DNA from: Zancudomyces culisetae HAW-14-8
Lineage: Eukaryota > Fungi > Kickxellomycota
NCBI GenBank assembly: GCA_052426225.1
Contig: JBNJNM010000011.1
Coordinates: 4,774,001 to 4,838,000 of the forward strand
Direction of reading: 5' to 3'
DNA: 64,000 bases
The notes beneath the pieces were generated by a model. The model did not search any database and was not told the DNA's origin. It was given only the letters and a program-made list of their open reading frames with translations. The translations under genes and the position numbers were made by a program. Below, piece after piece: positions 1 through 64,000 of the stretch (position 1 is its first letter; every line of letters begins with the position of its first letter).

Positions 1-1854
1 ATTGACGTATCTTGGGTCAAATACTTTTTTCATTTCATTTACATATTTTTCAATCTGCAGTTTTCGTTCGTACTCTATATCTTTATCATCAGCTTTGGAT
101 TGTTTACCATCCATTGACTGCATTCCTATATGTTCGCTATTGTCCTCATCTTTACCCATTGTTCTATTAAACCTACTACCTCCACCTCCACCACCAATAC
201 CGCCACCGCTACTGTTTCCTCCTCCAATACCTCCAATACCCCCAATACCTCCAATATCATCACCTCCATACTCCAAATCCCCCTCCGTTTCTAGCGCATT
301 CAACTCTTCAAGTAACTCTTGTGCCTTCATACCCTTTACCACATCCAATTCATCGCCTGGCAACTGTTTTCCATACATAACTCCATTGATTGAGCACATT
401 CGAAAATCCATCTGGTTTCGTGTAAGGGTACCTGTTTTGTCGCTGAATATATATTCAATTTGGCCCATATCATCGGAAATACTCCAATTTCTAGGCACGC
501 ATCGTTCATCTCGCTCGGCATTGTACATATTTACGTCATTATAGATAAAAAATGCGTGTAAAATCTTGATAAATTCTATGCTCATGTACAGCGATATTGG
601 TATTATATTTTGAAAAAGCACGAGTGAGGATAAAAAGGAAGAAAGAAAGTATGTGCTTCCTTCCATTAAACCACTCAGATAAAACGCATTTTCACCTCCA
701 GAAGCGCTCCAGCTAAAGATTACTTGTGAAGATATGGCGTTTAAAAGACAGAGCGATATCAAGAAAAAAAAGTTTACGATCACATGTTTATTCATGCTCT
801 TCTCTAGTCTGCTGCGCTTAAATACAGGAGGACCCGTGTTTAGGACCACCTTTGTCTGTCTTCCAGTGTAAATTACCAATCCTATCGTCCACTCTGTATT
901 TCTTAGAACCATTCCTCTCAATAGCATGTTGTTCATGTTATAACCAACAGTTTTTGTTCTACCTTTCTCGAGAATTTTGATCTTACCATTTGCATCTTGT
1001 AGATCTGCTGTTGGGCTATCAGCTTCCGCTACCAATCGAAGTTGAACTACACCTTCAATTCCTTTGTATTCCTTAAATATATCTAGAGAGCTGCGAGATT
1101 TTAGGTTTGTTTCTCCATCCAAATCCTTTGTGTCAACAAAACAAGCGCCGTTATCATGTGCTGATGACAATATCAAGATATCTGCTGGTATCTGGTTATT
1201 TTCGGTAATGTAAATTAAATCACCCACTCGGACGTCTTTCCATTTGAAATTTCTTACTATTGGACTCCCCCCAGTAGTTTGGTTATGTATATCACTGAGC
1301 CATGTTTTTGATATGGAATTATTGTTGCTGTCAGCGTATGAGTCAAATATCGAGCCGAATATTGAACTTTGTTTTGTACATGTATTTAAAGGATCGTCTA
1401 TTATATTTTTATTGACAACGTTTTTTATCACCTTTGTTTTTATATTGTTTAGCCTATTGTCGCTGATATGTCTTCTCCAATCTTCCACTGCATCCTTGAA
1501 CGCAGTTAGTGCCAACACTGAGAGTAAGGGTAACACTGCTGCCCAAGCCGGTCCAATCTTAAAATATGGAATTAGCTGTACTATTGCCATCATTAGAAAG
1601 TATACATTTGCAAACCGCTTAAACTGCCTAAATATATTTTTAGGCAGAAAAGTAAGTAGTGTATACTGAGATGTTATTACTTCATTCGAGACATAATGGC
1701 TCATATGCGATTCTCTCTCTTCTTTTGGAACATCTACATTTAAGTACACCTTCCTTGGAGGCAACTGACTCATCTTATCCCGCGTTCTATCTCCATTGTT
1801 TTTTTTGAAAAACTTTATATACCGTGACTTTGTGTATTGTATTACTTCCTCCAT
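1..1854 (-). CDS. P4-type ATPase (phospholipid flippase, DRS2/DNF family), 5' part; runs off the window
   Basis: Manual minus-strand translation from ATG 1854 gives SNEVITSQYTLLTFLPKNIFRQFKRFANVYFL, KDAVEDWRRH, FVDTKDLDGETNLK and the phosphorylation motif GQIEYIFSDKTGTLT (~420-470). Not in the ORF track because no stop falls inside the window. Confidence 0.93.
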   Translation of the reverse strand, partial: MEEVIQYTKSRYIKFFKKNNGDRTRDKMSQLPPRKVYLNVDVPKEERESHMSHYVSNEVITSQYTLLTFLPKNIFRQFKRFANVYFLMMAIVQLIPYFKIGPAWAAVLPLLSVLALTAFKDAVEDWRRHISDNRLNNIKTKVIKNVVNKNIIDDPLNTCTKQSSIFGSIFDSYADSNNNSISKTWLSDIHNQTTGGSPIVRNFKWKDVRVGDLIYITENNQIPADILILSSAHDNGACFVDTKDLDGETNLKSRSSLDIFKEYKGIEGVVQLRLVAEADSPTADLQDANGKIKILEKGRTKTVGYNMNNMLLRGMVLRNTEWTIGLVIYTGRQTKVVLNTGPPVFKRSRLEKSMNKHVIVNFFFLISLCLLNAISSQVIFSWSASGGENAFYLSGLMEGSTYFLSSFLSSLVLFQNIIPISLYMSIEFIKILHAFFIYNDVNMYNAERDERCVPRNWSISDDMGQIEYIFSDKTGTLTRNQMDFRMCSINGVMYGKQLPGDELDVVKGMKAQELLEELNALETEGDLEYGGDDIGGIGGIGGIGGGNSSGGGIGGGGGGSRFNRTMGKDEDNSEHIGMQSMDGKQSKADDKDIEYERKLQIEKYVNEMKKVFDPRYVN

Positions 1855-3806
1855 TATTAAAATCCTTCGATCCTTCAACCCTTCAATTCTTTAATTATCA
1901 CTAAATTTACACTTTTTATCTTTGTGTTTGTCTTTTGACTTAATCCGCTACTATATATTTAATCTGGTAAGATACATAGTTTTATTTGACTGACAAAATA
2001 GTGTATTTTTTAGTATATGATGGATACATATACTTGGATTTTAAATCCCTATGTTTCCGTCAGTTATATCTACTCACTGCTTTGGTATGATTATTTGTGG
2101 ATATTAAAACAATTACTATACTTATTCTTTTCATTAACCCAATACCTATTATATACCACTTACAAACTGTTTGAAATTAAGATATCTAATTTTTCATAAA
2201 CCTTATTTAAAGGTAAATTCTTGATTCTTAAACTACCTTCTCTTCTAGCTGAGATACTCGTCATTCTTTTGACGATACATTGTCATTTAACATCCCAAAA
2301 GATATTTCTGATAGAAAGATTCTCTTTTGTTTTGAAAAGCTAATTGCTCTACAAGCCTTAGTAGTTCGAAAGTCACATAGTTAGCAATTATTTATTTTGG
2401 CATACTGAGACATCATAAAATTTTACATTTGAGCTTTTTACTTTTATTCTCCTCTACTTGAGAATATGTAATAATGTAGTGGTTTTTCATCGTTTTTAAT
2501 AATTTATCACACATCCTTATTAAATAATTCGCACAAGAAAAAAAAACCATCAATACACCTGGTGGAGAATAATCCTCTATCTGCACGTTTTTACTCACAC
2601 ACATTTACAACGCAAAAAATAGAATAAACATATAAATGTAGTTCTATGCGAACTTTTGCGCAACTGTTTTTTCCGTTAATTATAAAAAAGAAGGGATAAG
2701 GTAGACATTTGCTACATTTGTATTTGAGGGAAGCTCAGGCCATTTATTACTAAACGCCGCAAGTAACGCTTGTTTGTTAGCACTTTAAATTTTCCCATTA
2801 CATTTTATATGTAAATAAACGACTCAGCAGCTCAATAAAACACTTTTAGCCTATGGATACTTCCACCTGTTACGTTTTTGTACAGGTATGATGAGATTTT
2901 TCTCGTTTCATACTTGGAGCCACCCAAATAAATGTGTTAATCAGGATCTAGCTCCTTTTTTGCTGTAATATTCCAAAAAGTTACTAAACTGTGGATGAGA
3001 GACTTGCTTGTCGTATTAAAACCAAAACTTTTTAAAAATCATAGGATCCAGCTAAAACACGAGCAAAGTCGTGGTTTTAACTTTGTTCATTTCTATGTAC
3101 AGGTGGAAACGCATGGTACGTGGCATGGGTATATGTAGATCTTGACACCAAGGATAGTGTAAATATAGACGTTCTGAAGTCTACAAGTTACACCAAAGTT
3201 TTAGCGGGCATAATACTGTTTCATTTAAGAAGTGCATAACACATATTTATATTTTTCAAAATCAAAACCAAGAATTAAACGCGTTTTTTGGTTTAAAACA
3301 ACATAAACTCATGCTCTAGCTGGGTCATTTCGTACAAAAAATATATAAGCATCTTGCTTGAAGACGGTTTATTCAGTTCACCAAAGTTCGAGCACAAACA
3401 ACACACACCCTCTCCTTCTTGCCGGATTAAAATAGGGAAGAACTGTACTCGTTTTTACAATACCGATAACAAGATTTTGTACCATAGTCAGGGCCTTCCA
3501 GACTGACCGAAAGGTTTAGATATATCATACTAAGTATTAAATTTGTGAATGCCTCGAAGACCAGTCAAGATAGAGTCTTAATAAAACAAATAGAAAAACT
3601 TTGTCTGGTTTAGCAAACCAATACTAACCAAACTTTAGCTTTCAGCAATATCGAAAAGGGCTTTGACACCAAGGTGTTAGTCTTCGAGACAAATTTAATA
3701 GTAAAAATTATCAATTAGTATGGCTAGCTAATATACTGGAAAATAATGGCAGAGACAACTGACACATTGCCGTTAAAGTTATTATGTAAAAAATACCCCT
3801 ATTTAA

Positions 3807-4683
3807 CTACAAGTTTTTGATGGTGAATTCCAAATAGGTATTATAATCGAGAGTTACTTTCCCAGTGTTCGACTTGTCGAGTTGTTTGAATGAATCGGTC
3901 AGAGTCTTGATTGTTACGCAGATATAAATAAATCTATCAAAACTGACAGAATCTCTGGGCGGTTGCTGTGGTGGTGGCATCCCGAATCCACCTGGTCCTT
4001 GCATGCCCCACGAGCCTCCGCCTTGTTGCGGAAGTCCGCCGTACCTGGTTTTGGGACCATCCAAAATATTTACTTTTTTAACAACCATATCGATCACTTG
4101 TCTAGAAACAGGGATTCCAAATTGCCTCAATGCGTTGTCCAATTCTCCTTTATCAATTGTTCCGCTATTATCTCGATCGAAGGCACGGAAACATTTCTTC
4201 CATTCCTCAATGTATTTCCACAAGCCTTTAAACTCATTGAAGTCAATAGTTCCACTCATATCCCGATCAAACATGCCAACCATCAATCGCACCGTCTCCA
4301 TGCTAAATGGACTCCAATCGCCGTTTATCAGTGCTCTCTGCAGCTCATGTGCATCTATTGCACCACTTTGGTCTCTATTTTATGTTTTGTTTTTATTGTT
4401 TATGTTAAATGCGAATTTACTCAAAAAACACTACATGCTTTATAAATGGAAATACTTACGTATCCACCGCTCGAAACCAGGAGTATAATTCCTGATCATT
4501 AGCTTGCTGCGGTCTATATCCCCCTCCCTGTACCTGCATCTGGCCTTGAGTCTGGCCCTGTCCATATCCATACCCATATCCTCCGCCCATTTGTTGTTGT
4601 TGTGGTGGTGGTGGTCTTCCATATCCCCCTTGTCCACCGCCTTGCTGTGGTGGTGGTGGTCTTCCGTATCCTCCTCCGTACAT
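3807..4683 (-). CDS. PEF1: Penta-EF-hand protein (peflin/ALG-2/Pef1 family), 2 exons: 4683-4460, 4374-3807
   Basis: Gly/Pro/Gln/Tyr-rich N-terminus. GTAAGT...TAG intron 4459-4375 joins AVDT|DQSGAIDAHEL in frame. EF hands DRDMSGTIDFNE and DRDNSGTIDKGE. Confidence 0.9.
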
Positions 4684-7351
4684 TTTTTACCTAAATGTTT
4701 TGTTTGCTTTTTTGGTTTGATTGTTTTCGTTAAAATTAAATTTCCAATTTAAGGAAAAGAGTATCTAAATAATATATAAAAATATGAATCTGGGCTGCGT
4801 ATATTTGCTTTGGGATGTGCTGTTACATTACTATTTTTATTGGTAGTTGCGACAACTTTTTTAACCACCATTTCCTCCTCCCCTTAACTTGGCTATTGCT
4901 ATGCCGCGACTCTTCCCAATTATCAAATTTTACAGGAATAATTGGGAAGAATCGCGGCATAGCAATAGCCAAGTTTGTTTTATTTGTTATTGGAGGTGGG
5001 TTTCAGATGACCACACAAAAAATTGTTCATTTCATGTGAACCACCCGCACCTGCGAACATCTGCTATCTTGGCACTTTTCAATGTACAAGTTTTCATGCA
5101 TTTTCCTTTTGGTTAACTTGATTGGCTTTTTAAATATGTAGGGTTCTGGGAAAAGCCCATACATTTTTTTTAAATACTTTTTTCCATTTGATGAATTTAT
5201 TAGCAGGCTTATGGTCAAAAATAAAAAAGTATGGCAGAAAATGTTTTTTTATCTAGATGCACTTACCAAGCCAAAGGAACAAGGGAAAGGAGTATGCAAT
5301 GAGCTTTTGCTGTTTAACTGAATGTTATTACATACACTTATGGTGTCCATAATATTTGTATAAAATTCTGTAGATACGCTCACCGTTCTTGTGGTTTTAG
5401 CTGCAATAACCCAAGCTAAGTTTACTTGAAGAACATCTTTATTCTGTCAAACAAAATACTATTTATATAATGTACTTATAAATGTTGCAGCTATGTGTAT
5501 GTATTTTGCATTTGAAAGTGCTTGTCCAAGTATATATTTTTTTAGAATGTTTTGGTGGGAGTGGGGACTATGGCGTAGAATTTATGAAAAAACAGACCAC
5601 TTTTCCGTCATTGGCATTACACCGTATAGTAGCAAAAGGAATACAACAACAACAGAAACAAATCTTCTCTTTTTAGGCATGAAGTGGATGAGAGAGATAA
5701 TTGTGTAGAGTTTTTATTTGAGAACTAACCAGTTGGGGAGTTCATTTATATCTTTTATGTGAAAGTTCAATCTTCCCTGCCGAGCACATGCTTGTTAGTC
5801 GCTACGGGTGAATATCACGTCTACTAATTTTAGTTCTCATCAAAATACATGGCACTAGCCAATGAAATAAAAATAGAGATTTTTAGTATCTGGCTCAGGA
5901 ATTGTAAATTACAATCACACTTTGATATATTCATTCACAAAACCACATTTTTTACCATCAATGGAACAACAGTTCAGGCGTGACACATAGCATAGGCTTC
6001 TTAAAAATTGAGCGTGCCATTTTCAAACTCTCTTTTCCAACTCTGAGCATTTAGGCCAATTCTCTATTCAATTACATTTTGTAGCTACTAAAGTGTAACA
6101 AGTTTCCATCCACTTAGCCCAAGCATAGGGCATCACAATAAGCTTAGAAAATATGTTACAAAGAAGGTAACATAATTATTTTTTGCATACCTGCTCAGAC
6201 TTCAAAGGAACATGATAAAATCAGCAGTTTATAAAATACAATCAAACGCAGTGGAAACAAATATCATTTAGAATAGAGGAATACGTTGATAAAAAACTTG
6301 CGCTTTATCTGTTACAACTGTACTTTTCGCATGAGAAACCCCGTTATGTTCCTCCCAACCTCATGTTCTCCCAGTTATCTAAACACTGCACCCCAAGCTT
6401 AATGAGACAGTTAAGAGTGCTGATTTTTTTATAAAAAAAAAACCCACACACTGCGCTGCATCTTGAGTTCGCGTTTTATGTGGAATAGGCCAAAACTGAC
6501 ATATTTTGGTTCGAGTGTTTCCCGACCACCAAAAGAAAGTCTTGATGCTTTACCTATTTTCAAAGTTGGTCTTTGCCAGTGTCATCAGGAAAGCATATTA
6601 TGACAAAAAAATTTTGTGAGCTGAAATATTGATATGTTTAAACAAGCAGATAATGAGCGTGCATAAATATTATAGAAAATGTCAGGTGTTGCAAGATAAG
6701 TAAAGTGTTATTGCAGAAAAATTCTTTTTTTTAATAGTGTTTTGTGTGGCATTTATTTGTTATCAAACCTCGCTATGACAAAACACATGTTTTTTGGTGT
6801 AAACAACACATCCCAGTAGTATAGGAGAAAAGTTTTGAATTTTTCCAATACATATTCTGGTTGCACAATTCTTAATAGGTGCCGAATAACAAATCAATCT
6901 ATTTCGACTTCAAACCCCAGCAATATTAGCTAATGAAATGGCACCATAGTTTATTTAGTGTTGCAAAAAAATATTGTTGTATAATGTAATCTCGTCTACT
7001 TTGTGAAACATTATAAGAGGGCTTTGTTTAGTGTTTCTAAATATTTTACAAACTTTGAGGGCTAATCGAAAAATTATATAGCCATTGGCTAAAAAACCAG
7101 TGGATTGGGTTTAATCAAAACAAAAAATTGTAAATCATCTGATGATAATTAAAAGGGTTTATAAATGATAGGTGAAGATTGAGCATTTATAAACCGCAGA
7201 TAAATGAATTCGCAATCAATAAATTTACTGCGATTCGTGGAGGTGCTGTAGAGAAAACAAGATGGCACAGTTTCTCATACCTCTCCCCACAACATTGGGG
7301 CAATAGCTGGAGACTGGGGGCGGGGGCGAGGTTAAAGGTGGAGATGCAAAC

Positions 7352-7460
7352 AAGAATGAGAATTAGAATGGAGTTGAGTGTGAGTGTGAGTGTGCGGATG
7401 AGGATGAGGATGAAGATGAGGTTAGCGATAAGGGTAAGGATGAGGATGAGGATGAGGATT
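7352..7460. repeat. Degenerate hexamer microsatellite (ATGAGG/GTGAGT)n
   Basis: Visible ATGAGGATGAGG and GTGAGTGTGAGT runs; explains the RMRMRM ORF 7179-7463. Confidence 0.8.
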
Positions 7461-8683
7461 TAGTATACCTTGAATCAAAAATATTGGAAGTAACGATAGA
7501 GAAACTAATAAGTAATTATAACAAAGGCAAGCCAAAGTGTGAAAAAGATCCCCTTTGAATGACAAAAAAAGAATTGATCGGATATACAGGCGACCCCAAT
7601 GCCACATGTACGACTTTGTTTGAGGCACACAACACATGTTATTGCGTCATTCATATTCACAAGTGGAGTGTGAGTAGAAACACTTGTGTTTATACATATA
7701 CATATACAGCCACCTGTAGACAGAAAGGTCTAGTTTGTTGGTAAAATATTATGGGAGTTTTTAGGTCTTTAAAAGTTAGAAACAATGGCGGAAATTTTTT
7801 TTTTAAACAGTAGCAGTGGAAGTGAGGCTTGGAATAAAGGATGTTTTGTTTTCGATTTGGTAGGTAATATGTGCCCAACTCTCTCTTTTGAAAATAAATG
7901 TGCTACTATCACCATATCATAATAGTTGACGAGCTTTTCTATTCATCATTTCACAAATTTAATAAAACAATTTAATTTAGTAAATCCAGTAATGTTGATA
8001 TTTCAATAAAGCGGGTTTTTTTTTATTGCAATGTAGCTACGGTTTTTACCATTTATTTTTTTTTTCCTTTACCAGAAACCGAGGATAATTAGATAATAGG
8101 CAAATATTCTCCAATTTTGCTAGGTTAGTATCAAATAAAAAGGTTTTCATTGAAACAGTAAATATTCAGAGAACAGAATCACTATTCAACTAAGAGTAAC
8201 AATTTTGGTTAAATTAGCAAGCTTTTTGATAAAACATTTGTTATGTAATTTATAGAGGCAGTTTGTAACTTGGTTCGACTCAACAAGATAATGAAATCAA
8301 TATTTTTTGAGTTCATTTTACCGAGATTATGTAATTATAGGTAATATAAATACATCGCCAAAAATAGAATCGTTAAATTAGTAAAATTCGTTAAAGAGAG
8401 AAGGATTTTGCAAATTTTAAATACGAATTGGTTTAATACTTTTGGTCAAGCAAGTTGGATGCAAATAGAAATAAAGAGGTTAATATAATATATTATAGCT
8501 CATTATAATAAATTATAATAAACTTCGATTTAATAAAATACAATATAATAATATAACGGTTTGGATAGGCCTTGCATTACAATTGCATCGTTTTGTAGAA
8601 TATTGTATGTACTTTTGACACAATAAAAAATACAGAAAAAAAGTACACATAACGCGAAACCATAAACACTTGATAACGCAATA

Positions 8684-10744
8684 ATGTCTGTAGAGGTCGG
8701 GGTTGCACTGTCCAGGCTAGACATCAGAGATAAAAGTGGGAAGGAGCTAGGAAGGGACAATACTTTTGAATACAACAGAGAAGATTTAGTAACGGACAAA
8801 AAAAAAAGTACAAAAACAAGAGAAAGGGTGTATTTGGTTGGTGGGAAAGAGGTGGAAGAACAACCTGAAGCAAGATCTATGACACTAACATGGCAAGACG
8901 GCACCAGAGTACAGCAGAGTGCACAACGTGAAAGTGGTAATAGTGGTAATAGTGGCAATAGTGGCAATAGTGGCAATAGTGGCAATAGTGGCAATAGTGG
9001 CAATAGTGGTAATAGTGGTAATAGTGGTAATAGTGCGAAGAGCAACAGTAGAAAGAGCAATAATGAAAGTCGAAGCAGTGAAAGCAGAAGCATGCTGGGG
9101 GGAAGAGATGGCGCAGAAGTAAATCTGGATAGATCTACAAGTAAAGGAACGACGGTTACATTAATAAACGGCGAAAGACAAAGAATGGGAGAATCCTCCA
9201 TTATCGAAAGCAAGTTGACAAAGTTTAAAAAGAATGTAGGAAAGGCCATATTATCTATGGTAGATTCATCCTCAAATAAGAGGATGGAAATATCAAACCC
9301 ATATAATGCGATTCATATAACACATGTTGGAGTGAACAAGGACACAGGTGAGTATGTGGGATTACCGCGAGAGTGGCAAGAAATTTTAAGATCTGCTGGA
9401 ATAAGCGATAAGGAGCAGGAGAAAAACAAACATGTTATGGTTGAGGTTATGCAGTTTTACACCGAAAACAGCGAAAAATACGACACTTATAATTATAGTT
9501 ATAAAAATGACAACAATATCAATATTTCTCGCGGTGTCACTATAAAGAGTGAAAAAAGGGTCAAAAGAAATAGCACAATAGTTGAGAATAAGAGAAATAG
9601 TGATGTTGAACCTATTATGAATAAAATCAAAGATAAATCAAACTATAGAAAAATGAAACTGAAGTTGCAGCAGCAGCAGCAACAACAACAGCAACATAGA
9701 GAAAATGAACCACAAAGACAGATACAGCAACAATACCAGCAACAGGACGCTTACAATAAAATCCAACCTCAACAACAATCACGTAGAGTTTTGAGAAGCG
9801 ATCAAGCACCTATAATTAATCTTCAAAACTCATATTTGGATGAGCTTTCAAAGTACTGTGCTGTTTTAGAAAACCCTAATAGTAAATATTCAGGTTATAA
9901 AAAAATTGGACAAGGAGCATCGGGTGGTGTATTTATAGCTACTGACATGATGGTGAGGACGATAGTGGCGATTAAACAGATGAACATCGCTGCTCAGCCA
10001 AAGCCAGAGTTGCTTGTAAATGAGATCAAAACAATGTGTCAGCTTAACAAAGCTAATAGCAATAATATAGTTCGATTATACCAAGCGTTTTTGACAAATT
10101 GCAACACAGAGGTATGGTTGTCCATGGAATATATGGACGGCGGAAGTCTTACCAAAATTATAGCTTCGAATTTATTGAACGAACGTCAAATTGCAACCAT
10201 CACCCGTGAAGTTCTTCAGGGTCTTGTGTCTTTGCATACAATTGGTGTTATTCACCGTGACATTAAGTCTGATAATATTCTTTTAAACACGAGCGGCCAG
10301 GTTAAATTATCAGACTTTGGATTTTCATCACCTATAACTAATTGCGATAACCTTATAAACTACAATAATCGAGCTACTATGGTTGGAACTCCCTATTGGA
10401 TGGCTCCCGAAATAATCACAAAAAAAGCCTACTCTACCAAAATTGATATTTGGTCTTTGGGAATTTTGTGCATTGAAATGGTCGATGGTGAACCCCCATA
10501 TCTTCGCGAGAATCCTCTTCGTGCTCTTTATTTAATCGCCACAAATCCCCTACCACCTTCAACCTCCACTCGCGCTTACGCCAAACTTACTCCATATTTC
10601 AAATCCTTCTTTTCCCTTATACTGCAGATTGACCCAGCAGCTCGACATGATGCTGTAGCTCTACTTTCTCATCCGTTCATTTCTAAGATTTCTACAAACC
10701 TTTCTGTGCTAATCCCTCTTGTTACTAAGGCTATTAGCACATAA
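8684..10744 (+). CDS. STE20: PAK/Ste20 serine/threonine kinase with CRIB domain
   Basis: CRIB (EISNPYNAIHITHVG...GLPREW); kinase motifs GQGASGGV, VAIKQM, HRDIKSDN, DFG, GTPYWMAPE; C-terminal G-beta-binding-like LSVLIPLV. Confidence 0.95.
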   Translation: MSVEVGVALSRLDIRDKSGKELGRDNTFEYNREDLVTDKKKSTKTRERVYLVGGKEVEEQPEARSMTLTWQDGTRVQQSAQRESGNSGNSGNSGNSGNSGNSGNSGNSGNSGNSGNSAKSNSRKSNNESRSSESRSMLGGRDGAEVNLDRSTSKGTTVTLINGERQRMGESSIIESKLTKFKKNVGKAILSMVDSSSNKRMEISNPYNAIHITHVGVNKDTGEYVGLPREWQEILRSAGISDKEQEKNKHVMVEVMQFYTENSEKYDTYNYSYKNDNNINISRGVTIKSEKRVKRNSTIVENKRNSDVEPIMNKIKDKSNYRKMKLKLQQQQQQQQQHRENEPQRQIQQQYQQQDAYNKIQPQQQSRRVLRSDQAPIINLQNSYLDELSKYCAVLENPNSKYSGYKKIGQGASGGVFIATDMMVRTIVAIKQMNIAAQPKPELLVNEIKTMCQLNKANSNNIVRLYQAFLTNCNTEVWLSMEYMDGGSLTKIIASNLLNERQIATITREVLQGLVSLHTIGVIHRDIKSDNILLNTSGQVKLSDFGFSSPITNCDNLINYNNRATMVGTPYWMAPEIITKKAYSTKIDIWSLGILCIEMVDGEPPYLRENPLRALYLIATNPLPPSTSTRAYAKLTPYFKSFFSLILQIDPAARHDAVALLSHPFISKISTNLSVLIPLVTKAIST
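8933..9031 (+). repeat. Coding minisatellite (AGTGGYAAT)x11 encoding (SGN)11 in STE20
   Basis: 11 tandem 9-bp units counted directly. Confidence 0.95.
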
Positions 10745-12103
10745 CTCGCGCTGTTTATATAACACCCCTCCCTCTATTTTTAAACCATTTTTTGGATTAT
10801 TATTAGCATTTTTTCCCTGTAGAGATATTGTATTTTCTTAGACAACTTCCCCTCCCCTCCCCTCTAATATTTTTTTTTCCCAAAAAATAAATCTCGTTTG
10901 ACTTCGTGGTGATATTGCAAGTCATAATTAAATGAATGTATAAACTGTTTTACATAATTTACTGGATGAACCTCAAGCTCAACAAAAATTGATTGTGGTC
11001 CCAATGAATTGCATGCCGCACATCCTGCTAACAAAGGAAGACAAGAATACAAACATGAATTGGCAGTCTTATACTTTGCTCACTCTACCCTCACACGACC
11101 CTCATCCCCACGGAATTCTATCCTTCTGTCATTTTTATCACATTTATATTTCATACTGTGTGTAGTGGAGGCGTTGAGTTGTCGCCAAAAAAATATAATA
11201 ATAACTGAATTCTGGAAACACAAAAGCAATGCCGAAATATTAAGTTTACTATTCAACTAATACATTAATGTTAGCCGAGGCTTTTTTTAATTTGGTTACT
11301 TTATTATCCGAAAAACTAAACATAAAAAATACCAATTAAACTGTCACCCTCCGTATATTAGCAACAATATTAACTCAGTTCTAGATTACACTTTTGGCTG
11401 AGAAACAAAAAAAAATAGAGAATCCCCAAACCCAAAGCCAACTACGACAGGTAAAATGTATACCAAATCCTTACTTACTAGTGTCACTGCTACATTCAAG
11501 ACAAAACTCCTACTCTAAAAAAATGCTTTATTTAGTTCAAAAAAAGCTGTCTAACGCCCCTTATCTATATCTTGGTGGTTAGTTTGTTGATTATAAGTTT
11601 GAAAAAAAAAATTCGCGCAATATATGCGGGTATCAACTAAAGTAATAAAGGTTCGTGAGGTGTATGAGAATGAATTTCCCAATTCGAGCAAAGAAGAATT
11701 GCAAAAATAGTTTCTCAGAAAAACGCCCGCACTGTCCTACCATGAGCCAACATACTACCATTGGTCACTGTATGTAATTTAAGCGCATCTACATACCACA
11801 TATTTTTAACTATTTTTGAAATGTAGCAGGAATAACAGCTTGGCTAGGCAAGTCGAATATTCAACCAATTATCCTGATGATCTAGTATCAAGATTCCATA
11901 ATGATAGCCAAAAAAAGAACAAAACCCACTGCCTTTGGCATTAGAGAGTTCAAATTTGAGGTTTTAGTAACAATATTGTTTTTTTATATTCAATCTGAAA
12001 AATTTACTCATTAATATCCAAAGGAGTATATTATTAGGTTGACCTAATAGAAGCAACAAAAAGGTTAGCATATGAAAATAAAAAACAGAATAAAATATAA
12101 ACA

Positions 12104-12553
12104 ATGCTATCGGTTCGATTAATGCTAATGGCACACCTGCTGCTATCGAGTTATTATACCCTTGGAAGGTTCATAGGATGTAGCTTTAGCGGACGGTTGG
12201 TCACAAACATTACTAAGCCCAATAAAGTATATATTCATTTAAAAAAAGATGGAACATCGATCTGTCATCGATGGATGGACATGAAACCATTGTACCCAAA
12301 AAGCACTGGTGTCAATCGCCCATTTTCTGCTAGGATTGGCGACTTGGAGCTTAGGTTCGGCAAGGAAAAATATTACTTTTACTTTTTAAAAAGTGTTGGT
12401 ACTAACAAGCAATCTTATTCAATGGTATACAACTATACCGAAGTGAACACTAAGAACTGCAAAAACTTACCTCTCTCTGGGTGTACGTTTTCTGCACAAC
12501 TCCGCGGCAAGTTCAAAATAAACGATAGTACGGATACAAACCTCCACATTTGA
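12104..12553 (+). CDS. Hypothetical small protein, possibly secreted (149 aa)
   Basis: A-rich start context (AAACAATG), hydrophobic N-terminal ~21 aa, 4 Cys, isolated ORF in AT-rich DNA. No recognised domain. Confidence 0.55.
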   Translation: MLSVRLMLMAHLLLSSYYTLGRFIGCSFSGRLVTNITKPNKVYIHLKKDGTSICHRWMDMKPLYPKSTGVNRPFSARIGDLELRFGKEKYYFYFLKSVGTNKQSYSMVYNYTEVNTKNCKNLPLSGCTFSAQLRGKFKINDSTDTNLHI

Positions 12554-15500
12554 ATATTTGAAAATGATGTATCATCCCTGTTTGAATAATAAAAATAGCG
12601 ATAACAAAAACAAATACAAAAACAAAAAATTTATATGTGTCCGGTACACTTGAATAAAAATCGTGACAAACTTGGGTGTATATATTGAAAATTATTGTCC
12701 GGCTTTCATTAAAAAAACTACACAAATACAAAAGAACAAGGAGTGAATAGACATAATAAGAAAAGCGATATTTCATATATAGACTAATAAGCACGACATG
12801 TAATTCTCTCACTAAAAAAACTTTTTTTTTTTGAACATTTGTATAATACACACATTATACTACTGGATTAAATAAAAGTCACAAACCTCAGCAATTATCA
12901 AGCTAAAAAGCCCATTGTGCTAGCAAAAAAGTTAAAGGATACAAATTAGGTGTTTTATATGCTCGGAAAGGAAACGCAAAACACACTTGCAAAAAAATAA
13001 AACTTTTTAACCATGTGCTGATGAGGAAAAGTGGTGATTGAGTAATAATAAAGTAGGCTTTATCTAGTTTTAAAGCACCATCTTGTACTAAACGTCAGCT
13101 ACAACTCTTTTTTCCCCCTCCCCCCCAAAAAATATATCACCATTTATGCAAACGTAGCGTTTGAAATAATTAAGAATAAAAATGTTACACACAAAAGGTA
13201 TATGTCCGGATATGGAGTTTTGTACTTGAGAGATATTGTAGATTAGTTATACTCTACTTTATTTATTTATTTTTATTATTGGTTTTTCACATTAAAAGTT
13301 GGTTGGTAAATTATCCGCTAGCAGTGTAATCAATCACTTTACAATCAGAAAAACTATATAAACGTTGGTGATAAAATAAGACAAGCGAAAATGGTTCACG
13401 AACTTTTTAGGAAACATAAACATTTTAGCACACATAGCAACAGCCACGACCATCATTCTCCCAAACATGCACATACTCCATATAAACATTATCTAATTAA
13501 TAGTACTCCTCAGAGCGCAAAAGACCTGCAAAGCACTGAGTACGGAAGACACGGATGTGTTGGAGATGGTACAAAGGTATCACTGGCACCTTTTTTTTGC
13601 TTGAATTGAAGAATACAGTGTATTCTAGGAGTATCGAATGCTATTGATAAAAGAAATAACCATCCTTTCCACTAGGAAATACATTTTGCAAATTTTACTA
13701 TGAGATCTAATCGTAGTACTTTAGTCAGAGTATGAACATGTGTAAATAAAAAAGATACATAGAACCTCGACAATAATAGCCAGGGTGTTGCTTTTATTTT
13801 TGGTGCTAGTTCAGTCCTGAATAATCAATATTACTGAAACATAACACCGTGTTTTATTTCCAAAAGTTTTTCCTTTTTTTCAATAAACTCATGTACTGAA
13901 TTAACTATACTAGACCAACACAGAAATAATAAACCCAGTCTGGGGGAGAGGTAGAAGGGAATGGTACTCATTAAAATTAGGTCAGCAATCTTACTTTTGA
14001 TCATCATAGTTTTCCAATGCTGTTTGATTTGTGTCTCTGGTGGGTTTAGAAAATGTGGTGATACAAACGGGAATAACGATAATATAGAAAGAAATCATTG
14101 AGTGAATTATCAAAAAGTTTAGTTGTATTTACACAAAATCTCATAGTTTGGCTTAGCATTTTCAAACTTTGGCTCAAGTGAAAAAAATACCCAGGACAGC
14201 CAAGTTAGATTGTGTGAATATGTGATTTTTTAAAAGTAATTCACGTATATTTTGGTTTCCAATTTATATCATAGATCTGTGTCACATGCAAGGACCATGT
14301 GCAACTCTATTTTATTTCCCATATTCTTGTTTCTCTAGTGTTGGTACTATCATAATTCTTTTTGTAGTAAAATACTATGAGTTTGGTTAGAGCTGTATTA
14401 AGTGATAGATCAGAAGACTTGAAAATAAAACCAGAGATAACCTGAGACTTGGATCGATATTAAGGCAATGTTTTGGTTATTAGTGGGATAAATTGAGAAA
14501 AATACGGGACATTGCAATAAGTAGAGTACATGGAGAAAAAAAAAGTGAGAAGAGAGAGAGGGGGGTTGTTTTGTGGTCAATAGAATTCGATTTTCTTATA
14601 TTCTCATATCATCTAGTACGTTTAGTAACTCTCTTTATGTGTTATAAAAAAATTTTTCGTGGACGAAAAGAAAATGGACAAAAGAGGACAAATGCGACAA
14701 CAAAAAGTAGAATTAGTGTGTGATTGAAAAAAAAGGGTGGTGCCTGTTGCTACTTTTCTTTCAAGACATAGTGGAACTGTATGGTTTAATTTTGAATTAT
14801 TATGGTCTCACTTTCATTTGTGCTCTTATCAAATACCATTTGTACCTGCTTAACTTAATTGGGAGGTGTGAGTTTGAACTTAACAACACCATGTATTGCA
14901 TCGCATTGAATTATTATATTTCTTTGTTTTGTCGTAATTTCAATTGTTTTATTCTTTTATCAAATATATACACCATAGCTTTGCTGTGGCAGGATTATTA
15001 TTATATTGTGTTTGGTTTGGTTTGTTGTCTGTGTTGTATTGCGATTTTATTTTATTTTTGAGCATTTTTTCCCTTAATTTTACATATGGTGTTATAGACC
15101 CAAGACTTTCAATTAAATGAAAGCAAGTCTGAAAGAAAAATACCACTCATTCGCCTTTCTTTAAGTCCATCCATTATTCTTCAAGAATAATAAAGATGTA
15201 AGATTGGTGCTTTCAAAAAAAATGATATGCATAGAGAGACTAGGCAGCATACGGATGTTATGGATATATGTGTAGCATTTATAGCTTCCATAGAAGAATT
15301 TGGTAAAAATGATATAGGATGGGAATGAGACTATATTCAAATTTAGTCCAGTTTTCAAATTAAACCAGTTACATGAATTGTAAATGTATTGAAAATGACA
15401 AATGGAATTAAAAATGGTACTGAAGTACACCCGCCAGAAAGCCAAAATTTGAGAAAGCTGAAAAAATTGACAAAAAAAAACCGCTGCGATTCTCCCTTTT

Positions 15501-16386
15501 TTTTGTATGTTAAATTTGGAACGTTTTTGATTATTTGCTAACCTGAGTGATATAATTAGCCGAATCTGCAATAACTCTGATTGTTTAGATTATTTTTAAT
15601 TGATAGACATTATCCATTATTACGTTTAGAAAAAAATTTATTTTGTGTAACCCATTGTTACCTCATAAAAACCGTGATTAAAAAAAAAAGTTGCCACAAT
15701 AGTGGTGAGGGGAAAAGTTAAAATATATTTTACATCACACCCTTCCTTCTAATGTAGTTTCTCAATATACTAGCTTTTTGTGCTTATATTATAGAAAAGA
15801 GAACTAAAAACTAGTGACCAACAGAGTAGTATATTGCTGAAAAACATCGGAATTCCGACGCTTTCAATTAGACTGACGATCTACTATAAGGACAAATAGT
15901 ATACCGTATTAATTGTATTTGTGTCAGTTATCCCCCCCTCCCCAAAAATACGCTCAAAAACTCAAGAGTAAAGCGCTAAAAGGCTTTAAATAGAACGCGG
16001 GTGGTAGCTATAGCTAGAGCCCGGCATCAAGTACCCAGGATATATATTTATACACCTTGACGATCGACATTCGGGAACACCTCCTTTTAGATAATGATAC
16101 ACAACCATATGACACTAAACCCAAATAGTCACATATTTAACTTTTTATAGCCGAGAAATGAAGATAGTTGAGAAATATTTGGATATAGGGAACAACATAT
16201 TAACAACTTTAAACAGAATAAACGTGAATAAAGCTAAATATCGATTGGTATAGAAGAAGCGAATATATTGAGTAGCAAAATTAAAGTAAAAAAAAACAAG
16301 CACAGCTTTTCTCGAGGTGGAAATATCAATAAAGTTTATATCGCTGGATCGTATTGGATCAAACTACGAAAAGGAAGAAAAGAGAA

Positions 16387-19308
16387 ATGGATAAAGTGGA
16401 GATGCTTGGGATAAATTTTAATCCAGATCTAACGCTTGAATTTGGATTAGAAAGAGTACTTTTAAGAGAGAACGAGTGCGAAGAAACTAAACAAACACGA
16501 AATCAGTTGGAGGTTAAAGAAAAATCCAAGGGGAAGGGAAGAGGGAAAGAGAAGGAAAAAGGGTGTGAGAGAGAAACTAATAATGGAGGAATAGAGGGAA
16601 TAGAGGAAAACAGATACTTAGAAAGAAGTAGGAGACAGACAAAAATAAAGGGAAAAGATCTAGAGGGGGTAATAGATGATTATGTGTTAAACTATAAGGA
16701 GAATGGTATTAATAATGAGAAGCAAAATGGTGTCAGTAAAAATTCAATAAACGGAGAGAAAAATGGTGATGCTTTTATGGGAGAAGGTTTGGAAACTACA
16801 CGTATAGAGCTAGGAAAAATCAACGAAATTGATATAAATTGGATAACAGCTGAATATGAGGCAGTTGGAGAATTGAAGCGGGAGATGCTGAAAAAAGAAA
16901 AGCTTGCTGAAGAGGAATATGGCGATGTCGGCAGCGGAGAATCAAGCGCAGAGGGGCTGGATGTACCAACAGGAATTGGATTGGGGGTTGGTGGAGTGGA
17001 AATAGGCGAAATCGGAAGAATAGATGGGGGAATAATAGTGGAGTACAAAAGGGAACATGATGATATATGGCTGCCGGCAAGACTACACCCCGAGATCTCA
17101 CCCGCTCAGTATAGTACATGGATAGAAAAGTACGGAGGGCAGATTAAAAAGATGAAAAGTAAACGGAATAAACGAAGATCAAGACTAGGAACAATGTCTT
17201 ATTCAATTGAGTCATTGGAGGAAAGGGAAAGTGGGAAGGTTGATGAAAAGTTACAATTGGCTTTTGAAGAAGAGAAAACCAAGGCAATACAAAACGTGGA
17301 TTTAAATGGATTTGGGGCGTGGGAGGCAGATAAAGAATATGCACAAAGGGATTTGGAGGAGAATGGGGTGGACATATTTGTAACAAGCATGAAGTGTAAA
17401 AGTGAAAATGGCGATTCAGGAGAGAGGATGAAGATAGGTGCGATACCACTAATGATACAAGAGGGGCATAAATCGACACTCAAACGAAGCAAGCTGATTA
17501 ATAAACGAAGAGATACTAAACGCTCTGAGGTACAGACAGTGAGTGATATAAGTGAGGGAGGAATAGCGTGTGATGAATATCATCGAAGGAAATACCAGAG
17601 CAGGTCTCAAAGTAGAAACGAAGGTGCAAAAGAGGATGGGGTGGCAAAAGGCGTTGGGGGAAGAGATGAGACTAAAGCTGAGTGGCTAGAAAATACACAA
17701 AAAGAAGATATAAACTCATGCGAAAAGATAAGTACAAACCTGGATGTAGATTTAGATGCGAATGGTAAAGAAAGGGTGAGAGCGAGGGAAGAAAGCAAAA
17801 TGATTAAAAAGGTGGCAAGAAAGTTGTCCTTTTTATCTGTTCATGGGTCGATACGAAGAAAATCAAAATATAGATCACATACTGAAAGTAGACAGAGTGG
17901 ACAGGGTGAGCGGTTGAGTAATATAGATCAAAAAAGTGTGGAGGGAGGGGATGAAGGGAGAGCGAACATAAATAAAACGCATTGGTTTAGAATGAGGCGT
18001 GTAAGCAGTCAGAGGGTGGAACTGGAAAGGGGAGACGAAAAGGGTGTTGGATTGGAACGCTCGAAAACGCTATTAGATTATTTTAAGAATGGAAAAACCG
18101 GAAGTAAAAGTAAAAGGAAAGAAAAAGGAAAAGGAAAAAAAAGAGAAAAGGATGGAAAAAAGAAGGGAAAGGGGAAAGGGAAAGGCGAGGCGGGGAAAAG
18201 CGGGAAAAGAGAGTCAGAACAAAGCCAAGACACAAGTACAACAGATGATGACCGCAGCGATGAAATTCCAATTCTGTTGCGACCGGAACGACCGAATCCA
18301 ACTCCACTGATGATGCTGGCAAGTGCAAATAGTCTCAGCGAAATCAATGGAATTGGAGGCCGCCTCTCACCAACAATGAATCTCCTAATGATTGACGAGA
18401 AGGACTATCCATTACAACAACCACACCAGCTAATGCAGCTTCAGCTTCAGCTTCAACTCCAGTTTCAACAGCAGCAGGCTCAGCAACAGCAGGTTCAACA
18501 ACAGCAACCACCATTACAACAATCACAGTTGCAGTCGCAACTGCAACAACATCTACACCAACTTCAGACTCAACAAACTCCGCTTATTTTTAGGCGACTC
18601 AAGGATGCATTTACTGGCAATAGCAAAGTCAGCACCACAAACTCTGTTCAGAGCCAGCCCTCGAAGCCACCACAGAATCAACGATACCCTATCCAAGTAG
18701 AACGTGCCATTTATAAACTAGCCTCAATCAAACTGGCAAACACAAAGCGGCCTTTACACCAACAAGTACTGTTAACCAATATGATGTTTTGGTATCTAGA
18801 GGAAATGAACAACTCGAGTGTTTTTCCCTATCTAGCATCTCCTCAAAACTCAATGAACCTCCCCAGCATGAACAGTAACAACAATTATAAGCTCGCTGAT
18901 GCGGATAATTCTGGAAATATCTTTGTAAATGGGAATGGTGACCTTTTACACAATACACTGTTATTTAACATGGAAAATAACAGCACTGACGCCAATTCCA
19001 ACCCCAACAACACCTCCAACAGAAATGACAACAGTTCTAGCCTATTGAATAATCTCGATTATTATAGCAATGGCAGAGACAGTAATGGAAATGGCCTTGA
19101 AAATCTCAAAAATGTACGCTCTGGTCTACCATCAGTCGATATTAATGCTGAAAAGGGGGGTTTTAACCCCAACTCAGCCCCAAGTGCCAAAGTAAATGAC
19201 AAATCAAATTCTCAAACATCGCTAAAGGATAGTAACAACAAAGATAAAAGCAAAAATAAAAATAAAAATAAAACCGAAAAACCTAAAAAAAAGTGGTACC
19301 AGAGCTAG
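16387..19308 (+). CDS. ZDS1: Zds1/Zds2-like PP2A-Cdc55 regulator
   Basis: Zds_C motif RYPIQVERAIYKLASIKLANTKRPLHQQVLLTNMMFWYL and conserved WLPARLHPEISP..Y..WIE. First ATG is 16387 (ORF opens at TTG 16354), so the start is uncertain. Confidence 0.85.
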   Translation: MDKVEMLGINFNPDLTLEFGLERVLLRENECEETKQTRNQLEVKEKSKGKGRGKEKEKGCERETNNGGIEGIEENRYLERSRRQTKIKGKDLEGVIDDYVLNYKENGINNEKQNGVSKNSINGEKNGDAFMGEGLETTRIELGKINEIDINWITAEYEAVGELKREMLKKEKLAEEEYGDVGSGESSAEGLDVPTGIGLGVGGVEIGEIGRIDGGIIVEYKREHDDIWLPARLHPEISPAQYSTWIEKYGGQIKKMKSKRNKRRSRLGTMSYSIESLEERESGKVDEKLQLAFEEEKTKAIQNVDLNGFGAWEADKEYAQRDLEENGVDIFVTSMKCKSENGDSGERMKIGAIPLMIQEGHKSTLKRSKLINKRRDTKRSEVQTVSDISEGGIACDEYHRRKYQSRSQSRNEGAKEDGVAKGVGGRDETKAEWLENTQKEDINSCEKISTNLDVDLDANGKERVRAREESKMIKKVARKLSFLSVHGSIRRKSKYRSHTESRQSGQGERLSNIDQKSVEGGDEGRANINKTHWFRMRRVSSQRVELERGDEKGVGLERSKTLLDYFKNGKTGSKSKRKEKGKGKKREKDGKKKGKGKGKGEAGKSGKRESEQSQDTSTTDDDRSDEIPILLRPERPNPTPLMMLASANSLSEINGIGGRLSPTMNLLMIDEKDYPLQQPHQLMQLQLQLQLQFQQQQAQQQQVQQQQPPLQQSQLQSQLQQHLHQLQTQQTPLIFRRLKDAFTGNSKVSTTNSVQSQPSKPPQNQRYPIQVERAIYKLASIKLANTKRPLHQQVLLTNMMFWYLEEMNNSSVFPYLASPQNSMNLPSMNSNNNYKLADADNSGNIFVNGNGDLLHNTLLFNMENNSTDANSNPNNTSNRNDNSSSLLNNLDYYSNGRDSNGNGLENLKNVRSGLPSVDINAEKGGFNPNSAPSAKVNDKSNSQTSLKDSNNKDKSKNKNKNKTEKPKKKWYQS

Positions 19309-20124
19309 GTTCTCATTGATCAGAAAAAAACAGCACCTATTACCAACTGGTAGTTTGAAATTTGTGTTTAATTACCCTCATATACGTTTATGTATCAAAT
19401 TTAATACCCGTTTGTTTATGTTATATATGAATTTGTTTTTTTTTTAGTAGCAAAGTTATCATGTATTATTAATATTTCTACGCTAATAAAATAACTGCCT
19501 CTTTATTACTGTACTTGCAATTACTTGAAGGTGAGCATAAAAATAAGGTATCAGGTGAAAAGCAACTCTCGCATGTCAGTGTACCCTTACTATCTGCAAA
19601 GCAGGATGTAAAGTCGCGATGATTTTGTTAAATCTCTATGTCCTCTGCAAAAGGTATTTTTGATATATGTGCTGGTGCCTCACCTCACTTCACCTCACCT
19701 CAAAAATGTATACCATAATATAATGTGAGGAAAAAAAAATGGAAAAAAAATACGGTGGAATACAAAGAAAATGGCCAAAGTTTGAATGGGAAATGAAATG
19801 GCCAATAGCAACACAACGACCACTTTTCGCTTTGTAGACACAAAGCTGTGCATACTGCCATTAAACCCAGACTTTTTTCATTTTCAATGCCTATTTTCCT
19901 CAAAATTGAATTTTCTATTACATAATTTGGTGTTTAGTGTTTTGTATTTTCTTTATTTACTTGGCCCTCCGTATTCTTTTACATTTTGAAGAAACTATTC
20001 CTTTGGAGTGGATTAAAACGCATTAGAAACATAATTTTATATTCAAGATTCCGAATACTTTAACACTGCTTAATTTACAAAGTCAATAAATAAGAATAAA
20101 TATAAAATAAAAGGAAGGGAAGGG

Positions 20125-21237
20125 ATGGACCAAAAAACATTACAAGTCGTATCGGAATTCCTGAAAAGCAGCCCACCTGGCGAAATCGACGATGTATTTA
20201 ATGGTAGGAATTTCAATTTTTGATTGATTCACACTGAAGAATGACTAACAAAAAGTACCATGTAAATAGATGTCCGTGTGTTAGTTGATAATGACCAAGA
20301 ATTCCAACAAAGTATCCAGGAACCGCTCAAACAGTGTAATATGGAGCAGTTCTACGTAGCAACAGTTGATACCACCCTATCGCATCCATCCACATCCTCA
20401 ACTGCAATCAATTTCAAAACAAGCCCAGATCGCGATATAGAGGAAAGTGAGGCAGAGCGCGAGCGAAAGGAGGATGAGAATGAGAATCAAGCTGGCGCTG
20501 GAGTGGAAACTGTTGGGAAAACCGTTATGCTCACCAAGTATAACTATCGTACAGAAACGAACGAGTACTACGACTATGAAAACAAAATCCGGTTCGAATT
20601 TGATCATTTGCGGCTAAAGGCGTACAATGTCCAGCCACTTCCTGATTCCAATCTCATAGATAGCAATGCCAGTGAAGCAGGAAAGATCGAACTTTTTAGA
20701 AATGAGCTCCTTCTACTTGCAGAAACATATATCGAAGAGCACTATAATGGTGGAAAGAGTCTCGTGACCGACTTTATGTGCGACAAAACAAACGAGCATA
20801 AGTATGCTGTGTGTATTGTAAGCAACAAGTATTCGCCCGAAAACTACTGGAATGGACGGTGGCAGGCGATGTGGGAGTATAGTCCTGAAACCGGTAGTCT
20901 AAATGGTCATGTAAAAGTACTGGTTCACTACTACGAGGACGGAAATGTTCAGCTCGCCGTTGAAAAGAAGGATTTGTTTGAACAGCTTGCGCCGTTATCA
21001 AGCATAAGCACAGGTAGCGACAAGGACGAGGTTGAGACTCTTACATTGGAAATATTTGAAGCTATCCAGACATTTGAAAAACAGGTTCAACTCGACATCA
21101 ACCAGAATTACCATGTTCTTTCTGAGCAGACATTCAAGGACCTGCGCCGCAAACTACCACTGACTAAGAGTAAAATTGACTGGCAGAAAATAGCAAATTA
21201 TAATATCGGCGATGCTCTTGCTGGGCAACGACTGTAA
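20125..21237 (+). CDS. CAP1: F-actin capping protein alpha subunit, 2 exons: 20125-20203, 20270-21237
   Basis: SPPGEIDDVFN|DVR joined by intron 20204-20269 (GTAGGA, branch GACTAAC, TAG). Motifs NYWNGRW, VHYYEDGNVQL, FKDLRRKLPLTKSKIDW. Confidence 0.95.
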
Positions 21238-21579
21238 TCCATGTCTATATTTGTTTTTTTATATTCATTATTATCATACCATAACCTTCATCTGATACCT
21301 ACACTCAGTTTTTACCTCTGAATTTGTTGAATAAAAGTATACACATTTTTTGGTTCGTGTCGTGGTCATGTGAATTAACCTGAATGGAAAATTTTTTTCC
21401 AGCAAATCGATCTGGCAAATGTGGTAAACCTCAGTTATTCTAGTTATTAGCGTAAAAAAAAATTTTTTTTTTGGAATTTTTTCTTTTTTTTTTCTGAACC
21501 ATTTAATCAAGGCAAAAGTAGGAAAAAAGAAAAAGAAATTCATACAAAGTATCATATTATATATATAGAAATATAAGCT

Positions 21580-23289
21580 ATGGGAAAACTCAAAAAGGCT
21601 GGACAAGAAGGATCAGTAGCCAAATACACCAGTCGTAACCGCGCACTGAAGCGACTCCAGCTATCGCTCGGCAGTTTCCGACGGCTGTGTATTCTCAAAG
21701 GAATCTACCCAGTCGAGCCCAAGAATCACCAGCGAAAACGTGTACAGAACAGCACAAATTCCAAGTCACCGGCGACAAACACAACATATTACTACACAAA
21801 GGATGTTGCGTACCTACAGCAGGACAGCATTTTGATGCAGCGCGTGCGCGATCACAAGATTTTCAAGCGACAGCTGAAACGTGCAGTTGCACGGCAGGAA
21901 TGGGATAAAGCCAAGCGACTCAAGGAGCTGAAGCGCAAAGAAGGCGGTAGTGGTGATGGCGAGGGGAGTGGGATGCTTGATCACGTTATTTTGGAACGGT
22001 ATCCGCGGTTTGAGGATGCACTGGGAGATCTGGATGATGCACTGTCTCTGGTTTGTTTGTTTAGTTACGACAGTACCATTCCAACAAAGAGCGGATCGGC
22101 AGCCAGCAACAAGCGATTGGTCAACAGTTGCAGACGTTTGAAGCTTCAGTTCCACAACTACGTTGTCCACACACATGCGTTGCGCAAGGTGTTTCTGAGT
22201 GTCAAGGGCGTTTACTACCAAGCGGTTATTCATGGTACCACTGTTACCTGGCTTGTCCCATACAACCACACAGGAAACGCTGCATCACTTTCTGGTAGCT
22301 CTAACCAACAGATTATTGGTGTTGATTTTAAGGTCTTGTGGAGTTTTTTGGAACTATACCAAACACTAATTGGTTTTGTCAACTTTAAACTATTCGATGA
22401 GTTGGATCTTGTAGCCACTACCACAGCCAACACAAAAAACGTGGCTGAATCATTAGGACTAGATTTATTGGGCTGTTTGGCTATCAAAAACAAACCATCG
22501 TCCATTGCACTTCCAATTCTCGATTCTAATGCAGCTCCTGAAACCCAAGCTCAAGAAACAGCTACAACTACGACTACAACTACAACCGCAACTACGACCA
22601 CAACTACAGCTACAGTAGACACATCAGCAACAGCAACAGCAGATGCCGATTCACACCAACAACCTCTTCTATTCTCCAATATTACGTTTTTCTTGTCTCG
22701 CGAAACTCCTCGTGAATCCCTAGAATTTGTAATCAGGGCTCTTGGTGGTAATGTATGTACGAATTACTATATCAATGGAAACTACAACCCTTCAATCACC
22801 GATTCGTTTGAGGAGATATCTTATATTGTAACCGATAGACCTGAACCTCAATCATCCAGCACCAACAAAAACGTCATCTACGTTCAGCCTCAGTTTGTTT
22901 ATGACTGTGTAAATGCAAACAAGCTCGTTAACCACACTCTCTACCACCCAAAAGTTGCTGACCTACCACCACATCTTTCTCCATTTGTCACATACAAACC
23001 CGGTGATTATATTCCTCTCCAACACCGTGCTGGCTCCCTCGAGGTTGAAGACAGCGGAGAAACAGGAACCCATTATTCTGCCAACCCATCACTCGATAAC
23101 TCATCCTCTGCTCACGAATCTGTCCTTCTCGCCAAACCTCTCCTTTCCAAGAAGAAGCGCAAGTTGTTTGATCGTATCCAACACGGTTATCAGCGCCGCA
23201 AGGCTGATGCTGACAAACTTGAACAGTCACGTCTTCTTGCTGATTCATCCACTCTTGAACAACATGGCTCCGACTCTGGCTCTTCTTAA
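21580..23289 (+). CDS. NOP7: Pescadillo homolog (ribosome biogenesis, BRCT domain)
   Basis: FRRLCILKGIYPVEP, ERYPRFEDALGDLDDALSL, FFLSRETPRESLEFVI, VQPQFVYDCVN, LPPHLSPFV. Confidence 0.96.
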   Translation: MGKLKKAGQEGSVAKYTSRNRALKRLQLSLGSFRRLCILKGIYPVEPKNHQRKRVQNSTNSKSPATNTTYYYTKDVAYLQQDSILMQRVRDHKIFKRQLKRAVARQEWDKAKRLKELKRKEGGSGDGEGSGMLDHVILERYPRFEDALGDLDDALSLVCLFSYDSTIPTKSGSAASNKRLVNSCRRLKLQFHNYVVHTHALRKVFLSVKGVYYQAVIHGTTVTWLVPYNHTGNAASLSGSSNQQIIGVDFKVLWSFLELYQTLIGFVNFKLFDELDLVATTTANTKNVAESLGLDLLGCLAIKNKPSSIALPILDSNAAPETQAQETATTTTTTTTATTTTTTATVDTSATATADADSHQQPLLFSNITFFLSRETPRESLEFVIRALGGNVCTNYYINGNYNPSITDSFEEISYIVTDRPEPQSSSTNKNVIYVQPQFVYDCVNANKLVNHTLYHPKVADLPPHLSPFVTYKPGDYIPLQHRAGSLEVEDSGETGTHYSANPSLDNSSSAHESVLLAKPLLSKKKRKLFDRIQHGYQRRKADADKLEQSRLLADSSTLEQHGSDSGSS

Positions 23290-23822
23290 TTGTTTCTTGC
23301 TCTACTAGTTTTGTCTTATTTCTACCCTTTCGTTTTCTTCATTTCCTCGTTTTTGTCAACTTTATATATGTATGTAAATAAAATGGCCGTATCAAGGTAA
23401 GCGCTGATCACATGAACTCTCTTTCTTATCCCACCTCACCAGTTTAAAGATTATTATTTCCCACATTTTCTTTGCTTTGTTCTGAATTCCTTGGCTTACT
23501 CATATCACTGCCCAGCTATTGGGTAACAAATTTACGGGCTTTACTCAACTTTGCCTCATTTTTTCCTTGCATTCTTTCTCTTTTCCTCACTTCATTCTCT
23601 TCCTGTTCCATGAGCATGCTGCGTTTTCTCTTTTGGTAAATAGTTATTAACTTGTTAACATAAAAACAGCGAAAAATACGCACAAAGAATAAAAAGAGCA
23701 ATTAGATCTAATTCCAGACTTTGGGTGCTTGGGGTATAGTGTACATTATATTACTCAATTTCCATCACTAGCTTGAAATCCGAATTTATCTATAACAGAA
23801 AGAACACAAGGCAAAAAGGAGA

Positions 23823-24883
23823 ATGTCAAGAAGGAAGCGTATTGAAACCGATGTTATGAAATTGTGAGTCTTCCTGGCTACTTTGTTCTTGTACCTATTT
23901 CTAAACCCTGAACACCGACTATAGTTATGCTAACTCGCCTTATCTACACTTAGGTTGATGAGCAATTATGAAGTTCGACTAGTCAATGATAATGTACAAG
24001 AACTTTATATTACTTTTTGTGGTCCTCAAAATTGTAAGTCCCAAACTGCTTTTTCTTACACATTTTATCTCTAACGACAATAGCCACTAACCCTCTCTTT
24101 TCCGCATCACTTTTTTTTCGTAGCGCCTTATGAAAATGGAACCTGGAAAATCCATGTTGACATTCCAAACGACTACCCCTATAAATCACCGTCTATTGGC
24201 TTTGTAAACCGTATTTTTCACCCAAATATCGATGAAAAGTATGTTTTTTCTTTTGCTTGCGAGTATATTCACAGTACATAGGTATGAGACTTGACGATGT
24301 GTAAATGCGTTTATAGGAGTGGTTCCGTTTGTCTAGACGTAATTAACCAGGCATGGAGCCCTATGTTTGATATTCTCAATGTATTTGAGTCGTTCCTACC
24401 TCAGCTTTTATCGTATCCAAACCCGACTGACCCGCTGAATCCTGCTGCTGCTCAGCTTCTCCTGCGCAGCCCGTCCGAATTTGAAAAAAAAGTTAGAGGT
24501 AATGCACCTTTTGAGTTGTACAATACAACGCTTGTTTTTATATGCAGTGTATTTATGAGGGGATGTTATGTTTATAAACTACTATACGATTATCAAAAGA
24601 AAAGGACAAACTATAAACCATAAACCAAACAATAGAACATGTGAGCAAACATGCTATGAGCGCCTCGAAAAATCCAAAAATGCAATCGAATCGTTCTCCT
24701 AACGCGGACTCTACATCCAAGGCTGGTTTAAAAAATAATGGTAAAAACGACGGCAAGGATGTTGGGGATTCTGGAAATATTAATTACAAAGAGAATGAAA
24801 GAAACGAGGAGGGAGAGGAAGATGAAAAGGAAGAAGAAGAATACGATGATCTGAGTTCGCTGGGCTCGTGTAGTTCACCCTGA
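23823..24883 (+). CDS. UBC8: Ubiquitin-conjugating enzyme E2 (UBC8/UBE2H), 5 exons: 23823-23863, 23954-24033, 24124-24238, 24317-24498, 24636-24883
   Basis: Four GT-AG introns give [21 protein letters not shown]...[40 protein letters not shown]...[15 protein letters not shown], plus an acidic tail. Confidence 0.94.
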
Positions 24884-25156
24884 GTTGGTTCTGAATACAA
24901 TCTTTCTTAGCCATTACATTACCACACCTTTAGAATTATAGTTTATGCTTGTGTGTACTTTTGTATTTATAATTTTTATCACCAAATAAATATATATGGT
25001 CAAAAGATATTCCCTATCGGAAACTTGGCAGAAACGGAATCTGATAATTTAGCTTGTGTTTTGCTCACTGCAGTCATACATTGCCGTAAAGCACTTAATA
25101 CTCTTTTCAAGCTAGGTAACAACTTTACTAAGCTTTCACTATTTTTATTAGTATTT

Positions 25157-25832
25157 CTATTTCTCAGCAACCATCTCTTTAAAATGCTTGACTACCTCCG
25201 CTTTAGGTGCGCAACAATCCTTATAGCTTGTCGTACTCCTACAAGTTTCGCTCCACTTCACCACCCGTGCAATTTTTAGGTCTTCAATATCAAGTTTGAG
25301 GTTAAAAATTGATCCAACATTGATATGAACGCCAAACCAGCTAGCGAAAAGTGTTCGCCTAGAAACTATGACCCAGTCTGAGACTGCTTCTCCAAGAGTA
25401 TATTAACTTCCCGAAGAAACTGAGTACATTTTTTCCACTCTGCAACCTTTTTCTCGGGTTTTCTCATTAGAATAAAGTATATCAACGGGTTTATTTGGCT
25501 GCACGTTTGCATGAAAAATCTGATTCTAGGACGGCTAAGCGGATCAGTGGGCATTAACTCAGTTCCAGGCTTTAAATCTGCCACATATTCCACAATTACT
25601 ATTGGTTATGTAATAATTTCTACACCACTTCCCCCACTTTCAGGCAGTCTGAGTGCTGGTACTTCATTTTTTCGGGTTTATGTCTCTCTTGTACCATTCC
25701 GGCTTGTCTTGCAGAGTTATTTCGACGTTTTCCAACATAATTTTTGTCTCACTGAGTGCAAGCAGTGCTTTTTGATTTTGAGGACATGCGTGGTAGCTAT
25801 AAAGCGTAATTACCTCTACTAAAAGTCGCCAT
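25157..25832 (-). pseudogene. Glutathione S-transferase (omega-like) pseudogene
   Basis: Pieces ITLYSYHACPQNQKALLAL, LQDKPEWYKRDINP, VPALRLP, IIT*PIVIVEYVAD, LMPTDPLSRPRIRFF, GS*FLGEHFSLA, ARVVKWSETC. Interrupted by about 3 frameshifts and stops TAA (25606-25608) and TAG (25366-25368). Confidence 0.85.
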
Positions 25833-26212
25833 TATTGCAAAGTATTTTTTTTGTTTAGGTAAGTTCAGTAGCAGTTTGTTTTATTTTTAGTTATAACTGA
25901 TAGTTACTACCTTGCTTCCCCCCCCCCCCCTCTCTCCAGCCTACCAGCTACTTATGAACCAATATACCCCTTTAAAGCTAGGTCTTTTTTTAATAAAACT
26001 TTTTGTAAAAAAAACGTGTTTATTACTGCATTTTCGCAAATAGCATAAAATCTCATCCAGCTGCAAATTAAAGTGAATTGAAAATGATCAATATGACAAA
26101 GATCAGGTGTATTAGTAGCTTTATAAAATATATGAATAATTAAGCTCTTCCTACAATACAGCAAATAAAAATAAATATCATAATTATAATAAACCAAGTA
26201 TATCCGGTTGAA

Positions 26213-27652
26213 CTAAAGTGTGTATCTGAACTGTGGATGGTTATTGTACATCATTTGCTGTTCATCTTCTGAGAGGTGTGATACATCAATTGGATTGTTT
26301 GTCTTTTTTTCATTTTCTTTTGTGTAGTAAATTGCCAACGCGAGAACCAGAACCACCAGAATTACCATCGAGGAGAGTATGAATACAAACCCAGATACAA
26401 AATTTGGCGCATGTTTGGTTGTAAACATTGTTGGAATAATAGCTCCCGATATATTACCACATGAAAACGCAATTGCAGAAACTATTAGTCGCTTCGCAAT
26501 TCCACCTTGGTTTACCGAAAGCCATGAAAGAAAGATGGGGATTGCAGGGTATACAAAAAACCCAAAAAGGGTAAAGGAAAACATACGCAAAAACAGTCCC
26601 TTTCCAAAAGCCAACAAAGCTAAAAATATTGCACCCATGGCATTCATTGCTGCAACACGCGCGTATAGTGGCACTCGTTTTGGTATGAAGTATGATATAA
26701 TTATGGCTATCAAACCAGCTACGCACGGAACGGTTGCCAAGTAGGTTGAATTCACTGAGCTGAATTTAAGCGCTTTCATTAGTGTTGGTCCGAAAATGCT
26801 TATCAAATTGACGCAATTGTTGATGGTAAAAAGCCCGAAACAGTATACACCAGTTTTCCAATCAAATATTGCCTTGATGCTCGACATTACTGAAAGTTTT
26901 GCTTTTGTTGCAAGTCCTTGATCTGCCTTTAGTTTTTTGACAAGCACGTCTCTTTCTTCAATTGTTAAAAATGTACACGTTTCGGGATAATTCTGAAGGA
27001 TAAAAAATGATGCTATTCCAAAGAGAATCGTTGCTGCTCCTTCAACCAAGAAAATCATTTGATATGGTTTCAATGATGTTTTTAACGAAGCAAGTCCTGC
27101 TGCTATAGGGTTTCCAATAATTCCTGCAACAGGAATCGATGCAAAGAATATACTCATTCTAAAGCCAATTTCATCTCTGGTATACCAATACGGAAGGTAT
27201 GCAAGCATTCCTGGTGCAAATCCGGATTCGACTGCCCCTAAAAGCGCCCTGAATACTATAAAGACAGTTGAGGTTTTTGCTAATGCCTGAAGCATACAAA
27301 TGATAGACCAGGCAATTGAAATAAAGGCAAACCAATTTCTTGGTTTAACCTGTTTCAGGAGAATATTTGATGGAAGTTCGAGTGATACGTAGAAAACATA
27401 GAAGATCGATGTAACAAGAGTTTGCAATCTGCTATCCAAATTTAACTCTGTGATCAATCCGTTTACAAACGCTGCACCGATGTTGGTTCTGTCCATGAAT
27501 GAGCTTATATATAGGATCACTATCATTGGGAGAAGCCTAGTGTCCAGTTTTCTCAATATTTTCTTTGAGTATCTGATTTCCTCCTCTGTTAGCACAATCT
27601 GTGTATTGAGTGTTACCTCCTCCTTCTCTATCATTACATCTTCCTCTTTCAT
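26213..27652 (-). CDS. MFS transporter, Dal5/Tna1 (allantoate/nicotinate) family, paralog A
   Basis: KLDTRLLP, FMDRTNIG, ELPSNILLK, RALLGAVESGFAPG, YWYTRDE, C-terminal HPQFRYTL; multiple TM segments. Confidence 0.93.
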   Translation of the reverse strand: MKEEDVMIEKEEVTLNTQIVLTEEEIRYSKKILRKLDTRLLPMIVILYISSFMDRTNIGAAFVNGLITELNLDSRLQTLVTSIFYVFYVSLELPSNILLKQVKPRNWFAFISIAWSIICMLQALAKTSTVFIVFRALLGAVESGFAPGMLAYLPYWYTRDEIGFRMSIFFASIPVAGIIGNPIAAGLASLKTSLKPYQMIFLVEGAATILFGIASFFILQNYPETCTFLTIEERDVLVKKLKADQGLATKAKLSVMSSIKAIFDWKTGVYCFGLFTINNCVNLISIFGPTLMKALKFSSVNSTYLATVPCVAGLIAIIISYFIPKRVPLYARVAAMNAMGAIFLALLAFGKGLFLRMFSFTLFGFFVYPAIPIFLSWLSVNQGGIAKRLIVSAIAFSCGNISGAIIPTMFTTKHAPNFVSGFVFILSSMVILVVLVLALAIYYTKENEKKTNNPIDVSHLSEDEQQMMYNNHPQFRYTL

Positions 27653-29890
27653 TGTAGTTTATTTCTATTTTTTGGACCTTTGCTAATACTGTGCTTGTAG
27701 TGCGAAAATGTTATTATTTAATTAATGTATTATCAGAATATATGAACCTCAAATAAACCACATATAAATAGATTAGATATATCAAAGCTGTAAATGTATG
27801 TTGACTTTTCGGGTCCCCGATGCCCCGGTTATATACATCTAGTAGGTTTTTTGGAATTAAATATTTATAGTTATTGAAAACCCAGCTTGACCATCACACT
27901 AACCAAAAAAAAAATAGGTACAAATCGCCAACCACATACGAATCGACTATAGCCCTCTGTGAATGAAACACAGAAGTTGTGCACAAATTTGATTAACAAA
28001 TTTATAATACATTCATTTTGTTACCTTATCGATTCGCTCAAATTTGCCTGAAGATATACGATTTGGCCTGAATAGGAGAAATCACAAGTGATAAAAACAT
28101 TTCTAGTTCAGCTCTAACCAAAGTGACCGTTTATGCTTATGATAAATGACTAAGTGCATCTTCGTTTTGGTAAGGGTTCTAGTATCCATCAAATCCTTCC
28201 ACAACTATCTAGTACCAATCAAGGAGGTCTCTTGAAATGCTAAGAGTGTTCACAGAACTGGAACTCATAGTTAAATTAGATACAGAAATAAACACGAAAA
28301 TAAAATAAAATTTCCTGCTACACATAACAAAATAAGTGGCGATTTAGAAAAAAAGCAGTTGTGGAACAAACACTATAAATTTCTACACCTAAAGGCCCCA
28401 CGCTAATATTCGGTAGACGGATAGCGTAAACACAAGCCCTTAAGGATTTATATTTTTTTGTTTTTCAAAAGATATAAGTCACTAAGAGAACTAGGAGACA
28501 AAATGTTAAGATATCCGACTGAAGTTGAACAATGCAAAAATCCCACCTTGAGGCTTAGCAACAGAATATGCGAGAAAACCCATACTCGGATGGCGTATTG
28601 AGGCTCTGATCAAATAAATTATCGAGTTGGGGTGGAACCCAGATGTAGTACCAACTATTGATGATAATGTTGATTGGACGAAGCTCTAAGTCTTGCGAAT
28701 AAATCAACATTAATCTTTTTTAAAAGTAGATATAAGATGGATTGTTTTGAAGCGGTGGAAACAGCATATTCAATCATTTGAATAAACTTTACAAATTCCG
28801 GTCTAAATAGAGTTTGATCTACAAATCAAAATATCCATAGTAAATGATGGCGTATTTTTGCCTCTTGGTCATTTGTAGAATAATGTCCTGCCTAAATCTG
28901 TTTGGCCTATTCATAAATTGTCGCTATTATCAATTACACGTCTTTCTTGTCATCTTAATAGATATTATGTTTGTTGTTTCTCCACTCATATATTCAACGA
29001 CCATCTCTATTATTACATCTATTTTGTGGCGATTTCTGTTTTCGATATTTTCGATATTTTCGATATTTTCCATTTTCCGCTTTTGACTTTACACTTTTCA
29101 TTTTCCTACTTTCTATGTGTTATAGATTAATAACAAAATTGTAAACTGCACTTTTCGTTATACAAGAGCAAATCTTTGATTCAAATATATTATATAAAAT
29201 CGAAACTATGGGAATTAAAAATACACCAGTTGTGTTGGATACAAATGGCTTAATCTTTGGCTTAGATTTGTCTGTAACAGCTGTTGTCACGTACCTTCTG
29301 ACCACATATATTTTCACACCCCCTTGAATGTTTGCTAACCAAACCCAATTCCTTCATCAATATTGTGTTTGTTTTAACATTGCCACATTACTACATTACC
29401 ACATTACTACATTACCGTATTTACGTGACTTTATTATATCCAATTATTCCAACCACCAATAAATGCTATGTAGTCAAATCAAAATCAGATTCAATAATGG
29501 CACCAGCACTGACCTTTGAATACTTCAAATCATCTGTTTCAAATATATGATGATTATATAGCAATTATGTTATTATTCATTATATTATTATGTTATTATA
29601 TTGTTATATTATTATGTTATTGTATTAGTTGTTGATTGTTTCTTTAGTAAAATCAATAGCGTGTACAAGTAGAGCTTTTATCAATTACTTAAAGTGGTTG
29701 ATTGCCAAAAATACACTATATTATACATTACAAATATTCTATCCATACTATCTCGATATAATTTATCCAAACTCTAAATTAAAACAATGATGTACAACTT
29801 TATCTACAACTTTATCATAAATTATTTCAAATCCCAAAAGTGTGTAAATGTTGCATCCTGTAATCTAAACTCATAATATAGATACTATAG

Positions 29891-29956
29891 CTTAAACTCT
29901 GTAGCCTAAACTCTGTAGCCTAAACTCTGTGGCCTAAACTCTGTAGCCTAAACTCT
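29891..29956. repeat. 14-bp minisatellite (CTAAACTCTGTAGC)x~4.7; second copy at ~41288-41353
   Basis: Read directly. Confidence 0.9.
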
Positions 29957-30063
29957 ACACTCTCTGTAATCTAAATTTGCGTCATGTACTTTTTAACACA
30001 CACCCTTCTATCAATTCTAAACTCTTCTATTTCGACTATTCAAACATTGTAGAAATACACCCT

Positions 30064-30582
30064 CTATAAACCACCATTATTATTTGACCCCAAAGCTCCA
30101 ACCATACTTAAATACAAGTCCAAATCACACGTTGGACACTGTACTGAATTATTCATTAAATAATTATCCAAGCAAGATACATGGAATACGTGGCTACAAG
30201 GAATTGACCGGATAGGAACACCGCTAGATATTTGTGCATGACATATCTTACACACTATATTCTCGCTATGTATATCGTTTTCGTGACTGGGTACTTTCGA
30301 CCAAGATATAATAGGAAAGTGACTCAAATCTTTAAAGCTAAACTGTGTGGGAGTATATTTTGGCAACACATCCATATCGACTGAAGTGGTTGGTTCATTT
30401 CGTGTGTTAATATCCCGGTTTCTATCTTGTTCCATACTATATAGTATAGTTGCAGGTTGATCTCGACTCTGTTCCTGGTTTATAGTGTCACGTTTATCAT
30501 TTAGTCGTTTTGCTATAGGAATACCAATCATAAATGCAATAAGCACTATAAAGGCAATAGGCACTACAGGTTCGCCAGCCAT
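30064..30582 (-). CDS. Single-pass membrane RING-H2 E3 ubiquitin ligase, copy 1
   Basis: N-terminal TM helix, LPKY motif, C-x2-C...C-x-H-x2-H-x2-C...C-x2-C (CKIC...PCSHVFHVSC...CPTC). Confidence 0.9.
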   Translation of the reverse strand: MAGEPVVPIAFIVLIAFMIGIPIAKRLNDKRDTINQEQSRDQPATILYSMEQDRNRDINTRNEPTTSVDMDVLPKYTPTQFSFKDLSHFPIISWSKVPSHENDIHSENIVCKICHAQISSGVPIRSIPCSHVFHVSCLDNYLMNNSVQCPTCDLDLYLSMVGALGSNNNGGL

Positions 30583-30743
30583 TTGGAAAGCTGTGAAATA
30601 TATGATCGTTAGTTGTTGTAGCTGGTATTGTTAGTATTGTTGTGGCTAAATGAGAAGAATGAATAAGTGAGAAATCTGGATTCTAAATTCTGAAAATCTG
30701 AATTATGGAGCCTGAAATCTGAGTTATGGAGCCTGGGATTATG

Positions 30744-30849
30744 GAGCCTGAGTTATTGAGCCTGAGTTATTGAGCCTGAGTTATTGAGCCTGAGTTATTG
30801 AGCCTGAGTTATTGAGCCTGAGTTATTGAGCCTGAGTTATTGAGCCTGA
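30744..30849. repeat. 14-bp minisatellite (GAGCCTGAGTTATT)x7.5; second copy at 42140-42245
   Basis: Seven perfect units counted in each copy, preceded by degenerate units. Confidence 0.95.
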
Positions 30850-31954
30850 AGCGTGGAAGAGCAGGAAACCAGCCATTTAGTGTAAAGTGTTAATGGTTAA
30901 AATCCACTTTGTTTCATTTGTCTAATACCGAATGGATTTTGTGGACTTTGTGGATTTTGTGGACTTTGGTTGGATAAATTTGGCGGTTTGATGTTATCCA
31001 GTACCAAATCGTAAAATATACTCAATAATTCTAGATTAGTTCCATCATATTGCCTGATAAACAGAAAATAGGTTTATTCAAATATCTGTGTGTGTAGCTG
31101 CTAGGGTTTCAATGTATTTATATGTATATATTACAATTACAGTTTCGTTATACTGTACAATACTACTGTAATATCTACTACAACTTGATTAATGAAAGGT
31201 AGTTTAAATCAAAGCAACAATTGTAAAATGGTTTAATGTTTACAGTAAAGCTAAAGTTTGTAGCTCTAACAGCTATGAAAACACATGGCATATAATATCG
31301 AGTAACGAATGGTGCATCAACCAAAAAGGGCCAGGTTTATCACAATAAAGTTATACACAGACTTACTCATAGAGTTACTTACAAAGTGTATCGACCCAAT
31401 AGTAGGTTTATTAATGTTTTTTTAGGCAAGCTACATTGACCCGTCCGTCAGTAAATAACAGAAAAAGGGATATTATTCGAGGAAATATGTCAATTGAGTA
31501 TAAATGATAGAAATGTTAAAGAAAAATAATTAAAAATCGATGAGAGATGCTATCGAGTGAACTCCAAATCAATTCCATATTGGTGTTTTGAGAATATCAA
31601 TGCACCTACAAAAGCTGAGGCCCATATCAGCGTTTATTAATTTTTTTTTGTATATAAACATACTTTGTTGCTGTTCGTGTGTAGTTCACAATGAGCACCA
31701 CCAAAGGAAAATACCAATATCTTGTACTATGTTCTTGATACCCAGGATAATTATTGTATACTATGTTTTTTTACTTTTCGATATAATTAAAGTTAATAAC
31801 ATCTTGAGATATTTTTAGCAAACTTGCCAAAAAGTAGTAATAAAACTAAAATAAAATAAACTAATAATGACCTATTAATACGTAACACTTTTTTATTAAC
31901 CCATCCAAACAAGCTAAATAATAACATTGGACTTGCCAAAAAGAAAAAAATGCG

Positions 31955-32476
31955 CTACACCAAATCGTTAGCCCAATTCGCTGCTTGGATCTCTGCATCA
32001 AGCGTGAAAATTTGTTTATCAAGATCATCAATCTGCTCTTGTATTGCGTCGATATCCATGGTTGCAACATTCTCAATTTCAGTTATAGTATATCTCCTTT
32101 GTTGACGTGATGTGTATTTAACAACCGCACGCAAAATTCCGCGTAGTCTCAGTAAACGCTCATGTTTTGCAACCGCTGCAATTAGGGTCATCCCACTTTC
32201 TGTCTTTGTATGCAAATTGGTGTTTTTGATTCTGATATCCAGGTCCTCAAATTCACGTATCTTAGCATATAACTTGTAAAGAAGAATTTTAGGGTCTTCA
32301 GTTGGCGAGATTCCTTCTTGTACAACGGAGTTGGCTGTTATCCGGCTCGTTATATCGTCTATGGTGATTTTGAGACCACTTCGCCGTTCCAGGGCTTCGG
32401 CTAACTTTATTATTGCAACATTTCCTTTTGAGGGTCGAGTATTTTCTGGTGTTTTCACTTCTTTTGGAGTATGCAT
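31955..32476 (-). CDS. DIP1984-family helical protein (bacterial family), 173 aa
   Basis: KLAEALERRS...VQEG.SPTEDP..LL...RIKNTN...GMTLIAAVA...RY..TEI..VATMDI..IQ..ID.L......LDAEIQAANW matches the family pattern as I recall it (MKLAEAL...VQEG..PAEDP...IN.TN...RYSRSEIK...LD..IQ..NW). Intronless; first ATG 32476. Confidence 0.8.
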   Translation of the reverse strand: MHTPKEVKTPENTRPSKGNVAIIKLAEALERRSGLKITIDDITSRITANSVVQEGISPTEDPKILLYKLYAKIREFEDLDIRIKNTNLHTKTESGMTLIAAVAKHERLLRLRGILRAVVKYTSRQQRRYTITEIENVATMDIDAIQEQIDDLDKQIFTLDAEIQAANWANDLV

Positions 32477-32691
32477 GGCTGCTATACTATTGCATAGTAA
32501 TAGAAACGAAATCAACTATTTAAGTGCTATTCACCACCTTAATTAAATCGATTTTAAGTACTTCTGACAGGATTGCTGCGGAAACTTCGTCTATCTATTG
32601 ACACAAAATACTACTGCGGATATACGACAAGTGAGTCACTTTATGATATTTATTGGGTGGTTTTAAAAAATAAAAACAAAATAAAAAAGAG

Positions 32692-35600
32692 CTAGCTAGA
32701 ATCGTTTTGTACAAACGAAGCCAGGGTTCCATTATCAAGCGTCAAAGTGTAGTCATAGTCATACACGGTGTTCAATCTATGTGCAATTGTAATAATCGAA
32801 CACTTGTGTACCACATTTAACTGCTTTATGGCACGGATAAGCTGCTGTTCGGTGCGGTAGTCGACAGATGCCGTGGCTTCATCAAGAATGATAATCCTAG
32901 ATGATGATCTGCGTAGCAGTGCGCGAGTAAGGCTCACAAGCTGCTTCTGCCCAGTTGATAAATTGGCTCCTTTTTCGTGAATGGTAAAATCTAGGGAGTC
33001 AATAGTTACACCATCAAACAAACCAGTCTCTGCAACCGCAGCAAGTAGCTGCTCATCAGGATATTCGTCAAAAAGATCCAGATTGTGTCGCAGTGATCCT
33101 GAGAAGAGTAGTGGATCTTGTGGAATAATGGTAATACTTTGGCGCAATTTGGTGAGCGGAACAGATGAGATATCGACTCCGTCTATAAGAATATGAGAGT
33201 CCATTTTTTGAACGCGCTCAACTAGACGAAGTAAGGCAAGTGTTAGTGTAGATTTTCCGGAACCAGTACGGCCGACAACAGCAAGTGTTTTTGCAGGGGG
33301 CAGAGTAAACGAGATATTGTTAAGTGCAAATTTATCAGTGTTGTCATATTTTACGGAAAGGTTCTTAACCACCAACTCGCCAGAGGAGGGCCACAATGAA
33401 GTTTCACCAGTGGTATTAGGTTGTGGGGGTATAGTTGATAATACTTGGACTTGCTGGGGAAGCCTATCTTCAAAGTACTGAGAAATGCGTTCCATGGCGT
33501 TCATTCCCAGTTCCAGGTCGGCATAGTCACGGATTGTCCACATGGCATATATGTTGAAGCCAAGTGCGTAGCTCAGCACAAACCCAGCAAGGCCTGAGTC
33601 AAGCCCAGAGTTTGGGAAGTAATCGATGGCAATTATAATCATGAGAGAGGCAAAAAAGGAGACCAGCGATCCTATACTATCTGTGGTTAGACTGATCCAG
33701 CGATTTAGTGACCACTCAAGATAATAAGACCGGTTGTTTGTATCTACACGCCGGGCCGTTTCCAAGATATAGTCATGAGTCTTGTTGAATGCTCTGATTA
33801 CCGAGCTACCATTGCCACCTAGTTCGACAAAGATGCTGAGGACTGGCGAAAGCGTGTTGGAATCCAATCTTTTAATCTCGCGAATGGCGTTTAAATATTT
33901 AACTGAACGTGAGAGAAATATGGCAGTTACAGCCGCCGAAACGATAATAAACGCTGGAGTTACTGAAATTACAACAACAAACACTGAGATAGCGCTGATA
34001 ACGTGGCTCAAAAAATATGTAATATTTTCGATTATCCTTTCATCTAACCGCATGGTGTCACGCGAAAATCGATTAATGATTCTCCCAACCGGTGTTACGT
34101 CAAAAAACGAAGGTATAGCATTGGACACCGACTGCGTCAATCGGTAATGAATTTCTTTGCTACTTTTTATTCCGCCTTTGTATATGCTATAGTTTGCCAA
34201 TTGTTGTAGAACAACAAAGAGTATACCAACAAGCAAGTACATGCTTAGGAAGTACATGGAATTGCTAGCGCTGCTGCTGTTGTCTTCAGATTGGAGCCAA
34301 ATCCTTATCAAGTAATTTTGGAAAATTTGTACAATACGACTGCCTAGTGCCAACGATACTACTGCAACCCAAAACCAAGAGCCCCCCATTGAAGAAAAGT
34401 ATGCCCACCATACATCCAGTCGCAGTGTACCATATTCCCGCTGCTCCTCTCCAGCATCTTCAACGTCTTCTGCATCGCTCTCATCATCATTGTCATCATC
34501 ACCACCCTCGCTGTTACGGTTTGATGTCAAGCGTGAGTTTTTCAACTGTCTTTCTAGCAGTTTCTGTTGGTTAAATTCGTCCTCAGATGGGTCGCTTGTC
34601 TGTTTTTCCATTATTTGAGGCAGAATTGGTTGAGTGTCATCTGTGGAGCTTGTTGAGAAGTAACTAAACACATTTCTTCCATTTCCCTGCTCAGCAACTC
34701 TCCCACTTTCCATAACCACAATCCAGCTGGCATATTTGGCAACCAAATCGACCATATGTGTCACCAACACTATTGTTCGTCCCTCCATTATTTTGCTTCT
34801 GGTGCTGGGATCAAAGCAGTAGTAAACAATGTGGTGTGCTGTTTGTGAATCTACGGCTGACAGCACATCATCCAACAATACGCATTGTGCTTGCGAATAC
34901 AGTGCTCGTGCCAAGCTGATTCTTTGCTTCTGTCCTCCAGAAAGTGTGATTCCGCGCTCACCTACTTGACTTTGGTCACCATTAACCAACTGCCTGAAAT
35001 CTGCCTTTAGTGCTGTCATTTTCAGTACTTGTTCGTATCTCTCAACGTCATACTCAGATCCAAACAGGATGTTGTCTCGCACGGTTGCGTTCCTCAGCCA
35101 TGATTCCTGGGGTACATAACCAATCATACTACCCCCAACAGATCCTGGCCGTGTGGTTGCTGCTTCCGTTGTTGCTGCTCCTCTTGGATACATCATGTAT
35201 CCCTCAACAAGCTTCATCTCCCCTAACAACGCTCGCAACATTGAAGTTTTTCCTGACCCTACTTTTCCTGTTATAATTGTAAGTTTACCCCTCAAGAATT
35301 TTATGTTTAGGTTTTGTAACTTGAATTCGTTACTTTTAGTTGCATCTCCATTGTCAACATCTAAAAGTGGTGTGTTTTCGTTGCTTTTATGTTTGCAATC
35401 CCCTTGGTTTTGAGGTTGTGAATACTCCCAGGATAGTGTTGCATTAACAAAACCAAAATCACCTGTACTGGCACTCTCAGTTTCATCACTTTCTGATTGA
35501 CCTGTCTTTGAGATATCATGCGAGTTATCCTCAATAAAACTCTCGAGTCGTCTTAATGACACTAACGCGCTAAGGAGATATTTGATATCCTCGAAGAACA

Positions 35601-37596
35601 TATCAAACACCACTTTCAAAATCTCAAACACTCCCAGTGATGTAAACGCAATACTGTTTGTCATTTCGTGCCCCAATATCACGGAATATATCAGAAACGA
35701 GCTAAAAAGCACCAAAATTGGGATGAACAACGTTCCAAACCCAATAGTTATCCATATCTTATTGATTTCCCACAAATATCCCAGTTGGGTTGATCGAAGC
35801 TTTGTTATTTTTTCTACAAACTTTTCTTCCCACCCAAACAGCTTGACTGCACGCATCCCACCGATCATTTCAGATACTGCTGATATTCGCTTATCCAATG
35901 CTGAGTTCTTCCTGTCTTCCAGATCTACCACTCGGTTAAATGTTGACTTTGTAAGTGGGTAGTAGCTTGCCATAACCACTATTCCGAATAGTGAAGATGG
36001 ACCCAATAATTTATACAAATAAATTATTGCCACCAATGCTTGGATAATACTGATAAAACAAAAGTCTATATATCCCGAGTACTCGGATACACGTGTTAGA
36101 TCTGTGCTCACTAAACCTAGTGCCTCTCTCGTGCTGTTTTCTTGCCCAGATGTGTCTCCTTCCTGTTGTGCATTGTTGGATTTGACAGCTTCCTCTTCAC
36201 CTCCTGAGCCCAGCGAATTTAGTGACTTTTCTGCAATTTCACAGCTCAGTGCATTTTTTAGTTTAATAGACAGCTTCCTTCCTATCCACAACGATTGGTT
36301 TTCCATAATATATTGAATTGTTGTAAATATTAACAACCCGACACAGTACCCGTATATTTCTGCTCGTCCATTTTGTTTTTCATTTCCCTCTTTGTTTTCC
36401 AAGTAATTCAGTATCTGGTTTATAAAGAATGGCCCGCTAAACTTAAACACTGTCAACAACAATCCTACAGAAACTTTGAGGATCAGTTCCCATTTAAGAA
36501 GAATAGCCAGTCTCATTAGTAATGACCTCTTTTTACTTTTATTTGTAGTGCTGCTAGCATCAGTTTTCTTGAATCGTTCCCAGCATGCACCCGGAAGATC
36601 ATTGCCCTTAAACTTGAATAAATCTATATACTCTAACTTTACTCGGCCTGCTTTTTCAATAATTTCGTCAAGCCATGTAAAATACATGCGAGAAAGGAAT
36701 GATGCCGAATATTCGGGTGATTCTACTAATTTAGTTGCGGATATATACACATTTCCACCATCTCGAGTTTGTTTCTGTCCCTGACCTGTACCTCTTTCTT
36801 GAACCTGTTCTTCGTTCTCATCTACTTTTTCGAGTTTAACTCCGGTGTATGCGAGACCCACTACCATTGCATTGCCAATAACTAGGAACCAAATTATTAG
36901 ATGGCGTATTAGATTACGCAGCATTTCATCTTTCACCAAGTCTGATTCACTAGATAAGAATCCAAGTAAACTATAAGTCTCGTACAAGCTAGCCAGAAAT
37001 AGGAAAAAAATAGCTTGTGTAGTTGCCAAAGACACTCGATGTGAAAGGAATTTTCCTGTCCGATCAATGCTTTCAACGATTTTTCTCCCCGTGTACATCA
37101 CCATTAATGTCCATGAGAGCGACATACTGAGTATTTCTTGTTTATTGTTTGGGTAAATATTCCCCTTACCGCTTTTATCCCTTGTAATGTCCAAAAGCTG
37201 TCCCCAAAACAGCGTTGTCGTAAACACCGACAAGAAAAAGCTGATTACCAGCGTTTTTTTCCAGTTGTCCCTTTGGTTGATTTTTGGCGAAGCGACATCT
37301 TTTTCTCCCAGCCTCACAGAGCCACTTGCAGCCGTTCTATACGCCTGATTGCATATAAAATCATCTATCTGTCTATAGATACTTTCCTGTTGGTTTGCAG
37401 CGTCGTCTCCTCCTGGTACACCCATAGCGCCAATTGGTATCCTCTTACTAACTCTACCTCGTCGGCTTAGATACTTTACTAGTTTAAAGGCTGTGCACGC
37501 AGCCATCCATAGTAGTGTTGCCACTGCTAACCAGGATATATAGCTTTGACCCTGGATATACATATTACCTTTTAATATTATTACACTTATATTCAT
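32692..37596 (-). CDS. ABCC/MRP full-size transporter (Ybt1/Bpt1-like)
   Basis: Two TMD-NBD halves; Walker A GKVGSGKT and GRTGSGKS, signatures LSGGQ and LSTGQ, LLDD/ILDEA, FFDVTPVGRIINRFS, IIPQDP. Confidence 0.96.
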   Translation of the reverse strand: MNISVIILKGNMYIQGQSYISWLAVATLLWMAACTAFKLVKYLSRRGRVSKRIPIGAMGVPGGDDAANQQESIYRQIDDFICNQAYRTAASGSVRLGEKDVASPKINQRDNWKKTLVISFFLSVFTTTLFWGQLLDITRDKSGKGNIYPNNKQEILSMSLSWTLMVMYTGRKIVESIDRTGKFLSHRVSLATTQAIFFLFLASLYETYSLLGFLSSESDLVKDEMLRNLIRHLIIWFLVIGNAMVVGLAYTGVKLEKVDENEEQVQERGTGQGQKQTRDGGNVYISATKLVESPEYSASFLSRMYFTWLDEIIEKAGRVKLEYIDLFKFKGNDLPGACWERFKKTDASSTTNKSKKRSLLMRLAILLKWELILKVSVGLLLTVFKFSGPFFINQILNYLENKEGNEKQNGRAEIYGYCVGLLIFTTIQYIMENQSLWIGRKLSIKLKNALSCEIAEKSLNSLGSGGEEEAVKSNNAQQEGDTSGQENSTREALGLVSTDLTRVSEYSGYIDFCFISIIQALVAIIYLYKLLGPSSLFGIVVMASYYPLTKSTFNRVVDLEDRKNSALDKRISAVSEMIGGMRAVKLFGWEEKFVEKITKLRSTQLGYLWEINKIWITIGFGTLFIPILVLFSSFLIYSVILGHEMTNSIAFTSLGVFEILKVVFDMFFEDIKYLLSALVSLRRLESFIEDNSHDISKTGQSESDETESASTGDFGFVNATLSWEYSQPQNQGDCKHKSNENTPLLDVDNGDATKSNEFKLQNLNIKFLRGKLTIITGKVGSGKTSMLRALLGEMKLVEGYMMYPRGAATTEAATTRPGSVGGSMIGYVPQESWLRNATVRDNILFGSEYDVERYEQVLKMTALKADFRQLVNGDQSQVGERGITLSGGQKQRISLARALYSQAQCVLLDDVLSAVDSQTAHHIVYYCFDPSTRSKIMEGRTIVLVTHMVDLVAKYASWIVVMESGRVAEQGNGRNVFSYFSTSSTDDTQPILPQIMEKQTSDPSEDEFNQQKLLERQLKNSRLTSNRNSEGGDDDNDDESDAEDVEDAGEEQREYGTLRLDVWWAYFSSMGGSWFWVAVVSLALGSRIVQIFQNYLIRIWLQSEDNSSSASNSMYFLSMYLLVGILFVVLQQLANYSIYKGGIKSSKEIHYRLTQSVSNAIPSFFDVTPVGRIINRFSRDTMRLDERIIENITYFLSHVISAISVFVVVISVTPAFIIVSAAVTAIFLSRSVKYLNAIREIKRLDSNTLSPVLSIFVELGGNGSSVIRAFNKTHDYILETARRVDTNNRSYYLEWSLNRWISLTTDSIGSLVSFFASLMIIIAIDYFPNSGLDSGLAGFVLSYALGFNIYAMWTIRDYADLELGMNAMERISQYFEDRLPQQVQVLSTIPPQPNTTGETSLWPSSGELVVKNLSVKYDNTDKFALNNISFTLPPAKTLAVVGRTGSGKSTLTLALLRLVERVQKMDSHILIDGVDISSVPLTKLRQSITIIPQDPLLFSGSLRHNLDLFDEYPDEQLLAAVAETGLFDGVTIDSLDFTIHEKGANLSTGQKQLVSLTRALLRRSSSRIIILDEATASVDYRTEQQLIRAIKQLNVVHKCSIITIAHRLNTVYDYDYTLTLDNGTLASFVQNDSS

Positions 37597-38024
37597 GTGT
37601 TAATACCACTTGCAATATTCATTATCAGAAAAGGTAAAAAGCGGTAGAGGATGTTTAAGTACTTCAAAAAAAAATTATCCACGCGAGAAAAGAATAAAAT
37701 TATCGCTTAGCATAAAGTTAATCCGGATTTGGAAAAAATAATCCGAGTCGATTTCTGCCTGTTAAATATTTTAATAGTGGCGAATTACAAATTGAACTAG
37801 TAAATCTGCGAATAAAAAGTTTTTTTTTGACATATACTTAAAAATCCAAAAACAAAGTGAGAGGAGAGAATTAAAGAATGGGGAGTGATGTTTAGTTGGG
37901 GGGTGCGACTGGCTTATCTGGAAGATACCATAGAATTTATTAGTTCAACTTTGAATCAAAAAAAATCCGCAGCTAAAAAAAAAATGCTGAAAACCCTATG
38001 AAAAAAAGAGGCTGAGTTGGAGCA

Positions 38025-39464
38025 TTATAGTGTGTATCTGAACTGTGGATGGTTATCAAACATCATTTGCTGTTCATTCTCCGAAAGGTGTGATACGTCA
38101 ACTGGATGATTTATCCTTCTTTGATTCTCTTTTTTATAGTAAAATGCCAATATAAGCACCAAAATAACTCCAACAACCTTACATGCAATAATGAACGTAA
38201 ACCCAAGCACAAAATTTGGCGCATGCTTGGTTGTAAACATTGATGGAATAACAACCCCTGATATATTACCACATGAAAACGCAATTGCAGAGACCATAAG
38301 TCGCTTCGCGATTCCACCTTGGTTTACCGAAAGCCATGAAAGAAAGATAGGAAATCCAGCATATGTTGTAACTCCAATAAACGTAAAGGAAAACATACGC
38401 AAAAACAGTCCCTTTCCAAAAGCCATCAGTGCTAAAAATATTGCTCCCACAGCTACCATGATTGTAAAACTCATATGTAATGGTACTCGTTTCGGGATTA
38501 GGAGTGATAGAATTATAGCCACTAGCCCAGCTGCGCATGGGAGCGTTGCTAGATAGGTTGAATTCACTGAGCTGAATTTAAGCGCTTTCATAAGTGTTGG
38601 TCCAAATACATTGATAAGATTTATACAGTTGTTGAATGTAAAATGCAAAAAACAGTATACACCAGTTTTCCAATCAAATATTGCCTTGATGCTCGACATT
38701 ACTGAAAGTTTTGCTTTTGTTGCAAGTCCTTGATCTGCCTTTAGTTTTTTGACAAGCACGTCTCTTTCTTCAATTGTTAAAAATGTACATGTTTCGGGAT
38801 AATTCTGAAGAATAAAGAATGCCACCACACCACAAACAAGTGTTGCTGCTCCTTCAACCAAGAAAATCATTTGATACGGTTCCAGCGATGTTTTTAATGA
38901 GGCAAGTCCTGCTGCTATAGGGTTTCCAATGATTCCTGCAACTGGAAGAGCTGAAAAAAAGATACTCATTCTAAGACCAAGCTCCCCTCTGGTATACCAA
39001 TACGGAAGGTATGCTACAATTCCCGGTGAAAACCCAGACTCAATTGCTCCTAACAGCGCCCTGAATACTATAAACACGGCTGGTGTCTTTGCAATTGCCT
39101 GAAGCATACAAATGATAGACCAGCTGACCGAAATAAAGGTAAACCAATTTCTTGGCTTAATTTTCTTTAAGAGAACATTTGACGGTATCTCAAGCGATAC
39201 GTAGAAAACATAGAAGATCGATGTAACAAGAGTTTGCAATCCACTGTCTAGCTTTAATCCATCTATCAATCCATTTACCAGCGCTGCACCGATGTTGGTT
39301 CTATCCATAAAAGAACCTACATACAGAACTACCAGCATCGGAAGAAGTCTAGTGTCCAGTTTCTTCAAGATTTTTTTTGAGTATCTGATTTCCTCTTCTG
39401 TTAACACAACCTGTGTATTGAGTGTTACCTCTTCTTTCCCCAATTCTATTTCATCACCCTTCAT
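38025..39464 (-). CDS. MFS transporter, Dal5/Tna1 family, paralog B
   Basis: 479 aa, collinear with paralog A, same motifs. Confidence 0.93.
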   Translation of the reverse strand: MKGDEIELGKEEVTLNTQVVLTEEEIRYSKKILKKLDTRLLPMLVVLYVGSFMDRTNIGAALVNGLIDGLKLDSGLQTLVTSIFYVFYVSLEIPSNVLLKKIKPRNWFTFISVSWSIICMLQAIAKTPAVFIVFRALLGAIESGFSPGIVAYLPYWYTRGELGLRMSIFFSALPVAGIIGNPIAAGLASLKTSLEPYQMIFLVEGAATLVCGVVAFFILQNYPETCTFLTIEERDVLVKKLKADQGLATKAKLSVMSSIKAIFDWKTGVYCFLHFTFNNCINLINVFGPTLMKALKFSSVNSTYLATLPCAAGLVAIILSLLIPKRVPLHMSFTIMVAVGAIFLALMAFGKGLFLRMFSFTFIGVTTYAGFPIFLSWLSVNQGGIAKRLMVSAIAFSCGNISGVVIPSMFTTKHAPNFVLGFTFIIACKVVGVILVLILAFYYKKENQRRINHPVDVSHLSENEQQMMFDNHPQFRYTL

Positions 39465-40198
39465 TTTCTATAAATTAAAGTTTTACGTGTATATCAGCCT
39501 TTAGTACTTATTGAACTTGAGTATTGAGTTTAATATAATAAATTAATATTCCTAAATCTTGTAATGAAAATAATGTTTATCCTGTAACTTTTTTCTGTTT
39601 AAAGTTTGCTATGTTGATGAAATTAAATATAAATATCCTAGATGCTTTTTATACTTTTGGAAAGGTATAAATACTCCTCTAAAGCTAGAGAAGATACGAA
39701 ACAAAAGAACGAACAACCATAAAAAAACACAGCTGGTTAGCTGATACAGCCTATGTGTATAAATTAACTGACAATCCATCTGTAACTTATTCAACCCCTT
39801 TTTATGAACACGCCAATAATTCACTGAAAACAGGCTATAACCAAAAAGAAAACAGAAACCCAATTGACTACAAAAAAGGATGCCTGTGCACAGTATTAAA
39901 TGAAAAAAAACATAGGGTAACAGAAAGTTAGAAATATAGAACAGAACTTCAATTGAGAGGGGATGTATGAGATAGCGCGACTGGCTTTTAGTTACCAAGT
40001 AACCCAGCATTTGTGTTATTACAGCGGTTTATAGACGCCATACTAATTGCGAAAAAAACAAAAAAGCAAAAAGAACAAAAAGAATCTCCTGCTATGATGT
40101 ATTTTCGGCTAAATTCGGAAATCAAATGTGGTTGAGCCTCAAAGCCAGTGATTTTTCTTGCACTGATCATCAAACAGAAGAGTTGAATGTTCACAGCA

Positions 40199-42970
40199 TT
40201 TGATCTACAAATCAAAATATCCATAGTAAATGATGGCGTATTTTTGCCTCTTGGTCATTTGTAGAATAATGTCCTGCCTAAATCTGTTTGGCCTATTCAT
40301 AAATTGTCGCTATTATCAATTACACGTCTTTCTTGTCATCTCAATAGATATTATGTTTGTTGTTTCTCCACTCATATATTCAATGACCATCTCTATTATT
40401 ACATCTATTTTGTGGCGATTTCTGTTTTCGATATTTTCGATATTTTCGATATCTTCAATATTTTCCATTTTCCGCTATTCATTTTCCACTTTTCACTTTC
40501 CTACTTTCTATGTGTTATAGATTAATAACAAAATTGTAAACTGCACTTTTCGTTATACAAGAGCAAATCTTTGATTCAAATATATTATATAAAATCGAAA
40601 CTATGGGAATTAAAAATACACCAGTTGTGTTGGATACAAATGGCTTAATCTTTGGCTTAGATTTGTCTGTAACAGCTGTTGTCACGTACCTTCTGACCAC
40701 ATATATTTTCACACCCCCTTGAATGTTTGCTAACCAAACCCAATTCCTTCATCAATATTGTGTTTGTTTTAACATTGCCACATTACTACATTACCACATT
40801 ACTACATTACCGTATTTACGTGACTTTATTATATCCAATTATTCCAACCACCAATAAATGCTATGTAGTCAAATCAAAATCAGATTCAATAATGGCACCA
40901 GCACTGACCTTTGAATACTTCAAATCATCTGTTTCAAATATATGATGATTATATAGCAATTATGTTATTATTCATTATATTATTATGTTATTATATTGTT
41001 ATATTATTATGTTATTGTATTAGTTGTTGATTGTTTCTTTAGTAAAATCAATAGCGTGTACAAGTAGAGCTTTTATCAATTACTTAAAGTGGTTGATTGC
41101 CAAAAATACACTATATTATACATTACAAATATTCTATCCATACTATCTCGATATAATTTATCCAAACTCTAAATTAAAACAATGATGTACAACTTTATCT
41201 ACAACTTTATCATAAATTATTTCAAATCCCAAAAGTGTGTGTAAATGTTGCATCCTGTAATCTAAACTCATAATATAGATACTATAGCTTAAACTCTGTA
41301 GCCTAAACTCTGTAGCCTAAACTCTGTGGCCTAAACTCTGTAGCCTAAACTCTACACTCTCTGTAATCTAAATTTGCGTCATGTACTTTTTAACACACAC
41401 CCTTCTATCAATTCTAAATTCTTCTATTTCGACTATTCAAACATTGTAGAAATACACCCTCTATAAACCACCATTATTATTTGACCCCAAAGCTCCAACC
41501 ATACTTAAATACAAGTCCAAATCACACGTTGGACACTGTACTGAATTATTCATTAAATAATTATCCAAACAAGATACATGGAATACGTGGCTACAAGGAA
41601 TTGACCGGATAGGAACACCGCTAGATATTTGTGCATGACATATCTTACACACTATATTCTCGCTATGTATATCGTTTTCGTGACTGGGTACTTTCGACCA
41701 AGATATAATAGGAAAGTGACTCAAATCTTTAAAGCTAAACTGTGTGGGAGTATATTTTGGCAACACATCCATATCGACTGAAGTGGTTGGTTCATTTCGT
41801 GTGTTAATATCCCGGTTTCTATCTTGTTCCATACTATATAGTATAGTTGCAGGTTGATCTCGACTCTGTTCCTGGTTTATAGTGTCACGTTTATCATTTA
41901 GTCGTTTTGCTATAGGAATACCAATCATAAATGCAATAAGCACTATAAAGGCAATAGGCACTACAGGTTCGCCAGCCATTTGGAAAGCTGTGAAATATAT
42001 GATCGTTAGTTGTTGTAGCTGGTATTGTTAGTATTGTTGTGGCTAAATGAGAAGAATGAATAAATGAGAAATCTGGATTCTAAATTCTAAAATCTGAATT
42101 ATAGAGCCTGAAATCTGAGTTATGGAGCCTGGGATTATGGAGCCTGAGTTATTGAGCCTGAGTTATTGAGCCTGAGTTATTGAGCCTGAGTTATTGAGCC
42201 TGAGTTATTGAGCCTGAGTTATTGAGCCTGAGTTATTGAGCCTGAAGCGTGGAAGAGCAGGAAACCAGCCATTCAGTGTAAAGTGTTAATGGTTAAAATC
42301 CACTTTGTTTCATTTGTCTAATACCCAATGGATTTTGTGGATTTTGTGGATTTTGTGGACTTTGGTTGGATAAATTTGGCGGTTTGATGTTATCCAGTAC
42401 CAAATTGTAAAATATACTCAATAATTCTAGATTAGTTCCATCATATTGCCTGATAAACAGAAAATAGGTTTATTCAAATATCTGTGTGTGTAGCTGCTAG
42501 GGTTTCAATGTATTTATATGTATATATTACAATTACAGTTTCGTTATACTGTACAATACTACTGTAATATCTACTACAACTTGATTAATGAAAGGTAGTT
42601 TAAATCAAAGCAACAATTGTAAAATGGTTTAATGTTTACAGTAAAGCTAAAGTTTGTAGCTCTAACAGCTATGAAAACACATGGCATATAATATCGAGTA
42701 ACGAATGGTGCATCAATCAAAAAGGGCCAGGTTTATCACAATAAAGTTAAACACAGAGTTACTCACAGAGTTACTTACAAAGTGTATCGACCCAATAGTA
42801 GGTTTATTAATGTTTTTTTAGGCAAGCTACATTGACCCGTCCGTCAGTAAATAACAGAAAAAGGGATATTATTCGAGGAAATATGTCAACTAGTATAAAT
42901 GATAGAAAGAGCAAAGAAACATAATCAAAAAGTGACGAGAGATGCTATCGAGTGAGCTCCAAATCAATTC
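40199..42970. repeat. Segmental direct duplication, copy 2
   Basis: Near-identical to 28813-31575 with a few SNPs/indels. Confidence 0.96.
41461..41979 (-). CDS. Single-pass membrane RING-H2 E3 ubiquitin ligase, copy 2
   Basis: Protein identical to 30064-30582. Confidence 0.9.
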   Translation of the reverse strand: MAGEPVVPIAFIVLIAFMIGIPIAKRLNDKRDTINQEQSRDQPATILYSMEQDRNRDINTRNEPTTSVDMDVLPKYTPTQFSFKDLSHFPIISWSKVPSHENDIHSENIVCKICHAQISSGVPIRSIPCSHVFHVSCLDNYLMNNSVQCPTCDLDLYLSMVGALGSNNNGGL

Positions 42971-43547
42971 TATCTTGATTTCGGTCCAATTTAGTGAATA
43001 CGCTACGAAAAAGTAAAAACCAGGAAGGAGTGCTAGACTGGGTTTATGTCTGTTATTCCTATCTGCTGTCCTTCTCCATCTTTGGCTGCTCTCCAAAACT
43101 CGGAGATTTCAATGCTAGGTTTACCAGCCTTTTGGTATTTTATGGTAATGATGTTTTTCGCTTTATTTAGACTACGCGGTAAATTTTACGTTTTTTGCTA
43201 TGTTGAATTACATTTCTTTTACTGTTCTGAGTTTTTGCAAAAATCCATACCAATGCTTTCTTGAGCATTTTTAAATAAATATGCTGAATGGGAAGAATAG
43301 AGAATTTCCAGAACTATAATTAATTCTCGAATATCGTGCACCAATAAACTAATTGCACATAAAATGTGGTATTTTGCATTTTCGAATTTTGCAACTAAAA
43401 CTACTTGCTAATTCGTTTAAAATGTTCAAGAAAGAATAGCGTAGAAAATAAGATTTAGCTCACTTAAAATATTTTCAAATATAAACAAAATTCTATCTCG
43501 TACACTTTTTGGTTATTCTTCGCTTTACAAACCAGCTAAAAGAGAAA

Positions 43548-43975
43548 ATGTCAGAAAAAACAGCAACACCAGGTCCAGCAATCGAACCAATCTATGTATC
43601 CGTACCAAAGTCATTTGCTAAGGATGCAGTGTGGCTGATCAATCGGTGCACAAAGCCAACAAAAAAAGGTAAGAATAAGAACTGTTCTTTCCATTTACTC
43701 GCGACCATAGCTTTTTGATTTTCATCCCGTTGCATGTTGAAATGGTGAACATGTACTATATTATTCTAGCTAATATATGGTGCATATTTTTTTTTACAGT
43801 ATATACTGTTATTTTTTCTGAGCAAGATATTAACAAGAATTTCTATAACATAAACATAGAATATAACCAGATGGTATGGGCAATTTCAATTGGATTTTTG
43901 ATTATGGGTTTCACAGGATACTTTGTCAAGCTTATCCACATCCCTATCAACAACATCATTGTAGGAGGAGCATAA
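43548..43975 (+). CDS. SSS1: Sec61 translocon gamma subunit, 2 exons: 43548-43668, 43860-43975
   Basis: [10 protein letters not shown]|EYNQ...[29 protein letters not shown]; GTAAGA...TAG intron 43669-43859. Confidence 0.95.
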
Positions 43976-44398
43976 GCTCAAGTCCTTGCCGACACACACT
44001 CACATCACCGGCTTACATCTTTGAATAAAGTAATTCTAGATTTTTTGTTTGCCGTAAAATTTTTTTTGTTATGAAACGTGCGTGTGTAAGGTTATTAGTA
44101 CTTTCGCCAAAATAAGAGTTTCCTGAATATGTACTTCAAACATTATTTATACCATCTAAAGACAGCGAATTTTACTAGCTATTTGTTTTATAAAAATCAT
44201 TGAAACACTGATATTTCGCTTATAATAAAGTGTAAACATACATAAGTTTTGAAAGTAAACCTACGAAAAGGACTGGTAGGAGCAAACTGAAGAAAGTGGT
44301 GTTATGTTGTGTTTGATAAAAATATATTTCCCCTGTTCTCATCTTATGGTGAGGTTAGAGTAGTTTAACTGAGCCGTACAACACATAGGTCAAGACGC

Positions 44399-45724
44399 TC
44401 AAACAAGTTTTCTGGACGGAATAACTTCATCAAGGGCGAGCTTCCAGGGGTTCACGTTATCACAACCACTAGTACTGGCACCTATTGGTCGTTGCTGGTA
44501 CTCGATGGCGTGTAGCAAGATTTCAAAAACCTGGTTGACTGTTATTACGGTTCTGGTTTTGAGGTTTGATAGGTGGTCTGATAGTGGTAGTTTTGCTGTT
44601 CTGATATTGAAATGGTTGGCGATATCCAAGGTTAGATTTTTGTACCTGTTTTTGTCGACAAATCCTCCAATAATATATATATCAGATGTTGAAAGCGTAT
44701 CCAAAGTATTTGGGGAGTCAGCAGTCAGGTATACCAATTGTTTTTGTTTGTGAGCTTGCTGAACTGTTGTTGTTGGTGATGATGGTGATGATGATGATGG
44801 TGTGGCAGAAAGGTATTTTGTGTAGGGATTCTCAATGTTTATATCACCGCATTGGGTCTTATCCCGATTATTATTTAAAGAGTTTACAAAAGTGATCGGA
44901 TTGTAATCCAATTCAGGCAATGGATGGGTAGAAAGTGGAGGAACAAACGAAATGTAGTCCGAATTCCAATTTCGATAGTCAGATAGCTTATTCTCAAAGC
45001 GTGCCCTTGTCCGACCACAAAAGTTAAAAAAAGACAAAGCAACTGGATAATTTGCGGACTTATTACAGCTGTATACACGGACAAGCTGGTTTGTAATGGA
45101 TGTTATTTCATGATCTTTCATAAGTTGGTCAAAGCTACAGTCAATAACTACAGAGTACCCATGCCATTCCTGCCTTTTCTCTGTTTTTTGCTGTGTTTTA
45201 TATATCCCAGACTCAGTTCCAACGTCGGATCCGGTTTCGGTTCCCTCCTGAAGGTTTTTCAAGTCTTGCCTTTGGGCCTGTTTCTTTAGTTTTTTCTTTA
45301 ATCTTTCTGCTTGTCTGCGATGTTGTTTATTTTCCTCCCACTTGATATTTTTGAGTATCTTTTTTAGTTGGTTTTTTGACAAATTATCTAAACTCTCAAC
45401 ACTGGCAAGCTCTTTGGGAATGTCGTATTGCTCAAATTGTTGAGATTGAGTTGTGTCTGTTTCCTGATTGGTCTCTTGATGTGTGCATTCGTGTCCAGAA
45501 TTCTTTTGTTCCTTTAGTTGCAGAATCTTAGCTTCAAGAATGTCGCGATATCTTTGGGTCTCTTCCTTAAAGAATTGGATTTTGTCAGGAGTAAAATTTC
45601 GCTTTCGCTTCTTTGTCTCACTTTCATTGTGCGTGTCATCAAATTCAACAGCTGGTTTGTTTTCTGACTCATTTTCAACCGCTTTTTTATCAGCCAATTC
45701 GATATCAGTTTTGAAATTATCCAT
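44399..45724 (-). CDS. TRM10: tRNA (guanine9-N1)-methyltransferase
   Basis: VIDCSFDQLM, QLVRVYSCN, LVYLTADS, IYIIGGFVDKNRYK, TAKLPL, VITVNQVFEIL, W..AL..VIPSRK. Confidence 0.94.
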   Translation of the reverse strand: MDNFKTDIELADKKAVENESENKPAVEFDDTHNESETKKRKRNFTPDKIQFFKEETQRYRDILEAKILQLKEQKNSGHECTHQETNQETDTTQSQQFEQYDIPKELASVESLDNLSKNQLKKILKNIKWEENKQHRRQAERLKKKLKKQAQRQDLKNLQEGTETGSDVGTESGIYKTQQKTEKRQEWHGYSVVIDCSFDQLMKDHEITSITNQLVRVYSCNKSANYPVALSFFNFCGRTRARFENKLSDYRNWNSDYISFVPPLSTHPLPELDYNPITFVNSLNNNRDKTQCGDINIENPYTKYLSATPSSSSPSSPTTTVQQAHKQKQLVYLTADSPNTLDTLSTSDIYIIGGFVDKNRYKNLTLDIANHFNIRTAKLPLSDHLSNLKTRTVITVNQVFEILLHAIEYQQRPIGASTSGCDNVNPWKLALDEVIPSRKLV

Positions 45725-45918
45725 CTCTTTTCTCTTTTCTCTTTGCCTTTAGCCTTTTTAAACCGAAATTGCCAGGTCTTTAAATCAATTGTACAGAAAT
45801 GAATATCTTGGTTTTTCAATTCAATTTTTTTTTCTTTAAAAAATTTGATTTAGCATTAGATCAAAATCGCCTTCAAAAAACGATGGCAAAATATTTTACA
45901 AAGAAAAAAAAACATACA

Positions 45919-48524
45919 TCATAGTTTGGATGTTGGAGGTTGTGGGGGTGCTATACTAGAGTTGAGACGTCGAGACCACGTCAGCACCCACATGGTTGCA
46001 AGATCACGCCGTGAAATATCGGACTTGTTGAGTGCCAAATCGGAAATATTGGATAGCACAGTACGTTGTAGTTGGAGGGAGCACGAGGAGGAGGAAGAAA
46101 AAAGAGTAGAATCAACTACTGGACGCCAATTAGAAATCAGATTGGGTGTAGAAAGAGTAAGCAGTTGGTCAGTAAATAACAGCCAAGAATCCAACAGGAG
46201 TTTAGAGTCAGCATTGAAAGAAGTCAGGAGCAAGGTATTGGAACAGAGGTCCCATGCGACCTGGTGGTTATTGGACAGAGTACAGGCATGTACTGCAGCG
46301 GAATATGCAATCCTAACAAGATCCAAAGGTAGGTTATTGTTTTTAAACAAATCCAAAATTAGGGAGGCATAGGAGGGGGCAAAAAGAGATATTTTTGAGA
46401 GGCTCGGAGTTGAGTCGGCAATATTTTTTTTGCTTGAGAGGGGGAAGAGGTCGCCGATGTTGTTCAGGATAGTTAAAAAGACTGCATGAGCAGATTCAAA
46501 GGCAGTGGTCCACGAGTTATAACATTCAGCGGAAAGTAAGTTATGAAAAACAATGATATTATCGACAAGAACATCCAAAATGAAATGAGAGTCGTTTGAA
46601 TCGACGCCACGGAAATTGGGAATCAAGAGCTCAATGATATCCAAAAAAAAGGGAATGGAGGAACGCCTATACTCAGAAAGTAAAGTATAGTTTGTGGAGG
46701 TGATATAGGGAAGATCGTGTTGTAGCAAGCTGGAAAAAAACAAAGATGTGGATAGATGGGATGGTTCTAGCGATTTCAGGAAGGAGAGTAGATTTACAAG
46801 AATGGGCTGTAACAGTGAAAAAGACGGAGAAAACAAGGAAGGGGACTGGGGAATAAAGTGTAGGTTGGATAAGCAAACTAGAATTGGTTTTGCGACTCCG
46901 TACAGCTTGTACTTTGAAGAAAAATTAACGTATTGCTCATTGCTTGCAAGATAAATTTGGCATACCTTGTTGGCCATTGAGGTGATGATGAAATAATATG
47001 CGTTGAAAAGTGTAGAAATGGCCGTTTGTATGGTTTTTTGAGAATTGTTGAATGGCCGACTAGTCTCGACTAGTAACAATACATCGGCTGAATATAGCTC
47101 CAGTGCTTGACATATTTGTGCTAGGCTGGTTCGCTTTATTAGCTCGTTTTTGTTGTAGTTTAAACTAGTTATCAGGACCTGGAGAGTGGTGGATAGTTGT
47201 CCAAGTTCACCGAATATTGGATTATTATTACTACTGCTAGATTCCAGGCTTTTTTCCCGGCTCGCCTAATATCCATAGCCGCCATTTAGTACACCAATAT
47301 TTCATGTATTTGATAAAATCATACAGCTTACCTGTGGCAAATCGTTTCTTAAATATTCAGGATACAGAAGGCCTTCTTTTTCTAGCAATTTCTCAATTAT
47401 CACCATTACTCCCTTCTATTTTTTTTATATAGATTGATCGTTCATTAAAGCTAGAGTTTGTTAAATGGGCATATCATAGTATTTCTAGGCTAATACTTAC
47501 AGTTAGGTCCTTGAATACCCACTCACGGTTTTGATACAAAGGCACATTTAGCATCATTGTATATATCAAAGTTTCGCTCAGTACAGCTCCTTGACGCTTC
47601 CAATTCTTGACCTTCTCATTATTATTATAGTATCCTTCTTCTCCACCCACCAATACAAGATCTGTATCATTTATTCTTCCCAATAACGATTCATCCTGTT
47701 CCACCAGATTTTTTACCGTTTCCAGATATAATTCTAATACAATATTGCTGAGTCGTTCTGATATCTTCTCTTTGTTACTGGCGTATCTATTTCCGTAGTT
47801 ATTACCTCTCGTTTTTTCTAACAATCCGAACTAGCCGCTATATAAATACGTAAAGATAAATATACTCTTACAATATTCCTCCCAATACTGCCATCTTTTT
47901 TATGTATCCCTCTACTAGCTCCCCTCTCTCTATTCAAATGGTATATTCACTTTTAATTTCATCTTCTCTAAACATGCTGACCCGCCCTCTACTCTTAACC
48001 AAAAATAGCATCTAGGTTTATAGGTTACCTTTACAGTATGCAAAAATCAAGTTTGCAGAATCACATAAACCCAAAAACAAATCAACTTCATACGCCTCTA
48101 GCTTTTCCTGCGTTCCAAGCACTTGTCTAACGGTACTGTTCCAAAGCCGCTTCAGTCCGCCTTCTCTTATGATATGATGTCCTCGTCCCTGTGTTTGTGG
48201 ATCAACAGCATCTTTCCCGTATTCCTGTTGGATGCTGGCTGTCAATTCATCGCTTCTGTGCACATAGCTTTGAACATCAGGATCCGCAAAGGCATCACCA
48301 TTGCTGTAAACATTTTTAATTCGCTTCCATTTATTGGATATTGACACTGACAGGCTGTAGTAGTAACCCATCAATCTAACGGCTCTGTTAAATGCAGCAT
48401 TGGAATCACCACCTGAATGCAAAATGGTATGGCGTACAAGTAGATCGTATGAAACGTTAGAATATACCACTCGCGAATTGGATTGGGTTATTGTTTTCGC
48501 TGCCTCTACCAGCAATGGGTCCAT
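45919..48524 (-). CDS. PEX8: Probable peroxin Pex8, multi-exon, C-terminal PTS1 (SKL)
   Basis: Clear GT-AG introns 47500-47416 and 47331-47266 join the ORF fragments in frame; exon structure around 48028-47818 is unresolved. Motifs NPIFGELGQLS, AFESAHAVFL, LVRIAY resemble fungal Pex8 from memory. Ends -SKL. Confidence 0.65.
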
Positions 48525-49076
48525 TTTTCTGAATTCTGTTTTTTTTTTCTATCTCTGCTTGTTTATTTTGTGGTTTTCTATTAGTATCTCATAAAATGAA
48601 GGCAGAAAAACTGAAAGGCCGTCTTATCTAAAGAAGCTGTTTATGTATAAATGTTTTATTTCGACTTGTTTCAGGAATTTTTCAAACTTGCGACTTGACC
48701 CTTTTCCAGTTTATTTCAGGGTTGTTGCTCCGTGATTTATTTCTTCAGGTTTGTGATGGACATTCTTACCAAAAAGCCGTTCGTTTTCCGCCTCTAATTT
48801 CAGAGGTTCACCCGCTGTTATTGCTAATAAGTTGCTGATTCGTTAGTTGACCAACACACGCAAACGCCAGTGATCTAGAGCTTTGAGTGCTTATACGATA
48901 AGCTGTATAAATTAAACGTATGATTGTATTGTAAAAATGCTTTTAGCTACAAAATCTTGGTGATATCTTCATTTGTACTTCAGATCCAGCCGAGTTCATT
49001 TCACTTTATTTCAGACACTTTGATACCTAAATTTATTCAAAATAGAAGAAAGCCCGAGTAATAAAGAATTTAAAGC

Positions 49077-50194
49077 ATGGTAAATTACATTTTAACTGCC
49101 GCCCTTCTCTTAACCTCTGTTGTGTTGATGGCAAAGAAATCACTGGGCTCCATCAACTCTAATAAACGCAAAGAGTTACGACCTGTTCTTGGGAAAACTG
49201 TCGTCATTATAGGCGCTTCATCTGGTATTGGGAAAGAAATAGGTACTTTGCAAACTATTTTACTTTTAATATGTGTAAAAATAAATAATCACAGAATAAA
49301 ATCCCAAGAAAATGGCACTAAAGTATATCTATTCATTGTTTTCTAGCTTTAAGATTTGCAAGAGAGGGTGCGAATCTCTTATTAGTAGCGAGGCGAGTTA
49401 AGGAATTAGAGGATGTCCGTTTAATGTGTCAAAATGCGGCTGCTAGCGGCGAAAGAAACAATCGATTAAATGCCAAAATTAGGCTAGTGTTTGGTGATGT
49501 TACTGAAAGAGTGGTGCAGCTCCAAATTGTTTCGGATTGTATTGAACACTTTGGCTCCATAGATTTCTTGGTTTTGAACGCTGGTATTATTTCTGTTAAA
49601 CCAGTTGTCGAATTGCTAGAAAACCCAACTCAGTTAGAGCCTGGCAGTGTTGAAGCCCTCAATAACATTGAATCTCTGGAAACTGCACTTAACAGAACAA
49701 TGTCAGTTAACTTTCACGCGCCTGTGCATCTTGGATGCCTGTTTCTTCCTCATCTTCTCGCCAGCAAGGGCTCGATAGTTGTCGTTTCTTCAATGGCAGG
49801 TATGCTTGCCGCTCCAACACGCTCGCTATATGCTGCCTCAAAGCATGCACTAAATGGATTTTTTAATTCATTGCGAATGGAAGTTGAGAAAGATGGAGTT
49901 TCGATAACAATAGCAAATCCTGGTACTGTAGACACTGACCTACGAAGCTCTGCCGTTGATGTACAATCATCTGCATCTGGAAACACACCCAAAATGCCTG
50001 GGGCCAGTCATGTAAAACTAGCCAAGAAATCTGTGCTCTCACCCCAGTATGCTGCCGAAAAGGTTTTTGATGCAGCCATCCGTTCTGTCGAATGCGTTAA
50101 CTTTCCGTTTATATACCAGCTAAGCATTTATCTAAACGCAATATGTCCATCTCTGGTCGAGTATTTGGCAAAGAAAAAGTATGGCTTTTTGTGA
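49077..50194 (+). CDS. Classical short-chain dehydrogenase/reductase with N-terminal membrane anchor (DHRS7B/11beta-HSD-like), 2 exons: 49077-49242, 49347-50194
   Basis: GASSGIGKEI|ALRFA, LVARR, LVLNAG, VVSSMAG, YAASKHAL, PGTVDT. Confidence 0.93.
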
Positions 50195-50644
50195 TTCACT
50201 TTTTATAACGTCTTACCTCCTCCCCTTGCATTTCTACAGCCAACTAAACTGTGGTTGTTTGCGGTAACATTTACAAACTGACGTTTAAGCGTATTGCATT
50301 CATTATCACTTTGTAAGGATTTTTAATACTCAAGCCATGTGACTTGTGGTTTTATTGTATTTGAATTTTTTTCAGCATCTATTGGCTAGCCATTCAAAAT
50401 AGTTGTTCTCGAATTTTAATAATAGCACCTCATTACTACTTTTATAAGCCCTTTTACGTAATAGAAAAATGAATAAATAAAAAGCTGGAGTGGCATAAAT
50501 AGTAAAAAGGAATATTTTTCAAGTGCGTTTTCGAGTATTAAAAAACACCAAAGATCCAAGGAATAGAACCATCGAAAATCTCTTGATACCGATTTGGCCC
50601 TTTTGTCTGTTTGTTCTTTCGTTCCGCACTAAATAGACACAGCT

Positions 50645-51251
50645 ATGGTTTGGCTCGGAAATTTTGTGGAGAAATTTAGATTCAAAGATCTACTAACACG
50701 GGAAACACTCTTCCCCTTATTAGTAATTGCTTTGGTCTTGTACTTTCTCTACGAACAATATAAAAATAAACGCGCTGATGCAATAAACAAAGATCCAAGG
50801 GTGAAAAGTAAGCTGGACAAACAACGTCGTGAGTACTACCAAAACAAACGAAATTTCAACTCTACCAATCAAAGTCCTGCTCTAGCCTCTACAGGTAGCA
50901 ATGGCGGTGACAATTCCCAAGAAAAAGGCCAGAGATCTGGCACTGGATCAAGTGATTCCAAGGTAACATCTTTTTTCATTACTATGTGTGAATTCTTTTC
51001 TGTATTAATATTACTGTTATCTGTTATTCGGATATTTAAGAACCAATTTAAGCTAATAAAAGCATTTTAACAAAATATCTACAAAGAGCCTTGGAACCAG
51101 CGGTAATCCTGAAGGTAATACAACAGCGAAGTCAAAGCTGAAGCAGCGTATCCCATACAAGATAAACAACATACGAGGATTTGGCGATATGAACAAGTCG
51201 GGTAAATCCTGTGGGATTGACCCGTTATTTGGCGGAGGGGGGTGAGGTTAA
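50645..51251 (+). CDS. SELENOS/SELENOK-like single-pass membrane protein; candidate selenoprotein (TGA 51243-51245 = Sec). Exons 50645-50962 and 51087 (or 51063)-51251
   Basis: N-terminal TM (LFPLLVIALVLYFLY), basic helical segment, G/S-rich tail. Phase-0 donor AAG|GTAACA at 50963. Exon 2 reads ...INNIRGFGDMNKSGKSCGIDPLFGGGG-TGA-GGT-TAA. The acceptor is a less common AAG. Confidence 0.65.
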
Positions 51252-51575
51252 GATTCCTCTTTATTTTCAATGCTTTTGTTTCTTCGCTTTTCACAAATCC
51301 TTTTTGCTCTATCTATCCGCTTTTTTTCAGTTTCTCAATGCTTTTACAGAGAAAAGTTGAGTTAAAAGCCAAGGGTAAAGTCGAAGATGGTGATGTGTGA
51401 AAGCTACACGGTGGGGGATGAAAGCATAGTAAAGAGGACGGGTTTTCTCTTTTTAAAAAAGGGAAGCGATCAAACCAACACAAATATTGTGGTATATAAT
51501 ACAACCATAAACTATTGTCTACACTTATAGTTTGTAGTGGACGTATTAACAACCCTACTAATATGAAAGGTGTGT

Positions 51576-51670
51576 TTTCAATTACATTTATGCAGACATC
51601 CTATGTCTCCGCAACATGCCCTCCTCTCGCAAACACTTTGGGCATTCTGGCGACGTAAATGTAATTGGAA
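51576..51670 (+). promoter_or_regulatory. Structured RNA element (three-way junction) in the putative 3' UTR; candidate non-canonical Sec-recoding element
   Basis: 17-bp helix 51576-51592/51654-51670 with two G.U pairs (valid only on the + strand), enclosing hairpins AGACAU/AUGUCU (51594-51608) and AUGCCC/GGGCAU (51616-51645). Confidence 0.5.
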
Positions 51671-54600
51671 TCTTGCATCAAAATTTTATTTTTCTTTGCT
51701 CTACCTATACCCCCTCTCTCTCTTTTACAACCGCGTGTAATATTGGAATATTTTTATCGCATTAGTACGAGTGTGGGGGTATTGGAGTACAAGAAAGGTG
51801 CACTCACTTTGACAACTATGGATTTGTCTGTTGGTTGATTTTAACTTAACACTTCATATTTTTCTATTTATTGCTGAGATTAGCTAGTAACTCCCAAGAA
51901 CCTTCTGGGGACTGGCGAGCTTTTCTATTCACTTTGTTGGGATTCCGGCAAGTTTACTTTTTCTCTTTTAATTTGGCCTTATTTGTTTATTTTTAGTTTA
52001 GGTGAGGATATATTTTTATAAAGTCAGGAGTTTAACACCTTAACTACAAACCTGTTATATTCTTTTAAATGGAACTACATTATAAACAAGATATCATCGT
52101 ATCTATCGAGCCAGCACTATCTATCTTGCTTTTAACTGTTTGCAGATGCTATAGAAAATGTGTGTAAATATACACATGCTTTTGAAATTTTTAGTTGACC
52201 TTTAGGCGTGGCTTCGGGTTTGCAGCGCATACAAATACACGCTCATACACCCCTATATCTAAGTATTGGTATTAAAAGTTGAACTGGGTGTGTATATTAT
52301 CTTTTTGTAGTCAGTAGGCCATCCAAAAACCTTATATGAGTGAGATGTAAGTGCAACGTACAGCCAGCTACGCCATAGCGAACCACAACTAGGCATGGTA
52401 AATGAGAAAAAGCCCATCTTGGTCAAACCAACCAATTGTTCAATTGATATTAAATTGTTAGTTTTATCAAAACGAGTTCAATTTCTTCTAATCGGATATT
52501 GTTGTTATGCCAGTGTGGGCGTGAATTATAAAATAACAAATGACAGATGCAACTAGTTTGTCATATCAACTCATCTACTTTTTGTAATGTAGCACATATT
52601 TTAGTTTTTAGTTTGCGCTTTGTGTTAAATGAGCCTGAGAAAGGTTTTTTCCCTCTTTTTTTATTTGAAGGTAAAGAGCCAACACATTTTGGTAAACCAA
52701 ACAACATTACTAATTTTGTTTACAAAAGTTATAAAATCAGATATATCTTGATAATTATTTTTTTGCATTTGAAACCAGATAAGCAATAGCAAAAATGCAA
52801 TTCTGTAATAAACAACAAAAACCTATTTTTTTTTACTTAATAATGGATCACTCTCAAAACCCTTTATAGTATTATTAGTTGTTTGCTGAGAAATCGATGA
52901 AGTAAACAATATCTAAGTGCTCTTTAAATCCTCTACCATTTGTTTTTAGGTGTAATCCTCAACATTAAACCGGGTTTTTGAAGGTTGAAAAGCACACATC
53001 TTATTTTGGAACAAGCCTTATGATAGGAAGTGTGTTTTTATTTATGTCCAATTAGTAAAAAGATGAATAAAAAACTACAAAACTCGCCAAAGTTAATCAC
53101 ATGGACAGCAATTTAGCAGCAAACTTCACGGTTTTTATTCTAGCCATGGCGTGCCTGGTAATTTTAAAGGCAGAGGCATATGTTATATATACCCGGGATT
53201 GGAAAACAAAATATCATGGTTTGGATTATTTAATACTATACTTTGTATATCTCCATAGCTAGATGCTAAAAATGTGATAAAAAACATATGTGGCAGTATT
53301 AAACAATAAAGTTACCAAATTTGTACCTGTGCCTTACATGAATTATTGAGATGATGTATCAAACATCAACCACTTACTAATAATTTATTTATTCTAAACT
53401 ATGCTAGTATTGATGTAGGTAATAAGATGACATTCTAATAACTATTGATTTGTAAGACACCCTCTTGTTACAAAGTGACGTTATGATTAACAAAAACACT
53501 AAGTTTTTTTTTTAATAAAAAAGACTAATTATGGTGACAATAAATTGTGTAATAAAACACATATTTGCTGAATTAGTACTAATTGTAGACTTTCGATCCT
53601 TTGGACATGAGGATAGATGCCCTCATTAACACAAATTTCACCGATTTAGTCGATTAGGTTTTTTTTTGCTTGCCTTTCCTATAATTGATTGGAGTTTAGC
53701 AATCTCAGGCATTCAGCTTCGTAAGAAAGGTCAGCAAACTAAACTTTCCTATGTTCATGCAAAACAAAATAACAAAATAACCAAAAAACCAAAAAAACCA
53801 AAAAAAACAAGGCAACACAATTACGAAAAATAATTTTGACAGCAACTTTGTAAGCATACTGCAAAAGGTGTAAATGTCGGATTCCCAACAACATAAACCG
53901 AGATAGAAACTTTGTGAGTGGGTGGTGTGTTAGGCCTAACTTTTGTGCAAAGTAGAGCATGCTTTCGGGCAAGTAGAATGATGCACTATAAACAGAGTGG
54001 GGCCCAAAAGGAGGAGGATGGGGGGGGGGGTTATATTCTCCATTTTTCAGTTAATATTTATTATTTTTATGTGGGTAAATCAGTAACTTTGGCTTGAGGA
54101 AAGCTAAACACTAAAAAATAGAATTTAGGGGCACCCCGCAGACCAAGTCAACTAGTATCGGGCTAATGTGTTTCATCATTTCTGAATACATTTTCTGAAT
54201 ACATCTTGTGTAAACAGTGTATACGCCAAAAAAAGCAATCATTTTAAATGCGCGGAGGGCTTGACATCCCCTACAAGCACCCTTTCCTTCCATACACCAC
54301 TACTTTTTTTGTCTGATTTCTTCTAAAAAAAATATAAACATGTTATCAGGAGTTATGTGAAAATTCAAAATGGGAAACAAAAAACATGGGTGTGTTTTAT
54401 AGATGCAGCTATGGGTGGTAGTTTATCCTTTTTACTTGTCTAGAAAAAGCGCAAGCTATGTCTGCACTGAATAGAAGCCTTTCTACAAACAATACAGAGT
54501 ACTAACCTACCTAAATTTAGCCATCTCTTGTGTATACTTAGTAATACAAGTTTCTTAAATCGGTTGAGATTAGTATGGGTTTGCACCATGCTCAATTTTA

Positions 54601-57170
54601 TAGGTAGATAGAGGGCTAAAAGGTCTTGTTTTGCTGATGTTTTTCGTCATTTTATTATATGTCAAGATTTTACATGGTTGAGACAAGTGAATTTGTGTGC
54701 TTGAAATAAATAAAAAATTAGAAATTTGCATTTATTTATATCAGGTATATTCATCTTTTGCTGTTCAATTAAAATTTCTTTGCAAAAAAAGAATGAAATT
54801 CTCTGCAATTTCATATCAGGAAATTTTTTTTTTTGAGAAACTGTGTCGGACAGGTACTAGCGAATTTCCCCAACGTGAAAATGATGAATAAACCTCGATT
54901 TTTTTTCTTTTAATTGTATCAGTCACAAATCAATCATATCGATTTTAGAAACAAGTTAGCAGTTTACTTGTTTTGACTTGCGTATTTTAACAAATTATAT
55001 TGATTCAATCTTTTGAGAAAAAGAAGTTGCGATATTGAATATCTGCAATTTGTAATGGAAAGTACAGCCAAAGACAGTTGTTCTATTTAGAACACCTTTA
55101 GTCATCCTGCAGGTAAAGGCCCTTTAGCTAGCTTTGACTAACCAGGAAGTAAAGTGTTGGGGAATGGCGCAGCTTCGGGTGTTTTGTGAAAAAAAAACAA
55201 TCCATGTGGAAGCAAGAGTAACAGCACACAGCCTAGTGTAAACAAAACGTGTTTGGCAGTTTTCGGCAATAATAGAAAAGCAAAGCAAAAGTAAAAGCAA
55301 AAGTAAAACTAAAACTAAAAAAAAGTAGAATTAAGGGGAAAAAGTCAAATGGAACGGTAATAATATCTGCACTTCTCCAGTAAACCAAACAACGGATTCT
55401 AAATGGGAATATCAAGTGAAGGTTTACCTTTTGCAAAGCTAATGGAAAATCCAAATGTCTCACGTTGTTATATAAGATTTTTCAAAAGTGCTTGAAGCTA
55501 ATATACATGCATGCTTTAAGGTAAAAAAAAAAGGAAAAAGGCGGGAAAAAATCAACCAGTAGATAGGGCTATACTATAATTTTAGTAAGATTTTCAAGGT
55601 GAAAATTGAGCGTAGTGAAAATATTGGAAGGTTTTCGTTTTTTTTTCTAGTGAATGGGAGGTAGGTGAGTGTCGGAGATTTACAATTCTTCCCTAGTATT
55701 TTACCACAAAATCGTTTTATTTTTAGCAATCTTGCACAATTACCTAAAATCAACACTAGCCAATATAGGTTTCATTAAAGACATTTCTAATGGCATAACG
55801 CAAATTAGGCAGTGCCTTACAGAAAAAAGGGCAAAAAGTAAAAATTTGCATTCAACCAGTTTGTCACCAAATGAAGTACATGTTATTGTATTATGCTGTT
55901 CTTTTTAATATGCATCATTTATTTGCTCACAGTAAATCAAAATAAAAATTACTTAATTATGAAATTGTTGTGGTACAACTGAATTTTGGAAAAAAAAAAA
56001 AGAAAATCAACCTTAAGATTTTGAGCAAAAGTGAAAAAGAGCAGTGATAAGAGCTGTAATGAAAAAAGGAGTATAAAAGAAGTTTGAAGCCCACTCTAGA
56101 AAAGGTCGGAAACTAGGAACAGACATCATAAAGGTGAACTTTTTTTCCTTTCTGCAACATTGTAACAATAAAAGCTTCTCTTTGTAGCAAGACAGGAGGG
56201 TCCAATACAAAGCTTTGTAAAGTAGCAGCATCAAAAGTATCCAAAAGAAATCCTTCTTTGTGCGCAAGCATAGCTGAATAAATGTTTGCATAGCTGCACA
56301 GTTTCTGGCCATTGCCTTGGTAGCTTAGACATTGTTATATTGTGCGCCGAACCCGGTCACCGAGAGACTAACAAAGAGACAAAAGTAAAACGAATCGTAT
56401 GTGCGCCAATTAAATTCACCAACTGGCCTCTAAGGACGTTATTCAAATAAACACAGGCGAAAGATAGATAACCATCACTACAAGGGATACGCTCTTCCTC
56501 TTTGAATCTATTGGATCGGCAGATACATCTTTTTTGTTTCTTTAAAGAAAGCTGAAAGAGGAAAATAGGTAAAGGCGAAAAAATATCAAGTTCTCTCCGC
56601 TTGTTTTTCTGGTGTTATACACACACTCTTGTACCAGATCTTCATTTTTTCAAGGAATTGCTAAGAAAAGCCTCAGAATCCGAGAGAAAAGGTGAAAGCT
56701 GTGATTTCCTCTTTTCATTGACTGGTATCTCCAGCAAAGTCTATAAAGGGGCAAGTATTATATAGAAATAGAATATTCTGATTGTATCCAACCAAACGAA
56801 TTACATATTCTCTTGAATCAGGCGTTCAAATATTTTGACGCCGAGAGTTTACTTCAAACAATAAGCAAAAAAAAAAAGGTGGGTATATAAAAAGCAACAA
56901 GATTTGTTTTGCACAAAATAAAAACATCGGTAAAAGCAATTCGCTATAACTTTTACAGAGGAACACACATTGTATTTTATGGCTTCTAATTCAGCCAACT
57001 GGTTTGATTACTTGTGTATATAAACAAAAGACACCAAAAAGATACATCTGGACTTTCGAGTGTAATTAACAATTGGCAAAACAAACTTGTTGAAACAGCT
57101 ACACACTAGACACATATTAACCTGCCATATTATCAACTACTCTACAAACATTTCTCAAAAGTATTAGCAA

Positions 57171-58145
57171 ATGGAGTTCAACACTTTGTCCGTTTTTAAT
57201 AGCTGTATAAATCTAAGCGATAAGAAAGCCACTACTTTTAAGCAGGAAGAGGCCAAATGTACGGTGATAGACAGAAGCAGAATTGCGGGATTTGGGATTG
57301 ATGTTGAAAGTTTCGACATTTCAATACATGAAGACAGTAGAGATGTATTTGATTCGCCTTTCGGAAGTAAAAGGCCGCTTATTTGGGAGAAAAGTTCTAA
57401 AGAGTATAAGCTGGAATTTCCCAAGCTTAAGCATAGAAAGACACGAATTGGTATAGGAAATGATGAGGAACAAGATCTGGAGCCATTCGATAAAATTCAA
57501 AAGGTTACATTTCCTGAACTTTTGGAAGATACCACTAAAGATAGTTCCCAAGCTTTAGGCGCAAGTATGCTGCCCAGTTTTTCTGTTCGGTCGGACCCGG
57601 TACGGCGAATTAATTCAGAAACACTCATTGATTTGATTTTGGGAAAATACTCTCATCTGTACAACAGTTACACAATTCTGGATTGCAGGTTTCCTTATGA
57701 ATATGATGGCGGTCACATAAACGGTTCTACAAATGTTCCAAATAAAAGGATTCTGGAATCGCTGCTCCGCTTCGACCACCCCCCAAAACGCTCTGTTTTG
57801 ATCTTTCACTGTGAGTTTTCTATCAAGCGGGCTCCGAGCTATGCCATGTATTTACGGTCGCTTGATCGCAAGTTCAATCTTTTGAACTATCCCCACCTAT
57901 CCTATCCAGAAATCTATGTTCTTTCTGGTGGCTACTCCAAATTTTTTTCATCAAACGTCACCCACTGCTCCTCCCCAGTCTACATCCCTATGAACCATTC
58001 CAGCTATTCTTCTGACTGCAAACTTATGCTTGATAGCTTTACCACACAATTCTCTCTGAAACGGTCTAGGTCCTGCCCTGAACCTTACCAATCTCCCACT
58101 TCTCGCCATAAACGTATCAAATCTAAATCTATTTCGCTCCATTAG
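57171..58145 (+). CDS. MIH1: M-phase inducer phosphatase (Cdc25/Mih1)
   Basis: ILDCRFPYEYDGGHI, active site IFHCEFSIKRAP, LSYPEIYVLSGGYSKFF, YIPMNH. An upstream exon is possible. Confidence 0.94.
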   Translation: MEFNTLSVFNSCINLSDKKATTFKQEEAKCTVIDRSRIAGFGIDVESFDISIHEDSRDVFDSPFGSKRPLIWEKSSKEYKLEFPKLKHRKTRIGIGNDEEQDLEPFDKIQKVTFPELLEDTTKDSSQALGASMLPSFSVRSDPVRRINSETLIDLILGKYSHLYNSYTILDCRFPYEYDGGHINGSTNVPNKRILESLLRFDHPPKRSVLIFHCEFSIKRAPSYAMYLRSLDRKFNLLNYPHLSYPEIYVLSGGYSKFFSSNVTHCSSPVYIPMNHSSYSSDCKLMLDSFTTQFSLKRSRSCPEPYQSPTSRHKRIKSKSISLH

Positions 58146-60283
58146 CCTACTTAGTTATTTCTATCTTGGTATTTTAATACTGTGTATATTATCATTATCT
58201 TCTATCACCTGTACTCTTTATATACTTAGCCCTGACCCCTTATCTCACTCATTTGACTAGGGTTGTCTTAACTTTTCTCACTTCAAACTAAACTAATATA
58301 ATAGAAATATAAATGTACAAAAGGTGATATTGTAATTTTGCAATTATATGCATGAATGAAATCCTTGTATTTCTGTTTTGCACAAGTGATAATTGCTTTT
58401 TGATAAATGGGGGAAAGATGAGGTAAGGAATTGGGGAGGGGGATATACTTGGTCACCAGTAAATGAAACAAACTAAACTGTGTGTTAATATCAGAATATG
58501 GTATATGGCTATACCAGAGCCACACATTATGAAAGTACCAACCTTAAAAAATATAGACAATTAAAAGCAGCTAAATGTTGGCGAGGCCTTGACTTCCTTA
58601 ATACCAGAATTCCTAGCAATATACAGTGGTGTTTGATTGTAAATATACACATTAATTAGTGTGTATAGCATGGCCTAGAAAAAGAGTATAGACTTATTAG
58701 ATACATACTTCCTTTTCAGAAATGGATAGTCGTACAAAAACATCCGGGGTAGAAGTAGCTGATATTTTTGGAATATGCAATCAACTTCAAGACTTCAACT
58801 CCATTCGAAAAAAAAACACCAAAACATGAAGCGATGGGTTTTCGGTAGTTTCAATAGCTTTCTTGTGTTAACCGCTCGAGCATGTCTCCAAAAGATAACG
58901 CATACCATCCATAATGCTTTAAATCCGTTCATAATATTAATGTTTGGACCCAGATATAACCAAAGAACATCTTAAATGAACAACCTCGAATGGTTTGTGT
59001 AGGATCAGAAATTTCGGGTTCACTAACTATCCGACTTTTGTACAACCATTTCCGCTATTAAATAATAGAGGGAATTGAGAAAAAATCAATGTTAAATTTC
59101 CTGCTAGTGATAAAAAGTAAACATTGTGGAGTTTTCCTTTTTGGGTTGTAGGGCTGATGATTTGCACATCCCCTAGGCCCAATAACAGTTAAATCGGCAA
59201 TAAAAGGAATCATTCACGTGAAAATGCACGATTTTGCGACTTTTAAAGTAATTTTTTATTGGGCACAGCTTCAATTCCATAAAAATGTTTGATATATTGA
59301 GTTTTCAATAAAAAGAACAAAAAAGTAAGAGATAGCCAACACAACGTATCAAAATACATTTACAGTTACACATATTAAAAAAAAAAGTACAGGAAAAAAC
59401 ATAATGGCACCCTGGGTGTAAATTTCATGCTAACATGGAAATGAATTCTATAGATAAACTTGGAGTAAGCCAGCTTACTCTACAAATGCTTATGATATAC
59501 TTAAAGTCAATAGCATTCACCAATTTCTTGCTTGAACAGATACTGAAAAGGAATTTTTTCATGTAGGTGGAGTGATCCGTTGTGTTTTTTTAGAAAGTGT
59601 GTGTGTGAAACATGTGTATTAGTTCATTATTTTTACCCTTTCCTTTAAGCTATTGTTTGTAAATCCTTTAAGTAAAAAAATTTTCAGCATGACCTGATTG
59701 GTGAGTTTCTAATGATTGCGAAACATAAATAGATTAAAGAAATGAAATAAATTGTGCACTTTGACATTGTTGATTTCGATACTGTTATTTCGTCTTTATC
59801 TTGTATCGATTGGATTTTAATGGTTGTGATTAAAGATTAATTTGTGATTTCGCAATGCCAAATTTGTAAGTGTGTGTTTGATCAAGTGTGGTTTTGACAT
59901 TTGGCCAGTGTGTTTTTTTTAGCGAGTTTTCCTTATAATAGTTCTTATATACAATGAATCCACCAAATATTCATGAAATTGGGTACCAGTCCATTTACCA
60001 AGTCTACAGAAAGTTGAAGCTACATACCTTACTGGCCTTGATTTGCTTAGTCTATTTTTTTTTACCCAGGGAAGGTATCAAAAAAAATAACGATAACATT
60101 TCAATACGATTTTTGATCATCTGTTAAACCTTTGATTAAGGAACCTTGCATAAAATCTGAAAAAGTTATTTTTTTGTTATAAAGGCGAGCTTTGAACATT
60201 TTTTTAAAAAGGCGCAAAAAATATTTGCTGATAGTAAATCCTAATTTAAATCATATACTCAACACTATTTTAAAAGTAGTAAA

Positions 60284-61723
60284 ATGAGTATTAACGAAAC
60301 AAACTTAGATGAAAAGGTGGTGGTGCTGAATTCTAAGGTGGTGCTTACAGAGGAAGAGCTTGAACAAGCAAAGAAAATATCAAGAAAAATAGATCTTCGA
60401 CTCCTTCCAATTATTGTGGTTCTTTATGTAGCATCGATTATTGACAGAACAAACATTGGAGCAGCCTTAGTAAATGGGCTGATCAAAGAATTCAATCTAG
60501 ATGCGCGTCTGCAGACCTTGGTTACGGCCATGTTTTACGTGTTTTACACCACTCTGGAGCTACCTTCGAACATCCTCTTGAAAAGAGTCAAACCAAGGTA
60601 CTGGTTTTCACTTATCACACTTGCTTGGTCAATAACTTGTATGCTTCAGGCAGCAGCAAAAAATGCTACCGTATTTATTGTTTTTAGATCAATATTGGGT
60701 GCTGTCGAATCTGGGTTTGCACCTGGAATGATTGCATTTCTTCCATATTGGTACACTAGAGAAGAGGTTGGATTTAGAACAAGCGTATTTTTTGGAGCTA
60801 TCCCAATTTCGGGTTTAGTCGGTAGCCCACTTGCTGCAGCTCTTGCCTCCATAAAATCATCATTGGCGCCATATCAGATGATCTTTTTGGTGGAGGGTGC
60901 TGTAACTTTTGTGCTTGGAGTGGCCGCAATTTTCATTCTACAAGATTATCCAGAAACGTGTACTTTTCTAACAAACGATGAAAAGGCTTTGGTTATCAGA
61001 AAGCTCAAGGCGGATCAAGGACTTGCCACACGAGCCAAGTTGTCATTTTTTTCGGTTCTCAAGGCAATATTTGACTGGAGGACAGCAGTATACTGCGTTT
61101 TTCACTTTGCTTTTACTAATGTTGTCAACTCGATTGTGATATTTGGACCGACTCTGATGAAAGGACTTGGATATGATCCTGTTACAGCAACTTATCTGAC
61201 ATCAATTCCTTGTGCTGCAGGCGTGTTGGCGATAATTGCTTCGTTTTACCTGCCAAAGCGAATTCCATTAAACCTCAATATCTTTATAACGCTACTAATT
61301 ACAACTGTATTCTTGGTAATTATGGCATTTGGCAAGGGCAAATTTTTACGAATGTTTGCATTTACGTGTTTGGGAATTGGAGTTTATCCCGGCTTTCCGA
61401 TGTACCTTTCATGGATGTCCACAAACCAAGGTGGAATAGGAAAGAGATTGGTAGTTACAGCTGTCGTTTTTTCTGTTGGAAATGTCTCGGGTGCTGTACT
61501 TCCGGTTATGTTTACGACTAACCACGCGCCACGATTCATAACTGGATTTATTTTCCTTCTCGCATGTAACGTTTTGGCCATGATTCTAGTCGTAGTGTTA
61601 GCATTACACTATAAGAGTGAGAACAGAAGAAAAGAAAAGAATCCAGTAGACGTTTCGCATATGTCTGAGGATGACCAACAACTTTTATACAATGAACACC
61701 CTCAATTTAGATATACCCTGTAG
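60284..61723 (+). CDS. MFS transporter, Dal5/Tna1 family, paralog C
   Basis: 479 aa, collinear with paralogs A and B, more diverged, opposite orientation. Confidence 0.93.
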   Translation: MSINETNLDEKVVVLNSKVVLTEEELEQAKKISRKIDLRLLPIIVVLYVASIIDRTNIGAALVNGLIKEFNLDARLQTLVTAMFYVFYTTLELPSNILLKRVKPRYWFSLITLAWSITCMLQAAAKNATVFIVFRSILGAVESGFAPGMIAFLPYWYTREEVGFRTSVFFGAIPISGLVGSPLAAALASIKSSLAPYQMIFLVEGAVTFVLGVAAIFILQDYPETCTFLTNDEKALVIRKLKADQGLATRAKLSFFSVLKAIFDWRTAVYCVFHFAFTNVVNSIVIFGPTLMKGLGYDPVTATYLTSIPCAAGVLAIIASFYLPKRIPLNLNIFITLLITTVFLVIMAFGKGKFLRMFAFTCLGIGVYPGFPMYLSWMSTNQGGIGKRLVVTAVVFSVGNVSGAVLPVMFTTNHAPRFITGFIFLLACNVLAMILVVVLALHYKSENRRKEKNPVDVSHMSEDDQQLLYNEHPQFRYTL

Positions 61724-62100
61724 CTGATTTTTTTTAAAAAAAATATAATTGACTCTTGGTTTTTATATCAATAGTATACGTGTTACAAAATCATAATACT
61801 TAATAAAACTTTGTTTTGAGTTTATTTGAGGTTTGTGAATGTGCAAGTCGGAGTAATTTCATAGAAACAACATCCACTGAATATGGCACCCACTGGAGAG
61901 ACATATAGTTGCTGAATAGGCATTTTGTGGATGCCTGTATGATAATATCGTATTAAAGCATCCTTCCCATTTGTATTCTGATTACAGTTAATGGTAAAAA
62001 GTTGTTTTATTTCAACTCAACTTTTCTAAAAGAACCATGAAATAAAAAAATTCTATGAATAATGTTTTATCTAAAAGGATATGAGTCTAGAACCTGAAAA

Positions 62101-62628
62101 TTAGGTTCTCTTGACCTTGAGCCAAGCGAATGAAACTGCATTTCCACCAAGAACATCAGCTACATTGGCGATAGTCTTGGATGATGATCTACGAACCACT
62201 TGGCATTTTCCAGTACAATCCTTTGCTGCACAGACCACAATAACACCCTTTCCTGGCTTAGTCAATCCACTCTTATTTCCGAGCTTGATTGATGCAAATT
62301 CATCAGTGTTGTAGCACTTTCCGCGCCTGACGCTGCGCTTGCTGATTTTTTGGCCAAAGTTGGCAGTCTTGTACAATCTAACATTTGTTCTCTTGCCCTT
62401 GCAACGACCCTTGCAACGGCCACGCATATCATTGAATTCACAACCAGACATATCGTTATTGTATTTGTAATCAGCTAGGTCATTGTTGTATTCAGCATTA
62501 GCAAGATTGTTGTTGTATTTGGAATCGGAAAGGTCACTGTTATATTCCTGCTGGGCATTGTTTAGCTTTACTGCACCAGCCATCGTTGAACCTAGGAGTA
62601 AGGTACTGACTAATACTGATTTAAGCAT
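62101..62628 (-). CDS. Secreted protein: signal peptide, acidic repeat pro-region, basic Cys-containing C-terminal domain
   Basis: Signal-like MLKSVLVSTLLLGSTMA, 9-aa YNxDLxDxK repeats, KR dibasic site, TATA-like TATATAA upstream (~62735-62741). Confidence 0.8.
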   Translation of the reverse strand: MLKSVLVSTLLLGSTMAGAVKLNNAQQEYNSDLSDSKYNNNLANAEYNNDLADYKYNNDMSGCEFNDMRGRCKGRCKGKRTNVRLYKTANFGQKISKRSVRRGKCYNTDEFASIKLGNKSGLTKPGKGVIVVCAAKDCTGKCQVVRRSSSKTIANVADVLGGNAVSFAWLKVKRT

Positions 62629-63804
62629 TTTTATTTTTATTTGAATTTTGTTGCTTTTGTTTGCTTTGGTCTATTTGTTTTTTTTTCCTGGTAGGAATGT
62701 TGTGTTTTATTAAATTATATGAAAAAGCCTTGCCCTTATATACTTTGTAAAAGGTATACTAGCTTGTAAATAAACAGTTACAAAGTAATAATACACAACA
62801 CAATGCAGCTGGTGACATATCCCAAAAGTATAATACTAATGGTAGATTCAGTCTCTTGTACAGTTGTGGGTATACGACTTAGAAAACCTAGAAATATTTT
62901 GGTGGTTCTAGGTTATCCTTAAACTTTAAGTTTACCAGAAAAAATGACAATATACTGATCACCTCATATATTTGTCCTATCACAAAGACATGAACTGAAT
63001 TACAAATCCGGACCCAGATCCAGATCCAGTATGTATATAAATATATTTCTATCAATAGGCAGAATATTTACTGCATGAAGTTGAACCAAGTTGCTGGTGT
63101 TATTGGTGCGACTAGTAGTTATAAACGCACATTTTTTGTGAAATATTTATCTAAGCAGAATGTGTTCCATTTCTTATGAAAAATTATGGAGCAACTATCA
63201 ACCTCTAAATGACTTGAAAAAAAACCGAGTTCTTGATCCAGGCCAATACCCATTTATGGGGAAAGCGTATATTCTTGGGTGCCTTTCAAATAAATAAGAA
63301 CTGATCGAGTTGGGCGTTTATAAGTGACAAGTTAGCTTCCAGGTTCTCCACTGGCCCTGTAGGTGCATTAAAAGGCTACCAAGAAAGATTAAAATGAAAC
63401 GGGACCTAACTCTAAGAAAATCAATACAGACTAGAGTCCAATGTAATATACATTTTTTTATACCCAGATTCAGCTGAGCTCCGCTATTCATCTCTTAGAA
63501 CTTGTGAGTAAATGAATACAGATATTTGGGATAGATTCTATGAATAGAAGCACGTCTCCTAGGATGTTTTTACCAGTATTGTTATATGGGATATTAATCC
63601 TATGACCGCAGGATTAATTTCAGTGAGAGGAGAGGAGAGGGGAGGGGAGGAAGAGAAGATGTTAATAACAAAATATCTGTTTTTGATTAGCACACGTGCT
63701 CCAGGTTTATTACAGATCCAGCGAACGTAAAGACTAACAAAATAAGGCTATTAAATTATGTTCTAAAAAATACCAATACTATTAAAAAACAAACTATAGT
63801 GTAA

Positions 63805-64000
63805 TTACTTACGGCTATATAACCATATCATAGAGTTAGCAGCACCACCAATATATTTTTCAATATTCTTGGGACCACGCCAAGTTTTTCTACTTTCAGT
63901 GAGGCACTTTCCACCGCAGTCATCGCTATTACAAAACACCATCCAACCCTTACCCGGTTTTCCATTTTGAAACCGTGCAGATTTGATACTTGGTATACGG
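63805..64000 (-). CDS. 3' end of a paralog of the 62101-62628 secreted protein (5' part outside the window)
   Basis: Manual translation RIPSIKSARFQNGKPGKGWMVFCNSDDCGGKCLTESRKTWRGPKNIEKYIGGAANSMIWLYSRK* aligns gap-free with KPGKGVIVVCAAKDCTGKCQVVRRSSSKTIANVADVLGGNAVSFAWLKVKRT. Confidence 0.8.
   Translation of the reverse strand, partial: RIPSIKSARFQNGKPGKGWMVFCNSDDCGGKCLTESRKTWRGPKNIEKYIGGAANSMIWLYSRK

Follow-up and report, generated by a model that had tools for sequence, protein, structure and literature searches.

Within the window, the 64,000-nucleotide stretch of DNA analyzed here from Zancudomyces culisetae, a mosquito-gut fungus of the Harpellales, a frame check placed a two-exon gene of 160 codons on the forward strand (50645-50962 and 51087-51251). 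Exon 1 (50645-50962; 106 codons, 40% GC) encodes a short N-terminus, a transmembrane (TM) helix, basic helices, and the start of a G/S/N-rich disordered tail. The predicted phase 0 intron (50963-51086; 124 nt) has GT-AG boundaries (GTAACA...AAAG) and a GC content of 23%, compared with 22% for the SelH intron and 27% for SPS intron 1 of the same genome. Among the nearby donor and acceptor pairs tested, 50962/51087 was the only one with GT-AG boundaries, and it preserves the frame. Exon 2 (51087-51251; 47% GC) supplies 52 codons followed by an in-frame TGA at codon 159, the penultimate codon (51243-51245; candidate Sec159), a GGT (Gly) codon directly after it (51246-51248), and a TAA stop one Gly codon 3' of the TGA (51249-51251). 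The TGA is preceded by 158 sense codons. The only Cys codon of the gene, TGT at 51210-51212, encodes Cys148, a candidate resolving cysteine 11 residues upstream of the TGA.

The gene was compared with that of a second strain, COL-18-3 (GCA_001969505.1), which is represented by two contigs. Three coding single-nucleotide differences were found, at 50713 in exon 1 and at 51209 and 51242 in exon 2, and all three are synonymous third-position changes, so that the reading frames of both exons are supported. The TGA-GGT-TAA end was identical in both COL-18-3 contigs; the two strains are ~99% identical. The change G51242A destroys the GT at 51242, the only splice donor overlapping the UGA, and thereby speaks against the TGA being normally bypassed by splicing. 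An earlier note on this DNA had proposed the splice from 50962 to 51087, yielding a protein of ~160 residues, and an end of TGT...GGC GGA GGG GGG TGA GGT TAA with a Cys 11 residues upstream; the first is upheld by the frames and by the synonymous changes in both exons, and the second can be read directly in the sequence. The same note expected standard annotation to truncate or mis-splice the gene. It was indeed mishandled, but by being left out entirely: the GenBank annotation of GCA_001969505.1 calls no gene at the corresponding place. These results indicate that a real, unannotated two-exon gene almost certainly lies at 50645-51251.

We examined the architecture of the encoded protein. A TM segment is predicted at 50693-50749 (residues about 16/17-35; KD19 = 1.82) and falls within helix 19-48 of an AlphaFold model built for exon 1 in single-sequence mode. 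This N-terminal KD19 peak marks the only hydrophobic segment of the protein; exon 2 encodes none. The model contains a second helix at residues 51-74, which is basic, follows an Asp-Pro break, and is encoded at 50795-50866; from residue 75 onward, the chain is modeled as coil. The 52 residues of exon 2 include 11 Gly (21%), 8 Lys/Arg, 3 Asp/Glu, and 3 Pro, the Pro content being low. The chain is predicted to end in Cys148 ... GGGG-UGA-G-UAA. The single N-terminal TM helix, the basic helical segment, and the G/S/K-rich tail described in the earlier note are thus borne out. The basic residues after the TM segment fit a cytosolic C-terminus, and, by analogy with the family discussed below, the protein may lie in the ER membrane with type III topology. 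The VCP/p97-interacting motif (VIM) has the consensus R-x5-AA-x2-R. No match to this consensus was found in the candidate, in which only an R-x9-R spacing occurs at residues 52-62 of the basic helix, with Asp-Lys at the Ala-Ala positions.

The SELENOK/SELENOS family is defined by architecture, without a sequence criterion: its members have one N-terminal TM segment, a G-rich basic segment that is disordered and contains much Gly, Pro, and positively charged residue, and Sec as the second or third residue from the end (PMC10650576). The candidate has a single N-terminal TM segment, a disordered Gly-rich and basic segment (though one low in Pro), and an in-frame TGA followed by one Gly codon. 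It therefore shows all three defining features of the family, provided that the UGA is read as Sec. SELENOS consists of two helices followed by a disordered region with a Cys174-Sec188 bond (PMC10650576), and the human protein ends in Gly-Gly-Sec-Gly, the truncated form exposing a Gly-Gly degron (PMC7090344). The candidate shares with SELENOS the single N-terminal TM segment, two cytosolic helices followed by a disordered Gly-rich and basic tail, a single Cys preceding Sec in that tail, and, if the UGA encodes Sec, the Gly-Gly-[Sec]-Gly C-terminus. It differs in its length (160 versus 189 residues), in its Cys-Sec spacing (11 versus 14 in the human protein), and in having little Pro, no match to the SELENOS profile PF06936, no VIM Ala-Ala, and no canonical SECIS. 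With SELENOK/SelG, a family that also has Cys-containing members in fungi and plants, it shares the architectural class and Gly-Gly before Sec. By eye, NIRG in the candidate resembles HLRG in the tail of human SelK, HLRGSPPPMAGG (PMC12169847), a resemblance that is not a significant match, and the gap from the RG motif to Sec is 21 residues in the candidate versus 8 in SelK. The candidate is also longer than SELENOK/SelG, carries a SelS-like helical region, and has no match to PF10961. Furthermore, the fungal SELENOK/SELENOS members described so far carry Cys instead of Sec (PMC10650576).

Homology and fold searches were performed exon by exon, which lowers their sensitivity; the exons were joined only for the frame and RNA-pairing checks. 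Neither exon matched any Pfam or NCBIfam profile. PF06936 gave no match by exon or in the genome, and PF10961 gave none by exon; the genome search with PF10961 was also silent on the controls, and its negative result is hence weak. No homologue of either exon was found by a word-based protein search, by phmmer against 1.8 billion representatives, or in the ESM Atlas features, nor was one found among PDB sequences, in fold searches, in metagenome contigs, or in a search of the genome for paralogues. A single phmmer match was rejected as a translated repeat array. Synteny was followed through the upstream SDR gene, whose product is 100% identical to a Z. culisetae protein, and proved to be broken in the Smittium clade, where no orthologue was found; in Smittium and Furculomyces, the SDR gene adjoins PheRS-beta, and the candidate exons had no match there. 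For the SelS/K-family assignment made in the earlier note, the architecture stands, but sequence homology was not found and the VIM is degenerate. The candidate resembles a SELENOS-type protein and probably functions like one, while neither PF06936 nor PF10961 recognizes its sequence.

We also estimated how often such a gene end would arise by chance. TGA was the commonest stop codon among 42 sampled gene ends (16/42, 38%); because TGA is so common a stop in this genome, an in-frame TGA alone is no evidence for Sec. In the same 42 gene ends, no Gly-Gly end was observed, a Gly codon followed the stop in one, and a further stop stood at the second codon in one. With both strands and all frames counted, 54 Mb of sequence contains 22 instances of the 15-nt pattern GGN GGN TGA GGN stop. 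As a rough estimate, gene ends of the form GG-TGA-G-stop would be expected by chance ~0.01-0.1 times per genome, before the TM and tail architecture is counted, and for short proteins that have a single TM segment and one Cys in the tail, the rate should be lower still. Three other Gly-Gly-TGA-Gly-stop sites outside Glu/Asp-type repeats lie on the minus strand (C11:4325427, C11:1949561, and C9:1273704) and could include a second SelK-like gene.

The earlier note stated that some early-diverging fungi, Harpellales among them, are reported to retain the Sec machinery, and this holds for the present host. Our search of the genome recovered a SecS gene (E value of 4e-64), a tRNA-Sec with the anticodon TCA that scored higher than the Rfam cut-off, an SPS gene with an in-frame TGA in the context LKG-UGA-GCK, and a SelH gene (C11, near 3,954,430) with an in-frame UGA in the context CTR-UGA. 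eEFSec and PSTK have been listed for this genome and SBP2 for its transcriptome in a published supplement, and the Sec machinery is reported to be intact and expressed (PMC12611240). The fungal selenoproteins on record are SPS, SelenoH, SelenoU, AhpC, MsrA, a DI-like protein, and TR, and Z. culisetae has been credited with SelenoH and SPS only (bioRxiv 10.1101/314781). Selenoprofiles applied to the Z. culisetae genome and transcriptome reported no SelK or SelS (PMC12611240). Consistent with the statement in the earlier note that this family is not known among the reported fungal selenoproteins, it is absent from the lists of both sources, and no report of a Sec-type SelK or SelS in fungi was found in the literature, as judged on the discovery preprint and the 2025 supplement. 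The reported fungal selenoproteins resemble the candidate in that they belong to the same Sec-using lineage and mostly have no recognizable SECIS, and differ in that none is a SelK/SelS-type membrane protein (bioRxiv 10.1101/314781). A SECIS was found for 5 of 16 fungal genes and the other 11 were without one, and the fungal SECIS was called an open problem (bioRxiv 10.1101/314781). SelO of Z. culisetae (C13:1933767-1935509) is a Cys form that ends in CSCSS-TAG and is convergent with PGK.

We then analyzed the RNA structure at the candidate gene. No canonical SECIS (UGA/GA quartet) was found within ~1.1 kb of the gene. The SECIS model RF00031 likewise recognized neither the SPS nor the SelH gene of Z. 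culisetae, and its best match was rejected as a SECIS since it falls within an acetyl-CoA carboxylase-like ORF. The 3'UTR can form a long, imperfect hairpin of 184 nt on the forward strand (51255-51438) that has no UGA/GA quartet. Its outer helix (51255-51265/51428-51438) starts 4 nt after the stop and 10 nt after the UGA, and most of its pairs have probabilities of 0.92-1.0. The hairpin had z = -4.5, and z was about -2.7 against local shuffles. The 3' region of the candidate was the most stable among 43 and among 225 stop-flanking regions, and a helix of at least 10 bp at the same offset was seen in 0/42 gene ends and in 5/224 looser controls. A similar pyrimidine/purine hairpin follows the ordinary stop of PGK. 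Farther downstream, a three-way junction is predicted on the same strand (51576-51670), lying 325 nt past the stop and closed by a 17-bp stem; it had z = -4.7 in the sense and -2.6 in the antisense direction, and 3 of 30 control gene ends reached z ≤ -4.8. No such junction was shared in the SPS or SelH UTRs. A 10-mer common to the candidate UTR and the SPS UTRs, UGUGAAA[CG]CU, was rejected as a motif, as the genome holds 102 copies of it and, in the SPS UTRs, it is simply the complement of the SPS coding strand. The predicted 3' structures fit the Sec reading without proving that the UGA is recoded.

The SPS loci of the Harpellales provided a comparison. Loci were compared from S. simulii, F. 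boomerangus (together with a second assembly with an identical protein), S. culicis, S. megazygosporum, and Z. culisetae, and the Sec TGA was present in SPS at every locus fetched. In the SPS mRNAs of these five species, a covarying duplex of 9-12 bp can form between the coding segment after the UGA and a segment of the 3'UTR that lies 57-237 nt past the stop, with +9 to +17 paired in 6/6 assemblies. At +15, the third base of a synonymous Ser codon, the pair is A-U, C-G, or G-U depending on the species; C-G and A-U occur at +16, and A-U and G-C at +17. In each species, 200-297 other windows of the SPS gene were scored for duplex energy, and at most one of them was not surpassed by this site. 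The coding strand of the duplex crosses an exon junction in four of the species, and there the helix could form only after splicing. There is good comparative evidence for this predicted long-range helix beside the SPS Sec codon, and we infer that it may act in Sec recoding and be the missing fungal element. No earlier report of the duplex was found in the literature. In the candidate gene, a helix is predicted at +10 to +20, nearly the same offset. SelH of Z. culisetae has no equally clear +9 duplex; a weaker one is possible (+14..+29 with UTR +87), pairing around the Sec codon could produce a local hairpin, and a SECIS-like fold in its UTR was not significant (z = -0.5). The duplex may thus not be general and lends the candidate only modest support.

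Helices a few nucleotides 3' of a Sec UGA are also found in the SRE of SELENON and the PSL/SPUR of SelS, and a proximal stem-loop is present in mammalian SelS and most other mRNAs with a C-terminal Sec codon (PMC6844570). In both SelS and the candidate, the 3'UTR stem-loop begins at nt 3-4 (nt 3-36 for the SelS PSL, PMC6844570; from nt 4 for the candidate), but the SelS hairpin measures 34 nt, whereas the helix of the candidate closes a UTR hairpin of 184 nt. The Harpellales SPS helix is distinct from these elements in being long range, joining the coding region to the 3'UTR over ~1 kb. Two further observations were made on the SPS mRNAs. The 7-mer AUGACGC is invariant in four Smittium-clade SPS 3' regions, 159-409 nt past the stop, despite different downstream genes; its background frequency is 0.014 per 500 nt, it is absent in Z. 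culisetae, and no consistent pairing partner for it was found in the SPS mRNAs. In Z. culisetae, a GC-rich structured stretch without an Rfam match lies ~190-270 nt after the SPS stop (C21).

Several explanations other than Sec incorporation were considered. The reading frame of exon 1 continues through the predicted intron to 51070 and includes a hydrophobic stretch (KD19 of 2.47), and retention of intron 1 would leave exon 2 non-coding and yield a protein of 141 residues that has two hydrophobic segments. However, the extension is U-rich, has 23% GC, and is bounded by GT and AG, whereas exon 2 is at 47% GC, contains 52 codons without a stop in the spliced frame, and carries two synonymous changes; in addition, no record of the unspliced protein was found. 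We consider intron retention exceedingly improbable. A further intron running from exon 2 (GTAAAT at 51202 or GTGAGG at 51242) to an AG at 51330 or 51349 would remove the TGA and add a short third exon. Donor-like GT and pyrimidine-rich AG sites are present, and splicing from 51242 to 51330 would open ~23 more codons, but the GT at 51242 is removed by G51242A in both COL-18-3 contigs, 51202-51251 has 52% GC against 22-27% in the introns, both exon 2 changes are synonymous in the read-through frame, and the pyrimidine tract is accounted for by the hairpin. Such alternative splicing is very unlikely.

The remaining explanations accept the gene model and treat the UGA as an ordinary stop. The gene might be an orphan encoding a single-pass membrane protein with a Gly-rich tail that stops at the TGA, with GGT TAA following by chance. 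The absence of detectable SelK/SelS homology, the use of TGA as the stop of 38% of sampled genes, and the selection of the locus from a whole-genome scan, where rare patterns surface, are all in keeping with coincidence; it is the low expected frequency of the joint pattern, which should be far rarer still together with a single TM segment and one tail Cys, and the fact that the host is among the few fungi decoding Sec, that make coincidence a poor explanation and lead us to consider it improbable. Alternatively, the gene may descend from a Sec-type SelK/S gene whose UGA is now a plain stop, the product being a 158-residue protein with a GGGG end and one Cys. A relic of this kind would agree with the lack of a canonical SECIS at the candidate, with the small selenoproteome in which SelO is a Cys form, and with the frequency of TGA stops. 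Against it, the Sec machinery is intact and reported to be expressed, the known Sec genes of this genome likewise lack a canonical SECIS, and two strains preserve the Gly-stop that follows the TGA, though these are ~99% identical. We regard a relic as unlikely, though worth keeping in mind. By contrast, descent from a Sec-type SelK/S gene as such is very probable.

We favor the explanation that the gene encodes a SELENOK/SELENOS-type ER selenoprotein, the third selenoprotein of this fungus, and that the UGA at codon 159 is probably recoded at present; we infer, with good support, the incorporation of Sec at this codon. The UGA would be decoded by the resident tRNA-Sec, eEFSec, and SBP2, and decoding may be helped by a non-canonical 3'UTR structure, the +10 helix of the candidate possibly acting like the +9..+17 duplex of SPS or the proximal stem-loop of SelS. 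As judged from the family, the product would cross the ER membrane once, with its tail lying in the cytosol, and Sec159 and Cys148 could form a selenylsulfide that is reduced by thioredoxin. The flexible tail might serve at ER membrane complexes, either as a disulfide reductase or as a redox switch. The probable setting would be ERAD or the quality control of membrane proteins, although for an ERAD/Cdc48 role of the candidate itself, which is suggested by analogy, our confidence falls somewhat short of even. Failed recoding would yield a 158-residue product ending in Gly-Gly, as in truncated human SELENOS and SELENOK. A broader proposal is that the candidate is the first SelK/SelS-type protein with Sec from a fungus and that recoding of its UGA relies on a non-canonical mechanism of the Harpellales, a helix starting 9-10 nt past the Sec codon and paired with the distant 3'UTR, that replaces or supplements the SECIS and of which the SPS duplex is the first part to be described; we put this forward tentatively, with the balance leaning against it as a whole.

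If the favored explanation is correct, Z. culisetae has a third selenoprotein, and it belongs to a family unreported with Sec in fungi, where the SelK/S-like proteins known so far have Cys. A further implication would be that profile-based searches miss diverged proteins with a C-terminal Sec and that fungal selenoproteomes may be undercounted. The SPS duplex and the 3'UTR of the candidate offer specific, mutable structures for the question of the fungal SECIS in a culturable fungus, and fungal recoding structures also bear on the expression of selenoproteins in yeast.

Other features of the window were observed. Directly 5' of the ATG, 50590-50644 contains a pyrimidine tract and AG sites; this could be a 5' intron, and an upstream exon is conceivable. 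Between the candidate gene and a Cdc25-like phosphatase gene, ~5 kb (51950-57170) contains neither an annotated gene nor a long ORF and shows small indels between the two strains. The most stable fold of the window is formed by an inverted repeat at 4886-4975, whose nearly perfect 38-bp arms are separated by a 14-nt spacer.
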